NCBI GenBank assembly: GCA_963514005.1
Contig: OY740790.1
Location: 12,214,001 to 12,278,000 of the forward strand
Length of the DNA: 64,000 nucleotides
Direction of reading: 5' to 3'
DNA from: Raja brachyura
Lineage: Eukaryota
Shown one piece after another: positions 1-64,000 of this stretch. Under the pieces are notes generated by a model. The model was not told where the DNA came from, made no database searches, and saw nothing but the letters and a program-made list of their open reading frames with translations. The position numbers and the translations under genes are program-made. The first letter of the stretch is position 1, and the number at the start of each line of letters is the position of its first letter.

Positions 1-2171
1 CTTGCTTGCTTACATGGTTTAATTATTAAAATGTAACTAGCAAATCAGACTAGCTTATCTTCCCGATTTTCCTTCCCTACCTTCCCTTGCCCTCCCAGCC
101 TACTCTCACTGCCCCCCAAAAATATGTCGGGAAATGGTCTGAAGCCAAGTAAGATTGTTTTCATCCTTGGTGATGACATAGCAGAGATTGTGATCATGTG
201 CTTCTTCATGCAGAAACAAATTTAATTTAATTATATTTAAAGATACCATACAATAGTTGTTATAATAATAGCAGAGAAGAAATGGTGCTGTAATGTTGTA
301 TCATTTCGACTGGTCTCATGTAGTTCACGGGACTGAATGTCTTTGGCTTTATTTTTCTTCACTTTTCATTCCCCCTGATTTGAATTACTTGTATAACACT
401 GGCAAATAATTTATGATCAAGGATCTATGATCACCATAGAGATTTAATGATTTCCTGGACACACCGACCTGCAAGAATGTTTCAACTTTAGCAGTTGTCA
501 CACTACAATTTAAGGCTATGCTCAGCATCGAGTATTGTCTACCCCTCCCTCTGTTATAGCAGTTAGGGTGACGAAAATTCACCATTATGGAATTTACAAA
601 TCTCTACCAAAGAAATTGAGATGCAAATAAATAAACACCATGCATATAAACAATTGAGCTAGTTTACCAAACTGACTGCTCAGCCGTACACAATGAAGAA
701 TGTTGCTGGAGGGTCGACCAGCAAATAATGACAAATATTTATCATTCATTACAGAAAAAAAAGATTAGGTATTGCAATAGGAACGGAAATCAAATGCTTT
801 ACATTTTTAAAATAATGTTCAGCACATTATACAAATTTTGAATTAGTATGTCATTGAAATGGTTGTAAAAACTGGCAATACAGGGTAAAAGGGTATATGT
901 ACCAGTAGATTCTTATGCTTATTCTATAATCCACGTATTGTACAGGACCTAACATACTAACTCGTATTTCCTTGCCCAAGATTGTTTAGTCTGAGAATCA
1001 ACACATTTGGCTAATTTTAGTGTACATAGTCATAAAAGTGAATAATGCTACTTATTATCTTGATGTTGTGAATAATGCTACTTGATGTACATGTCATAAA
1101 AGTCAATAATGCTACTTATTGCTAATTATCCTTTGCAAGGTAATGAACTGTCTTCCTTATTTATTTTACTGAAATCATGTCCTCAAATTATTATAGTTTT
1201 GTACGGCTGCAATATGATTTCATGAAGTTTGTACTCTGTGCTTAGAAGGCAAACCTCCTTTGCACCTATCTACGTTTGTTGCCACTTTCTAGGAGCTATG
1301 AACTTGCACTGCAAGATCCAACTCTACATCAATGCTCATGAGGGTCCTGCCATTAATTGTATACTTTCCTCATGTATTTGGCCTTCCAAAGTGCTCACAG
1401 TTGACTGGATAAAACTCCTTCTGCCATTTCTCCATTTCTCTCTGATATACATCCTGCTGAATCCTTTGACTGCCTTCCTCACAATCTGCATCTCTGCCAA
1501 TGTTTACACCATCTGCAAAGCAGCCCACCTATGTTTTCATCCACAAACATGTCAGAGCACTGATCTCTGCGGAACACCATTAGTTACTGACCTCCAGTCA
1601 GAATAACATCTCCCCACTACGACACTCTGTCTGATATGTCCAAGCCTATTTTGAATCCAATTTACCAAGTATTTGGTCATTGTTTTTTTAAGATAAAAAA
1701 TGCAGCTACTGCACGAAAATAAACTGTTAGTTTACAAAAAAAGCAAACATTAGTTCACTAATGTCTGGTCTTTCATCTTCCTCATGTAAGGTTACACTTT
1801 AGTTTTAGAAATAATCAAGTTGCAATTTGCATAATGAAGTACAATTGAATGGAAAAAATGATGTCATTCTTCATCGTTATCCTATTTGTTAATGTTTCTT
1901 CAAAGGTGAATGTAGTACGAATTGCAGGGATCAAAGACGTTTTTTAGTATATTTTGAAAGATGATTACACTAATGTAGTTAAGGATTTTGAAGCGACTAA
2001 TGATCTGCTGTTTTCATTTCCTGTCTGTAAAAAATAAAAGTGGAACAAAGCAATGTCATCTTTACATGGATGAGGCTTTATGGATGTTCAGTATTCCAAA
2101 CATGGATTAAAATATAAATGAACGATTGCTATTTATAAAAGTTAATTATAGTATGGCTTGTTATTTTAAAG

Positions 2172-2219
2172 GTTAGAAGATATGAAAATTCATTCAAGAT
2201 CGCCATCGCAACCCTTCAG
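2172..2219 (+). CDS. CDC14A: CDC14A internal coding exon, (R)LEDMKIHSRSPSQPF(R)
   Basis: ttttaaag acceptor and ag|gtaact donor; 48 nt, phase 2-2; SQPFR matches the CDC14A C-terminal tail; in frame with the next exons. Confidence 0.85.
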
Positions 2220-4429
2220 GTAACTGTATTTAACGTCTGTCAGGCTTAAGTACATTATTAAATAATTACTGAACAGATGAAGATTAAACTGAGCTAGTTT
2301 TGAACAAAACTGCACATTTTAAATCTCCTTAAAGAATGGATTCATTGGGCACCTGAATAGTTGAATTCTAGTGATTATACTGTTTATGAAGTATACCTTT
2401 TTTACTTTTTTGCAATATTTGAAAGTTACATTTTAGGAAAAGTGAACACCCGTTTCAAGTCTGCCAACCAAACCTTGATGCAGTTTCTGTATGGTATCAG
2501 ATCTTAATTTAGAGGTAATTTCAATTCTTTCTGCTGTAAATGACACAAGGATGAAAATCTAATCCTGTCTGAGTCACTGCATGTTTTTTTTAAAAAGGGG
2601 TTACAAGAGTATTGAGTTAAAGGAATGATGCTTGGTTTTAGGGGAAGGGCCTTCAGTCATTCAAGGCTTAAGCATTGCAATTTCCAGCCTAAATATCTCA
2701 AATAGGCACAAAATACTGGAGTAGCTCTGCTTTTTGAGAAACAAGGTATCTCCGTTTTTCTTTCTGGAGGTATGGTTGCCAATGGAGAAGCACAAAGAAA
2801 TAAACCAAAAGTGCTTGACTTAGAATTTATTTCAAAGAAAGTTAGAGAAAAGTTAAAACATAATGAGATCAAGGTGTTGATGAGCTGGGAGCCACTATAG
2901 ATGAAAATGAAATGGAAGTGCAAGATTAGGGCATAGATTAGGCTCAGTTATAGAAAGTGGGAGTCGGACGAATGAAGGCAAATTAAGGGGATACCAAAAG
3001 AATGGATATGAGCTCTCATTTTGACTTGATCACAGCCTCTCTTAACATGTCAAAGAGTCTGGCTAGACTAGAGGTCACTATGAAAAGTTGTTTGATTGGA
3101 AATTACTACTTGATTCTGCAGATTATTATTGTTCACCTATAATTGTCACTACTTGACTTTCTTGCTGGTAATAAAGTATTTGTTATGTGGTTCAATCATC
3201 CTGTGTAGATTTTGATATGATTTATTTAATATAACCTCTACATTTTTAAAAATATCAAACTATTTTGATTTGTTAAACGCCTTGATTTTACATAATTGTA
3301 CCTAGGTAGTTAGGAAAACCTGCCCACGAAAAGATTCTGTATATGGTGACAACAACTGGTGGCCATAGAAAACCTGAAATGGTTAGTTTTCCAAAAGAAG
3401 TCCACGTGTCGCTAGTCTTACTGTAAAAATACATGATGCTCAGAAACTTGTGTTTCTTTCACCTGTTTGTTGGAATCTGTTATTGATTGTACTACCCTTC
3501 ATCCTTCTCAGCAGGTTTGTACTGGTTTGATACTATTTTGATCTGGATATCTTCAATAATAACTTCTGTTTCTTGGCCTCACACTTATGGACTCTCACGG
3601 ATCTATCCTTCTCTCCATTTCTGGTTGATATTGCTAGAGCATATCAACCAGCTAGAGCATACAGATTTGTCACCTTCATGCAAACAAGTCTTAGATTGCC
3701 GTCCAAGGAAATGTTGCAGAGTGGGATATCAACATCAGAATACAAGTTTGGATTTCCTTCTATTGATTTCCCTTTGCAGAATCTCCCTCCTTACCAGTGA
3801 CTCCATCTTCCTCTGGTCATCGTGGCCCAAGTTATCTCGATATAATCCTGAAAAGAGCCTAGGCATTTTTGATTTTTAGCTCCTTTAAAACTGAAATCCT
3901 TGTATGTAATCTTTAGACTCAACTATTCTAATAGCTGCCTTGATTTCTACTCAATGCCAATTCTCCCTTTTTATTCTTCAACCAAAAACCACAGCCTTTC
4001 CTATCCTTCACAGGCTTTCAGTTTCCTGCCATTTTAATTCCACAGTTCTCATTTTAAACGTTAAGCCTTCCTGAGACCTATTCTCACCCTAGCTGTACTG
4101 AACCTAGCCAGCTCAGTAACTGTTTGATTGTGGTTTTCTCATCTTACTTGCTCAATTGGATTATGTCCATCTTTTTTTTGGTTATTCTATTGTGAATGTT
4201 TTGCTGTATCTCTCGAACATCTCACCATGTCAAAATCTTATGTGCCAATATTTTGAGCATATTTTCTGAAAATCTGATTTTTTTTTCCATGTCTAGCAGT
4301 ATCTTTTGATTTTATATGATAATTCAAAACAAAATGTGTCCCTATTTTCATTTGCAACAAGACTTGAGTGCTGGAATTTTCAAATTTGCTTTGCTATTAG
4401 CTAGGGACTGTGTAGGTAAATCTCCTGGT

Positions 4430-4781
4430 GGCTCAGCACTTCAACTCCCCCTCCCATACCGAATCCGACCTTTCTGCCCTGGGCCTCCTCCATGGCTAGA
4501 GTTAGTCCCACCGCAAATTGTAGGAGCAGCACTTCATATTTTGCTTGGGTAGTTTACACCCCAGTGGTATGAACATTGACTTCTCCAATGTCAGGTAGTC
4601 CTTGCTTTCTCCCTCTTTTCCCTCCCCTTCCTAACTCTCCCACAGCCTACTGTCTCTACTTCTTCCTTTCTTCTTCCTACCCCCACCCACCCCGACATCA
4701 GTCTGAAGAAGGATCTTGACCCGAAACGTCACCTTTTCCTTCGCCTCACCTGCTGAGTTTCTCCAGCATTTTTATCTACCT
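4430..4781 (+). mobile_element. Penelope-like element 3' fragment (end of GIY-YIG ORF plus pLTR with hammerhead motif at 4703-4730)
   Basis: Same sequence family as 60488-61045; CTGAAGA-stem-GAAACGTC motif. Confidence 0.7.
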
Positions 4782-5411
4782 TTCCTACTGTTATCAGACT
4801 CTTGAATGGACCTCTCATAAACTAAGAATGCATTTGCAATCTTCCGATCTACCTTGTTGCGGCCCTTGAATTTTTTTGTTTATCTGCAATTTCTCTGCAG
4901 CTGTAATACCATACTGCACTCCGTTTTCTTCCTTTTTTTGCACTGCCTGTTACTCTCATGTAGGGTTTTATTGCACAGAATGACTTGCCTGGACACCATG
5001 CAAAACAAAGTTTTCACTGTATCTCATGGTACTCATGACAATAGTAAACCAATATCAGATTAAGGTCCACAAGCAACTGTCTGATTATTTAAGTTTATTT
5101 CTAAACATGCAAATCATTATGAAAAATTATTGGTTCACCGTAATCTAAAAATCCTATTGACTCTCAAGGTGAAATTAATTTAGAGAATTCTAATTCATTA
5201 CAATTAATTGATTTTCATATTGCACATTAAAGACCGCAACTAATAACATAATCTTTATTGTGTTTTCTTGTTGTGGCTTCTTGACTTCAATAATTGTGAA
5301 ACAGAGGTCAGATTTAGAAAACAAATGCAATGATTCACATGGATAATATTTTTGTTTATGATCTGCTATTGTAATTTAAGCAAATTTAATTGTGCTGCAA
5401 TATTTTAACAG

Positions 5412-5537
5412 GATCAATTATTCAAGTACTGGGCAAGGATCAATGTCACCTCTGAAATCATCAAAGATCTCAATTGCTTCTGCAAGTCCGAGGAGAATTA
5501 ACAGAAGCCCCTCGCCCTTAAACAGTAATAACAAAAG
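5412..5537 (+). CDS. CDC14A: CDC14A internal coding exon, INYSSTGQGSMSPLKSSKISIASASPRRINRSPSPLNSNNK
   Basis: ttttaacag acceptor and ag|gtgaaa donor; 126 nt, phase 2-2; resembles the human segment ..LKTSKMALSPSATAKRINR.. Confidence 0.85.
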
Positions 5538-6151
5538 GTGAAACGTTTTTATTTTTAATAAGATAATGTCTGAAAAGCCTTAATTTAATTACATAAGCAC
5601 CCAAGCTAAATACATTATTGTTGTTCCCTCATCAAAACATGGGTAAATTTACTTGATATGTAAGTTGACTTTAAAAAAATGTACCTGCTTTTTATTAACA
5701 TGGAATACAGTATACCATTGAATTATTCAAACGACAAAGAGTAGACTAAATTGCAGAAAAAGTTCATATTTAATTGCTGTTTTATTTTATATAATCGACT
5801 CAGTTGTTATAATGATGGATGCTGTTTATTGCCCGAGTTTCTCAGACATGGAAGGGTAGTGAAGTAAAGATTTGGGAAGTCAGAAAATCTTGCTTTGTTT
5901 CTATCAAATGTCTCAAATTATACCGGATCAGTTGCGCTACAAGGGACCAAATGGCATATTGATGACCCTTATCGAGGCTCGCATTGAGTTTGGCTACATT
6001 GGCTGAACTAGCAAGAGTAGTTGGATTTGTTTTTAAGTAAGTGAAGTATGATGCACGTATTTGTAGTTAAGAATAATTAGAGAGTATTGTGGCAAATTTA
6101 CGCATTCAAAAGAACATAGCAGCTTTTTTTAGTAGCTGAAACCCTGCTTTC

Positions 6152-6780
6152 TCAAGGTCAGTTTATTGTCACATGTACCAATTAAGGTACAGTGAAATTC
6201 AAATTACCATGCAGCCAAACTTAAAAAAGCAACCAAACACACAACTACATCAATGTTGACATAAACGTCCACCACAGCGGATTCCCCACGTTCCTCACTG
6301 TGATGGGAGGCAATAAAGTTCAATCTTTTTCCTCTTATATTCTCCCGCGGTCGGGGCAGTCGAACCATCCACAGTCTCGGCGATCGATGCTCCCGCAGCC
6401 GGAGGTCGAAGCCTCCGTGTTGGGGCGATCGAAGCTCCTGCGTCGGGGCGGTCGAAATTCCTGCACCTTGGAGTTCCCGAAGTCGGTCTCTGACTAGAGA
6501 TCGCGAGCTCCTTTATGTTAAAGTCCCGCAGACTCCCGTGGTGGAGCTCAGAGGTCGATCCTTAGTAAACGGATTGCGGGCTCCGTGATGTAAAAGTCCA
6601 CAGGTACCCGCGGTGGAGCTCTCAAAATTGGTCTCCGGCAAAGGCCGTCAACTCCTCGATGTTAGGCGGCAGTGCGGACGGAGATACAATATGGAACAAA
6701 ATCGCATCTCCGTTAAGGTAAGAGATTAGAACTTTTCCCCCAACTCTCCCCATTTCCCCCCCCCACATAAAACAAGCGCC
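6152..6780 (-). mobile_element. CpG-rich non-autonomous retroposon with LINE-like 3' tail
   Basis: The tail 'tttattgtcacatgtacc..ggtacagtgaaa' is shared with other repeats in the window; CpG-rich, internally repetitive body inside an AT-rich intron. Confidence 0.4.
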
Positions 6781-7301
6781 ACCCGGTGGTGACTGTTCTT
6801 ATCCAAGGACAGAGGAATTGTCTAAGTGAAATAGAAAGATTAATCGATGGCCTCTGTCTCTACCAAGACCTATACCGCATAAATGTGTTTATTGAAAATG
6901 TATGTAAACACTCAGAATTAATATCATACAAAACTTTGGAAGTGGTTCAGTTCTTCCTTCATAATGAAACTGCTTCTGAAAATTCTTCATGAATCATGTT
7001 TATTGAATCTATCATGGGTAACGTTCTGTATTTTAATTTTTTGCAAGGCTTATTTTTGGAAGGCTTAGATGTTTAACTTAATCATTTTGAGAAACTGCTG
7101 ATAAATGCCAAGCAATTAATGTAACCTAACAGGCCCTCGAAGATTTCAAAATGTTTTCTTCGGTTTGTTATTAAGTTTATTAACATTTCTATTAGTAGTA
7201 CCGTGTTCTAGTTCACCTGATTTTGGTGTTCTTGAATAGTCGAGAATTGAATAGTCAATTGAATTTGAACAACATATTGTAGCCTTGGTTTTCCAGTGTG
7301 G

Positions 7302-8429
7302 TGCACCGAGGTGGCACAGTGGTAGAGTTGCTGCCTTACAGTGCTTGAGACCCGGGTTCGATACTGACTGGGTGCTGTCTGTACAGAGTTAATTCTCTCT
7401 GTGATCGTGTGGGTTTTTGTCCGGGTGCTCCAGTTTCCTCCCACACTCCAAAGACATGCAGGTTTGTAGGATAATTGGCTTCTGTAAATTGTCTCTACTG
7501 TGTAGGGCAGCGTTTCTCAACCGAGGTTCCCCGAAACGCTAGGATTCCGCGAGAGGTCTCTAGGGGTTCCGAGCGAAATAGTGATAAACTAGACCAGACC
7601 CGCGAACCGGATGCGGCCCACGAAGGGAGCCAGACAAACGGGCTGGCCATCATCCCGCATGACTGACATCAGGCTGGCCCTGTAGGAGAAGGGACCACCA
7701 TCTGGGCAGTCAGCTGTGGCCAATGAGGGAGGGGGTGGGTGGGCGCTGAGTGGAGTTAGGCTGCGCGTTGCGGAGCGGCAGGGTGCTGGGTTTGAATGCT
7801 GTGAGGAAACAAAAACAACATTGCAGCAGGGCGGGCTGCACGATGGATACTTTTCTCTTTACACTGTGGAGCAGCATGGCGGAGGAGAGAGCTCAGCCGA
7901 AAGCAAAGCATCTCTGTTCTAGGCCCTTCCCAGTCTCCCGATCGTCCCAGAAACCCGCACTGACTGGGTAAGGTCTCTCTTGGATGCCAGCGCTAACGAT
8001 TTGTTTAGTTACGTCTATATTTGTGTCTGCTAATGTTTGATTTCAAATGGTTTATTAACGGAAAGGATGTGGCTCCCAAAACCATCTTAGCCAAAAGAGC
8101 ATCGTTTTTTCTCTCTCTCATCACAATTTTCTTGTAGCCTATGATTGTAAGTTAAGACCAATCATGAAATTAATGCTTGCTAGGCAATCTTCTTTATAAG
8201 AACTCGTAAAAGGGTAAACACTTTGTAGTTATGACACATGAGGTTGAAAAAACGAAGGCAACGAACCCTGTGGGAGTGTGCGATCGCGCGTACACAACTG
8301 ATCCAGCCCGCGTGAAGTCGCATTTTGCCCAATCCAGCCCGTGACCTAAAATGAGTTTGACACCCGTGAACTAGACCCGGCATGAACTCGGTGGGCCAAA
8401 GGGCCTGTTTCCACACTGTACCTCTAAAC
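7302..8429 (+). mobile_element. tRNA-derived HE1/V-SINE split by nested hAT-type insertions
   Basis: A/B-box head (gtggtagag..., gggttcgat) and V-like core at 7302-7507; SINE 3' part (ctcggtgggccaaagggcctgtttcc) resumes near 8377. Confidence 0.75.
7595..8368. mobile_element. hAT (Charlie-like) non-autonomous DNA transposon
   Basis: 8-bp TSD aactagac at 7587-7594 and 8369-8376; right end gagtttgacacccgtg is the reverse complement of a CA-GGGTGTCAAAC hAT TIR. Confidence 0.7.
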
Positions 8430-8893
8430 AAAAATGCAGAATTTGAAGTGTTCATCACCTCAGTTTGTTGTTCTACTAAATATGTGAATTAATCTTTTTG
8501 GTAAGCATTAAGCAAAAATTCCAAAAAATAATCATCTTTAGAGCATGGTATTATAAATTTCTAAACATTTATGCAAATTGCAACATTTTTTGCTGGGAGA
8601 TGAATCTTTGTTAATGCGTGAATGGCTGTCATTGTCTTCCTTCTAGAACATCTAGTATGTATTGTCATAATGTGACATTTGAAATGGTAAGATTTAACAG
8701 CTAAAAATGTTTGTCACAAAGTTATTGAATGTGATTACAGCTGTGAGTTTAAAAGGTTGAATATTTTTACACCATGTTTTAGCATATGAAGTATATATTT
8801 GATAAATGTTTCATGTGAATGCTTTTTTGTTTCATCTTAATTGTTTTCCATGTGCATTATGTCCTGTTTCCCCATTGTCTGTTTCCCATTTAG

Positions 8894-9215
8894 CTTCTCC
8901 ATAAACTCCAGGCTAGGCAGTTCACTAGGGAATCTGTATGCTGCCCCTGATGAACCTGACAACTTCATGACATCAACTCCTAGGCAAAGTTTTGCAGCTG
9001 GTTATTCCACCAACCAGCCGTATAACAACTCGCAGATTCCTGCGAGATTGTACCAAGAACTGAATAACAACAACTACTACAGCAAATCCAACAGTGGCAC
9101 TTCCTGCACTGTCCCCATCAATCCTTGTTCCCGTCCGAAAGACGATTACATCTGTAGAACCACCTACGGTGGCCTCAGTCCTGGCAACATGCGATACCTA
9201 AGTCGCTCGCATCCC
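8894..9215 (+). CDS. CDC14A: CDC14A penultimate coding exon, SFSINSRLGSSLGNLY...ELNNN...RYLSRSHP
   Basis: catttag acceptor and ccc|gtaagt donor; closely resembles human SFSINSRLASSLGNL...ELNNN...RFLSRSIP. Confidence 0.93.
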
Positions 9216-12200
9216 GTAAGTTTACATGCATTTGTGCTTTACAAGCTGTCATAAAAGGTTTTCATTGTTTTTCCATTTATTGAGGTAAAATGGCATCTTG
9301 TATGTGGAGTAGCTAAAACAGTGCTCTTCGCTTTGAATTTTAATTTACATAAAAATGTGCTCATTTATCAGAATTTTATTTTTTTTAAATCATAATTGCC
9401 ATGTGACTACTGCAAAATTGTGCTCCGCTGGGATGCCATCGAAATCAATTACTTGATTAAAACTTTATGTCAAGCCACCTTGCATGTAGGTGAGAAGCAG
9501 TCTCCTGAAATCCATTCAAATCTGTGTCAGTAAAGAACTAATGCTTCACAGATGATATGACTCAAGATTTAGGGTGGTTTTAATTAAGAATTAATCTTTT
9601 GACCTCCCAGACTTTATATTTTACTCTGCTTATTGCATTTGACTTCGTGGATTTTTTTTTCAGTTCTTGTCTTTAACAAAATAGAATAATTTTAATATAC
9701 ATAAAATTATATTTACCCCTTAAAATAAATTACCAGCAGACGGTGTAGATATAAGAAACTGCAGGTGTTAGTTTACCAATAAAGTGTCTTTTTACAGCAG
9801 GTAGTGTGAACCCTCCTCTTAGTTCTACTTAAATAACTTTGTGTGATGTTTGTGTGTATGTCCTGCCCCAAACCCTGCATTACATAATTTACTTTACGGA
9901 CTGATGATCTAGCATGACAGTGTAACTGTGCTAACCATATGCAATTAGCATTACGGAGACCCACATTAGGAAGGGGGGGGGGATTTATCTTCCATTAAAT
10001 TGTCTTTTCACCATGTTTAGCTGTCACCTGCAGATGAATTTCCAATCAAAGAACAATGCGACATGCATTCCAGAAAACTGGCTAACAATGTCACTTGTAT
10101 AATAGTACTCAAATCTTGGTTTAACTCCTTCAGTCTGCTGGAATGCTTTGATATGCCAACCACTTTCCACACTGCCTTCCATGTTATTATCCTGAAACAT
10201 AGAAGGTAGGGTGGTCAGTTTATCAATTCATGCTTGAGTGGGGTGGGGATGAAAGGTGGAAGAGACCAGACACCGTCTCGTTAGAAATAGGTGGATAGAC
10301 ACCCTATCATTCTACCATTCATTATCTTGAAACGTAGAAGGTAGGGTGGCCAGTTTATCAATTCATGATACTGTCCATCTGTGGAAAACTGTTCCCAAGG
10401 TTAATACATTACTCCAGATCAAACTATAAACAGTAGTTAACTGCAGGAAAGTCTTGTAGATGTAATTTGTGTTCTTGTTTGCATCATGTTTTTTACATCC
10501 TCATTAATTTTTAATCCTGAAAAACGAAATGCATTTTGTAAATGTACTGAAGTCTTCATGAGTGCAATGATCTCCTTGAGGTATAACACCAATTGCTTGG
10601 TAATTCGGTTTATCATTTTGAGCAGTAGATGTTTTTCACTGAAACACAATTCTACTTACTAATATGGCGTTGAATAACCTTTTAAAGTGCTATTTATAAA
10701 GCACTTTGCTATGTATTCATCGTGACCTAGAGGAGTTGAAATATGTATACTTCCAGTCAATCATTTCTAATTACCAAGATCCTGATCACTCTTTTGCCCT
10801 AAAGTTTTTTGTGTGATTAAATATGCACTACCATATATAGAACTGTAAATGTGTCATGTATTATTATCACTTCACATGCTTTTTTATGTCGGTTCAAAGC
10901 AAGTCAGACACTTGCTGAAGAAGTCTATATCTTTCAGTCCTTGCACTATTCCCCTTCCCCTCTCTGTTCATACCATCCTCTGCTAGATCTGCTGCAATTA
11001 GCAAGGCTTCACCAGCCTATCTCACACTAGTCCACAATTTCTATCAGTTGATATCTCTTGTCTCCAACCCATCTCAGATATTCCTTCTCTCTTCTGAAAC
11101 GGCATTTACCTGAAACATTAGCAGTTTCTTTCTCTACCAATGCTGCCAGGATTGCTGAATATTTCTGTATTTTCCATTTTGATTTCAGATTTCCCACATT
11201 TGCAGTATTTTGCTTTCTAGTTTTGCACCTTTTTGGGTCCAGAACTGTAACCATTTTAGGTATGTGTGTTGCTACTTGCAAGAAAGAAATAAGCCAATGT
11301 AGACAAGTTAAATGGATTCCCTTTTGGTCGATGTTATAACATTTTTGTTTATATTTGGAGAATGTACGAAATGAGGAAGACCAGACAAATCTATTCTAAT
11401 TTAAGAAATGAGCAAGCAAAAAATTATGAGTTTGGCTGCTCAGTGAGCAGTAGTGAAAGTCCCTCCATTCTGAAGGTTGATCTGTGAAGTTAACAGTTTT
11501 GTGATGTTTCAGTTTTTGTGGACAATTCAGAAAACAAGTGATTTTTCACTAATTTAAATTAATTATTAACACTTTAATGATTTGTGATGCAGAAGAAGGC
11601 CTTTCGGCCCATCATGTCAGACAAAAACTGTATTCGACCTAATGCTTTCTCTTCGCACTTGAGCTGGAGCCCGCAGGTCCATGACTCTTCAAATACACTC
11701 CGAAAGTAATGAGTGACAGCATTTTCTTCATCCCTCCCCTCTAAGCTTTTACCAAGTACTTAAAAACAAAACCTAAGAGGTTTGAACTCTGTTACTAAGA
11801 AAAGTAGATCCTTCCTATTCAGAGTAATCAAATACGATGTTTGTCTCCTTTTTCCTGGTCAGAGCTTCAACATCTCTTTTGAGGGTTCCTTAAAATTGCC
11901 TGCGTTTCACTTCACCCTGACAGGAACATGCTGCCCCTATGCAAGAATTGGTCCTAATGCAAAAAAATGGACTAACCCAGTGTGCCAGCTTGATCGGCAC
12001 GGGCAATGTGGGCCAAAGGGCCTGTTTCCGTGCTGTTTAACTCTACGACTCTACATTTTCTGGGCACTTTGTAACTTTTCATACCCAAATTGTGTATTTC
12101 TTAAGCTTTATCTTTCAACGAACACAACCTTAACCTCTGAAATATTTAATCATAGCTACAATTTTTCAATACTTGCAATGTCCTCCTAAATTTTCTTTGA

Positions 12201-13242
12201 GCTCTCTCGAAAACAATTGCATCTTATCTGTAATACAACCAGAGCCACTGTACTTAATCTTTTGGCTCAGTAATGTCACATATAGTTCCAGAGTAACATC
12301 CCTGCTCATATAATCTCTAGCTCAGCTAACAAAGAAAATGGTTCACTTTTATGACTAAACTGCTGCTGGGATCTAATCAAAACCTTTGCTAAAATCTATG
12401 TGGAGCACATCAAATCCTTCTTGTTACCTCGTTGAAAAATTCAATTAAGTTAGACAATATGAGGCTTCTGTTAAATGCATTGTCTCTTTCTAAATTAAAG
12501 CACATTCTTTTTCCTTGAATAGATTTTAATGATTAATCTCTTTCTAAATGTAAGCACATTATTCTCCTTTTAGAATAGATGTTAATAGTTTTCTAACCAC
12601 CAAACTTAAGATAGCCGTCTTAAAATTACTTAATGTATCCCCTCCTGTCTTAAATAACATATGCAGCTAAATTAAATGGTGTCCCTTGAATAATAGACCC
12701 TTAGTTAAGTTTTCTTAATTAAGTTCTTATCTGAACTCTTAGTTTTATTTCCTTTTTCTACTAAAGATATGAATTCCTTTCTACAACATGATTAAATAAT
12801 TGAAAAGTTAGCCTCCCATTCTTTTTCTAGCACCAAATATCCAACCAGCAACAGTGAGGCTGGATGTTGAGTTTGGATGTATTTAATGGCGGTATCCATA
12901 ATCTCGCAGTTTTCTAAACTCAAGCCAACATCTGTTGTGGATCTCCAGACGAGAATGCAAAGAGTCTGGACCAGGAACTCTTCCAAGTCTTTCCCCTACT
13001 TTTCATCCCAGTATTTCTATTTTGAGCTCTGCTGGTTTGCCTCTCCCCTACAATTCAATCTGGCTAAGTGTTTAAAAACTCGACGGTTCAACCTGGCTGA
13101 GTGTTAACAACCCTAGAGTCAATCCTTTGAGCATGCACAGTGCATTGATTTTGTTGATGTGCTATTGAACACTTTCAAATGTTCCTGTAACATTCAAAAA
13201 TTATATATAAATGTTCTTAGCTGAAGTTTTTTTCTTTTACAG

Positions 13243-13272
13243 TCACTTCAGTCTGAATATGTTCAGTACTAA
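13243..13272 (+). CDS. CDC14A: CDC14A terminal coding exon, SLQSEYVQY*
   Basis: Polypyrimidine tract then cag acceptor, phase 0; matches the human C-terminus SLQSEYVHY. Confidence 0.93.
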   Translation, partial: SLQSEYVQY

Positions 13273-15265
13273 AGCATCACACTCCGCTGAAAATGGAAAA
13301 TATTGTGGCTGAAAAGCAAGGAAACTGAACTGAAGACTAACCTTCTTGGGCTAGAAACTAGGGAACCTTTATTTTAAGAATTTGTAAAGGGTCAGAAATT
13401 GCTGCATTGCACCAGCAATACTTTGGAAATTACTTTTCATGACTGCATCAAGTATTGGGAGCTGATAAATCAGTATTGCTGAACTATAAGATTCCAGTTA
13501 ATGACCAATTCTCCTTTTAGCTGCACTGTTACAAACAGTAATTTAACTAACATGAGCTGACGTGAAGCTTGACAGCTGAGTGGCTGCAAATAAGATTAGA
13601 CTTTGGGTTCTTGTAAAGCACCCTGCAAGATCCTAAATAAAAATAAAACCTAGGAATATAATAACCCTCCAAAGCTTATGTAACACCAAATGAACCATAA
13701 CAAGGTGCATTATAGCAATGAGAATGTAGAAGATGATCCTGTACTTCTTCCAAAGCCTTAAACAACAACCCAGTAGCAGTAGTGATGGAGGCATATGGTT
13801 TTATAGTCTTAAGACATAACAATCTTTGCTTTCCAGTGTTTGCTGCCACTTGCACTTTGCGGCACTCACATTGCACAATATAGCTATTTGTAGCCAAGCT
13901 GCGTAAGGGAGCATTTCACATCATAGGGTGCTCTGTAGCAGCAGAAGAACAGAGATCAATTTTAATGTCATTTTAAGTGTGCACAAGTCTATTGTCCAGT
14001 CAGCTACAATATCAGTGAGACACAATGATCAGAGGCATTATGGAAGAAAGGATAAGTGTAGAAGTGGTGAAAATTAAATCTGAACATAAACCATGCTCCC
14101 AAATTAGATGGACAGAAATTATATTGAAAGTTTAATCTTCAATTAGAATAAAACCCAACTTACAACAATAAACAGATTTCTGATATTAGATTTTATTTAC
14201 AGAAATTATTTTTTTTAAAGAAGCTGATTATACAATTCAGTCCTATTTTGAATTGTGCACTTAAAATTCACATATGATGTGTGTAAATGTACAGTTACAA
14301 ACTTTTAATGTAAGGTGTGAAATATGACACCTGCGTGGAAAGTGAAATTAGATTTATTTTTTGGTTCGAAGGTCTGTTTTATAAAAATTCTTACCATTTT
14401 TTCACTTTGATAGTTTATGTATATTATATATGTGGTATTTTAAATAAAAAATATTGGACTTTGCCTGTTCTTTCCAGATGATCTATTGTATTGGCATTTC
14501 AGTGTTTAAGTAAACATAACAGTTAGGTAACAACAAAGTAAATCAAAAGTAATTTCTTTATTTCTCCCTTTCTGATCTGTATAGTTCAAAATATGATATA
14601 TTTTGGACAGGGTTTGTCCATATTTGGGGAAAAAAATACTTTTTAGCTTGTACAAATGACTAATTGATAAAGTGGTGAGGCAACTTGGAAAGATACCTAA
14701 AAAAACATTTTTTTTTAAAACAACATGGTTGAGAGATGTATTGTGGTTGCGAGCAGCTAGGTATGCAAAGAAAAGCCTTTGATTTTTAAATGTGTTTTAA
14801 AGAAATTTCTAAATCAACTTAAGCAAAACCTTGTTTGTAGTGTTGTATAAAAAAACTATTTTAATATGGCAGTAAAATCATTGTGAAACGTTTGTTTGTG
14901 ATACTTTCTCATTGTAATCTGTAATTTCTGTTTGAAATAATGGTTGTATATTTTAACAATATGTAGGCAACGGAAGTGTATTGTCAAGATTCTACCTCTT
15001 GAAAAGATATTTGATAGAGAGCTTGAAGCTCTTGTGTTTTCCATGTTTGGCATGAGGTTTTAAATTTTTTATGCTAATTTTCTTAACCATAGGCCAGTAT
15101 TTTTTTAAAGTACCCAATTAAAGTTGCAATTTAAATAAGTAATTGTGTGTGTGCTTGCTTTTACTGCTTCAATAGCACTATTTTGGCAACTACGGTCTTT
15201 GTGTTGCTGAGTGTTTGAGATCAGTTGCAGTATTGATGTATAATAAAGTGTTTTTTACCGAATCC
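13273..15265 (+). other. CDC14A: CDC14A 3' UTR with several AATAAA signals; distal signal at 15242-15247
   Basis: AT-rich ~2 kb after the stop with no recognisable TE; repeats resume soon after the distal AATAAA. Confidence 0.6.
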
Positions 15266-16260
15266 CTATTTAATTATTTGTCTAATAACCAGAGTAAACC
15301 AGTATCTTTGGTTCAATTTTCAAAGAAGTAACAAAGGGGGTCAAAAAGGGTAATGTGGTTAGGTAGTCTAGATGAATTACAGTAAAGGTTTTGATAAGGT
15401 CCCATATCCAGGGCAATTTGGTAAAATGCCTTCCACTCCAGAACCAAATTTTTACCAACCTCTGTTCAAGCTGTGGTTGCAGGTGATGCTTGTAAATATG
15501 TATTTGGAATAATTCAAAATCCGTATCATACAGCAAGGAAACAACACATCCATGCTGACCAATGCTCCCATCAAAGCTAGTTCCATTTGCCCATATTTGA
15601 CCCATATCCCTCTAAACCATGTGCTTGTCCAAATGCATTTTTATTGTCTCTGCCTCATTCCTCTAACAGCTAATACCATACACCCGCCATCCTCTGTGGA
15701 AAAAGTTGCCCCTCATGTTCGCATTAAATGTTTCCCGTCACCTTAATGAAGCATAAAAGGATGGATAATTTACTTGATATCAGCAGACAAAGATTCTCTA
15801 CTAATCTGCCACCTGTGCAGCAGTACCTGAGGCCGAAGGTCCACAATGATTCACTGTCGTAAAGCACTGAAATGGCCTCTTCACCCTAACTTCCCCATGC
15901 CGAACAAGATGTTTTATCGAGACTAATTCCACCTGCCCACGTTTGGCACACATTCCCCTAAACCTTTCCTCTCCATGCACCTGTCCAAATGTTTTTGAAA
16001 TTTTGTTCTAGTACCTGCCTCAACTATTTCCTCCTGCAACTTGGTCCATAAACCCACTACCCTCTGTGTGAAATGTTGTCCTCAGGTTCCTGTTAAATCT
16101 TTTCCAACTCATCTTAAGCCTATGTCCTTTAGTTCTTTGTTCCCCAACCCTGGGTAAACTGAGCGGAGGTGTTCAGTACTCATCTACCTCATTTACTGTA
16201 TCCACTGTTCCAGCTGACAACTTCTGTACATCGGCGAGACCAAGCTCAGGCTTGGCGATC

Positions 16261-16392
16261 TTCTTCTGTATGGCGTGGACAGTCTAAAGTTGTAGGACAA
16301 CTTGTTCTGTTTGATCTTCTGTTTGTGTGCGCAAGTTTGATTGCATTAGTCGAAACAGGTTGGACCACGTGAACGTTGCATTCTGCCACCCC
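16261..16392 (-). mobile_element. Short retroposon, copy A, with 5' HDV-like ribozyme and (GAA)n tail
   Basis: 13-bp TSD aggcttggcgatc (16248-16260) / aggcttagcgatc (16393-16405); homologous to 43148-43288. Confidence 0.8.
16339..16392 (-). ncRNA. HDV/CPEB3-type ribozyme, degenerate copy; catalytic C retained, mismatches in P1, P2 and P3
   Basis: GGGGTGG-CA-GAATGCA-ACG-TTCACGT-GGT-CCAACCT-GT-TTCGA-CTAA-TGCAATC. Confidence 0.65.
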
Positions 16393-18399
16393 AGGCTTAG
16401 CGATCGTTTCGCTGAACACTTCTGCTCAATCCGCTTTAACCTACCTGATCTCCCGGTTACTCAGCACTTTAACTCCCCCTCCAATTCCCAATCTGACCTT
16501 TCTGTCCTGGGCCTCCTCCATTGTCAGAGTGAGGCCCAGCACAAATTGGAGGAACAGCACCTCATATTTCGCTCAGATGCCTTGTGGAAGTCTATGTAGC
16601 CAACATCTATGGCTTTACCCTCATCTGAAGAAGGGGTCTTGACCTGAAACGTCACCTATGCATGTCCTCCAGAGATGCTGCCTGACCTGCTCAGGTACTC
16701 CAGCCCTTTCTAACCTTTTTGGCTACTTCAAAGAATTTGATCAGATTTTTTGATCAGACACGAAACAGTTTTGTAAGAGACGATTCCCTAGAAAACAGTA
16801 ATTCCTTCCCATTACTTTGGGGATCACTTAACTCATTCTGAACAAAGGCAGACATCAATGTTCTAATTCACCCACCTTTCAGTGTTCCAGAACAGTCTTT
16901 GAACGTCATACGGAAAGAGTATTTGAAGATCAGATGAGAAAAAGCTCCCGTTTTATCAGGTAGCAGTCATACGCACCGTGTGTATAATTCTGAGACTTAA
17001 AATTGCTTATAGCAGAGACCTTAATGTACAAGAGATGAAACTAATGCTGCCTCTGCAAAATCTTGCAAATTATCAGATGAACAGAGGAAAACCTTCAAGG
17101 ATGTGCTTGAAGCCTCCATACAGACGTAAATGTCCCCATTGATTCTTTGGAATCACTAGTTGGTTCGCACTCAAAATGTAAAATGAGCATGCTACTGGAA
17201 AGGTAGATAAAAATGCTGGAGAAACTCGGGGGGTGAGGCAACATCTATGGAGCGAAGGAATAGGTGACGTTTCAGGTTGAGACCCTTCTTCAGACGAACC
17301 TCAGGTTTGTATATCAGGTGTAAATGTGGCAAGAAGGCACCACGCTACAAACTGTCTACCCACTTGATGTTTCAGTTATGGTTGTTCCTGTGGATCCCAC
17401 TTTGCCCTCGCCAGTCATTTCAGAACCCACCAAGCTGGAAGGGAAACAAGTCCTCTTTAATTCCAAGGGACCAGATGAGATAACTAGCCCATTAATCATG
17501 TTTTATAAATCCAGTGCCTGCTTCCTTCAAATCAGATAGTACAATCTGCAAAGGATTCGTGTCTCAATAAGCTATTATCAAATGTTCCTCACTTTCTCTT
17601 TTGTCACCTAACATAATATTGGATTCTACACATGCTTGACCCACTTTGCTCCCAATGGATTTTCTTGAGAGGGGACAGCTGTTCTGGCTACATATATCAT
17701 CCAATCCCTTAAATCTACTTCCTTATGGTAAAGGAGGCCCATCTCACCAGTCAAGACTTCTTGGAGCAGAGGACCAAGGCCTTGAGCCTCGTTTGATGGC
17801 GTGACATGGGTGCACCAGGAAAGCCTCACACACAATGGTTCAGAGGAAATCTTTTAATAGCAAAGCCCTGGCCCCAGTTTTCAACATTTTTTTAAGAACA
17901 CTGAAAGGCTCTGACATACAGAAACATATAAAAATAATAAAACATAATGTTTTAAAATATAATCAATCTCAATGCAACGTAAAAAAACAAAGCCCCTAAA
18001 TAACGTAGAAATAGTTGTTTTTTTTAAAACATGTAACTTAACTAATTGAATTAAACCAGATAATGATAACCAGATGTCCTTTCATCAGATTTTATTTCAG
18101 TATTTCCAGAATCTTAAGCATCAGGATTTTCATCTTCCCCAGCACATAGTTAGTTACCAGTGAGTTGATCATAACTTTGCTATAACTTGAAATGTGTTTT
18201 ATTTTACTTCAAACTCGTTTCTTCATTTATTTTGTATCCAAGGGAGGAAAAGAAGAGTAATAGGTGAAATGTGGAAGCGATTTCTCAAAATGGGATATGC
18301 AGAATTATTGAAATCCCATGTTTCTGTAGGTTAATATTTAATGTAAAAGGTGTTATACTGTTTCCTTATCCGTGTATGGCTCCAATGGTCTTAATGTTG

Positions 18400-19300
18400 G
18401 GTTATCTTGTCTTCGTTTAAGCCGTCTGTGGTGTATATGTTTATCTTTCAGTTGCAGAACAGCCGATGGTGACACTTTAATTTTCTGAACTTTTCAATAA
18501 TTTGAAAATTCTATATGGTGTGAAACAAGCTTGAGCATTTATAAGGGCTCCCACTCCTCAATGAGCCTTTCCACATCTCGTTCGACGGGTCGTGCAGATC
18601 TATGTAGTAGAGATGACCCACCATCTGTCTGATCTGTATTGTTTTGCTTGTTGTGATTTGATTGCTTCTCTTTCAGGTGAACCCTGACCCACTCTATGGA
18701 CGATGGTATGACCAACAAACTCACCTTTAATGACACCCACCAAGTATTTGACGAAATGAGACATGGAATAAGGCTAATCGCACGTTCAGGGGAACCCCTT
18801 ACCACTGTCACGAGCTGAGGAGAAGGTCACACGTAGCGTCACCGAGGTTTGCATCTTCTGCAGGAGGCACATGTCACAGCATCTTACCAATCATGTCACA
18901 AGAAGCATCTTCATTGTCGGAGACCCCTGCGAATTCTGCACAAATATTAAAGGCTTCAGTTCTAAGACCACGTTCAATATCGCAGCAAGCACAACTTTCC
19001 CGAACAATGTGATAACTCATTGTAGCTGCAGCTTTTTTTTTTCAGAAAAAGTTCAACTGCTCCAATAAAAAAACTAATGTCGCATTCAAAAGCTTGGGAA
19101 GGCTCTTGATCCCAAACTTCTGCTTTGAGCACACAAAGCCCAAACTAACGAACTACAATGCAGATCTGGTGGGTGATGTCTACGTGAATCCAATACCAAC
19201 ATGACACCTTTTTGTTTGAAGCATTTCCAATTGCATGCTGGTCAGCTACAATCTCTGCCGGTTACTTATCAAAACCATTGAACTAAAAATATTTTTTTCG
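18400..19300 (+). pseudogene. Possible highly decayed piggyBac-like transposase
   Basis: Collinear motif remnants across frames: FLNFS, LLNE, GR..YV...CD, GHT, KVQLL, KPKLTNYN. Confidence 0.3.
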
Positions 19301-19629
19301 AAAGTTAACTAGAACTCCAGGTGTCTGGACAACCGTTAACTTCTGTAAACAAATAGATGCAATTTATAAGAAAAGGATGGCTCTCCTATCAAAAATAATA
19401 GAAGATTATTTTTGATAGATTGCAAGTTTGATAAATGTTGATTTTACATAAAATGTTTAGTGATGGTAGATTCTCTGCTTTGTTCGAAAGTGATGAATTT
19501 AAGGTCACTCTCATCATTTGAGCACATAAATTAAGCTACCATTTTATTGCAGTAGTGAGAGAATTCAGTTACACACGGGGCACCAATCTAAGTAACTTGG
19601 ACATGTCACAATAATTCCTAGCAAATTCT

Positions 19630-19935
19630 AGAGGTGCACCAGAGAGAGCATCCTTGGATGCAACACAACTTGGGTTGGCAACTGCTCTGCCCAAGACTAA
19701 ACAAAATTTGCAGAGGGTTGTGGACATGTGTCCATCACCCAACCCGCCCCCCTCCCCTCCCCCATCAACTCCACCTACACTTCAAACTGCCTTGGCAAAC
19801 CCGCCCATTAAATCAAGGCCAGTCACTCCCTCTTCTCCCCTATTATATTGGGCAGAAGATACAAAAGATGACTGGCATGTACCATCAGGTTCAGAAACAG
19901 CTTCTCCCCTGGTGTTACCAGATTCCCGAACGGAC
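19630..19935 (+). mobile_element. Decayed Rex/Babar LINE 3' fragment
   Basis: ESIL.GC.T.W.GN..LQRVV-like C-terminal remnant, similar to the copy at 25380-25680. Confidence 0.55.
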
Positions 19936-20909
19936 ATCGCATCATCTAATGATGTAGTCCCAAACTTTTTTCTCTTGTTGCACATTGATTTGTTTTACCA
20001 GGGCTCCTTGATGCTACACTCGGTTAAATGAAATGGTTTTTGACAAGGAAGCCATTCTCAGCTAAGCTCTGAATTCAGCTCTGTGGTACAATTTGGAACA
20101 ATGGTGTGATGAGTTCTGGAGCAGGGTGGTCCTGGTCAACACATGCTGGGCTGTAATGAGCAGGTTGTTGGCGAGTTCGCCTGTGATAGTACTCTCTCTG
20201 ACACCCTCTCTTGCTTTGTTGATAACTGAGAGCAAACCAACTACTGGGAAATGCCTGGAATAGATATGTCCTATTTTTCACCGACAGGGGACAACTGATG
20301 GTGAGGTTGGGACACGTAATGACACTGGGAATATTAGTGAGCGAGCATGTTGGTGATCGGGGCAATCGAGCGTAGTGATGAAGCACTGGGATGTTTGGTG
20401 ACTGGGACAATGGGACTGTCGGTGTCAGGGGCCCTGGGATTGCCAGTGCCAGGGAGGTCTGGGTTTTTTGCGAGTGAAATGTCCCTGGGACTGTGAGTGA
20501 GAGGGGCATTGGGACAGAATGAGAGGGACAGGGGATCTTTGAGTGAGAGGGGCACTGTGAATGAGTGTTAGGGCACTGGATTATCAGTGATGGGGACACT
20601 GGAACAGCCCGTGTCAGAGGCACTGGGGCAGGGTTACAGGAACATTGGGACTTTCAATATCATGGACATTGGGACTGTGAGTGACAGAGACACGGTAGCT
20701 TAGGCACTAGTGATGGGGCGGGGGCTATTGCTGCCGCAGACGATGCGAAGTGTGTGTGTGTGTGTCTATTTGCAATCTGAGCGCCCCTGAGGTGGAGTGG
20801 GAGGCGAGTGCGCACACACTCCTGGCTGGCACCCTGCCCACCTGCTCTGTGGCTGAGAGCGGCGGCCGGTGCACCGCCACCTCCAGTGCCCAGACACCGG
20901 GACACGGAG

Positions 20910-21100
20910 CCGGGACCTCCGGCACCCAGGCACCGGGACCTCCGGCACCCAGGCACCGGGACCTCCGGCACCCAGGCACCGGGACCTCCCGCACCCAGGC
21001 ACCGGGACCTCCGGCACCCAGGCACCGGGACCTCCCGCACCCAGGCACCGGGACCTCCGGCACCCAGACACCGGGACCTCCGGCACCCAGGCACCGGGAC
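20910..21100 (+). repeat. GC-rich minisatellite, 8 full copies of 23-bp CCGGGACCTCCGGCACCCAGGCA plus a partial copy
   Basis: Units start at 20910, 20933 ... 21071; produces the 23-aa periodicity seen in the ORF track. Confidence 0.95.
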
Positions 21101-21115
21101 ACGGAGCGCTGCAGA

Positions 21116-22108
21116 ATGGGGAACTCTTCCAACTCTTCGACCTGTTGCGACGGGGCGCTGGGAGAGAACATCTCCTGGGCTGTCACCTACTCGCTGCTGG
21201 CGGTGGCCGGGAGCTCGGGGAACCTCCTGGTCATCTACCTAGTGTACTCGGCCCGCAAGCTCCGCAGCGCCAGCAACGCCTTCATCGTCAACGTGTGCGC
21301 CGCCGACCTGCTGGTATGCGGCGTGTGGATGCCGCAGGAGGCGGTGGCGTTGGCGGTGGCTCGGCCGCCTCGGGCAGCTGCTGGCCCGGCCGCTTGGCGC
21401 TCGCTGCTGCTCCTCGCCTTGCTCGCCTCTCTCTTCTCGCACTCGCTCATCGCCCTGAACCGCTACGCGTTGATCACCAAGGCGCCGGCCGCCTACCGGG
21501 ACCTGTACAGCCGGAGGAAGGCGGCGGCGATGATCGCCAGCTCCTGGCTGGGGGCCGCCGCGCTGCTGCTGTTGCCCTGGCTGGTGGCTGCGGCTCTCGG
21601 GCGCCCCCGGCCCGGCGCTTGCCTGCTCTTCCCCGCCTCCTCCCGCGGTGGCTGCTCCCTGAGACTGTGCCCCTACCCGGCGGCCGTCACCGCCGCCTCC
21701 ATCCTCGCCCACACCGCCGTCCTGCTCTGCGCCTACTGCAAAATACTGCGCCGGGTGCAGGCCAGCGTCAAGAGGGTCAGCGTGCTCAACTTCCACGCCA
21801 ACCACCCGTCCTACCCGTGCGCCAGGAAGGACAAGAAACTGCGCCTCTACGTCTCCTTCGTGCTGTGCGCCTTCTTGCTGAGCACCGAGCCCTTGGTGTG
21901 GGTGCTGCTGTGCGGGCTGGTTGAGCCGGTGCCCGCTCTGCTCTGCAACCTCGCCTGGCTGCCCTTCGCGCTGCTCTTCGTGCTCAGTCCCTACGTGTAC
22001 ACCCGCAACAACGAGGAGTTCAGGAAGTCCCTGCGGGCCGTTCTCGGCATCGAACTGTCCAGGGCGGCGGTCGAGGCTGCGCCCGCGGTACACGCCGTGT
22101 CCCGGTGA
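21116..22108 (+). CDS. GPR88: G protein-coupled receptor 88, intronless CDS, 330 aa
   Basis: MGNSS start; VIYLV.S.RKL..SNAFIVN.CAADL.VC..WMPQEAV, SHSLIALNRY.LIT.APA.Y, VKRVSVLNFH and NEEFRKS are GPR88 signatures; lies downstream of CDC14A as in human. Confidence 0.95.
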   Translation: MGNSSNSSTCCDGALGENISWAVTYSLLAVAGSSGNLLVIYLVYSARKLRSASNAFIVNVCAADLLVCGVWMPQEAVALAVARPPRAAAGPAAWRSLLLLALLASLFSHSLIALNRYALITKAPAAYRDLYSRRKAAAMIASSWLGAAALLLLPWLVAAALGRPRPGACLLFPASSRGGCSLRLCPYPAAVTAASILAHTAVLLCAYCKILRRVQASVKRVSVLNFHANHPSYPCARKDKKLRLYVSFVLCAFLLSTEPLVWVLLCGLVEPVPALLCNLAWLPFALLFVLSPYVYTRNNEEFRKSLRAVLGIELSRAAVEAAPAVHAVSR

Positions 22109-22299
22109 CCCAGTGTCCCTCCGTCTGCAGCCCACAGCAACCCAGAGCTCGGAGCAACGGGCAGTCGGAGCGGGGATGCGCGGGGAGTAAACAATGAACC
22201 AAACCCAACTACACATGCGGATTTACCGGGGCATAAAAGAACCAAGCTTCTGGCCAATCAAAATACTCATGAATCTGCCCAAACCATGGATTTGTGTGC

Positions 22300-22655
22300 T
22301 TGATTCGTGGATGTGTGTGTGTATGTGTGTCTGTACGTGTATCTGTGTAAGTGTGTGTACGTACATGCCTCAGTGTGTCTGTATGTGTGTCTGTGAGTTT
22401 CAGTTGAGTTTATTGTCACGTGTACCGAGGTATAGTGAAAAGCTTTTGTTGTCTGCTAACCAGTGTCAGCGGAAAGACAATACATGATTACAATCGAGCC
22501 ATTTACAGTGTGTAGATACATGATAAGGGAATAACGATTAGTGCAAGGTAAAGCCAGCAACGTCCAATCAAGGATTGTGTGTGTGTGTGTGTGTGTGCGA
22601 ATGTGTGACTGTGTGTGTGTGTGTGTGTACTGCATATTTGTATGTAGGTGTGTGT
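22300..22655. repeat. Imperfect (GT)n microsatellite interrupted by a LINE 3'-tail fragment (about 22400-22575, minus strand)
   Basis: Direct inspection; the insert matches the tail at 40876-41060. Confidence 0.75.
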
Positions 22656-23902
22656 TCGGGCTTCTTGTTGGACGGCACTTGACTTTACCGAAACACATTG
22701 CTGTGTGATTTCGTTGTATTCGCGTGCTGTGAATGTATGTGGCTGACTCGATCACCCGACAGCATTTATTGTCCAATCTTCGTTACTCTGGATTGATCGG
22801 CAGCCCTGGGCGCGTAGTTCCGGAGAGGAACGCGAGGTGAGGCAGTAGTACAGCAAATGTTATTTTTTCTAATCAGAGTTCGGTAGTTCCGTGAACATCC
22901 TCGCATTTAATTCGACATTTATTTATGTAATGTATTTCAACCCACGTCTGTCTGGGTGGTTTTGAATTCTTACCAACAGATTAATAATCTGGGCACTTTT
23001 TTAAACTAATCTAATCGTTTTGTACTATTTTATTGTCAATCCTTCAGGGATTAGATCCAGACAAGAACCAACATTTCAGTGCACCGAGGTACAATGACAA
23101 ACTTTTATTTGAGTGCAATCCAGTCAAGGCTATACATGAAATCAATCAAGCAGTTCCCATTGTACGGATTAAGGATGAAGGGTACAGCATTTAGAGCAAA
23201 GATATCATGCTCTGTGTGGGAGGAGGAACATAACACCGTTCCTGGATAATGCCAGCCCTTCCCACGCACGAATTAGGATAAATTCATTTCTTGCTAATTT
23301 TGGAATACATTTCAAATTTAAAATTTGTATTGGAAGTTAAGATGTTTCGGGAAATTTCCAGAGACCTGATCACACTTAAGGAGAGAAGCATGGACACTCA
23401 GTGGGTCAGCCAACATCTATCGAAAGAGAAGATAGACACAAAATACTGGAGTAACTCAACGGGGCAGGCAGCATCTTTGGGGAGAAGGAATGGGTGACGT
23501 TTCGGGTCGAGACCCTTCTTCAATGTCGGAAACCTTTCATGATAATCACGGGAACGTTACATCTGTTTCTCTTTCCATAGATGCTGCCTGATCTGCAAAG
23601 AGCTTCCATCATTTCAGGGGTTTATTTTAGATATCCAGTATCTGTGTGTCATTAATCTTAACAAGAAAGTCAGGCATCTAGGCGAACGGAAAGCAAGAAA
23701 GGATATTGGTTCTCCTCTAGAGCTGCATAATTCTGGACTAACTGTGTGGGGAAAGGCCATCTAAACGACAGCACAAATTGGTCTTGAGAAGCAATTCTCG
23801 AATGTTTTTGCCGGAGTGATGTCGGAGAATGAGGTTTGATCTGTCAAAAGGAGATGAAATTTCCGTCTGAAAGTTCACCTTTTTGAACAACATTTTAAAA
23901 TG

Positions 23903-25902
23903 TCATGGACTCGGCAACGGACCTGAACGAATGCGCCACAGTTGTTACAGACTTCATAAAGAAATGTGTGGAGGACTGCATCCCTACAAAAACCTTCCAA
24001 GTGTTTCCCAATCAGAAGCCTTGGATGAACTATGAGATCCGCACTCTTCTGAAGTCCAGACCCTGAGCATTCATGTCTGAAGATACCGAGGACTACAAGA
24101 CCAGATACGACCTTAGTAAGGCCATCAAAAAGGCCAAAAATGACTTCTGCTCCAAGCTGGAGGATGAGACAGATGTTCGGCAGCTATGGGGGGGCCTGAA
24201 TGCCATCACCTCCGACAAGGCAAAATCAGGAGGCATCACACATGTCAGTGAAACTTCACTCACTGACGAGCTCAATGCCTTTGATAGGGAGAACACTGAT
24301 GTGCCTTCCCGAGCCACCATTCGCTGTGATGGTATTTCTGTCACGGTCACTGAGGTCATCAGAAAATCCTTCAGAGGGGTGAACCCTCGGAAAGCACCTG
24401 GAGCTGATGGCATACCCGGTCGTGTTCTAAAAACCTGTGTGGACCAACTGGCTGGAGCTTTTACCGACATTTTCAATCTCTCACTTCTGAGGTCTGAGGT
24501 TCCCACCTTCTTTAAAAGGGCATCAATTACACCGGTGCCCAATAAGAGCAAGGTGACGTGTCTCAATGACTATCGACCAGTGGCACTAACGCCTGTGGGG
24601 ATGAAGTGCTTTGAGAGGTTGATCATGGCGCAAATCAACTCCTACCTTGACAAAAATCTGGACCCACCACAGTTCGCTTACCGCCACAACAGATCAATGG
24701 TAGATGCAATCTCGTTGGCTCTCCACTCCGCTCTGGACCACTTGGACAACAAAAACTCATATGTCAGGCTGTTATTCATTGACTACAACTCGGCATTTAA
24801 CATAATCATCCCCTCCAAGCTGCTTACCAAACCCGCAGAACTGGGTCTCTGCGCATCCCTCTGCAATTGGATCCTCGACTTACTCATTCACAGACCACAG
24901 TCTGTTGGTATTGGTGGAAATGTGTCAGCCTCAATACCAACCTCAAGGCTGCCTGCTCAGCCCCCTGCTGTACTCGCTCTATACTCATGACGGCGTAGCC
25001 GGACATAGAGCGAACTCCATCATCAAGTTCGCTAATGACACCACAAATTACTGATGGTGATGAGTCAGAGTATAGAAGTGAGATCGACCGACTGACCAAA
25101 TGATGCCAGCGCAATAACCTGGCTCTCAACACCCTCAAAACCAAGGAACTGATTGTGGACTTTGGAAGGGGTAGGATGGGGACCCATAGTCCCGTTTATA
25201 TCAATGGGTCGATGGTGGAGAGGGTCAAGAGCTTCAAATTCCTGAGCGTGCATATCTCTGAAGATCTCTCCTGGTCCGAGAACACGGATGCAATTATAAA
25301 GAAAGCACATCAGCGCCTGTACTTCTTGAGAAGATTACTGATTCAGTATGTCAAGGAGGACTCTCTCGAACTTCTACAGGTGCACAGTAGAGAGCATGCT
25401 GACCGGTTGCATCGTGGCTTGGTTCAGCAACTTGAGCACCCAGGAGCGAAAAAGACTACAAAACGTTGTAAGCACTGTCCAGTCCATCATCGGCTTCCTT
25501 CCTACCATCGAGGGGATCTATCGCAGTCGCTGCCACAAAAAGGCTGGCAGCATCACCAAGGACCCACACCATCCTGGCCACTCACTCATCTCTCCACTGC
25601 CTTATGGTAGAAGGTACAGGAGCCTGAAGACTGCAACGTCCAGGTTTAGGAATAGCTCTTCCCCACAGTCATCAGGCTATTAAACTCAACTCAAACAAAA
25701 GTCTGATCATTAAGCCCATTGCACTTTATCTGTTTATTTATGTGTGTAAATATATATTCATTGGTATATGGTCACACTGATCAGTTCTGTTCTGTATTTA
25801 TTTATGCCTACTATATTCTGTTGTGCTGAAGCAAAGCAAGAGTTCCATTGTCCTATCTGGGACACATGACAATAAACTCGCTTGAATCTTGAATCTTGAA
25901 TC
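23903..25902 (+). mobile_element. 5'-truncated Rex1/Babar LINE, RT disrupted
   Basis: PRKAPG.DGIPGRVLK, LNDYRPVALTP..MKCFERL, QFAYR, LFIDYNSAFN; stops and frameshifts; (CTTGAAT)n tail at 25881-25902. Confidence 0.88.
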
Positions 25903-26360
25903 TTTAAAATCTTCACGCATATGCAAAGGAAGGAGGCGGGGCACAAACCACCTTTTTATTTATTATGTCAGACCCTCAACTGTATTCAAAATGTGGATAG
26001 GTTCCCCTGTGAGACTAAGACCAAAAATGCATTACTTTGAACATTTCGTTACTGGTCGAACGCCGATTTTCCGGCACCCTTAATTCCAGAGACTTATTAT
26101 TGGTATTATTGGTTTTCCCGGATCAACGGAGACCGTAATAATGATACAACAATCCGCCTCTGACCTACTCGATATACCCTCCCGCCCCTCAAAACCGCAT
26201 GGACTGCTAGAAAATTAAATACAATGAATATATTAAATGCAAATTAATTGTACAGCAAAAACTTGCATTTCTTGGGCGCCAGTTAACGAGATGCCCGGGG
26301 AAATCCCGACCGCCTCCCCCGGCCCAGGCGACACAAATTCGTGGGCACATCCGAGGGTAT

Positions 26361-27253
26361 AGGGAGGTTTCATGGCAGTCGGGTCACGACCCATGACCCG
26401 TACTGTTGCCACGCTGCGCCAAGTGGAGTACACGCGATGAACTGCAGGTAATCACTGACCATTGTTTCCAGCGTAGCGGGCCCGTTAAAACCCGCCGAAA
26501 TGGTCAATTGTTGCGCTGTAAATAATTATGGAAATCGGGATAAGCATGAGAGACATTTAGCCTACTTCAGAATTCCAAAAGTGAGGAGAAATGACGGTAG
26601 ATAGAAGCGAGAGCAGAAGGGACAACAACAGCCAGAGTGCTTGGCGAACATTGGCCGTTTGCTCACTGCATTTCATCAACTAAGGCATTATTTGTGATTT
26701 TTCTTGATTCTTTTGGCATCGAAAAAGTTGCAGAAGTGGTAAATCTGGCTGCAAAATGTTAAAATCGCCCATGTTTCTCGTGGATTTTTACATACAAAAA
26801 AACGCCTCTGAAGCAAAATTTACAGCCAGATTTATCACTTCTGAGACTTTTTAGATACCAAATGAATCAAGAAAACCACAAATAATCCCTTACTGTTGAT
26901 GAAATGCAGTGAGCAAACGCGATCATTCACAATATTTTCAATTTCGATATCTGCGCGGGCAATGTTCGCCAAGCACTTTAGCTGCTGTTGTCCCTTCAGC
27001 TCTCGCTTATCTTTACCTTCATTTGGCTTCACTTTTGGAATTCTGAAGTTGGGTACATGTCTCTCACGCTTACCCCGACTTACACAATTTTTAACAGCGC
27101 AAAAAATCAACATTTTGGCGGTGTTTAACAGGTAGGAAAGTACGCGATTCTTGCATTAACAACATATACCGGAATCTGTGATGTCCTCCAGATGGATTGA
27201 GCGGCTCCGTGCGTCAGGCCCGATGACCCAGTGACCTTACGTGCAACCCCCCT
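26361..27253. mobile_element. Fold-back non-autonomous DNA transposon with two convergent THAP remnants (ISL2EU/PIF-Harbinger-like), copy 1
   Basis: AT dinucleotide on both sides; AGGG...CCCT termini; THAP C2CH ORF at 26835-27113 (-) (CAVKNC...RVCSLHF); decayed THAP from about 26500 (+). Confidence 0.7.
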
Positions 27254-28199
27254 ATTCCAAATGCGCTCTCATGATCTTGTCCGGATTAGAGGAGAGGGGG
27301 CCGACCAATTGCCAGAAATTCGGTGTTCGACCTGGAGTTTCTTTTTACTTACACTTTTCGCTTTTATAGGTTTTTTTTCGGAAGCGTTTGCTTTGCATGC
27401 CAACTGTGGCAGTTCCCTCAAGCCACGCTTTGAAATTCGAGCAAGATTTTTTACAGTGTAAATTATTTTTTTCTGGATTAAGTGGTGAAGAAGATGCTTT
27501 CATCCAGATCCACGAGCACCTTTCTGAAGGCTCACCCAAGATGCGCAGTCTTAGGGGCGGCGATCCGGGAATTAGGGAAAGGCGTCGCGTCGGGCGTTTT
27601 ATTTTCAGACTTCTTGCAACTAGGAATTAGTATTTTGTAGCAGCTGTTTATAAAAGAGAGGAAGATCTGAAGTGGGATAGAGACCAGAGAATAAACTATT
27701 CCATGCTCCAGGAATGTCATGGCCCTCGTGCTAACATGAGAGGGGAAGGAAGGGTTGGATAGGATGGCTCCTAGAAGAAAGGTTTTTCAAACCTCTGTCA
27801 CAAACGTGAAAGGAACACATTTCAGATCGCCCGACGCATACACACACTCCAAGATCAGCCGCTTACAGCCACATTTTTCCAAACGGATTCCTGTGTATAA
27901 ATTGCGCCAACATTTCGGATGCAAACTGTCGCGTTTTTGGCACGGAGTTGACCGCTGCCAATTGTGAATTTGAGGCAGGGGGGGCCTTACCTTTAGGATT
28001 TTGCTTCTGTTGCAATTGGGGTTCGGTTATTTTTAAATGTGTCATAGTCCACGGGCATTCACATAGCTGTCCAGGATATCATCTGACAGACAACACTGTT
28101 AAAAACTCATCTCACGAGAAATGTGAAAAGATCTCTCCCCTCACGCTAGCATCATTCTGCTCTAAAACGTTCGAATGGGCTGTCGGATGAAGGAGATGT

Positions 28200-28470
28200 T
28201 GGTGAATGCATATCGAAACTGGGTCGGCAGAAGTAGAGTTGCTGCCAGGGACCCGGGTCCGATCCTGACCACGGGTGTTGTCTGCACGGAGTTTGTACGC
28301 TCTCCCCGTGAACGGCGTGGGTTTTCTCCGGGAGCACCGGTTACCTCCCACACTCCAAAGGCGTACAAGTTTGTAGATTAACTTGCTTGGTATGATTTTC
28401 AATTATCTCTAGTGTGTTTTCGATAGGGTTAATGTGCGGGGAATCATTGGTCGACGTGGACTGAGGGTAT
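28200..28470 (+). mobile_element. HE1/V-SINE fragment
   Basis: gtagagttgctgcc..gacccgggt..cgatcctgacc..ctcccacactccaaag core. Confidence 0.7.
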
Positions 28471-29382
28471 ATCAATATAGTATAGTTGTATAGGCTACAC
28501 ACAGCAGCAGCAGCAGCAGCCGAGGCCGGGGGGTTGGAAACTGGAGCCGCGGCACCTCTGTGACACTTTGCCTTCCTCCGCTCCAGCCGTGCTTGGCTCC
28601 CTTCCAAGATGCTGCCTCTTCTCACGGCTCAGAACTCAATGTCTGTGCGCTTTTGGAGTGGCGTGGCGCTATTTTAGGATTAGTGGTGAGTGGATAAGTA
28701 CGTGACAATGAGTTGGCAGTAAACAGCACGTTTTGATTGTAAGATGACAGTTTAACACATTTTTTTCCCAGGTAATGCAGACATCAGCTCTGACATTTGA
28801 ACATTGTTCGAATCCAATAATAGCGTAAACCATCAATTATCTGATGAATATATTGGTTGTTAAAATGAAATTTTGAGTTTTAAGTTGTCCCTTATTGCCC
28901 TTGGTAAGACTCTCACAATCATGCTTGCATTGGTAAAACAGAGTAATCGCAAACGAAACATAATTGAGTGCAGCACAGGAGGTAAACCCTGTCTGTGCCG
29001 AACATGATGCCAAGTTAATATCTGCTGCCTGCACATGATCTATATTCCTCCATTCCTTGCATATCATTGTGCCTATCATAGAACCTTCTATATCCCACTA
29101 TCGTATCACCCCCCCCCCCCCCTGTTAAGTCTCCCCTCAGCCCCCGTGCTCCAGAAAAAAAAAACAGGCCCTGCAAACCATTGAGTCCTGACAACCATCA
29201 GACTCCAATTTATACCAATCTTATGTTTCTTCAGCCGCTCCATATTTCCACCAACCGTTTTTAGATTCTACCAATTCTTGGCAGCAGAGTAGTTTTATAT
29301 TATATTCCAATATCTCACTGACCTTGAAAAGGGGCAGGGAATCTTCCTCTAGATCACGGAGGAAAATATCGAGAAAACATCG

Positions 29383-29645
29383 TCGCGGTGGCGCGGTGGT
29401 AGAGTTGCTGCCTCACAGAGCCAGACCCGGGATCGATCCCGCCAACGGGTACTGTGTGGGGGGTGTTAATTCTCCCCGCGACCGCGTGGTTTTCCTCCCT
29501 CCTTCCAAAGGCCCACCGGTTTGTAGGTTAATTGGCTTCTGTAAATTGTGTAGGTGCTAGTGTTCGGGGTGATCGCTAGTGGGACTCGGCTGGTGGGACT
29601 CGGTTGGCCGAAGGGCTTGTTTCCACGCTGTGTCATCTAAACTGA
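29383..29645 (+). mobile_element. HE1/V-SINE, near full length
   Basis: tRNA-like head and CR1-like 3' end gggcttgtttccacgctg. Confidence 0.75.
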
Positions 29646-29904
29646 ATGACGGTTCAAGGGCAAATATGGTAGGATAAACACAGATTCAAAAGATGGACCT
29701 AGAGGCGGTTTAAATAGCAGACAGTAGAGACGTAGGAAAAGGACCAACTTGTTCTTTATTTGTTCATTTTTTCTTGTTTCTGCATTTAAAATATATTATA
29801 TCTCCAACATCCTGAAAATCAGATGATCAGTGGCAGCAAAGGTCAACCCTTTCTCTCTCCTTGTCTGCCCCGGTGAATGATTCTACCGGCATTATCTTTT
29901 CACC

Positions 29905-30295
29905 ATCTTTATGGATGGTCACCTTGTTGAGGATAGGAAACGGTATCCACTTTGGCAGCTTTGATGCTGACTCCTCGTCTCCTCGTCTCTTGAAGTCGGT
30001 AACTAGCTCCTTCACCTTGCTGACATTCAAGGAGAGGTTGTTGTCTTGACACCACTAAGCTCTCCATATCCTTCCAGTGCTCCCCCGTCATTGTTCGAGA
30101 TTGGGCCCACTATTGTGGTGTCGTCCAAACACCTGTAAATGGAATAAGAGCAGAATTTGGCTGCAAAGTTGTGAATATTTATGGAGCATAGTTTACGGGC
30201 TGATAAACCATCCTTACTGGTCACCGGTGTTGAGAATTATCATGGAGGATGAATGTGTTGCCTCTCCAGGATGAATGTGGTCTAGGGTCAGGAAG
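29905..30295 (-). mobile_element. Decayed Rex/Babar RT fragment
   Basis: DDTTIVG.ISN and LNVSK.KELV.DF motifs across frameshifts. Confidence 0.65.
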
Positions 30296-31883
30296 TGAAA
30301 CCATAGAGAAAGACATAAAAAAGGAAAGAATATTCATTTAATTAAATTGTAGCATTAATGCCACTAATCACAGCGGAACAGCATGGGGTTTTAATGGGAA
30401 ACTAGTAATGAAATTCAGAATGTTATGGAGAGTGCCCAGATGATGAACCTTGGTTTAAGTCATCCTCTCCCCTGTAGCGCTGTAGGGATGGCAGCAGATT
30501 TCTTTGGTACCCCATTATATTTCAAAGGCATTCTTACAAGGAACCAAGGTGTCTGGTGATATAAATGGTATATACTTGGATAATAGTCATAGAGGCAGTT
30601 CCATGTAGGTTCGATTGCCCCAGGCAGCTAGTGAAGTGCGTGCTCTTGAAGTGCAGTTTAGTCGTAAAGGAGGAAATGTGGAAGCCAATTTTTCCAAAGC
30701 AAGCTCCCCAAACCCCATTTGGTAAAGGCACGATACAAGCTTCTATTCATATAGATTGAAGAATACATATTGTCCAGGGGCGGGAGAGAACCTCCCTGTT
30801 TTTCTTTTTATGGGGACACGAGTTCCTTTGCAACCAGCTGAACATGGAAACATAGAAAACAAGTGCAGGAGTAGGCCATTCGGCCCTTCGAGCCAGCACT
30901 GCCATTCAATATGATCATGGCTGATCATCCAAAATCAGTACCCCGCAGTATACATTTGAATAATAAATCAGCAGGCAGATGTTATCTTGAACAGCATAAC
31001 TCTAGGCCAACCTGGGGTAAATCTGTTGATTCTGGGTTTGTACATATTTTTTCTCATTGACTGATTGGGTTTGGTTCTGGTATATCGGTATCCGTTTATC
31101 ATTAGTTTTTCATAAAGAAGTGAAATAACATTGTTATGTGCGATTAAAGTTGCCAGGGCTAAACGGGACTTACTTCCAAGTGGTGGTATCAGCCTTCATG
31201 TGGACAGCAGCCTCGATGGCCGGTTATTTTCTGGGACCATGGCTGGAATGATTTCAGCCAATTGTCAAACTTTGGTTGGGAACATCGAGCTATGCTGTTT
31301 TATTCACTTAATATTAAAATGCTGCTTCATAAATGACCGCTTCATTTAAAACTGCTGCCCTCAAGCGTGTTGGAGAGAGGAAGCTGTTGCTTATTCTTTA
31401 AAAAAAAAACAGTGAAATGAAAATGTGGAATTTTCCACTTTCAAAATCCACTCCACTTTCAAAATCTATGTAGCATAGTTTGGGGGAAATTAAAGTATGT
31501 GTTGTACTTCAGTGATCTTGCCCGATTTTTGCAATGAATGCAGAAATGTTTGTAAACACATATGTCAGTACAATAGTGAAAGGATATTAATGGATTATTA
31601 AACATCTCATACTGAACAGTGAGGCGCTCGATGCGCTTGAACTGTCTGTACCGTAGAGTAGCAATCTGTGTGTCTGAGGCCAGGGAAGGGGTGTGTGATC
31701 ATGACAATCGTAAGACCTTGCTACTTATAACTTTCTACGTAATTTTAAACCTTTATAAAAGATTATCTGGATATTTTAGGTCACTCACACAGGGAAGACC
31801 CCAACCTTTTGTAAACCTTTTAATACCTTGAGATTTTACAAGAATATGTCATGTAGTAAACAGACTGCAAATACTCTTGTACT

Positions 31884-32140
31884 TTAGTTTACAGATAGTC
31901 CGCGCCGACCAGCGATCCCCGCACATTAACACTACCCCACGCACACTCGGGACAATTTACACTCATACCAAATCAATTCATTATTCAACCCTGCACGTCT
32001 TTGAAGTGTGGTGGGAAAGAAATGATCTCGGCAAAAACCCACGCGGTCACAGGGAGATCAGACAAACTCCGTACTGTCAGCACGCGTAGTCGGCATCGAA
32101 AGTGCTGTAAGGCAGCTCTACCGCTGCACCACAGTGGCGC
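31884..32140 (-). mobile_element. HE1/V-SINE
   Basis: Reverse complement of the same SINE family. Confidence 0.7.
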
Positions 32141-34156
32141 CCCTGTCCACCATGTGATTCCACCTCGAGTCCTTGAAAGAGGTCTATGATGACTGAAGCT
32201 CATATTTGGAAATCCAAATAGTTGGTGACATTGATTTGAGTATTTGGTTTTAAATGAGCTGAACATATTCTGGCTGAAAGTAATAATAATTCAAGACTGA
32301 CTTGAATCAACACCACCAACTCAAGCTGACATATTATCATATCGCCATTATGGGACTTGCATGTAAACTGCATGCGCTGTTTTCTCTATGGCAACAGTGT
32401 GTTCACTGCAGAAATCTTTAATTAGCTGGAAAGCTCTCTGGGATATCCTGAGGTCAGGAGGAGAGGTTTCAGACCACTCATTTTCTTCCTACTGCGGGAA
32501 TTGATATTGCCTCGAGATCAAGGTGTTTATTGTTGTCCAGCAATGCTTCTGCAGATTTATTTGGGGATATCCGGCAAATGTTCACATATGGCATTTGAAA
32601 TGCAAGTGAGCCAAGGTAGGGGACTACGTTAAAATACACCTCCATGGGGCAGGAGTAGAGGAGGCTGGCACATTGTCCTCAAACACTGCCACAAAACAGC
32701 GCAGGAAGGAACTGCAGATTTGGACGGACATTTCGGGTCGGGACCTTTCTTCAGACTGAAGCAGTTTGTCTTTCCTCCAGCAGTTTGCTTTTTGCTTACG
32801 ATTCCAGCATCCGCAGTCTCTTGTGTACCTGAAATATTAACCTTGTTTTTGACTGCACTGCTGTTACCCGATTTGACTATTTCCTGCAATTTATTTTTCC
32901 ATTAAATAATTATTAATTCCTTTTGAAATCGACCATGACCATGAATAATTATCCCAATCACTAGATGTTTTACTTGTGTAATCTTTCACTGACTGGTCCC
33001 AGATAGTCACTGACATTTGGACGCGCAATGAAAGTAATGAATGGTTTAGAAGCTAGTTGAAGCCAGTTGCCTGAATCTGGGTCATCCCTCCGATCTTAGT
33101 CCCCGCAGCCGTAGGTTCTGGATAACCGAGCCAGGCCGACTGCAGACGTTGGTTATACACCGAAGATAGACACAAAATGCTGGAGTAACTCAGCGAGACA
33201 GGCAGCATCTCTGGAGACTGTGGAGAGGGAGTCCAGAGATATGGAAGGGTAGGGTGTGAAAACCATAGATCAAAGCCGGCGTTGATGAAGGAAATGGTTC
33301 ATGGTTGGCTGACGGGAAGGTGACAGGGCGGCAGACAATCAGTGAAATTAATCAGGACAGTGAAACTAGTAAGAACGGCTTCAAAACGTCCAGGTTGCAA
33401 AGATCATGTTTCAGCAACTACAGATTGAGACAGCGGGTCAATTGATCCATTGGCAAACAAATAGGAAAGTTCTTGGACAGAAGTGTGAAGGGAGGAGACG
33501 AGATGGAGGGTCCCCCCGGCTGCCTCTCTGGCGCTGCTGAGAACTCTTCGCGTTTGTTAGTCCCGCTTCAGTCTTATTTGGGGAACAACACACCAATCTG
33601 TCACAAAATGACAGGACACATCTCCCACGGGAGATGGATTAGACTGCACACGTTTGAAATCCCTGTTTACTGCCGTAAACTGTCAGCCGTGTTCACCCGG
33701 GGTCACGGGGTACTTCTGACAAGGAAACAAGCGAGTGCACGTATGCAGATTGCTCGGAAAAGCACAACTGGAAGTTGAGGAGTCGCCGCGTCTAATTCCT
33801 GAAACACCCTGACCCGTGGAGAGTTGCAGCAGTTCCATCCACTGGGTCGCAATCACCTTCTCAAAACAATGACCTTGGAAGCCAGTACACGCTGTCTGTA
33901 ACAAAAAGGTGGATAAGCAGAAGGGAGATTTAGGACGAGTGGTCATAGCCTCAGAATTAAGGGACTTCCTTTAAGGAGATGAGGAGGAATTTGTTTAGTC
34001 AGAGGGTGGTGAATCTGTGGAATTCTTTGCCACAGGAGGCTGTGGAGGCCAAGTCAATGGATGCCCTCTAGCCCTGGCCACATCCTGGTAAATCTTCTCT
34101 GAACCCTTGCCAGCTTGACCACGTCTTTCCAATAACAGTGATAGTAAAATTACAAT

Positions 34157-35061
34157 AGGGGGGGGCTTGCACGTAAGGTCACTGGGTCATCGGGCTTGAC
34201 GCACGGAGTCGCTCAATCCATCTGCAGGACATCACTGATTCCGGTATATGTTGTTAATACACGAAACGCGTACTTTCCTACCTGTTAAACACCGCCAAAA
34301 TGTTGATTTTTTGCGCTGTAAAAAAATGTGTAAATCGGGGTAAGCGTGAGAGACATGTACCCAACTTCACAATCCCAAACGTGAAGCGAAATGAAGGTAA
34401 AGAGAAGCGAGAGCTGAAGGGACAACAACAGCTAAAGTGCTTGGCGAACATTGCCCGCGCAGATATCGAAATTGAAAATATTGGGAATGATCGCGTTTGC
34501 TCACTGCATTTCATCAACAGTAAGGGATTATTTGTGTTTTTTTCTTGATTCCTTTGGTATCTAAAAAGTCTCAGAAGTGATAAATCTGGCTGTAAATTTT
34601 GCTTCAGAGCCGTTTTCCTTTTGTATGTAAAAAAACCACTTGAGAACCATGGGCGATTTAAAATTGTTACACCCAGATTTACCACTTCTGAACCTTTTTC
34701 GATGCCAAAGGAATCAAGAAAAAACACAAATAATGCCTTTCTGTTGATGAAATGCAGTGAGCAAACGGCCAATGTTCGCCAAGCACTCTGGCTGTTGTTG
34801 TCCCTTCTGCTCTCGCTTCTATCTACCGTCATTTCTCTTCACTTTTGGAATTCTGATGTAGGCTAAATGTCTCTCATGCTTATCCCGATTTCCATAATTA
34901 TTTACAGCGCAACAATTGACCATTTCGGCGGGTTTTAACGGGCCCGCTACGCTGGAAACAATGGGCAGTGATTACCTGCAGTTCATCGCGTGTACTCCAC
35001 TTGGCGCAGCGTGGCAACAGTACGGTCATGGGTCGTGACCCGACTGCCATGAAACCTCCTT
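34157..35061. mobile_element. Fold-back THAP element, copy 2, inverted relative to copy 1
   Basis: AT at 34155-34156 and 35062-35063; THAP ORF at 34300-34548 (+); highly similar to the reverse complement of 26361-27253. Confidence 0.72.
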
Positions 35062-35079
35062 ATAGTGAAACCCACGCAC

Positions 35080-35346
35080 CTTGAACATGGAATTCCACCC
35101 CCTTGGTGATTGTCCCCAGTTTATTGCTGGCTTCACAACGGTACATTCCCGTGTCCCCGAACAGGGCCGGTGACAGGTGCAGAATCGCTCGGTCCTCGGC
35201 CACGACTGACCAGTTGCCGGCGGATAACTTGCTCCACACAATCCTGGCAGCGGGGCTGCTGTCTGCAGCACAGGTTAGCCGAACATCCTGACCCTCTCTT
35301 ACTGTGGCAGAGGGCTCCGCAGTAATGTCAATCCCTGTGGGAGCAT
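35080..35346 (-). CDS. VCAM1-like Ig-domain exon (YAPTGIDITAEPSATVREGQDVRLTC...W...DTGMYRCEASN...VQG)
   Basis: tctacag acceptor and g|gtgcgt donor; 267 nt, phase 1-1; canonical C-W-DxGxYxC Ig motif resembling VCAM1 domains 3/6/7. Confidence 0.82.
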
Positions 35347-35464
35347 CTGTAGAAGGAGATGGGATCATTCAGTACATTAAAGGCGGGCGACTTAAACCAT
35401 TGTCCAGACAACGTCTATAACAGCGACTCCTTTCTCAATGTTATATCACTGTATCCATACTTAC

Positions 35465-35767
35465 AGTGAACCTGTAACGTTAGAGTCCCCTCGGCCTTGC
35501 GTGGTTGGTTCTCCGTGAGTAATTGCACTCGGCATGTCAGCTCTTGTCCCGAGTCTCGCAATTCGGGCGTCAGTTCGTAGGTGAAGTTCATCGCCGTTTC
35601 TTCCTCTGTGTAGTCGTAGAAGCTGTCGGTCTTCAGCACCGTTGTCCCTTTCAGCCACTCCACCTCCACATGAGCGGGGTAGACTTTGGGGACCATACAT
35701 CTCACAGAGCCTCTCTGGCCAACTTCCAGACTGCCCACTGTCTCCACGATGAGTGTGTCGGACAGAG
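35465..35767 (-). CDS. VCAM1-like C2-set Ig exon (LEVGQRGSVRCMVPKVYP.HVEVEWLKG...DSGQELTCRVQL)
   Basis: ttgcag acceptor and t|gtaagt donor; 303 nt, phase 1-1; resembles VCAM1 domain 2/5; next to GPR88 as VCAM1 is in human. Confidence 0.82.
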
Positions 35768-35840
35768 CTGCAACGACACATGGATTCAGGAATCAAATAG
35801 GGGTTCAGGGTGGAATGTACAGCGCCCAAGGTGCTCATCG

Positions 35841-36645
35841 ATTTAGTCAGAGGGTGGTGAATCTGCGGAATTCATTGCCACAGACGGCTGTGGAGGCCAA
35901 AGCAATGGATATATTTAAGGCAGATTCTTGATCAGTACGGGTGTCAGAGGTTATGGGGAGAAGGCAGGAGAATGGGGTTAGGAGGGAGAGATGGATCAGC
36001 CATGATTGAATGGCGGAATAGACTCGATGGGCCGAATGGCGTAATTCTGCTCCTATCAGAATTCTGCTCCTATCAGCAAAAGGATTTGAGTATAGGAGCA
36101 GGGAGGTTCTACTGTAGTTGTACAGGGTTTTGGTGAGACCACACCTGGAGTATTGCATACAGTTTTGGTCTCCAAATCTGAGGAAAGACATTCTTGCCAT
36201 AGTTCACCAGAAGGTTCACCAGACTGATTCCTGGGATGTCAGGACTTTCATATGAGGAAAGACTGGATCGACTTGGCTTGTACTCGCTAGAATTTAGAAG
36301 ACTGAGGGGGGATCTTATAGAAATTTACAAAATTCTTAAGGGGTTGGACAGGCTGGATGCAGGAAGATTTTTCCCGATGTTGGGGAGATCCAGAACAAGG
36401 GGTCACAGTCTAAGGATAAGGGGGAATTCTCTGCCACAGAAGGTAGTTGAAGCCAGTTCATTGGCTATATTTAAGAGGGAGTTAGATGTGGCCCTTGTGG
36501 CTAAAGGGATCAGGGGGTATGGAGAGAAGGCAGGTACAGGATACTGAGTTGGATGATCAGCCATGATCATATTGAATGGCGGTGCAGGCTCGAAGGGCCA
36601 AATGGCCTACTCCTGCACCTATTTTCTATGTTTCTATGTTTCTAT
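35841..36645 (+). mobile_element. Two tandem CR1 LINE 3' fragments; the younger spans 36076-36645 with a (TTTCTATG)n tail
   Basis: [38 protein letters not shown]. Confidence 0.88.
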
Positions 36646-37474
36646 CACTTATGGCCTTATTTCGCACCTGGGCGGGATCAAGTGTAGAGACCGGTGTAAT
36701 TTGCTGATGTGTCACTCTTAGAGATAAGGTAAAGCTGGTCAGTTGACCCAATCTGCATCCAGCGGTCATGGCCAGCCTTCGATCTCATTCTTTCAATGAA
36801 TGAGTCAGGTTGCATCCGTAAATGTGCCAGCCTTGGCCATTATCCTCTAACAGGAACATGTTTCCCCTGTGCTCTTGCTAACTCACTTTTGAAAGCCTCC
36901 ACTTGCCGTATGTCCCTTTACCTGCAAAGAGTTCGACCTCATCGACCGCTGCAAATCCCAATTACACCTCCAAAATTGTCCTTGCCCCACTCTCGACTGC
37001 TCGCCGAGAGAGGGTTGGCAAGGTGTGTGGGTTGGCAGTATATTCATTCAAACTCGGCAACCCGCGGAGAAGCCATGTGTCCAATGCAAAATATCAAGCT
37101 TGCTTCAAAGCGATGAGGAAACGTTTGCAGCAAATCTAGATATTTTCACATCAAATAGAACTAAGCTGGGTGCCGTTCGTATTTAAATATCTTTTGGTTT
37201 GATTCTAACGTGCAAAACGAAGTCGAAAATACTCCGCCACTAAGACTAGTTGGCAAAGTACGACTTTCCCCTGCTCTCTGGGTCACGCAACCATTGAACT
37301 TCATTTTGGACAGATTTTGATCTTCGGATTGTAGAAAATGCGAGCGGTCTCGTGGGAACGGTCCACTTTCCATGGCTGAAATAAACAAAAGCGCCCCGAA
37401 ATCCCCAAACTGGAGCGCCACGTTAGACACGCCAGAGACAGCCAGGTACTTTCACACTGGAAGTGCCTGAGAAT

Positions 37475-37549
37475 GGAAAATCCCGGGATTGTGAAAGGGA
37501 TCAGATAACTCGTGACAAAAGTGTTGAAAGGGGAAATGAAAACGAAAGT
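37475..37549. promoter_or_regulatory. Putative NF-kB + GATA + IRF motif cluster
   Basis: GGGATTTTCC on minus strand (37475-37484), AGATAA (37503-37508), GAAAACGAAAGT (37538-37549). Confidence 0.35.
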
Positions 37550-38773
37550 ATTGTATGTATGGGGAGGGTTCCAACCTAAAACGTCCCCTATCCATGTTCT
37601 CCAGAGATGCTGCTCGAGTTACTCCAGCGCTTTATGTCTTCTCGCCAAACTGAAACCGCTTCCCAATCTCACGCAATAGGTTTAGACAATAGACAATAGG
37701 TGCCATTTGGCCCTTCGAGCCAGCACCGCCATTAACACTCCAGCTTCCACTCAGCCCATTATAGAAGATAGCCGCTTTCGTGAATATGTAAGAAGGAACG
37801 GCAGATGCTGGTTTACACTGAAGACAGGGACAAAATGCTGGAGTAACTCAGAGAGACAGCCAGCATCTCTGGAGAGAAGAAATTAGTCACTTTTCAGACC
37901 GAAGAAGTCTGAAGAAGGGTCTCGATCCTGAACGTCACCCATTCCTTCTCTCCAGCGATGCTGCCTGTCCCGCCGAGTTACTCCAGCATTTTGTGCCTGC
38001 TTTCGTGAATATGGTGGATTGCTATTTTTCGGACTCTTCGCTTTCCTGCCGTCTTTGCCACCCATTCCCTCGTCAACCCAACTCCCCCGACCCCCTGAAC
38101 ACCTTTACATCGGCTTTGGCAACTCCTTATCGTTATCTCCCGAGTTCCCTAACATTACATCCAAAAGCCAATTTCCTTGCAGCCGCACCCTGCATAGTTT
38201 CTGCCTTATCAGACGATTAGGTACAACATCTGGAAAGTAACATCTCTCTTTAATCACACACACACACATTTCAACTCCCAGCCAATCAGAAATATTTTTT
38301 TATGTCAGATTTCCAGATTTATATATTTTTTAAATTTCCAAATATCTTCTTTAGCTCAAATGTCATTCCATGTTGGAAGATCTGGGACATTTAAAAAGAT
38401 GATTTAAAGCATTAAATAAAGATAGATTGTTGCTGGCACAGTCTAAAGTGATTGATTGAAGCATGTTTAGTCTCATTTACAAATATAAATAAGTTCACAG
38501 ATTGTGGAGGAGGCGACGTCACATTTTTGTTTCTTGGTAAAAGCTCGCCAAGTGTCCCACCATAGCATACGAGCGAGTTTATTTGCTCAATTCGTTTCTT
38601 GGTAAAATTGCTCTGAATTGTTTCAGAGTATAAGAATGCTCATTCAGAGCATTCTGGCTTCCTTTATTCAGAAAAGTCAAGGGACAGTCTGGGACAGGTT
38701 TCCTTCTATTTAAGTTTACAGCAAAACCATATGAAGCAAATTTGGATTCCTTAATTGTTTCACACAAAGGGAG

Positions 38774-38985
38774 GTGGGTGTATGGAACGAGCTGTCAGAG
38801 GAGGTAGTGGAGGCAAGGACTATCCCAACATTTAAGAAACAGTTAGACAGGTATATGGATAGGTTAGGTTTGGATGGATATAGACCAAATGCGGGCAGGT
38901 GGGACTGGTATAGCTGGGACATGTTGGCTGGTGTGGGCAAGTTGGGCCGAAGGGCCTGTTTCCACACTCTATGACTCTATGACTA
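38774..38985 (+). mobile_element. CR1-family 3' end with (CTATGA)n tail; similar copies at about 54935-55258 and 57860-58065
   Basis: VGVWN.L.EEVVEA.TI.TFK.QLD C-terminus followed by the conserved 3' UTR. Confidence 0.75.
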
Positions 38986-40487
38986 GATAATGTACAGCCT
39001 GTGACAATTGCAAGAGGGAGGGTAAAAATTGTTAGCGATAAATTATTGTTTTATTAGCAATCCTGATGTGTATTCTGGAAGACTAACCTTTTCTTTGTTT
39101 TCATTCCTAGTCCAATTGTTATCCCCAACTTCTGACAAGGTTTATTGACTTGGACAAAAGCTATTGTTTCAATTCTCAAATTCTTCCGGTTTACTGATGA
39201 TCATTGAAGTTAATTTCAGTGCTAGTTCACAGAGTCCTCTTGCAGCCATCAGTCTCACCCCACAGGAGATAAGGCTAATCTCAGGACACTGTCATGGCCA
39301 GGATTGTTCAAGGCAAGGAATGTTAGGCTTGCGAGTCCCTTTGACCTTGAGTTCTGCACATTTTGTGTGGATTTCTGCTTCCCTTCTCTTTCTGCGAGAC
39401 ACGTTATTTTCCTTCATCGTTTGGCCAGTGACTATTTTTTCTTACCATTGTGCTGCCAGAAAAATATGAGTTGTTATTTACAGTTCCTGCAGGCCTTGTT
39501 TGTTTTGTTTCATACCATCTGTCCATGAAGCTAGGATTTAAATTATATCCCAAATCATTTTATAGCCTTCCAGTCCCAACATGATAGAACAACTTTTGGT
39601 TCTAACCACAGATCTTATTTTCTTGTAGAACATCGCAGGTGACTGCTCCATAGTGATTGTGAGCAAAACAATGGAGCAAGCTGTTGTTTTGTGCAAAGAG
39701 CGCCGACTGGTCTGTAATTTTGGGGCGGTCTCTACCACTGGCATTTCTGCCAGATTTCCTGATCGTGGGTTCATGTGAAGATAAACTAATCTCATGTTCA
39801 TGTTGCTGTTAGTAATCCCGTCTCATGCTCATGTTCCTAGTTCATGTGAATACAACCAAAAGCAGCAGTAGTTGGCCAGAGGGTCCATTGAGTCTGCCTT
39901 GCCATTCAATGAAATCATTTAATCTTGACCTGCAAACCTACTCCTTTTCCATTTCTAATTCTTGACTCCCTGTGTGACCAAAAATCGGTCCCAGACTTAA
40001 ATCTATTTCATTGTTCATCTCTCCAGGATAGACATTTCCAAATGATGAAATAGCATGGCCCATGTTGGGCTGTGTCATCTTGTAACAATCACAGGAGCTA
40101 TAAAAAGCTGTACAATGATCAGGATACCTTTTGTTTAATGATCAGAAGGATTAGTCTCTTCATATTGCCTTTGGGAGAGGCTACAAAAAGGTTTTAAATG
40201 CAAATTCGTCCATCTTTTCCTGGAACCTGCACTAATGAAATTCCGATACTTTCTTTTGGCCCTTGCTCTTCCTTGAGTTACGTAATTCCTTCTGCAGGGG
40301 CATCTCACACTTTATGACGGAACCACTTGGTCTCACCATCTGACATTTACTGATCTGTGAATGGCAAGTGTGGATTCTGTTCCAACTCATTATATCTGTG
40401 CAAACCAATGCAAAAGTTTATGAATATGAATTGTCTCAATTGAATTTAGCTCCTTCGAGCCAGCCAATGAATAAAAAAGCCGAAAAA

Positions 40488-40665
40488 ATAGACACAAAAT
40501 GCTGGAGTAACTCAGCGGGACAGGCAACATCTCTGGAGAGAAGGAATGGGTGACGTTTTGGGTCGAGAACAGTCTGAAGAAGGGTCTCGACCCGAAACGT
40601 CACCCATTCTTTCTCTCCAGAGATGCTGCCTGTCCCGTTGAGTTACTCCAGCATTTTGTGTCTAT
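40488..40665. repeat. Palindromic pair of Penelope pLTR ends with a central hammerhead motif (40574-40601)
   Basis: Arms of about 80 bp are near-perfect reverse complements; CTGAAGA-AGGGTC-TC-GACCC-GAAACGTC. Confidence 0.8.
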
Positions 40666-40875
40666 CTTTGATTTAAACCAGCATCTGCAGTTCCTTCCCA
40701 CACATAAAAAAGCAGGATAAGGTAAGCGACTGGATTTGCAACAAAAAAGCTAATTTACAGGAAAAGCAGTGCCGTTTTATAGTACAAATAAAACTCAATA
40801 ACAAAAATTACATCCATCACGCCCAAGGAAATAAGGGCAATTTCTCCAGGAAAATGGACTAAACACAAGATTGTT

Positions 40876-41385
40876 TAGTTAGATATTTGTTACGTGTACC
40901 GAGGAACAGTGAAAAACTTTTGTTGCGTGCTAACCAGTCAGCGGAAAGACAGTGAATGATTACAATTGAGCCATTCACAGAGTACAGATACATGATAAAG
41001 GGAATAACCTGAATAATGGTTAGTGCAAGATAAAGCCAGTAAAGTCCAATCAAAGATAGTCCAAGGGTATCCAATAAAGTAGGTAGTAGATCAGCACTGC
41101 TCTCTGGCTGTGGTAGGATGGTTCAGTTGCCTGATAACAGCTGGGATGAAATTCTCCCTGAATCTGGAGGTGTGCGTTTTCACACTTCTATAACTTTTGC
41201 CCGATGGGAGATGGGAGAAGAGAGAGTGGCCAGGGTGTGACTCATCATTGATTATGCTGCTGGCCTTGCCGAGGCAGCGTGAGGTATAAATGGAGTCAAT
41301 GTTTTATGATGGTCTGGGCAGCATCCACATTTCTCTGCAATTTCTTGCGGTCTCGGATGGAGCTGTTCCCAAGTCATGCTGCGAT
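40876..41385 (-). mobile_element. Rex/Babar LINE 3' end; similar copy at about 55600-56170
   Basis: C-terminal coding remnant (KLQR.VDAAQ.I..SIYTSRCL.KASSII) plus the shared 3' UTR. Confidence 0.7.
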
Positions 41386-43147
41386 AGTTCCAAACTAATC
41401 AGCCGAACCATACTTCCAGACTAATCATATTCATAGGCTGTGTAAGAACAGTTTCAGCCGTTTACAGGGGTGTGGTCAGAAGATTTGATTGGCAGCAGAT
41501 TCACTTTCCACTCTGTTTCTAATAGTATCGTAATTCTGGAAATAACCCTGTGGTCATGCACTTTCCTGTCATTGTTCAGTTCAGTTTTCAGCCCTGGTTT
41601 GAACTGTGAGAAATAAATCATATCTGCTGTCATAGTCAGGAGGTTGGCATTGCCTGAGTAGACCCATGAGAGGAAAACAATGAATCTGATCACAATCTTG
41701 AATAAGAAATTATGTTCACTAGAGGCCTGGCAAATCACAGTTTCACAAAGTTTTTAGAACAGCAAATGGCTCTGTTCTTCCTTTGTTTGGATGAGTCACT
41801 GAGACAAGATCATAAGGTCATAAGGTCAAGGAATAGGAGTAGTATTAGGCCATTCGGCCCATCAAGCCCACTCCACCATTCAATCATGGCTGATCTATCT
41901 CTCCCTCTTAACCCCATTCTCCTGCCTTCTCCCCATAACCTCTGACACACGTACTAATCACAAATCTATCTCTGCCTTAAAAATATCCACTGTCAGCCAC
42001 AACAGCCCTCCACAGGCAAATAATTCCACATATTCACCACGCAGCTCATTCCTTATGGTAAGAATCCAAGCACACCGAGTGGACATCTTTGCCTTTATCT
42101 ATTCAGCCAGTTACAAGTTACTGTCTCCGAGTGACAACCTAAAACGAGAAGTTACAACGGCAAAAAACTTCCAGTAATTTATCAAACGTTTAGTCTTTTA
42201 TAAATCCACATTGACTGCTGGATATTATTATATTATTATGTTTCCGCTCCCTTAGTATTAGATTCTACCATTTGTGCTGCGACTGATGTCAGACCATTTA
42301 GTTAACAGTTCCCTGTTTATTCTCCTCTTATTGATCACTGCTCTCACTCTCTCCTATTTGTCTGTGGGAACGGTTCCAGTATCTGTGGAATTTTGGAAGC
42401 TGCCAGCTGAGGCATCCACTATCTCCATGTCGACTTATTTCAAGAACCTGGCCTGCAGGTCATCAGGATTTATTCGCTTTCTGTGCCATTGATCTGCCTA
42501 ATACTACTTATAGCTAATGTTATTTATTCAAACTCCTTGTTCATTTGGCACTGCTTTTCCCGACTATTTCCATCTTCTTCTGTGAATATAACTACAAAAT
42601 ATTTCAGTCCTTTCCAATTCTCCCAATATAATTTACATGTGTAGGGAGGAACTGCAGATGCTGGTGAAAACCGAAGACAGACAAAATGTACATGTCTCAT
42701 CTGTAAAGTCGTTAACTTTGGCTAACATTTTCCTCTTCATATAACGACAGAAGTTTTAACAATGTATTTTTATATTTCTTGTTAAACCACCCATGTAACA
42801 CTGATCATGCCTTCCCCAAAAGAGGTCCCTGTGATCAAGAAACTTGAATCCCTGCCCACTGAACCAGTCCCTCAGCCACGCATTTATCCTCCACCTCATT
42901 CCATTTCTACTCTCAGTCACGTGGCACAGGCAGTAATCCTGAAATTGTTACTCTTTTGGTCCTTCTCCTTAACTTTCCCCCCAACTCCCTAAATTCTCCT
43001 TTCAGGACCTCTTCCCTTTTTCTGCCGATGTCATTGGTCATTTTGCATTAATCTATTTTCTCTATCCTTTTATATTTCTTGGTGTAGTTTGTAATTGTCC
43101 TTGAACTCAGGATTTTTTTCTGGCAACATTATAAACCCTTTTACATT

Positions 43148-43288
43148 CTTCTTCTTCTTGCATATGGCGTGCACAGCCTAAAGTTGTAGGACAACTTGTT
43201 CTATTTGATCTTACTTGATTGCACACGCCAGGTTGATTGCATTCATCGAAACAGGGCGGACCACGTGAAGGTTGCAATCTCCCACCCC
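43148..43288 (-). mobile_element. Short retroposon, copy B, with 5' HDV-like ribozyme and (GAA)n tail
   Basis: Homologous to 16261-16392; imperfect TSD cttttacatt (43138-43147) / cttttccatt (43290-43299). Confidence 0.8.
43235..43288 (-). ncRNA. HDV/CPEB3-type ribozyme; all helices intact, catalytic C changed to T at a CpG
   Basis: P1 GGGGUGG/CCGCCCU (G1-U wobble), P2 GAUUGCA/UGCAAUC, P3 ACC/GGU, L3 UUCACGU, then GU, UUCGA and UGAA. Confidence 0.75.
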
Positions 43289-44142
43289 ACTTTTCCATTG
43301 GTCAGCCACAGCTGGGCCACCTTCTCTATTGGTTTGACTCCATGTCCCATTTGTCTGCCTCACCCATTCTTATCTGCACCCATAGGATGATGCAACACTT
43401 GTTCCTATACCTTCTCCCTCACCACCGTCCAGGGCACCAAACAGCAGAGATTCACATGCACCCCCTCCAACCTTGTCTATTGCATTTGGTGCTCACAACG
43501 TGGCCTTCTTTACACTGGAGAGACTAAGCGTAGACGAGGTGAGCGCTTACACACTGACTGCAATGACCATCTTGAACTCGCAGTTTTATTTGCCAGAGGC
43601 CAGTGGGGATTACTATTGGAGGTACTCCAGCTCATCAACATCTTCTTGAGGCAGTTAAAGCAAAGCAGTAAATGACAGGGGAGTAGAATAGTCGAGTCTT
43701 TAAATTCCTTTGACGATGAATCCCTCCTCCCAAAAATCCCAGATAAATAAAATAAAGAAATAAAAGAAAACGTGATCCGGGTATTCAGAGGCTGAGGATA
43801 TACTTAATGAACTTCCTAAAGTAGCAAACAATCTTAAACAGAACTTCTACCTTACTTGTGTGCGGTCCAAATCTAATCTGGGTACGGACAACACTATGTG
43901 ATGACATACCAGCCTAAGGGTACATTTTACTTCGGAGTCACGTGAGTGACTACGTGAAGAAGCCCCGCCTGGCGCTGGATCGGCATTACGTCGACGCTAT
44001 CGGCAGAGAAAGAGCTGCAGAGCGCAGCTCCACACAGCGGTAGGGAACTGGCCCGCAGGTAAGAGAGTTTTCAAAATTTAGGGCAAGGTTCCAGAACTCC
44101 GTAGCCTGGTGGGTAAACCAGGAGGAGTTAGCAAAAAACAAA

Positions 44143-47100
44143 ATGGAGAAGGCCAAAAAACAGCGGGTAAAACGTGCGTCCCGGGCTGATGAGTCGGGAC
44201 AAGAGTTTATTGCGGAGCCGGTTCCGATACCGGTCGCCGTTGAAATACCCGTTAGTGAGGCTTTGACTGCTCCACAAACAGAAACTTTGGAGGAAAACCC
44301 AGTGCCTAAAAAATGTAAAAGAAAATCTGAAAGGCCTGTGGGTTCTGATGAATCTGATTCAGAAGGTCCAGAAAGAAAAGCCTTATGGCTCAGAATGGAC
44401 CAAATGGAGAAAATGCTCCTAACTATTATCAACCAAGGGTCTAAGAACCCAGAATATTCCCAGGCAGCCCCTGAGGGGGTTCCATATCAAGAATATGGTG
44501 CCAGTTTGAATTGGGAATTTGAAACTCCAGTGCCTGCGATTGGACTGGAGGAAGTCTCCTTTGAACAAGTTTCAGGAGTACCAGGGCTGTATGAGACAGA
44601 CCCTGAAAGTGGTGATTGCGGTCCGGAGTACACACCACAATACAATTATATGGATCCAGGTGTGCCTGATGTGGCACAAAGTTTTGCTATACCTGGAGGA
44701 GGCGGTGAGGCCATGGAAGATAACCTGGCGGCCAATATTAATTATATGGTCTCTCACCCGCTTCAAGAAGCTGTTATGGTTGAGACAGCAGAAATGTATA
44801 AAACACCTATCAATTGTGCCTCATTGAAGGTACCTACGGTGAATCCGGCTGTTTGGGCGCCAATGTCATCGATAATGCGGGCGCAGGAGATTCGATTTCA
44901 AAGAGTCCTCAAGCTGATTTCAGCTGGCATTACTGCATTTGGTAGACAAGTGGAAGGTTGTGGAATGACCATAGTGCAGAGACATATGTTGGCCTTATTT
45001 TGCAACTCATTTTTTGAGATAAATTGCATGAGGAAGATTGCCATTCGGCCTCTGTTACATCCAAGATTTGCAGGGTTGTGTAAACCAAGCAATGTTCAAA
45101 CTCCTGGTTATTTGTTCGGAGGGGATTTGTCTAAGCAAATTAAAGAAATGGATGAAGAGGCAAAGACTTTTGGTCGTATGAAACCCTTCAGCTTTGGCCA
45201 GAGATGGACTGGCTATATGAAAAGGGGATTTGATTTTGGAGCTGGTACAAGCCGAGGCAGGAGTATGATAAGGAAAAATTTCCAGCCAACACAGCCGAAT
45301 GTACGCCCATTCATTGGGAAAAGGAGATCATTTCGTCCAGTTGGAGAGGTACATAAACATTATCCTATTAAAGAGGAATGTTGGGATGAGCCACAGATTG
45401 GTGGTAGACTCCAAATGTTTTATAAGGAATGGGACAATATAACAGTTGATCGTGTTGTATTAGACACTGTGCTAGGATCTACCATTGATTTTGTGGAAGG
45501 TATGGATCCATTGGGACAGAATGAGCCTAGTCATTCTTTGATGTTCTCAGAGCTTGAGAAAATTCAAATTGACAAAGAGATTAAGAATTTGAGTAAAAAA
45601 GGAGTTATTGAGAAAACAGGAGAGGATCCACAACAATTTGTATCAAACATTTTCCCCAGACCAAAGAAAGATGGGGGTTGTAGGATCATTTTAGATCTCA
45701 CACTTCTGAATACATTTGTCCAGTATAAACATTTTAAAATTGACACATTCTACACTGCAATGCAGTTGGTATCAACAGGCTGTTATATGGCTACAATAGA
45801 TTTGAAGGATGCATATTATTCGGTCCCAATTCATCATAGTTTTCGCAGGTATTTAAAGTTTAAATGGATGGGACAGCTGTGGCAATACAAAGCTTTGCCT
45901 AATGGATTAAGGTCAGCACCTAGATTGTTCACTAAATTGTTAAAGCCAGCAGTTGCACTGCTAAGGGCACAAAAACACATCGTTATGGCTTATCTAGATG
46001 ACATTTTAATTGTCAATGCTAATCAGGAATCAGCTGAAAAATCAGTCTCAGCAACTATTAGCTTGTTTGAGAAGTTGGGTTTCCTGATCTATCCAACAAA
46101 ATCTAAGTTACAGCCATCCCAAACCATTGAATATCTGGGGTTTGTGATTAACTCAGTTACCATGTTGGTAACTTTACCAATGGATAAGGTGTTAGATTTG
46201 ACAAATGTGTGTCAAAACCTGATTAACAAACCTTATCCCTCCATCCGAGAGGTTGCCAAGGGTATTGGTAAATTGGTAGCAGCATTTCCAGCAGTAGAGT
46301 TTGCTCGTCTACATTACCAAAATCTTCAAAGGGCAAAAACTAAAGCGCTAATTCAGCGAGCAGGCCATTTTGATAGGCCAATGCAATTGCCTAAGGAAGC
46401 TTTATCAGAATTACATTGGTGGATTGAGAATGTTCCACAAGCTGCTAAGAACATTTTAGTTCATCAGCCAGTCGTGTTTTTACAAACTGACGCAAGTTCT
46501 CTCGGATGGGGGGCTACGGATAATGAGACCAGCTGTGGAGGCAGATGGGCTGTCCAAGAGGATTTGTTGCTCCAAACATATGGTATTAATTATTTGGAGC
46601 TACTGGGAGCATTTTATGGATTAAAAGCTTATTGCTCTTCATTAAAGGATTTGCATGTCCAAGTACAAATAGATAATACCACAGCTGTGGCATATATCAA
46701 TCACATGGGTGGTGTCAGATCAATATCATGTGATCATCTGGTAAACCAGATATGGCAATGGTGTATGGCAAAAAATATTTGGCTTTCAGCTATTTATCTC
46801 CCGGGGAGAGACAATGTTGTGGCAGACAAAAGATCACAAATATTTAAAGACAATACAGAATGGATGTTAAATCCACAAATTTTCAAAAATATTGTCAGTC
46901 GGTATGGAGTACCGGACATTGATCTGTTTGCATCTAGATTGAATCACCAATTGCCGAAATACGTGTCTTGGGAACACGATCCAGGGGCAGTAGCGGTGGA
47001 TGCTTTCTCGCTACACTGGGGGAATACGTTCTTTTATGCTTTTCCCCCATTCTGTCTCATTGGGCAATGTCTCAAGAAAATAGCGCAAGACGCTGCCAAA

Positions 47101-47274
47101 GGCATTTTGGTGGTGCCAAATTGGCCCACGCAGTCATGGTTCCCATTGATGCTAAAAATGATTATTGAACCATGTATGACAATTCCCAGTTGCGACTATC
47201 TGTTGACACAACCAGTAACAAAAGAAATTCATCCATTGCATGATCATATGAATTTGTTAATCTGCAGGTTCTGA
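44143..47274 (+). CDS. DIRS Gag-RT-RNase H-adenine-methyltransferase-like polyprotein, 1043 aa
   Basis: RT: KKDGG.R.ILDL, DLKDAY, LPNGL.SAP, YLDD. RNase H: TDAS, INYLEL, DNTTAV, N..AD..S. MTase-like: DLFAS..N, DAF..W, YAFPPF. Confidence 0.93.
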   Translation: MEKAKKQRVKRASRADESGQEFIAEPVPIPVAVEIPVSEALTAPQTETLEENPVPKKCKRKSERPVGSDESDSEGPERKALWLRMDQMEKMLLTIINQGSKNPEYSQAAPEGVPYQEYGASLNWEFETPVPAIGLEEVSFEQVSGVPGLYETDPESGDCGPEYTPQYNYMDPGVPDVAQSFAIPGGGGEAMEDNLAANINYMVSHPLQEAVMVETAEMYKTPINCASLKVPTVNPAVWAPMSSIMRAQEIRFQRVLKLISAGITAFGRQVEGCGMTIVQRHMLALFCNSFFEINCMRKIAIRPLLHPRFAGLCKPSNVQTPGYLFGGDLSKQIKEMDEEAKTFGRMKPFSFGQRWTGYMKRGFDFGAGTSRGRSMIRKNFQPTQPNVRPFIGKRRSFRPVGEVHKHYPIKEECWDEPQIGGRLQMFYKEWDNITVDRVVLDTVLGSTIDFVEGMDPLGQNEPSHSLMFSELEKIQIDKEIKNLSKKGVIEKTGEDPQQFVSNIFPRPKKDGGCRIILDLTLLNTFVQYKHFKIDTFYTAMQLVSTGCYMATIDLKDAYYSVPIHHSFRRYLKFKWMGQLWQYKALPNGLRSAPRLFTKLLKPAVALLRAQKHIVMAYLDDILIVNANQESAEKSVSATISLFEKLGFLIYPTKSKLQPSQTIEYLGFVINSVTMLVTLPMDKVLDLTNVCQNLINKPYPSIREVAKGIGKLVAAFPAVEFARLHYQNLQRAKTKALIQRAGHFDRPMQLPKEALSELHWWIENVPQAAKNILVHQPVVFLQTDASSLGWGATDNETSCGGRWAVQEDLLLQTYGINYLELLGAFYGLKAYCSSLKDLHVQVQIDNTTAVAYINHMGGVRSISCDHLVNQIWQWCMAKNIWLSAIYLPGRDNVVADKRSQIFKDNTEWMLNPQIFKNIVSRYGVPDIDLFASRLNHQLPKYVSWEHDPGAVAVDAFSLHWGNTFFYAFPPFCLIGQCLKKIAQDAAKGILVVPNWPTQSWFPLMLKMIIEPCMTIPSCDYLLTQPVTKEIHPLHDHMNLLICRF

Positions 47275-48242
47275 CCAGACCATTGCAAGAGTTTGAACTG
47301 TCGGACAGGACCATGGATGTTATAGATGCAGCTTGGAGGACTAGCACTAAAAAACAATATATGTCGCATATAAGGAAATGGGAAGCTTTTTGTACACAGT
47401 CAAAGATATCTTATCATACTGCAAACATTTCAAATGTATTGGAGTTCCTTGCTGGGTTACACTTTGATGAGCATTTGAGTTATAGTGCCATTAATTGTGC
47501 TCGGAGTGCATTGTCATCCTATTTAGGACAAAATTCGGATTGGGATTCAGTTGGGTCTCACCCATTAGTATCCCGATTCATGAAAGTTATTTTTAATAAA
47601 AATCCTCCCAAGCCCAGATATACAGAAATTTGGGATGTTAGCATTGTTCTCACTTTGCTTAAACAATGGACTCCAATTAATTCAATGTCTTTGCAGAAAT
47701 TAACATTCAAGGTGGTTATGTTAATGGCATTGGTATCAGCTCAAAGAGTACAAACTTTGCAATTGTTAAGGTTGGATTGCATGCATGTGAATACAGATAA
47801 CATTGTGTTTTATGTTTATGACTTGATCAAACAAAGCAGACCAGGAAGAACTGGAATGAAGGTAATGTTTAAAGCATATCCTGTTGATGAAACATTGTGT
47901 GTAGTTAAGCATTTAACTCAATACATTGAGGTAACCAAAAATCTCAGAGGTTCTGAGAAAGCGTTATTGATAACACACAAAAAAACACATACAAAAGTTT
48001 CAGTTCAAACCATTTCTAGATGGTTAAAACAGGTTTTGGGTCTAGCAGGAATAGACACTGATGTGTTTAAATCTCACTCCACTAGGGCAGCAGCTACGTC
48101 CGCAGCGAAGGTACAGGACGTACCACTCGATCAAATTTTAGAGGCCGCAGGGTGGTCTAGAGAAGAAACTTTTTCAAAGTTCTACAATAAACCTGTTGTC
48201 ACGGTGCCAGGATTTGGACACGCAGTACTGGGTTCTCTTTAA
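47268..48242 (+). CDS. DIRS tyrosine recombinase; first ATG at 47313, homology extends upstream to the acceptor at 47267/47268
   Basis: SAQRVQTL (R), SHSTR (HxxR), AGWS and TF.KFY (Y) catalytic motifs intact. Confidence 0.9.
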   Translation, partial: VLTRPLQEFELSDRTMDVIDAAWRTSTKKQYMSHIRKWEAFCTQSKISYHTANISNVLEFLAGLHFDEHLSYSAINCARSALSSYLGQNSDWDSVGSHPLVSRFMKVIFNKNPPKPRYTEIWDVSIVLTLLKQWTPINSMSLQKLTFKVVMLMALVSAQRVQTLQLLRLDCMHVNTDNIVFYVYDLIKQSRPGRTGMKVMFKAYPVDETLCVVKHLTQYIEVTKNLRGSEKALLITHKKTHTKVSVQTISRWLKQVLGLAGIDTDVFKSHSTRAAATSAAKVQDVPLDQILEAAGWSREETFSKFYNKPVVTVPGFGHAVLGSL

Positions 48243-49138
48243 ATGCTTGCTTTGTTTATATTATCGATTTATGTTACCATTGACATCATTTATCAATTAT
48301 TTTGTAATTTTCCCCTGCGATAGAGGGGTTATTATTAAAAAAGTTGTTCTTTTTATAATTAAAGGACTTATTACCTAAATTGTAACAATGTGTTAAAATA
48401 CTATTTACTCACTACTGTTTTGACTAAACAGAGTCGTATGAAATGAATTTACGACATAAAAAACACAGAGCTTTAAAATCTTCACGTAGTCACTCACGTG
48501 ACTCCGAAGTAAAATAGTGAGATTAACCAAGAACTTACCTGTTCGAAGTTTGATCTTTATTTTATGAGGAGTTACGATGAGGGATTACGTGCCCTCCACT
48601 CCCAACCCTCATAATGTAAATGATCTTCTGGTAGTTCTAGTCTATTTTGAGCCTTTCTATTTTACTCCGGCTATTGGTTCTGTGTTTTTCATGCCGCTGC
48701 TTTGAAGTATGCCGATCCAGCACCAGGCGGGGCTTCTTCACGTAATCCCTCATCGTAACTCCTCATAAAATAAAGATCAAACTTTGAACAGGTAAGTTCT
48801 CGTTTAATCTCACTATTGCATAAAAAACAGACACCCTTACATTTATCAGCCCATGTTTGATGCCCTTCTAGGTCTGGTTGCATGTAGGCGCGGATTGCTT
48901 CATTTTCAGAGGAGTCAACAATGCAATTGAATATTGTAGTGCCATGAGTGATAGTTCTCACTTCTGATATGTGGCTGTAGTCTTGCTGAGCTGTATGCAA
49001 AAATATTTCACTGTACCTGGTACATGTGACAATGAAGAAACTATTGAACCATTGAACCATTAACCTTATGATGTACCAGCTGAAGAGAGGTCGTCTTGGG
49101 ACACTGTCCTCTAATTCCTCATGTGCTTTGCCTGGAAT

Positions 49139-52100
49139 AATAGTAAGATTAAACGAGAACTTACCAGTTTGAAGTTTGATCTTTATTTTATGAGGAGTTA
49201 CGATGAGCGATTACGCGAAGAACCCTGCCTGTCGGTATGCGCGTCAATCTTCAAAGCAGCGGTGTGAAATCACAGAAAACACCAATTTAAATATTATAGT
49301 ACGATTATCTCTAAAACTACCAGATGAGCTTCATGATATGAGGGCTGGGAGCGGTGGGCACGTAATCCCTCATCGTAACTCCTCATAAAATAAAGATCAA
49401 ACTTCAAACTGGTAAGTTCTCATTTAATCTTACTATTTTACTTCGGAGTCATGCGAGTGATTCCATGAAGACTTTAAAGGTCTGTGATTTCATGCCGATC
49501 CAAATCCAGGCGTATCACACTGCAAGCAGTTGACTCAGGAGGAGTGAATTAGTAACAAATTGATTCATGATACTGATAAACATGTTAATGTTTTAATTCA
49601 CAACTAACAAAATATATACAATAGCAACTCCGCTCTCCCAGGGAGAAGCTATGAAACAAAATTTAACACAAATTTTGGACGAACACCCTGGATTCAATAA
49701 GCGGCTTGTTATACAACCTCTGAAAAGTCGATTCATTTAACCATCCTGCGGCCGCGAGGATGTGGTCTAGAGGGACGTCCATTGCCCTCGCCGCTGACGT
49801 CCATGTTGCCCTGGTGGAGTGAGATTTAAAGTTTTGAGTATTAACTCCTGCACATCCCAGGACTTGTTTCAGCCATCATGAGATGGTCTGAGATGACACT
49901 TGCTTATGTGGGTTTTTGTGGCTTATAAGTAGTGCTACCTCGGACCTTCTGAGGCTCAAGTGCGCACTACACACAGGCGTGAATCTGTGGGATAAGCTGA
50001 CAATACATGCTTGTATCCTGTCACCCCTGGTTTGCTCTGTTTGAGTAAGTCATAGATGTGAAAAGTAACGTCATTCTGTGATGACACCATCCTGTCCAGA
50101 CGCAGTTTGTGGAGAGTCTGAACCCTTTGGCTGATGTAAGCGCCATGAGCATGACCAATTTGAGGGTGATCCTTAGTAAGGACAATGATGTGGCTGTTCC
50201 CCATTGACGGAGCACCGCGAGTACCATGCTCACATCCCAGATTTGAGAGTACCTAGGCCTAGGACGATTGGAATTAAACACACCCTTCATGAATCTTGAT
50301 ATTAACAGGTGGGACCCTAAAGGCTGGAGATCTGACCCTCGGCACAAGTACGCTGACAGGGCACTCCTGGCACTGTTGATGGCACTGTAACTCAACCCTT
50401 CATTGGAGTGTAAGTGGGATGGGAATTCTAGCACATCTGGGATGGAAGCCATGTGATAAGTGATGTTCCCATGTAAGCAAAATTCCTCCCATTTCCTGAT
50501 ATGAGAGAAACATAGAAACATAGAAATTAGGTGCAGGAGTAGGCCATTCGGCACTTCGAGCCTGCACCGCCATTCAATGTGACCATGGCTGATCATCCAA
50601 CTCAGTATCCCGTACCTGCCTTCTCTTCATACCCTCTGATCCCCTTAGCCACAAGGGCCACATCTAACTCCCTCTTAAATATAGCCAATGATCTGGCCTC
50701 AACTACCCTCTGTGGCAGAGAGTTCCAGAGACCCACCACTCTCTGTGTGAAAAAAGTCCTTCTCATCTCGGTCCTAAAGGATTTCCCCCTTATCCTTAAG
50801 CTGTGACCCCTTGTCCTGGACCTCCCCAACATCGGGAACAATCTTCCTGCATCTAGCCTGTCCAACTCATTAAGAATTTTGTAAGTTTCTATAAGATCCC
50901 CTCTCAATCTCCTAAATTCTAGAGAGTATAAACCAAGTCTATCCAGTCTTTCTTCATAAGACAGTCCTGACATCCCAGGAATCAGTCTGGTGGACCTTCT
51001 CTGCACTCCCTCTATGGCAATGATGTCCTTCCTCAGATTTGGAGACCAGAACTGTACGCAATACTCCAGGTGTGGTCTCACCAAGACCCTATACAACTGA
51101 AGTAGAACCTCCCTGCTCCTATACTCAAATCCTTTTGCTATGAAAGCTAACATACCATTTGCTTTCTTCACTGCCTGCTGCACCTGCATGCCTACTTTCA
51201 ATGACTGGTGTACCATGACACCCAGGTCGCGCTGCATCTCCCCTTTTCCTAATCGGCCACCATTTAGATAATAGTCTGCTTTCCTGTTTTTGCCACCAAA
51301 GTGGATAACCTCACATTTATCCACATTATACTGCATCTGCCAAACATTTGCCCACTCACCCAGCCTATCCAAGTCACCTTGCAGTCTCCTAGCATCCTCC
51401 TCACAGCTAACACTGCCCCCCAGCTTAGTGTCATCCGCAAACTTGGAGATATTGCCTTCAATTCCCTCATCCAGATCATTAATGTATATTGTAAATAGCT
51501 GGGGTCCCAGCACTGAGCCTTGCGGAACCCCACTAGTCACTGCCTGCCATTGTGAAAAGGACCCGTTTACTCCTACTCTTTGCTAACTCACTGATAACTC
51601 AGCTGGAGAGGTATTGCCTTTTTGTGCTATCCCTCCAGGATGAAGTGATGGATCCACAGTCTGATTGGACAGTCCCCGACCCAGGTACGGCCTTTTTAAA
51701 ATCTGCAAATCAACAAATTTACACGAACATTCAATGGGTGTGGGTCCCCAGTCACAGGGTGCACCAATAAATGTATACGTTTTGGAACCAGCTCAATAGG
51801 GTGCGTGGTTATTTCTGAAATGAGTGGGAACCATGGCTGTGTAGGCCAGTCGGGCACTTCCAGAACCCCTGTGGCGGTGTCTTGCTTGATCTTAGTCAGA
51901 CACCGGCTGATGAGGCAGAAGGGGGGAAAAACATATAAAAACATTCCCCCCCCAGTGCAGTGAGAATGTGTTTACCGCCACTGCCCCAGGGTCTGGTTCC
52001 CATGAAACATACTTTGGTACCTGGTGATTAAGTCTGGATGCAAACAAATAGATATCTGGCATCCCATACCAAATGACAATTTTACCAAATACTTCACGAT

Positions 52101-54843
52101 TCAACATCCACTCGGTGTTATCGTTGAACTTGCGTGCCCTGGTGTCTGCCACCATATTGAGTCTGCCTGGCAAATAGACAGCTGAAATCCAAATATTCTT
52201 TTCTATGCACCAGTGCCAAATAGTGTTAGCCAATCCATCACATGATTTTGACTTGATTCCACCCATATGATTGACATACGCCACTGCCGTAGTGTTATCA
52301 ATCTGCAAATGAACATGTAAGTGATGCTTAGTGGTACAATAGTGATGCTTTGAGCCCATAGAACGCTCCTAACAGTTCTAAATAATTTATTCCATGTGAC
52401 TGGAGAATCTGTGCCTCATGCATATCCCATCTGCCTCCACAACTAGATCTGGTATCAGTAGCACCCCAACCTAGGGCACTGACATCAGTCTGTAAAATAA
52501 GTGATGGTGCTTTTGTCAAAATTGTGCCATAACAATTTAATATGTTTCTAATCCACCACTGTATCTCTGCGATGGCTTCAGATGGTAAGTGCATGGGCCG
52601 GTTGTAATGGTTTGCATGTATTCTCCGTGCCTGTACCTTTGCTCTGTAAATGCTGATAATGCAAAGGTCCATATTGGGCTGCTGGAAAGGCTGCTACCAA
52701 TTTACCAATTAAGCTCGCAACCTGTTTAATTGAAGGTGATTTTCCCTTTAAGAGGTTGACACGGCCTTCAATTAAATCTACTTTCTTGCTCTGGGGCAGA
52801 GTTACAGACATGTGATTGGAATCAACTGTGAAACCCAGATAGTCAATTATGTTATGTTAACAGGCACCAATTTCGATTTAACTGGGTGGACAATGAATGC
52901 TAGCCTCTGCACCATGAGTTGAACAGCCGAGACTGATAACTCAGCTTCGTCAAAGGTGTTTCCAATGATTAGAATGTCATCCAAATAGGCCATGATTATA
53001 TGGCCTTGTGACCGGAATAACCCAAGTACTGGTTTTAGCAATTTAGTAAATAGGCGAGGGGCTGAGGTTAATCCATTAGGTAGAGCTCGCATTTTAAAAT
53101 GTTGATACTGCACAAACGGTTTAAGTCCTGTTAAATCCAATATGATTCTACACCCACCATCCTTCTTTGGTCTAGGGAACACATTAGACACGAATTGATG
53201 GATCTAATAGACTGTTTTCTCAATTACTCCCTTGAGGCATAGTTTTGCTATTTCAGCTTGGATCATCAAATTCTCTTTTTGTGAGAAGATGAGTGCCCGT
53301 TTTTCGGTTTGTGCTGGGTGGGTGGACACAGGTTGGGAATAAATTCAATTTTGAACCCTTGAATACTCTGCAGTATAAACACATTTGAGGTTATTTTATA
53401 CCATTCTCCCAGAAACCTATGTAACCTTCCCCCAACTGGTAGGCAAGGCAATATGTTTCGACAAGAGCCAGACCCACCTACCTCCATGGTTACCGGTGCT
53501 CTTTGCCTGGTCCTGGGTTGTAAAGGTGTGTTTTCCCTTGCTCCTGCTGGGGAGCGCCAGTTGCGGACATTAAACGGTCGGCTTGGTCCTTGCTCAGCCC
53601 CGGTTTCCGCAAACCACTTATAGGGGTATTGCCTTCGGAGAGTTCTGTTGGTCACTGGCGCCTTGATGAGCTCTACGGTCTTGGCTTCATCGTCCAGCTC
53701 CTTTACCCTTTTGGCCAAGTCTTCTCCAAATAATCGATTCGGCAGCTGGACGGTGCCAGGCTTGCATAAGGCAGCAACCCTGGGATTAATGGTGGGGCGG
53801 ATGGCGCTCTTTCTGATACAATTAATCTCACATGTGCACATTGCACATAAGAGCCAGGACATCCTGCTGAACTTCAGTCAGGAGCCCACCATCCACCGAC
53901 CTACCAAAAGCCGTTATTTCAGATGCCAGCAGCTTGAGCACCCGCTGCAGTTTAATCTCCTGCGTTCGGATGCTTGCCCCCATATGGCCCCAAATGGCAT
54001 GATTGACTGTTGGCACCTTCAGCAATATACAGTTCTCGGAGGTCTCATACTTTCTGGCAGTAGTGTCCATGGCCAGCTCCTGGAGCTGGTGGGAGGCCAG
54101 GTAATTTATGCTGGCAGCCAGCTCCTCTCCAAGCGGCTCGCCAAAGTCTGTAGGGCTAGTGAACCTGGCTGCCTGGAATGGGACCTCTGGCACTTGCACC
54201 TCGTCCTGTGGGGCAGCCTCTATTGCTGAACCCTGTGAATCAGCGTCAGATTCCATCTGACCCAGTATACTTTCCTCGTCCTGGAGGAAGATACTTGGCA
54301 GCCCGGTAGGCACTGCTGGCGCGGGGTCTTGGAGAGGCCGCACTCTGGATGAAGCATCCTCTCCAACAGGAGCTCCATCCTGGATACCCATTCTGCGGTA
54401 TCCATTGTTAGGGTCGAACCCTCCCGGCCGGACTCGTCTGAGTCTATCGGCCGGACAGACTTTTGGGCAGCCTTACACCCCGCCGGCGTAGACACAGTGT
54501 TCTCCGACACCAAGTCTGTGGTCGTTGGTTTGACAACCAACGACTCCGTTGATTGATCTAGACGGCCGCCCGCTACCCGCTCTCCCGTGGGGTTGAGATA
54601 TTGTCGCACGGCTCGCCTCACTGTTCCGGATTTTTTCATGTTTGTACTTGTCCTCCTGCAACAAGAATTACCAAACGCAGAGACTTTGGAGAAGTTAAAC
54701 ACTTACCTGAGGCTTTTTAAACTTACCGCTGGAGAAGCGCTGCTCCTCCCAGCCAGTCCCTGCGCCATGTGTCAGACGTAATGACGTGCATGCCGACTGG
54801 CGGGGCTCTTCACGTAATCACTCACGTGACTCCGAAGTAAAAT
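49139..54843 (-). mobile_element. Second DIRS1-type element of a different family; decayed, carries a CR1 insertion
   Basis: Same terminal and ICR design (ICR about 49359-49470) with ATT ends; gag-pol fragments at 51696-54639 with frameshifts and a deletion of the RT DLKDAY region; YR remnant at about 49670-51702. Confidence 0.93.
50506..51583 (-). mobile_element. Young 5'-truncated CR1 LINE inserted in the YR gene of DIRS element 2
   Basis: Open 312-aa RT C-terminus (GVPQGSVLGP, KFADDTK); (TTTCTATG)n tail; splits YR between RQYLS and HIRKW. Confidence 0.92.
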
Positions 54844-57800
54844 TGACTTTCAACAACCACACCAACTTCTTGTGTGTGGGGAATGACACCAACTAATGGG
54901 CCATTTTCTTTGACATGAAATTAATTTGGCAACTTCATGCCCAGAGTAGGGGAATCGATGACCAGAGGACATAGGTTCAAGGTGAAGGGGAAAAGATTTA
55001 ATAGGAATCCGAGGGGTAACTTTTTCGCACAATGGGTGGTTGGTGTATGGAACAAGCTGTCAAAGGAGGTACTTGAGGCTGGGACAATCCCAACATTTAA
55101 GAAACAGTTAGACGGTACACAGATAGGACAGGTTTGGAGGGATAAGGACCAAGCGCAGGCAAGTGGGACTATTGTAGCTCGGACATTGTTGGCTGGTGTG
55201 GGCGAGTTTGGCCAAAGGGCCTGTTTCCACACGGTATCGCTCTGACTATGACTCTATGCCAACTTTATTAATGTCTTTGTGTATCTTTTATCACTTATCT
55301 CCTTTGATCTTAGTCGCACATTGTGTGGTACTTTTTAGAAAAATTCCGTTTTCTAAATACTTCCATCTCCACTCAATACTTTCCTGAAGCAGGAAATAAC
55401 AATTGGCTTCACAATTACCTGATGACCTGGAGGTCAAGAGGAGCAACAAAGTAGAACAAAGGGAAGAGACTTGGCAAATAAAGTACTATTCTGATTCTGA
55501 CTATTCTGATTCTGACCAGCTATTTGAAATTGAGATTGTGACAGGGTCCAGGGTAGAGGACGTTTCCTCTTGTGGGAGAATCTAGAACTAGTTTGCTATA
55601 ATTAATTGTCACCTGTACCAAGATAGAGCAAAAAGCTTTTTTGTTATGTACTATCCAGTCAGTGGAAAGACTATACATGATTACAAGAGCAACACAAAAT
55701 GCTGGAGTAAGTCAGAGGTACAGGCAACATCTCTGGAGAGAAGAATTGGGTGACGTTTCGGGTCGAAACACTTCTTCAGACTGCTCCTTCTCTCCAGAGA
55801 TGCTGCCTGTCCCGATGAGTTACTCCAGCATTTTGTGTCTATCTTCGGTTTAAACCAGCATCTGCAGTTCCTTCCTATACATGATTACAATCAAGCCGTC
55901 CACAATTTACAGATATGAGGCAATGGGAATAACGTTTAGTGCAAGATAGTCCAGTAAAGTCTGATTAAAGATAGTCCGAGGGTCTCCAATGAGTAGGTAG
56001 AGGGTAGGTAGGCCAGGACTGCTCTCTAGTTGGTGATAGGATGGCTCAGTTGCCTGATAACAGCCGAGATGAAACTGTCCCTAAATCTGGAGGTGTGCGT
56101 TTTTACATTTGTTCCTCTTGCCCTGGTGGGAGTGGAGAGATGAGGGAGTGAGTGAGACTTGTCATTGATTTAAAAAATAAGGGATTTTGCATTTAAAACA
56201 GAGATGGTGAAATACTTTCTGTGAGAGGTTTGTGCTTCTCAGACCGCACTTCCTCACAGTAGAAGTAGTCTTTAAATATTTTAAGGCAGAGATACATAAT
56301 AAGTATGGGGATGAAAACTTGCTGAAGGTGAATGGGAATGCAAAGTTGAAGTTGCGATTAGGTTGGCTAGGATATTATTGAATGCCAGAACAGGTTTAAG
56401 GAGCGAATGATCCTGGTGCTAATTCACATATTTGGTACAATAGCTGACCTGGTAAACGAACGGTCGCTGAGTCTACACTTTGTCTAGTCAATGTACAGGA
56501 GCCCATATTGGGAACATCTGATGCAGTAGATGACATTAGACGAGGTGCATGTGAAACTCTGTCTCACCTGTTAGGACAGGCGAGGCATCTAAATGGAGTC
56601 GAGGGAGGATGTATAAGGACAGGTGGTACATCTGCCATTGTTGGAGAAAGTACCTGGGGAGGGGGGGATTTGGCCGGGAAGGGATGAGTGAACCAAGGAG
56701 TTGTGGAGGGAGCAGTCTCCACAGAAGGCAGAAAGGGGTGGAGATGGGAACATGTGAGTTGTGGTGGGATCACACTGGAGGTGATGGAAATGTCAGAGGA
56801 TGATGTGAGGCTGCTGGGGTGAGAGGTGAGGTAAATATAAATAACCCATTGACCTATTCAGCACAGGACAGGTATGAAGACCCTTCATAGGTTACAGATG
56901 AGAACATGTCCTTCATATAATGACCCTTTTGGCTTTCGACATATCAGCACAATTCCTATCCTGGATTTGCCTTGCTTTCCACTTTATTAGACTGTTGTGC
57001 TTCCTGGATAATGACAGATACAGTGATAAACCAAACATTTTTACTGAGCCACAAAATTGACTAAAAATTCCACTGATCCACTTGAATTATATTTACTCAG
57101 ATTTTACATTTGATACTTACATTATCCAACACTGGACAGTCATCCTCTGCTGCTCGGTAAGCAAATGATTCTTAACAATGTGGACTAGTCTGTGTATTAC
57201 AAGTAGACCCTATTCTGTGTCAATATAGAAATAGTAATTCCCCATGAACAATGGAAAGTGTGTACAAAATTACAGGTATTAGATCATAAAATTAGTCTTT
57301 TCAAATCCAAACAGCTTCTGCTAATGGCACCTGTTTGTGACACCTGTTTGTGCAGATGCTGGTTTAAACTGAATAGACAATAGACAATAGGTGCAGGAGT
57401 AGGCCATTCGGCCCTTCGAGCCAGCACCGCCATTCAACTTGATCATGGCTGTCCCGCTGTCAGCTAGATAGACAGAAAATGCTGGAGTAACTCAGCAAGA
57501 CAGGCAGCATCTCTGGAGGCAAGGAATGGGTGACGTCTGAAGAAGGGCCTCGACCCGAAACATTACCCATTCCATCTCTCCAGAGATGCTGCCTGTCCCG
57601 TTCTGCTATTGGCACTTGTTGGCAGCATTCATATTGAATCCCTTCCAATTCTCGTTAGCAAAATTGGAAAAGTTGATAAAGAATTTATTTTAATGTGCAC
57701 GTAATCCTAATGGGAATCAGTGTGATTTTTCTACATTATTCATCAGCACTGCCATGTGTTTCCTGTGCAAAAACAATTAATCTTTGCGAGTTTGTTGTGT

Positions 57801-59370
57801 CTGCAGTAGTCAGCTTGAAACTAAAACTAGCATTTCAAAAGATAATATTTCACCCGTAATGGTGGGTGTATGTAACAAGCTGCCAGAGGAGATAGTTGAT
57901 GCTGGGACTTTCCCAATGTTTAAGAGACAGTTAGATAGGTACATGGATAGGTCCGGTTGGACCAAGCATGGGCAGGTGGGACTAGTGTAGCTGGGACATG
58001 TCGGCCGGTGTGGGCAAGTTGGGCCGAAGGGCCTGTTTCCACATTGTATCATTCTATGACTATGACATCTCTAGTATTACATGGACAGCATCTAAAGTTT
58101 CATATAATCCCCAAGCCATTTTTAAATCCCATTTCAGGTTTGGTTGGGCTGGGGTGATAGGTTCTGATTCTGCCTGGATTCAGCGAATTGTACTATGCAC
58201 ACAGGGATCCCATAAATCATTGTTATTGCTGAAAGATATTTCCTGCTCTAGGCTTTCACGACTTAATTCACGACCTTTTTTACTCGTGGACATTTTTCAT
58301 CAGGCTAGAAAAACGCCCTGACCTACTTGATGCCACAAGTACCTACGACTAGCATCACGACTAGCATCAGGCCCTTTTGGTTATATAATTTTGTTTGATT
58401 TCCGAGTAAATCTTTAAAAGAACAGTTGAGACATTGGTGGAATTGAGGTAAAACAATTTATTCTGGACCATTTACTCCGCCAAATATCCTTTCCCTTACA
58501 CTTCCTGTGTTTTACCAAGGGAAACAAGTGAATGTCTTTTATAACTTTATTTCTCGGAAAATCCATGCGGTAATTCAATTCAGCAAATCCCACACATCCT
58601 CTCATTCGCAAGCGAAACAGAATAGGGCCAAGAACGTTGAATTTCCAAGTCAAGGCATTTTTCAGTTGTAATGAAATGAAATTTTTGTTGATTTAATTTG
58701 GCTGAGGCTCTAATTGTCTTAAATTTAGCTGAATAACATTTCCATCTTTTCTGTGAAATTATGAAAAACTGTTCCATTTTGCATCAGTGTGATGGTAACA
58801 GAAAATAAGATTATACAACTGGAGAACTTCCTGCATTTCATTTACAAGCTTATCTTTCTTCCTTTGTTTAAGTAGGATTGTTTTCTGCGTAGATTATCTT
58901 TTTATCGTGAATTTCACTGTTTTCCTATGAATCCAGACATATATAAAAAAATGTTAAAAATGTTCAAAAAGGATAATGTGATGCCAAATGTCAGCAAAGT
59001 TGACATATGCCAATTCAGGAAAATCCACCACTCTTCCTTATTTGTTAATATCACCCCATGTTGAGGAGCAAGTTCTTCCTCAGTTAATGGCTTTTTAAAA
59101 CTTAATACTCAAGATGCGGACAACTTTACAAATACATTAATTGAGTCATACAGCATGGACACAGGAGACATGAGAGTCTGCTGATGCTGGGGTCAGGGTG
59201 AAATATTGAACTGCTGGTTGAATTTGGTCGGTCAGAGAGCATCTGTGGAAGAATGTGGCAAATTGAGACACTTCCATCTGGAGCATGGAAGCAGGACCTT
59301 TGGCCCACTCTTTGAATACACTCTTGCTATCAACTACCCATTTATACTAATCCTATATTAATATATTTTC

Positions 59371-59704
59371 CAGAACAAGGGGTCACAGTCTAAGGATAAG
59401 GGGGAATTCCTTTAGGACCGAGATGAGGAAAACATTCTTTACACAGAGAGTGGTGAGTCTCTGGAATTCTATTAAATATAGCCAATGAACTGGCCACAGA
59501 AGGTAGTTGAGGCCAGTTCATTGGCTATATTTAAGAGGGCTTTACATGTGGCACTTGTGGCTAAAGGGATCAGGGGGTATGGAGAGAAGGCAGGTACGGG
59601 ATACTGAGTTGGATGATCAGCCATGATCACATTGAATGGCGGTGCAGGCTCGAAGGGCCGAATGGCCTACTCCTGCACCTATTTTTCTATGTTTCTATGT
59701 TTCT
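59371..59704 (+). mobile_element. CR1 3' fragment with internal rearrangement
   Basis: Same family as 36076-36645; (TTTCTATG)n tail. Confidence 0.8.
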
Positions 59705-60487
59705 AATACTTAATATTCAAATCACATTCTCATCAGCTCACTGCAGATTCCGCTGCTCATCTACATACCATGGACAAGTTACAGTGGCTAGTTAACTTCC
59801 AATGCACGCAGCTTTGGGATGCGGCAAGAATCAGGGGCACCCTGAGGAAACACACATGGTCACAAGAAGATGTTTAGAGCAAGTAAGTCTGAAAGGAATG
59901 AGAGGCAGGAACAGATTAACAAACATGGTGAGTATGGTGGGCTGAAGTGTGTTTATTTCAATGCATGGAGTATTGTGGGTAAAGAAGATGAATGTAGAGC
60001 CTGCATCAGTGCATGGGACACTGATGTGGTGGTCATTACAGAGTCTTAGTTGTGAGAGGGATGGGTCTAGCAGTTTAATGTCCCCACGTTTTGATATTTC
60101 AGATGTGTTAGAGAAGGTGGAAGAAGCGGAGGTGGAGTTGCATTAATGGCAGATACCAAAAGTGCAATCACCCTGATTGGATTCTACTGCAGGCCTCCCA
60201 ATTGCCAGCGGGAGATAGAGGAATAGATATGTGGACAGATTGTGGAAAGATGCAAAATCAGATTGAAAACGGGGTTGCTGTACTGAGTAACTTTATCTTC
60301 CCAATTGACTGGGACTTCCGTAATGCAAGAAGATTGGATGGAATAACATTTGTTCTGTGAATCTAAGAGGTCCTCCTGGAACAATATGCGGATGATCCCA
60401 CTTGAGGATGGACCACATTGGATCTTTTAGTGGGCAATAAGCTTGACCAGATGACTAGAGTTTCTGTTTGCTGAGCATTTTTGGAAC

Positions 60488-61045
60488 AGTAGACAAAAAT
60501 GCTGGAGAAACTCAACGGGTGAGGCAGCATCTATGGAGCGAAGGAATAGGTGACGTTTCGGGTCGAGATCATTCTTCAGACTGATGTGGGGGTGGTGGGG
60601 GCGGGAAGAAAAAAGGAAGAGGCAGAGACTGTAGGCTGTGAGAGAGCTGGGAAGGGGAGTGGAAGGTGGGAGAAAGCAAGGACGACCTGAAGTTGGAGAA
60701 GTCAATGTTCATACCGCTGGGGTGTAAACTACCCAAGCAAAATATAAGGTGCTGCTCCTCCAATTTGTGGTGGGACTCACTCTGGCCATGGAGGAGGCCC
60801 AGGGCAGAAAGGTCAGATTCGGAATGGGAGGGGGAGTTGAAGTGCTGAGCTACCGGGAGATCAGGTTGGTTATTGTGAACTGAGCGGAGGTGTTGGGCGA
60901 AGCGATCGCCAGGCCTGCGCTTGGTCTCACCGGTGTAGATCAGCTGACATCTAGAGCAGCGGATGCAATAGATGAGGTTGGAGGAGGTGCAGGTGAACCT
61001 CTGCCTCATCTGGAACGACTGCTTGGGTCCTTGAATGGAATCGAG
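60488..61045 (-). mobile_element. Penelope-like 3' portion: GIY-YIG endonuclease plus pLTR
   Basis: FTC.SSNLIYCIRCSRC.LIYTGETKR...DRFAQH...VAQHFNS..H; hammerhead motif at 60552-60579. Confidence 0.88.
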
Positions 61046-61099
61046 GGGGGAGGGGGAGAAATAGATCTGAGAGTTTAGTAGGGGATAAGAATCTAACGT

Positions 61100-62840
61100 C
61101 TGGCAACATGGGGACCAATTCGAGAAGAGTGAATACCGAACTAAAGGTGTTATATTTGACTGCACGCAGATCATAAAATAAGGATGAGCTTATAGCGCAG
61201 CTAGAATTTGGGAGGTGCCACATTGTGGGCATCACAGTCGTGGCTGAAAGAGGATCAGACGAGAGCTGAATATACAAGGTTACACATACTATCGAAAAGA
61301 CAGACAGGTAGGCAGAGGTGGTGGGATATCTCTGCTGGTCAGGAATGAAATTCAGTCCTTAGCAAGGGGTAACATAGGATCAAAAATTGTAGAATCCTTG
61401 TGGGTCCAACTAAGAAAAGGGTAAAAAGACCCTGATGGGAGTCACATACAGGCCTCCGAAAACTAGCTGCCAGGAAATGGGAAACAAATGACATCAGGAG
61501 ATATAATCGGCATGTAAGAAAGGTAATGTTACAGTGCTCATGGGAGATTTCAATACTCAGGTTGGTACGGGATCCCAAGAGAAGGAATTTGTAGAGTGCC
61601 CACATGATGGCTTCTTGGAGCAGCTTGTGGTGGAGCCTACTAGGGAAAAGGCGATTCTGGATTTGGCATAATGAACCAGATTTGATTAGGGAGCTTAAGG
61701 TGAAGGAACCCCTAGGAGGCAACGATCATAATATGATATGTTTCAACCTACAGTTTGAGAAGGAGAAACTGAAATTGGATGTATCAGTATTACTGTTGAG
61801 TGAAGGTGACTACAGAGGCATGAGGGAGGAGCAGGCTAAATTTGATTGGAAAGGGACCCCAGCAGGAATGATGAAGGAGCACCAATGGCAGGAGTTTCTG
61901 GGAGTAACTTGTAAGACTCCGGATCTTTTTTTCCCTAAGGAAGAAACATACCAAAGGGAGAATGAGACAACCATTGCTGACATGAGAAGTCAAAGACAGC
62001 ATTAAGCTAAAGAGAAATCATATAATGCGGCAAATATTATCAGGAAGCTAGATGATTAGGAAACTTTTAAAAACCAAGAGAAGGCAACTAAAAAAACATT
62101 ATGGGGAAAAAGGATGAGGGTAAGCATGCCGATGATATAAAAGAGGATATTAAATGTTTTTTCCAGTGCGTAAGGAGTAAAAGAGAGGCAAGAGTGGACA
62201 TGAACAACTGGAAAATGATACTGGAGAAGTCGTCATTTGGAACAAAGAGATGGCAGACGAACTGAATGTTTTTTGCATCAGTTTCACAGTGAAAGACACA
62301 GCAACATGCCAGAATTTCAAGAGAGTCAGGGGGCTGAAATAAGCGCAGTTGCTATTCATGAGGAGGTGGTGCTTGGGAAGGTAAAAGAATGAAGGTGGAC
62401 AAGTCACCTGGACAGGATGCATTGCACCCTAGGGCTCTGAAAAAGATAGCTGTAAAGATTATAGAGGCATTAGTAGTGACCTTTCAAGAATCACTAGAGT
62501 CAGGAAAGATTCCAGAGGACTGGAAAATCGCAAATATCACTCCACTAAGAAGGGAGCAAGACAAAAGAAAGGAAACTTTATGCCAATTAGGCTGACTTCA
62601 GTAGTTCGAAGATTTTAGAGTCCATTATTAAGGATGAGGTGTCATGGTACTTGGAGGCACATGGTAAAATAGGCAGACAAGAATGATGAACGAATTATTT
62701 CGATTTCCGGAAGGCCTTTGATAAGGTGCCGCACACATAGCTTCTAAACAGGATTTGACCCCATGGTAGTAGAGGCACGATACCAGAATGGATAGAAGAT
62801 TGGATGACAGGTAGAAGGCAAAGAGTGGGAATAAAAGTTG
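61100..62840 (+). mobile_element. Decayed CR1 LINE ORF2 (endonuclease to RT N-terminus)
   Basis: YRKDR..GRGGG, MGDFN, EPLGGNDHNMI.F, KSPG.D.LHPR.LK and P.DWK.ANITP motifs with frameshifts. Confidence 0.8.
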
Positions 62841-63304
62841 TAGCATCGGGGATGTCACCAGGTTCAATATCTCTGCCTCATATGTGGGCACAGTCCCTCA
62901 TTATCTGTGAGGCACTGGCAGTCAGTCTCAGGCACTGGATGTCCAGGGCTTTTCCCGGCATCTTAGTCTTGACCAGATGCTGGTGCTGGTGGTCCCATGC
63001 TTGTCCCAGTGGATCAGCATTCCTCCTACCTGCGACAGTGATAATAAGTGGAGAATTATTGGGGACATGCTGAATTTCTTTGTTTTCTGAGGATGTAGAG
63101 GCTCTTGGCTGTGGCATCAATGTGGTAGGATCAGGAGGAATTATTGTGAACTGGAAACTGTTGATCATCTCCACTGTAGCTTCACTGTTGTGCAATGGGG
63201 TGTGTACTACACCCTGCTTCCTACGTCAATGACCAGAACTTTTGTTTTGTTAATGTCAAAGTAGAGGTTGATGTCATCACTCTATTACTTTTACAAAGGA
63301 ATGG

Positions 63305-63571
63305 TACCTCATATTTCACTTGGGTAGCTTACACCCCAGCGGTATGAACATTGACTTCTCTAACTTCAAATCGCCCTTGCTTTCCCTCTCTCCCCATCCC
63401 CACCCCATTCCCAGTTCTCCCACCAGCCTTACTGTCTCCAACTACATTCTATCTCTGTCCCGCCCACTCCCCTGACATCAGTCTGAAGAAGGGCCTCGAC
63501 CCGAAACATCACCCATTCCTTCTCTCCAGAGGTGCTGCCTGTTCCGCTGAGTTACTCCAGCATTTTGTGTA
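63305..63571 (+). mobile_element. Penelope-like 3' fragment with pLTR
   Basis: Same family as 60488-61045; hammerhead motif at 63483-63510. Confidence 0.75.
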
Positions 63572-64000
63572 CTAATCTCTCTACTTCCTGTGCTCCATCT
63601 CATCATTGTTCGAGATTCGATCCACTATGGTGGTATCATCTACAAACCTGTAAATGGAGTTAGAGCAGAATTTAGGAAGCAAAAGTATGTAACCTTATGA
63701 TGAGAGTATTTGAGTACAGGTGTAAGGATGTCTTTCTGCAATTACAAAGATCCTTAGGAAGACTACACGTTGGGCATTATATTCAGTTTTGTTCTCTGTA
63801 ACCAAAAGACATGTTCTTGTATAAAGGGAGTGCAAAAACAAAATCAGCAGACAGGTTCCAGGAATGGTAAGTTTTCATTAGGAGGAGATATTGAATAGAC
63901 GGGGCCTGTTTTTCTCTCGAGATTTGAATAAGAGGAAGCAGGGAGGATGTTTTCCTTCTCTGAGAAATCCGAACCAGAGATCTCAGTCATGGAACAAACA

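Follow-up and report, generated by a model that had tools for sequence, protein, structure and literature searches.

The window, a stretch of 64,000 nucleotides from Raja brachyura, contains two DIRS retrotransposons whose tyrosine recombinase (YR) lies behind pol in another reading frame, which raises the question of how the recombinase is expressed. The initial annotation had proposed a spliced subgenomic mRNA in which a donor in the 5' leader is joined to an acceptor at the end of pol. Element 1 (43924-48817, plus strand) is composed of inverted termini, two internal complementary regions (ICRs), a gag-pol ORF of 1043 aa and a YR frame of 324 aa, which is in the -1 frame relative to pol and begins at the CAG ending at 47267. 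Element 2 (54843-49139, minus strand) is built on the same plan and is a decayed, dead copy, with a 1-nt deletion right after the GTG at its proposed YR start, frameshifts in pol and a LINE insertion within YR. The features of both elements are as follows, in window coordinates, with clusters as defined below.

43924-43986, plus strand: left inverted terminal repeat of element 1, first letters ATT
44037-44045, plus strand: leader donor D1 of element 1 (GT at 44040); varies between clusters and is frequently within a predicted hairpin
44056-44064, plus strand: leader donor D2 of element 1, CAG/GTAAGA (GT at 44059); strong and almost invariant between clusters
44143-47274, plus strand: undivided gag-pol ORF of element 1, 1043 aa; RVT_1 at aa 507-669, pol stop at 47272-47274
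45346-45354, plus strand: third donor D3 of element 1, GAG/GTACAT (GT at 45349); phase 0 following 402 gag codons, weak in the element 1 family
45349-47267, plus strand: predicted intron of element 1, 1919 nt, nearly all of pol; proposed from the absence of the homologous GT...AG segment in a related family
47245-47267, plus strand: acceptor region of element 1, 3' end TGCAG; overlaps the final pol codons
47268-48242, plus strand: tyrosine recombinase exon of element 1, 324 aa; Phage_integrase match, HSTR motif at aa 270
48479-48591, plus strand: internal complementary region of element 1, 37 + 79 nt with AAT common to both
48709-48817, plus strand: right terminus of element 1, last letters ATT; AATAAA at 48769
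54775-54843, minus strand: left inverted terminal repeat of element 2
54727-54768, minus strand: leader ATG of element 2 and 14 codons up to D1; the family state in 11/11 leader-bearing copies
54701-54729, minus strand: leader donors D1 (54726) and D2 (54706) of element 2
54656-54670, minus strand: acceptor-like site adjoining the gag ATG (54639) of element 2; no other AG in element 2 scores higher, and the distance is 71 nt to D1 and 51 nt to D2
53476-53484, minus strand: third donor D3 of element 2, GAG/GTAGGT (GT at 53481); phase 0 in the gag-pol frame
51703-53481, minus strand: predicted intron over pol in element 2, with a length of 1779 nt in the decayed copy
49696-51702, minus strand: recombinase region of element 2, disrupted by a 1-nt deletion, frameshifts and the LINE insertion (about 50508-51605)
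49139-49490, minus strand: internal complementary region and right terminus of element 2

Both are DIRS1-like retrotransposons of the ordinary, short-overlap kind. Their ORFs match RVT_1 (E 5.9e-20) and Phage_integrase (E 1.2e-09), and gag, which has no Pfam match, was assigned by its position and because it resembles the N-terminal portion of sea-urchin models. At the pol end, where RNase H and methyltransferase would be expected, only a sub-threshold PCIF1_WW match (E 0.0038, aa 901-982) was obtained, while PF17917 and PF05869 are present in homologues. The elements have inverted terminal repeats with NTT ends, and their two ICRs overlap on a 3-bp junction, in agreement with the definition of the DIRS1-like superfamily in the covered sections of PMC3266345. 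Membership of Ngaro was rejected, as this group needs split direct repeats. The same sections describe DIRS1-like elements without a long ORF overlap (LgDIRS1, LgDIRS3 and AcaDIRS1; Table 3), which share with the elements here gag, RT (with putative RH/MT) and YR, inverted termini, the ICRs of 37 and 79 nt, the ATT ends with AAT junction, HSTR and a short pol/YR overlap. In two respects the elements here differ from those described there, namely by a conserved GT-AG pair around pol together with a derived family lacking that exact segment, and by the fusion of gag and pol in a single ORF.

DIRS elements are abundant in this genome, with 8,697 matches to one degenerate pol motif and 4,626 more to one YR start. 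We fetched 20 copies of each element family and 80 of the first 100 listed among the 8,697 matches; the other 20, whose motif variants were already well represented, were omitted. Five fetched copies lacked the pol motif, and the remaining 115 together with the two window elements formed 27 clusters at 85% identity. Identity between clusters is mostly 60-84% where alignable, and because the clusters are related, cluster counts are not counts of independent events. Splice sites were scored with an approximate weight matrix, a score of at least 9 being taken as a strong donor. A protein search of the genome returned family 1 alone, and the best-scoring named homologues were from a skate.

The acceptor at the end of pol was placed correctly in the initial annotation: CAG ends at 47267 with the exon starting at 47268, and on the minus strand it ends at 51703 with the exon starting at 51702. 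Similarity between the two recombinases begins right there in phase 0, as seen in the translations VLTRPLQEFELSDRTMD and ILKRPYLGRGLSNQTVD. Of 82 copies, 74 have CAG here, and by majority the clusters agree on C (26/27), A (25/27) and G (25/27); directly 3' of it the codon periodicity typical of YR sets in. The site is moderately strong: among the 304 AGs of element 1 it ranks 7, and among the 324 of element 2 it ranks 13 (top 2-4%). The Cys codon at the acceptor is TGC in 23/23 clusters as compared to 48/140 at six control columns, of which one is also invariant, while five of the eight control columns for Arg are just as fixed for AGR and Ile/Val control columns are all pyrimidine-ending in 4/34. 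Since control columns can be equally fixed, codon statistics alone leave the acceptor unproven. The initial annotation would have been refuted by a CAG that pol codons explain and that relatives do not conserve; conservation was borne out, and a separation from the pol codons was not.

The close overlap of the pol and YR frames also allows the recombinase to be made without splicing, by -1 ribosomal frameshifting or by termination and reinitiation. For Ngaro, a -1 frameshift was proposed by Poulter and Butler (2015, as quoted in PMC13003380), and according to this quotation YR there slightly overlaps the end of RT/RH in the -1 frame, as it does here; Ngaro differs by its split direct repeats in place of inverted termini with ICRs, and the elements here have no shared slippery site. 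Several features would suit such a route. YR is in the -1 frame; pol ends at a stop that keeps its place two codons past the acceptor in 26/27 clusters; the invariant TGC also keeps the YR frame free of a TAG stop; codon -2 is either CTG or TTG, has a purine at -3 and corresponds to Met in many invertebrate homologues; and AAATTTG is in phase in the element 2 family (16/17 copies). However, read upstream, the -1 frame meets a stop after 8 codons in 26/26 clusters and after 5 codons in 7/27. A canonical X XXY YYZ heptamer is absent from the open overlap in 25/27 clusters, being seen only in cluster 18 (the 16/17 copies above) and in one copy of cluster 19, whereas TTTTTTA stands in phase at the gag/pol boundary of clusters 9, 10, 11, 13 and 25 and serves as a positive control. 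For reinitiation, an ATG would be one silent change away at codon -2 and is found in 0/27 clusters, while an upstream UGGGA motif is present in 2 of the 115 copies. Neither mechanism would explain the third donor and the pol-less family described below, and we regard expression of YR without splicing as highly improbable.

What had been read in the leaders was confirmed. GT is present at 44040 and 44059, and at 54726 and 54706 on the minus strand; 14 codons run from the ATG at 54768 of element 2 and reach the donor at 54726 in phase 0; in element 1 the first ATG is that of gag (44143), and its ATG at 47313, the 16th codon of the YR exon (index 15), is the state of its family (21/21 family-1 rows). 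Conservation of the two leader donors is unequal. D2 is a strong donor (nt 122-146) in 68 of the 77 copies with a 5' end and in 16/20 clusters, against 3 of 740 pol windows taken as null, while D1 is present in 55 of the 77. In element 1 D1 reads GTAGGG, a private variant (GTAAGG in 18/19 other leader-bearing copies), and in cluster 13 it lies within hairpins showing compensatory changes.

An env-like RNA running from a leader donor (44040 or 44059; 54726 or 54706) to the YR acceptor, with YR started at the leader ATG or at ATG 47313, would make use of D2, the strongest and most conserved donor. It would also agree with the in-frame leader ATG at -42 in 11/11 leader-bearing copies of family 2 (20 fetched, nine without leader) and with the element 1 clade, which combines a weak third donor with ACCATGG at YR codon 15 and usually has no good acceptor ahead of gag. 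Two RefSeq isoforms of one sea-urchin locus (LOC115928271), which begin with MLQVMRQ (X1) and MRQ (X2), would fit a non-coding exon joined at the homologous Q/V; these are protein ends only, and they hint that the homologous acceptor may be in use. The exchange of start codons between the two families, which had been taken as compensation, holds for the families of elements 1 and 2 and fails elsewhere. Clusters 6, 15 and 17 have neither an in-frame leader ATG nor an early ATG in YR, so that the in-frame first AUG expected in every family is missing there; this includes the intact copy L126 of cluster 15, with an open gag-pol of 1053 codons, a YR of 328 codons and its first YR Met at codon 87. 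Clusters 4, 5 and 7 have both ATGs, and the first YR Met of cluster 13 is usually codon 104. With two ATGs and two donors, moreover, an in-frame pair is likely to arise by chance.

The codons ahead of ATG 47313 are probably translated. In two groups with the internal ATG (four copies each), differences in YR codons 3-14 fall on codon positions 1, 2 and 3 at 0.12/0.12/0.29 and 0.08/0.08/0.36, and this third-position bias suggests that translation of YR probably does not start mainly at ATG 47313. In the element 1 family only the gag frame can supply these codons. The leader donors have a nearer predicted partner, an acceptor just upstream of the gag ATG, which is present in 13/20 clusters. A donor a few codons inside gag was also considered and rejected, as most family-2 copies read GC there.

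A third donor, missed in the initial annotation, is present at the gag/pol boundary. AG/GTR in pol phase 0 lies 45-54 nt ahead of the point where RT homology begins. It is present in 60 of the 75 copies in which this point could be located (the rest were dropped) and in 15/16 clusters, as compared to 9 of 738 pol windows under the null; one of the 60 copies is frameshifted and has a neighbouring site. The sixteenth cluster has AAG/GTAGG, displaced by a deletion. The linker around the site is rich in indels, and the preceding codon may be GAG, CAG or AAG but retains AG. Among control columns, 0/32 of those for Glu/Gln/Lys are all G-ending and 3/20 of those for Val are all purine-ending. For a U2-type intron with GT donor and YAG acceptor, conservation beyond the need of the codons is seen at the donor, while the acceptor is conserved and, by statistics alone, inseparable from the pol codons. 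In element 1 itself the third donor is weak (GAG/GTACAT, score 5.6), and some related copies have GTTCAA, GTGCAA or GTCCAA at this position.

The segment between the third donor and the acceptor is precisely missing from a related family in the same genome. The junction of its gag end with YR codon 0 has 88 exact matches, 40/40 scored BLAST matches to the junction region span the join, and in 12/12 inspected loci the join is at the same base, YR codon 0, with an open YR frame in four. A first donor-side search had given 11 matches, comprising two pol-less joins, five DIRS copies that carried point changes or deletions of another kind, and four unrelated sequences. The pol-containing parent subfamily (480 matches, 94-95% identity in YR) holds a GTAAGG...TTGCAG segment of about 1.9 kb exactly where the pol-less copies join. 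Among the 18 fetched parents, the donor reads GTAAGG in 16, with TT in one and no gag end in another, and the acceptor reads TGCAG in all 18; eight copies of a larger sister family have GTGAGG at the donor. Exact removal of a GT...AG segment is therefore seen in the DNA of this related family, and not in the families of elements 1 and 2. The pol-less family is distinct from these, its YR being about 57% identical to that of element 1. No pol-less copy was found for the element 1 family (searches gave 2 pol-containing matches and then 10 not joined to YR), for the element 2 and neighbouring families (1 match, pol-containing; donors ending in CAG were outside the query) or for cluster 13 (0 matches), with an estimated 1300-1700 copies within range of each of these searches.

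The 16 pol-less rows are split in the gag tree between two clades, with well-supported pol-containing branches between them, and a single pol-less clade is rejected by both gag (p-AU 2.6e-64) and YR (p-AU 1.7e-6). The trees were midpoint-rooted and included two sister-family rows; 13 fetched rows were omitted (six duplicates, six extra outgroup copies and one without gag end). The gag and YR trees are incongruent with each other, and recombination is therefore active; two origins of the pol-less state are indicated, not proven, and recombination could have spread one single deletion. The bases flanking the pol loss differ between the two lineages. We infer that the pol-less copies are derived from spliced RNA, which would indicate that such RNA is copied by reverse transcriptase supplied in trans. 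Activity of the reverse transcriptase in trans has been reported for DIRS-1 in the covered part of PMC7192593.

The same copies may alternatively have arisen by template switching at a microhomology of 4 nt, with the splice-like motifs maintained by protein or RNA-structure constraint and YR expressed from an internal promoter or a non-AUG start. The junction does have a 4-nt microhomology, AGGT, the gag and YR trees disagree, and the other families searched have no pol-less copies. In most clusters YR codon 15 is ATG, GTG, ATT, ATA or ATC in an ACN-NTN-G context, and the hairpins with compensatory changes around D1 in cluster 13 would also fit. Against this, both ends of the deletion coincide exactly with sites that had already been predicted from other families, and do so on two lineages; the junction is 1 of 29,610 possible deletions of at least 1 kb at 4-nt microhomologies, and 1 of 151 that are in frame near both ends. 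Moreover, the donor retains AG/GTR although the amino acids change, and YR codons 3-14 look translated. Constraint combined with template switching is, in our estimation, an improbable explanation.

The genomic copies also bear on the leader as a source of donors. No leader-to-YR copy was found in any family searched, four genome searches yielding 4 matches (3 pol-containing, 1 unrelated), 0, 0 and 2 (both variants of the known pol-less junction); three of these searches were blind to joins at the third donor. A search for copies with the leader intron removed gave 0 matches in the genome; this search and one of the four had been aimed at a rarer family, which 0 of the 80 sampled copies match. 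L230, the sole pol-less copy with a recovered leader, retains the leader donor and acceptor unspliced. A leader-to-YR RNA could be devoid of a packaging signal, by analogy with retroviruses, and would then leave no genomic copies. We consider the leader unlikely as the donor of the main route, and a secondary leader-to-YR RNA may still be formed, especially in the element 1 clade, where the third donor is weak. The initial annotation is thus partly supported: the acceptor at the end of pol is probably real, whereas the better donor is probably the one at the gag/pol boundary, which is conserved and is joined to YR in genomic copies.

Taken together, it seems likely from these sequence comparisons that the elements express YR by splicing out pol, giving Gag-YR in place of Gag-Pol. 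A single GT-AG intron of about 1.9 kb would run from the donor at 45349 (53481 on the minus strand) to the acceptor at 47267 (51703 on the minus strand), and its removal would put YR in the reading frame otherwise used by pol. Unspliced RNA would serve as the genome and encode Gag-Pol. In families with a single gag-pol ORF, such as those of elements 1 and 2, the spliced RNA would be read straight through into Gag-YR; in families with separate gag and pol ORFs, Gag-YR would follow a predicted -1 frameshift at TTTTTTA, or alternatively YR would be started from an ATG two codons upstream of the donor. Neither a start codon in YR nor a leader ATG would be needed. The spliced RNA would retain both termini and the ICR and could occasionally be copied. 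Elements 1 and 2 would be spliced in the same way as the related pol-less family, with the protein products predicted accordingly from their frames.

Retroviruses (for env) and Ty1/copia elements produce spliced subgenomic RNAs. The proposed scheme resembles theirs in having an unspliced genomic RNA and a singly spliced RNA with a moderate acceptor that overlaps the end of pol. It differs in that the intron would be pol alone and the product would be a Gag-recombinase fusion instead of Env or Gag alone. Among 38 longer homologues no clean annotated Gag-YR fusion was found, which is a weak test. Gene models of sea urchin and brittle star at NCBI that are joined to the same YR codon (P0124, P0128, P0033, P0159 and P0060) were not accepted as examples, as several skip a few codons and look like prediction artefacts. 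Among the contig joints listed (15 of 94 for X1, X2, X4 and X6, and 9 for X1), none was of the predicted kind; X1 is possibly DNA, and the observation is neutral.

Half of 28 DIRS1-like elements have a long ORF overlap, according to section 10 of PMC3266345. Eleven gene-caller homologues with ORFs of 923-1356 aa, which carry YR at their end and have no similarity to pol, are consistent with the long-overlap type of that section, in which the YR frame spans pol. In those elements entry into the YR frame lies ahead of most of pol, as we propose here, but they hold this frame open over pol, whereas the elements here would splice pol away. The long-overlap elements may solve the same problem of YR expression by an open frame across pol. 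For the short-overlap elements, the covered sections of the same source give no route of YR expression. On balance we lean towards the broader view that pol serves as an alternatively spliced intron in short-overlap DIRS1-like elements: the slot after Gag would hold either the reverse transcriptase or the recombinase, spliced RNA would found gag-YR families, and splicing would replace the long YR frame. The scheme may extend to elements of echinoderms and other invertebrates that share YTG-CAG at the start of YR.

Splicing of YR is not described in the covered parts of PMC7192593, PMC13003380, PMC9210276, PMC3266345, PMC4157794, PMC6681497, PMC3783388 and PMC8547959. It was not found in the DIRS literature within this scope; Poulter and Goodwin (2005), Poulter and Butler (2015) and the Repbase notes lie outside it and could mention it. 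In the parts of the literature covered, the expression scheme thus appears new, while the type of element itself is known.

The YR frame of DIRS elements often has no usable start codon, and the parts of the literature covered hold no explanation for this, the frameshift suggested for Ngaro being the sole proposal. Splicing that skips pol would, if true, provide one mechanism for all the families examined, and it specifies an exact RNA junction. The predicted fusion of Gag with the recombinase would, in addition, bring the integration enzyme into the particle.

The window contains two DIRS elements of different families, which lie tail to tail with 321 nt between them (43924-48817 and 49139-54843). 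Both the gag-pol and the YR (tyrosine recombinase) frames are open in element 1, and copies of it at 98-99% identity exist. The YR of element 2 is interrupted by a LINE fragment with a CTCTC repeat on both of its flanks, and related LINE pieces are scattered elsewhere in the window. Features localized in the window are as follows.

48790-48797: donor-like AGGTAAGT in the right extension of element 1, just 3' of AATAAA (48769)
about 50508-51605, minus strand: insertion into the element 2 YR of a LINE fragment that has a short tandem tail at its end
54656-54726, minus strand: acceptor-like site just 5' of the gag ATG, with the leader donors
30841-30945, 35848-36647, 41834-41945, 57373-57451, 59369-59704: related LINE pieces

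On one sequence of the searched genome (G000 C25, 27.8-28.4 Mb), six matches to the family of element 1, identical in score and ORF length and spaced about 80-260 kb apart, probably reflect segmental or tandem duplication.

Among the 27 sequence groups (clusters) formed at 85% identity by DIRS copies fetched from this genome, gag and pol are separate ORFs in clusters 9, 10, 11, 13 and 25 (for example copies L127, L137, L079, L114, L116 and L078). Their gag/pol overlap carries TTTTTTA in -1 frameshift phase, followed 3' in most cases by a GC-rich stem. In clusters 3, 5, 7, 15 and 18 gag-pol is a single ORF.

The acceptor-like site before the gag ATG is also present in L116, L114, L145, L134, L121 and L078, and is frequently the top-scoring AG of the whole element. 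It lies 71-90 nt from D1 and 51-57 nt from D2, the two donor-like sites of the leader, with which it could possibly delimit a short leader intron; one search, a weak test, found no genomic copies without this putative intron. Two or three hairpins are predicted in the leader (nt 60-146 in L079, L127 and L137; 43984-44070 in the window). By inspection of the predicted fold, pairing in the D1 stem of cluster 13 is retained despite changes on both sides.

At the right end of element 1, AGGTAAGT has its complement in the internal complementary region near 48533-48542 and could act either as a downstream poly(A) element or as a U1 site.

In ten copies of the pol-less gag-YR family (L224-L233), similarity to the pol-containing parent subfamily is lost between about nt 211 and 663, and the 5' terminus is seen within 2.9 kb in only one.

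The acceptor CAG at the pol end is lost in all three copies of cluster 4 (L118, L136, L140), where CAA or CAC is present instead, with an AG one base further on in two of them; these may be dead copies or may use a shifted acceptor. Codons -2/-1, just upstream of the YR exon start, could be read in 63 of 120 YR homologue proteins with enough N-terminus. The residues there are L-Q in some homologues and often M-S or M-P in others. Where the position is internal (52 homologues), M occurs in none of the 15 rows with Q as against 18 of the 37 others (Fisher p 0.0008, the rows not being independent). The absence of M from Q rows and its frequency in the others suggest two routes of YR entry across animals.
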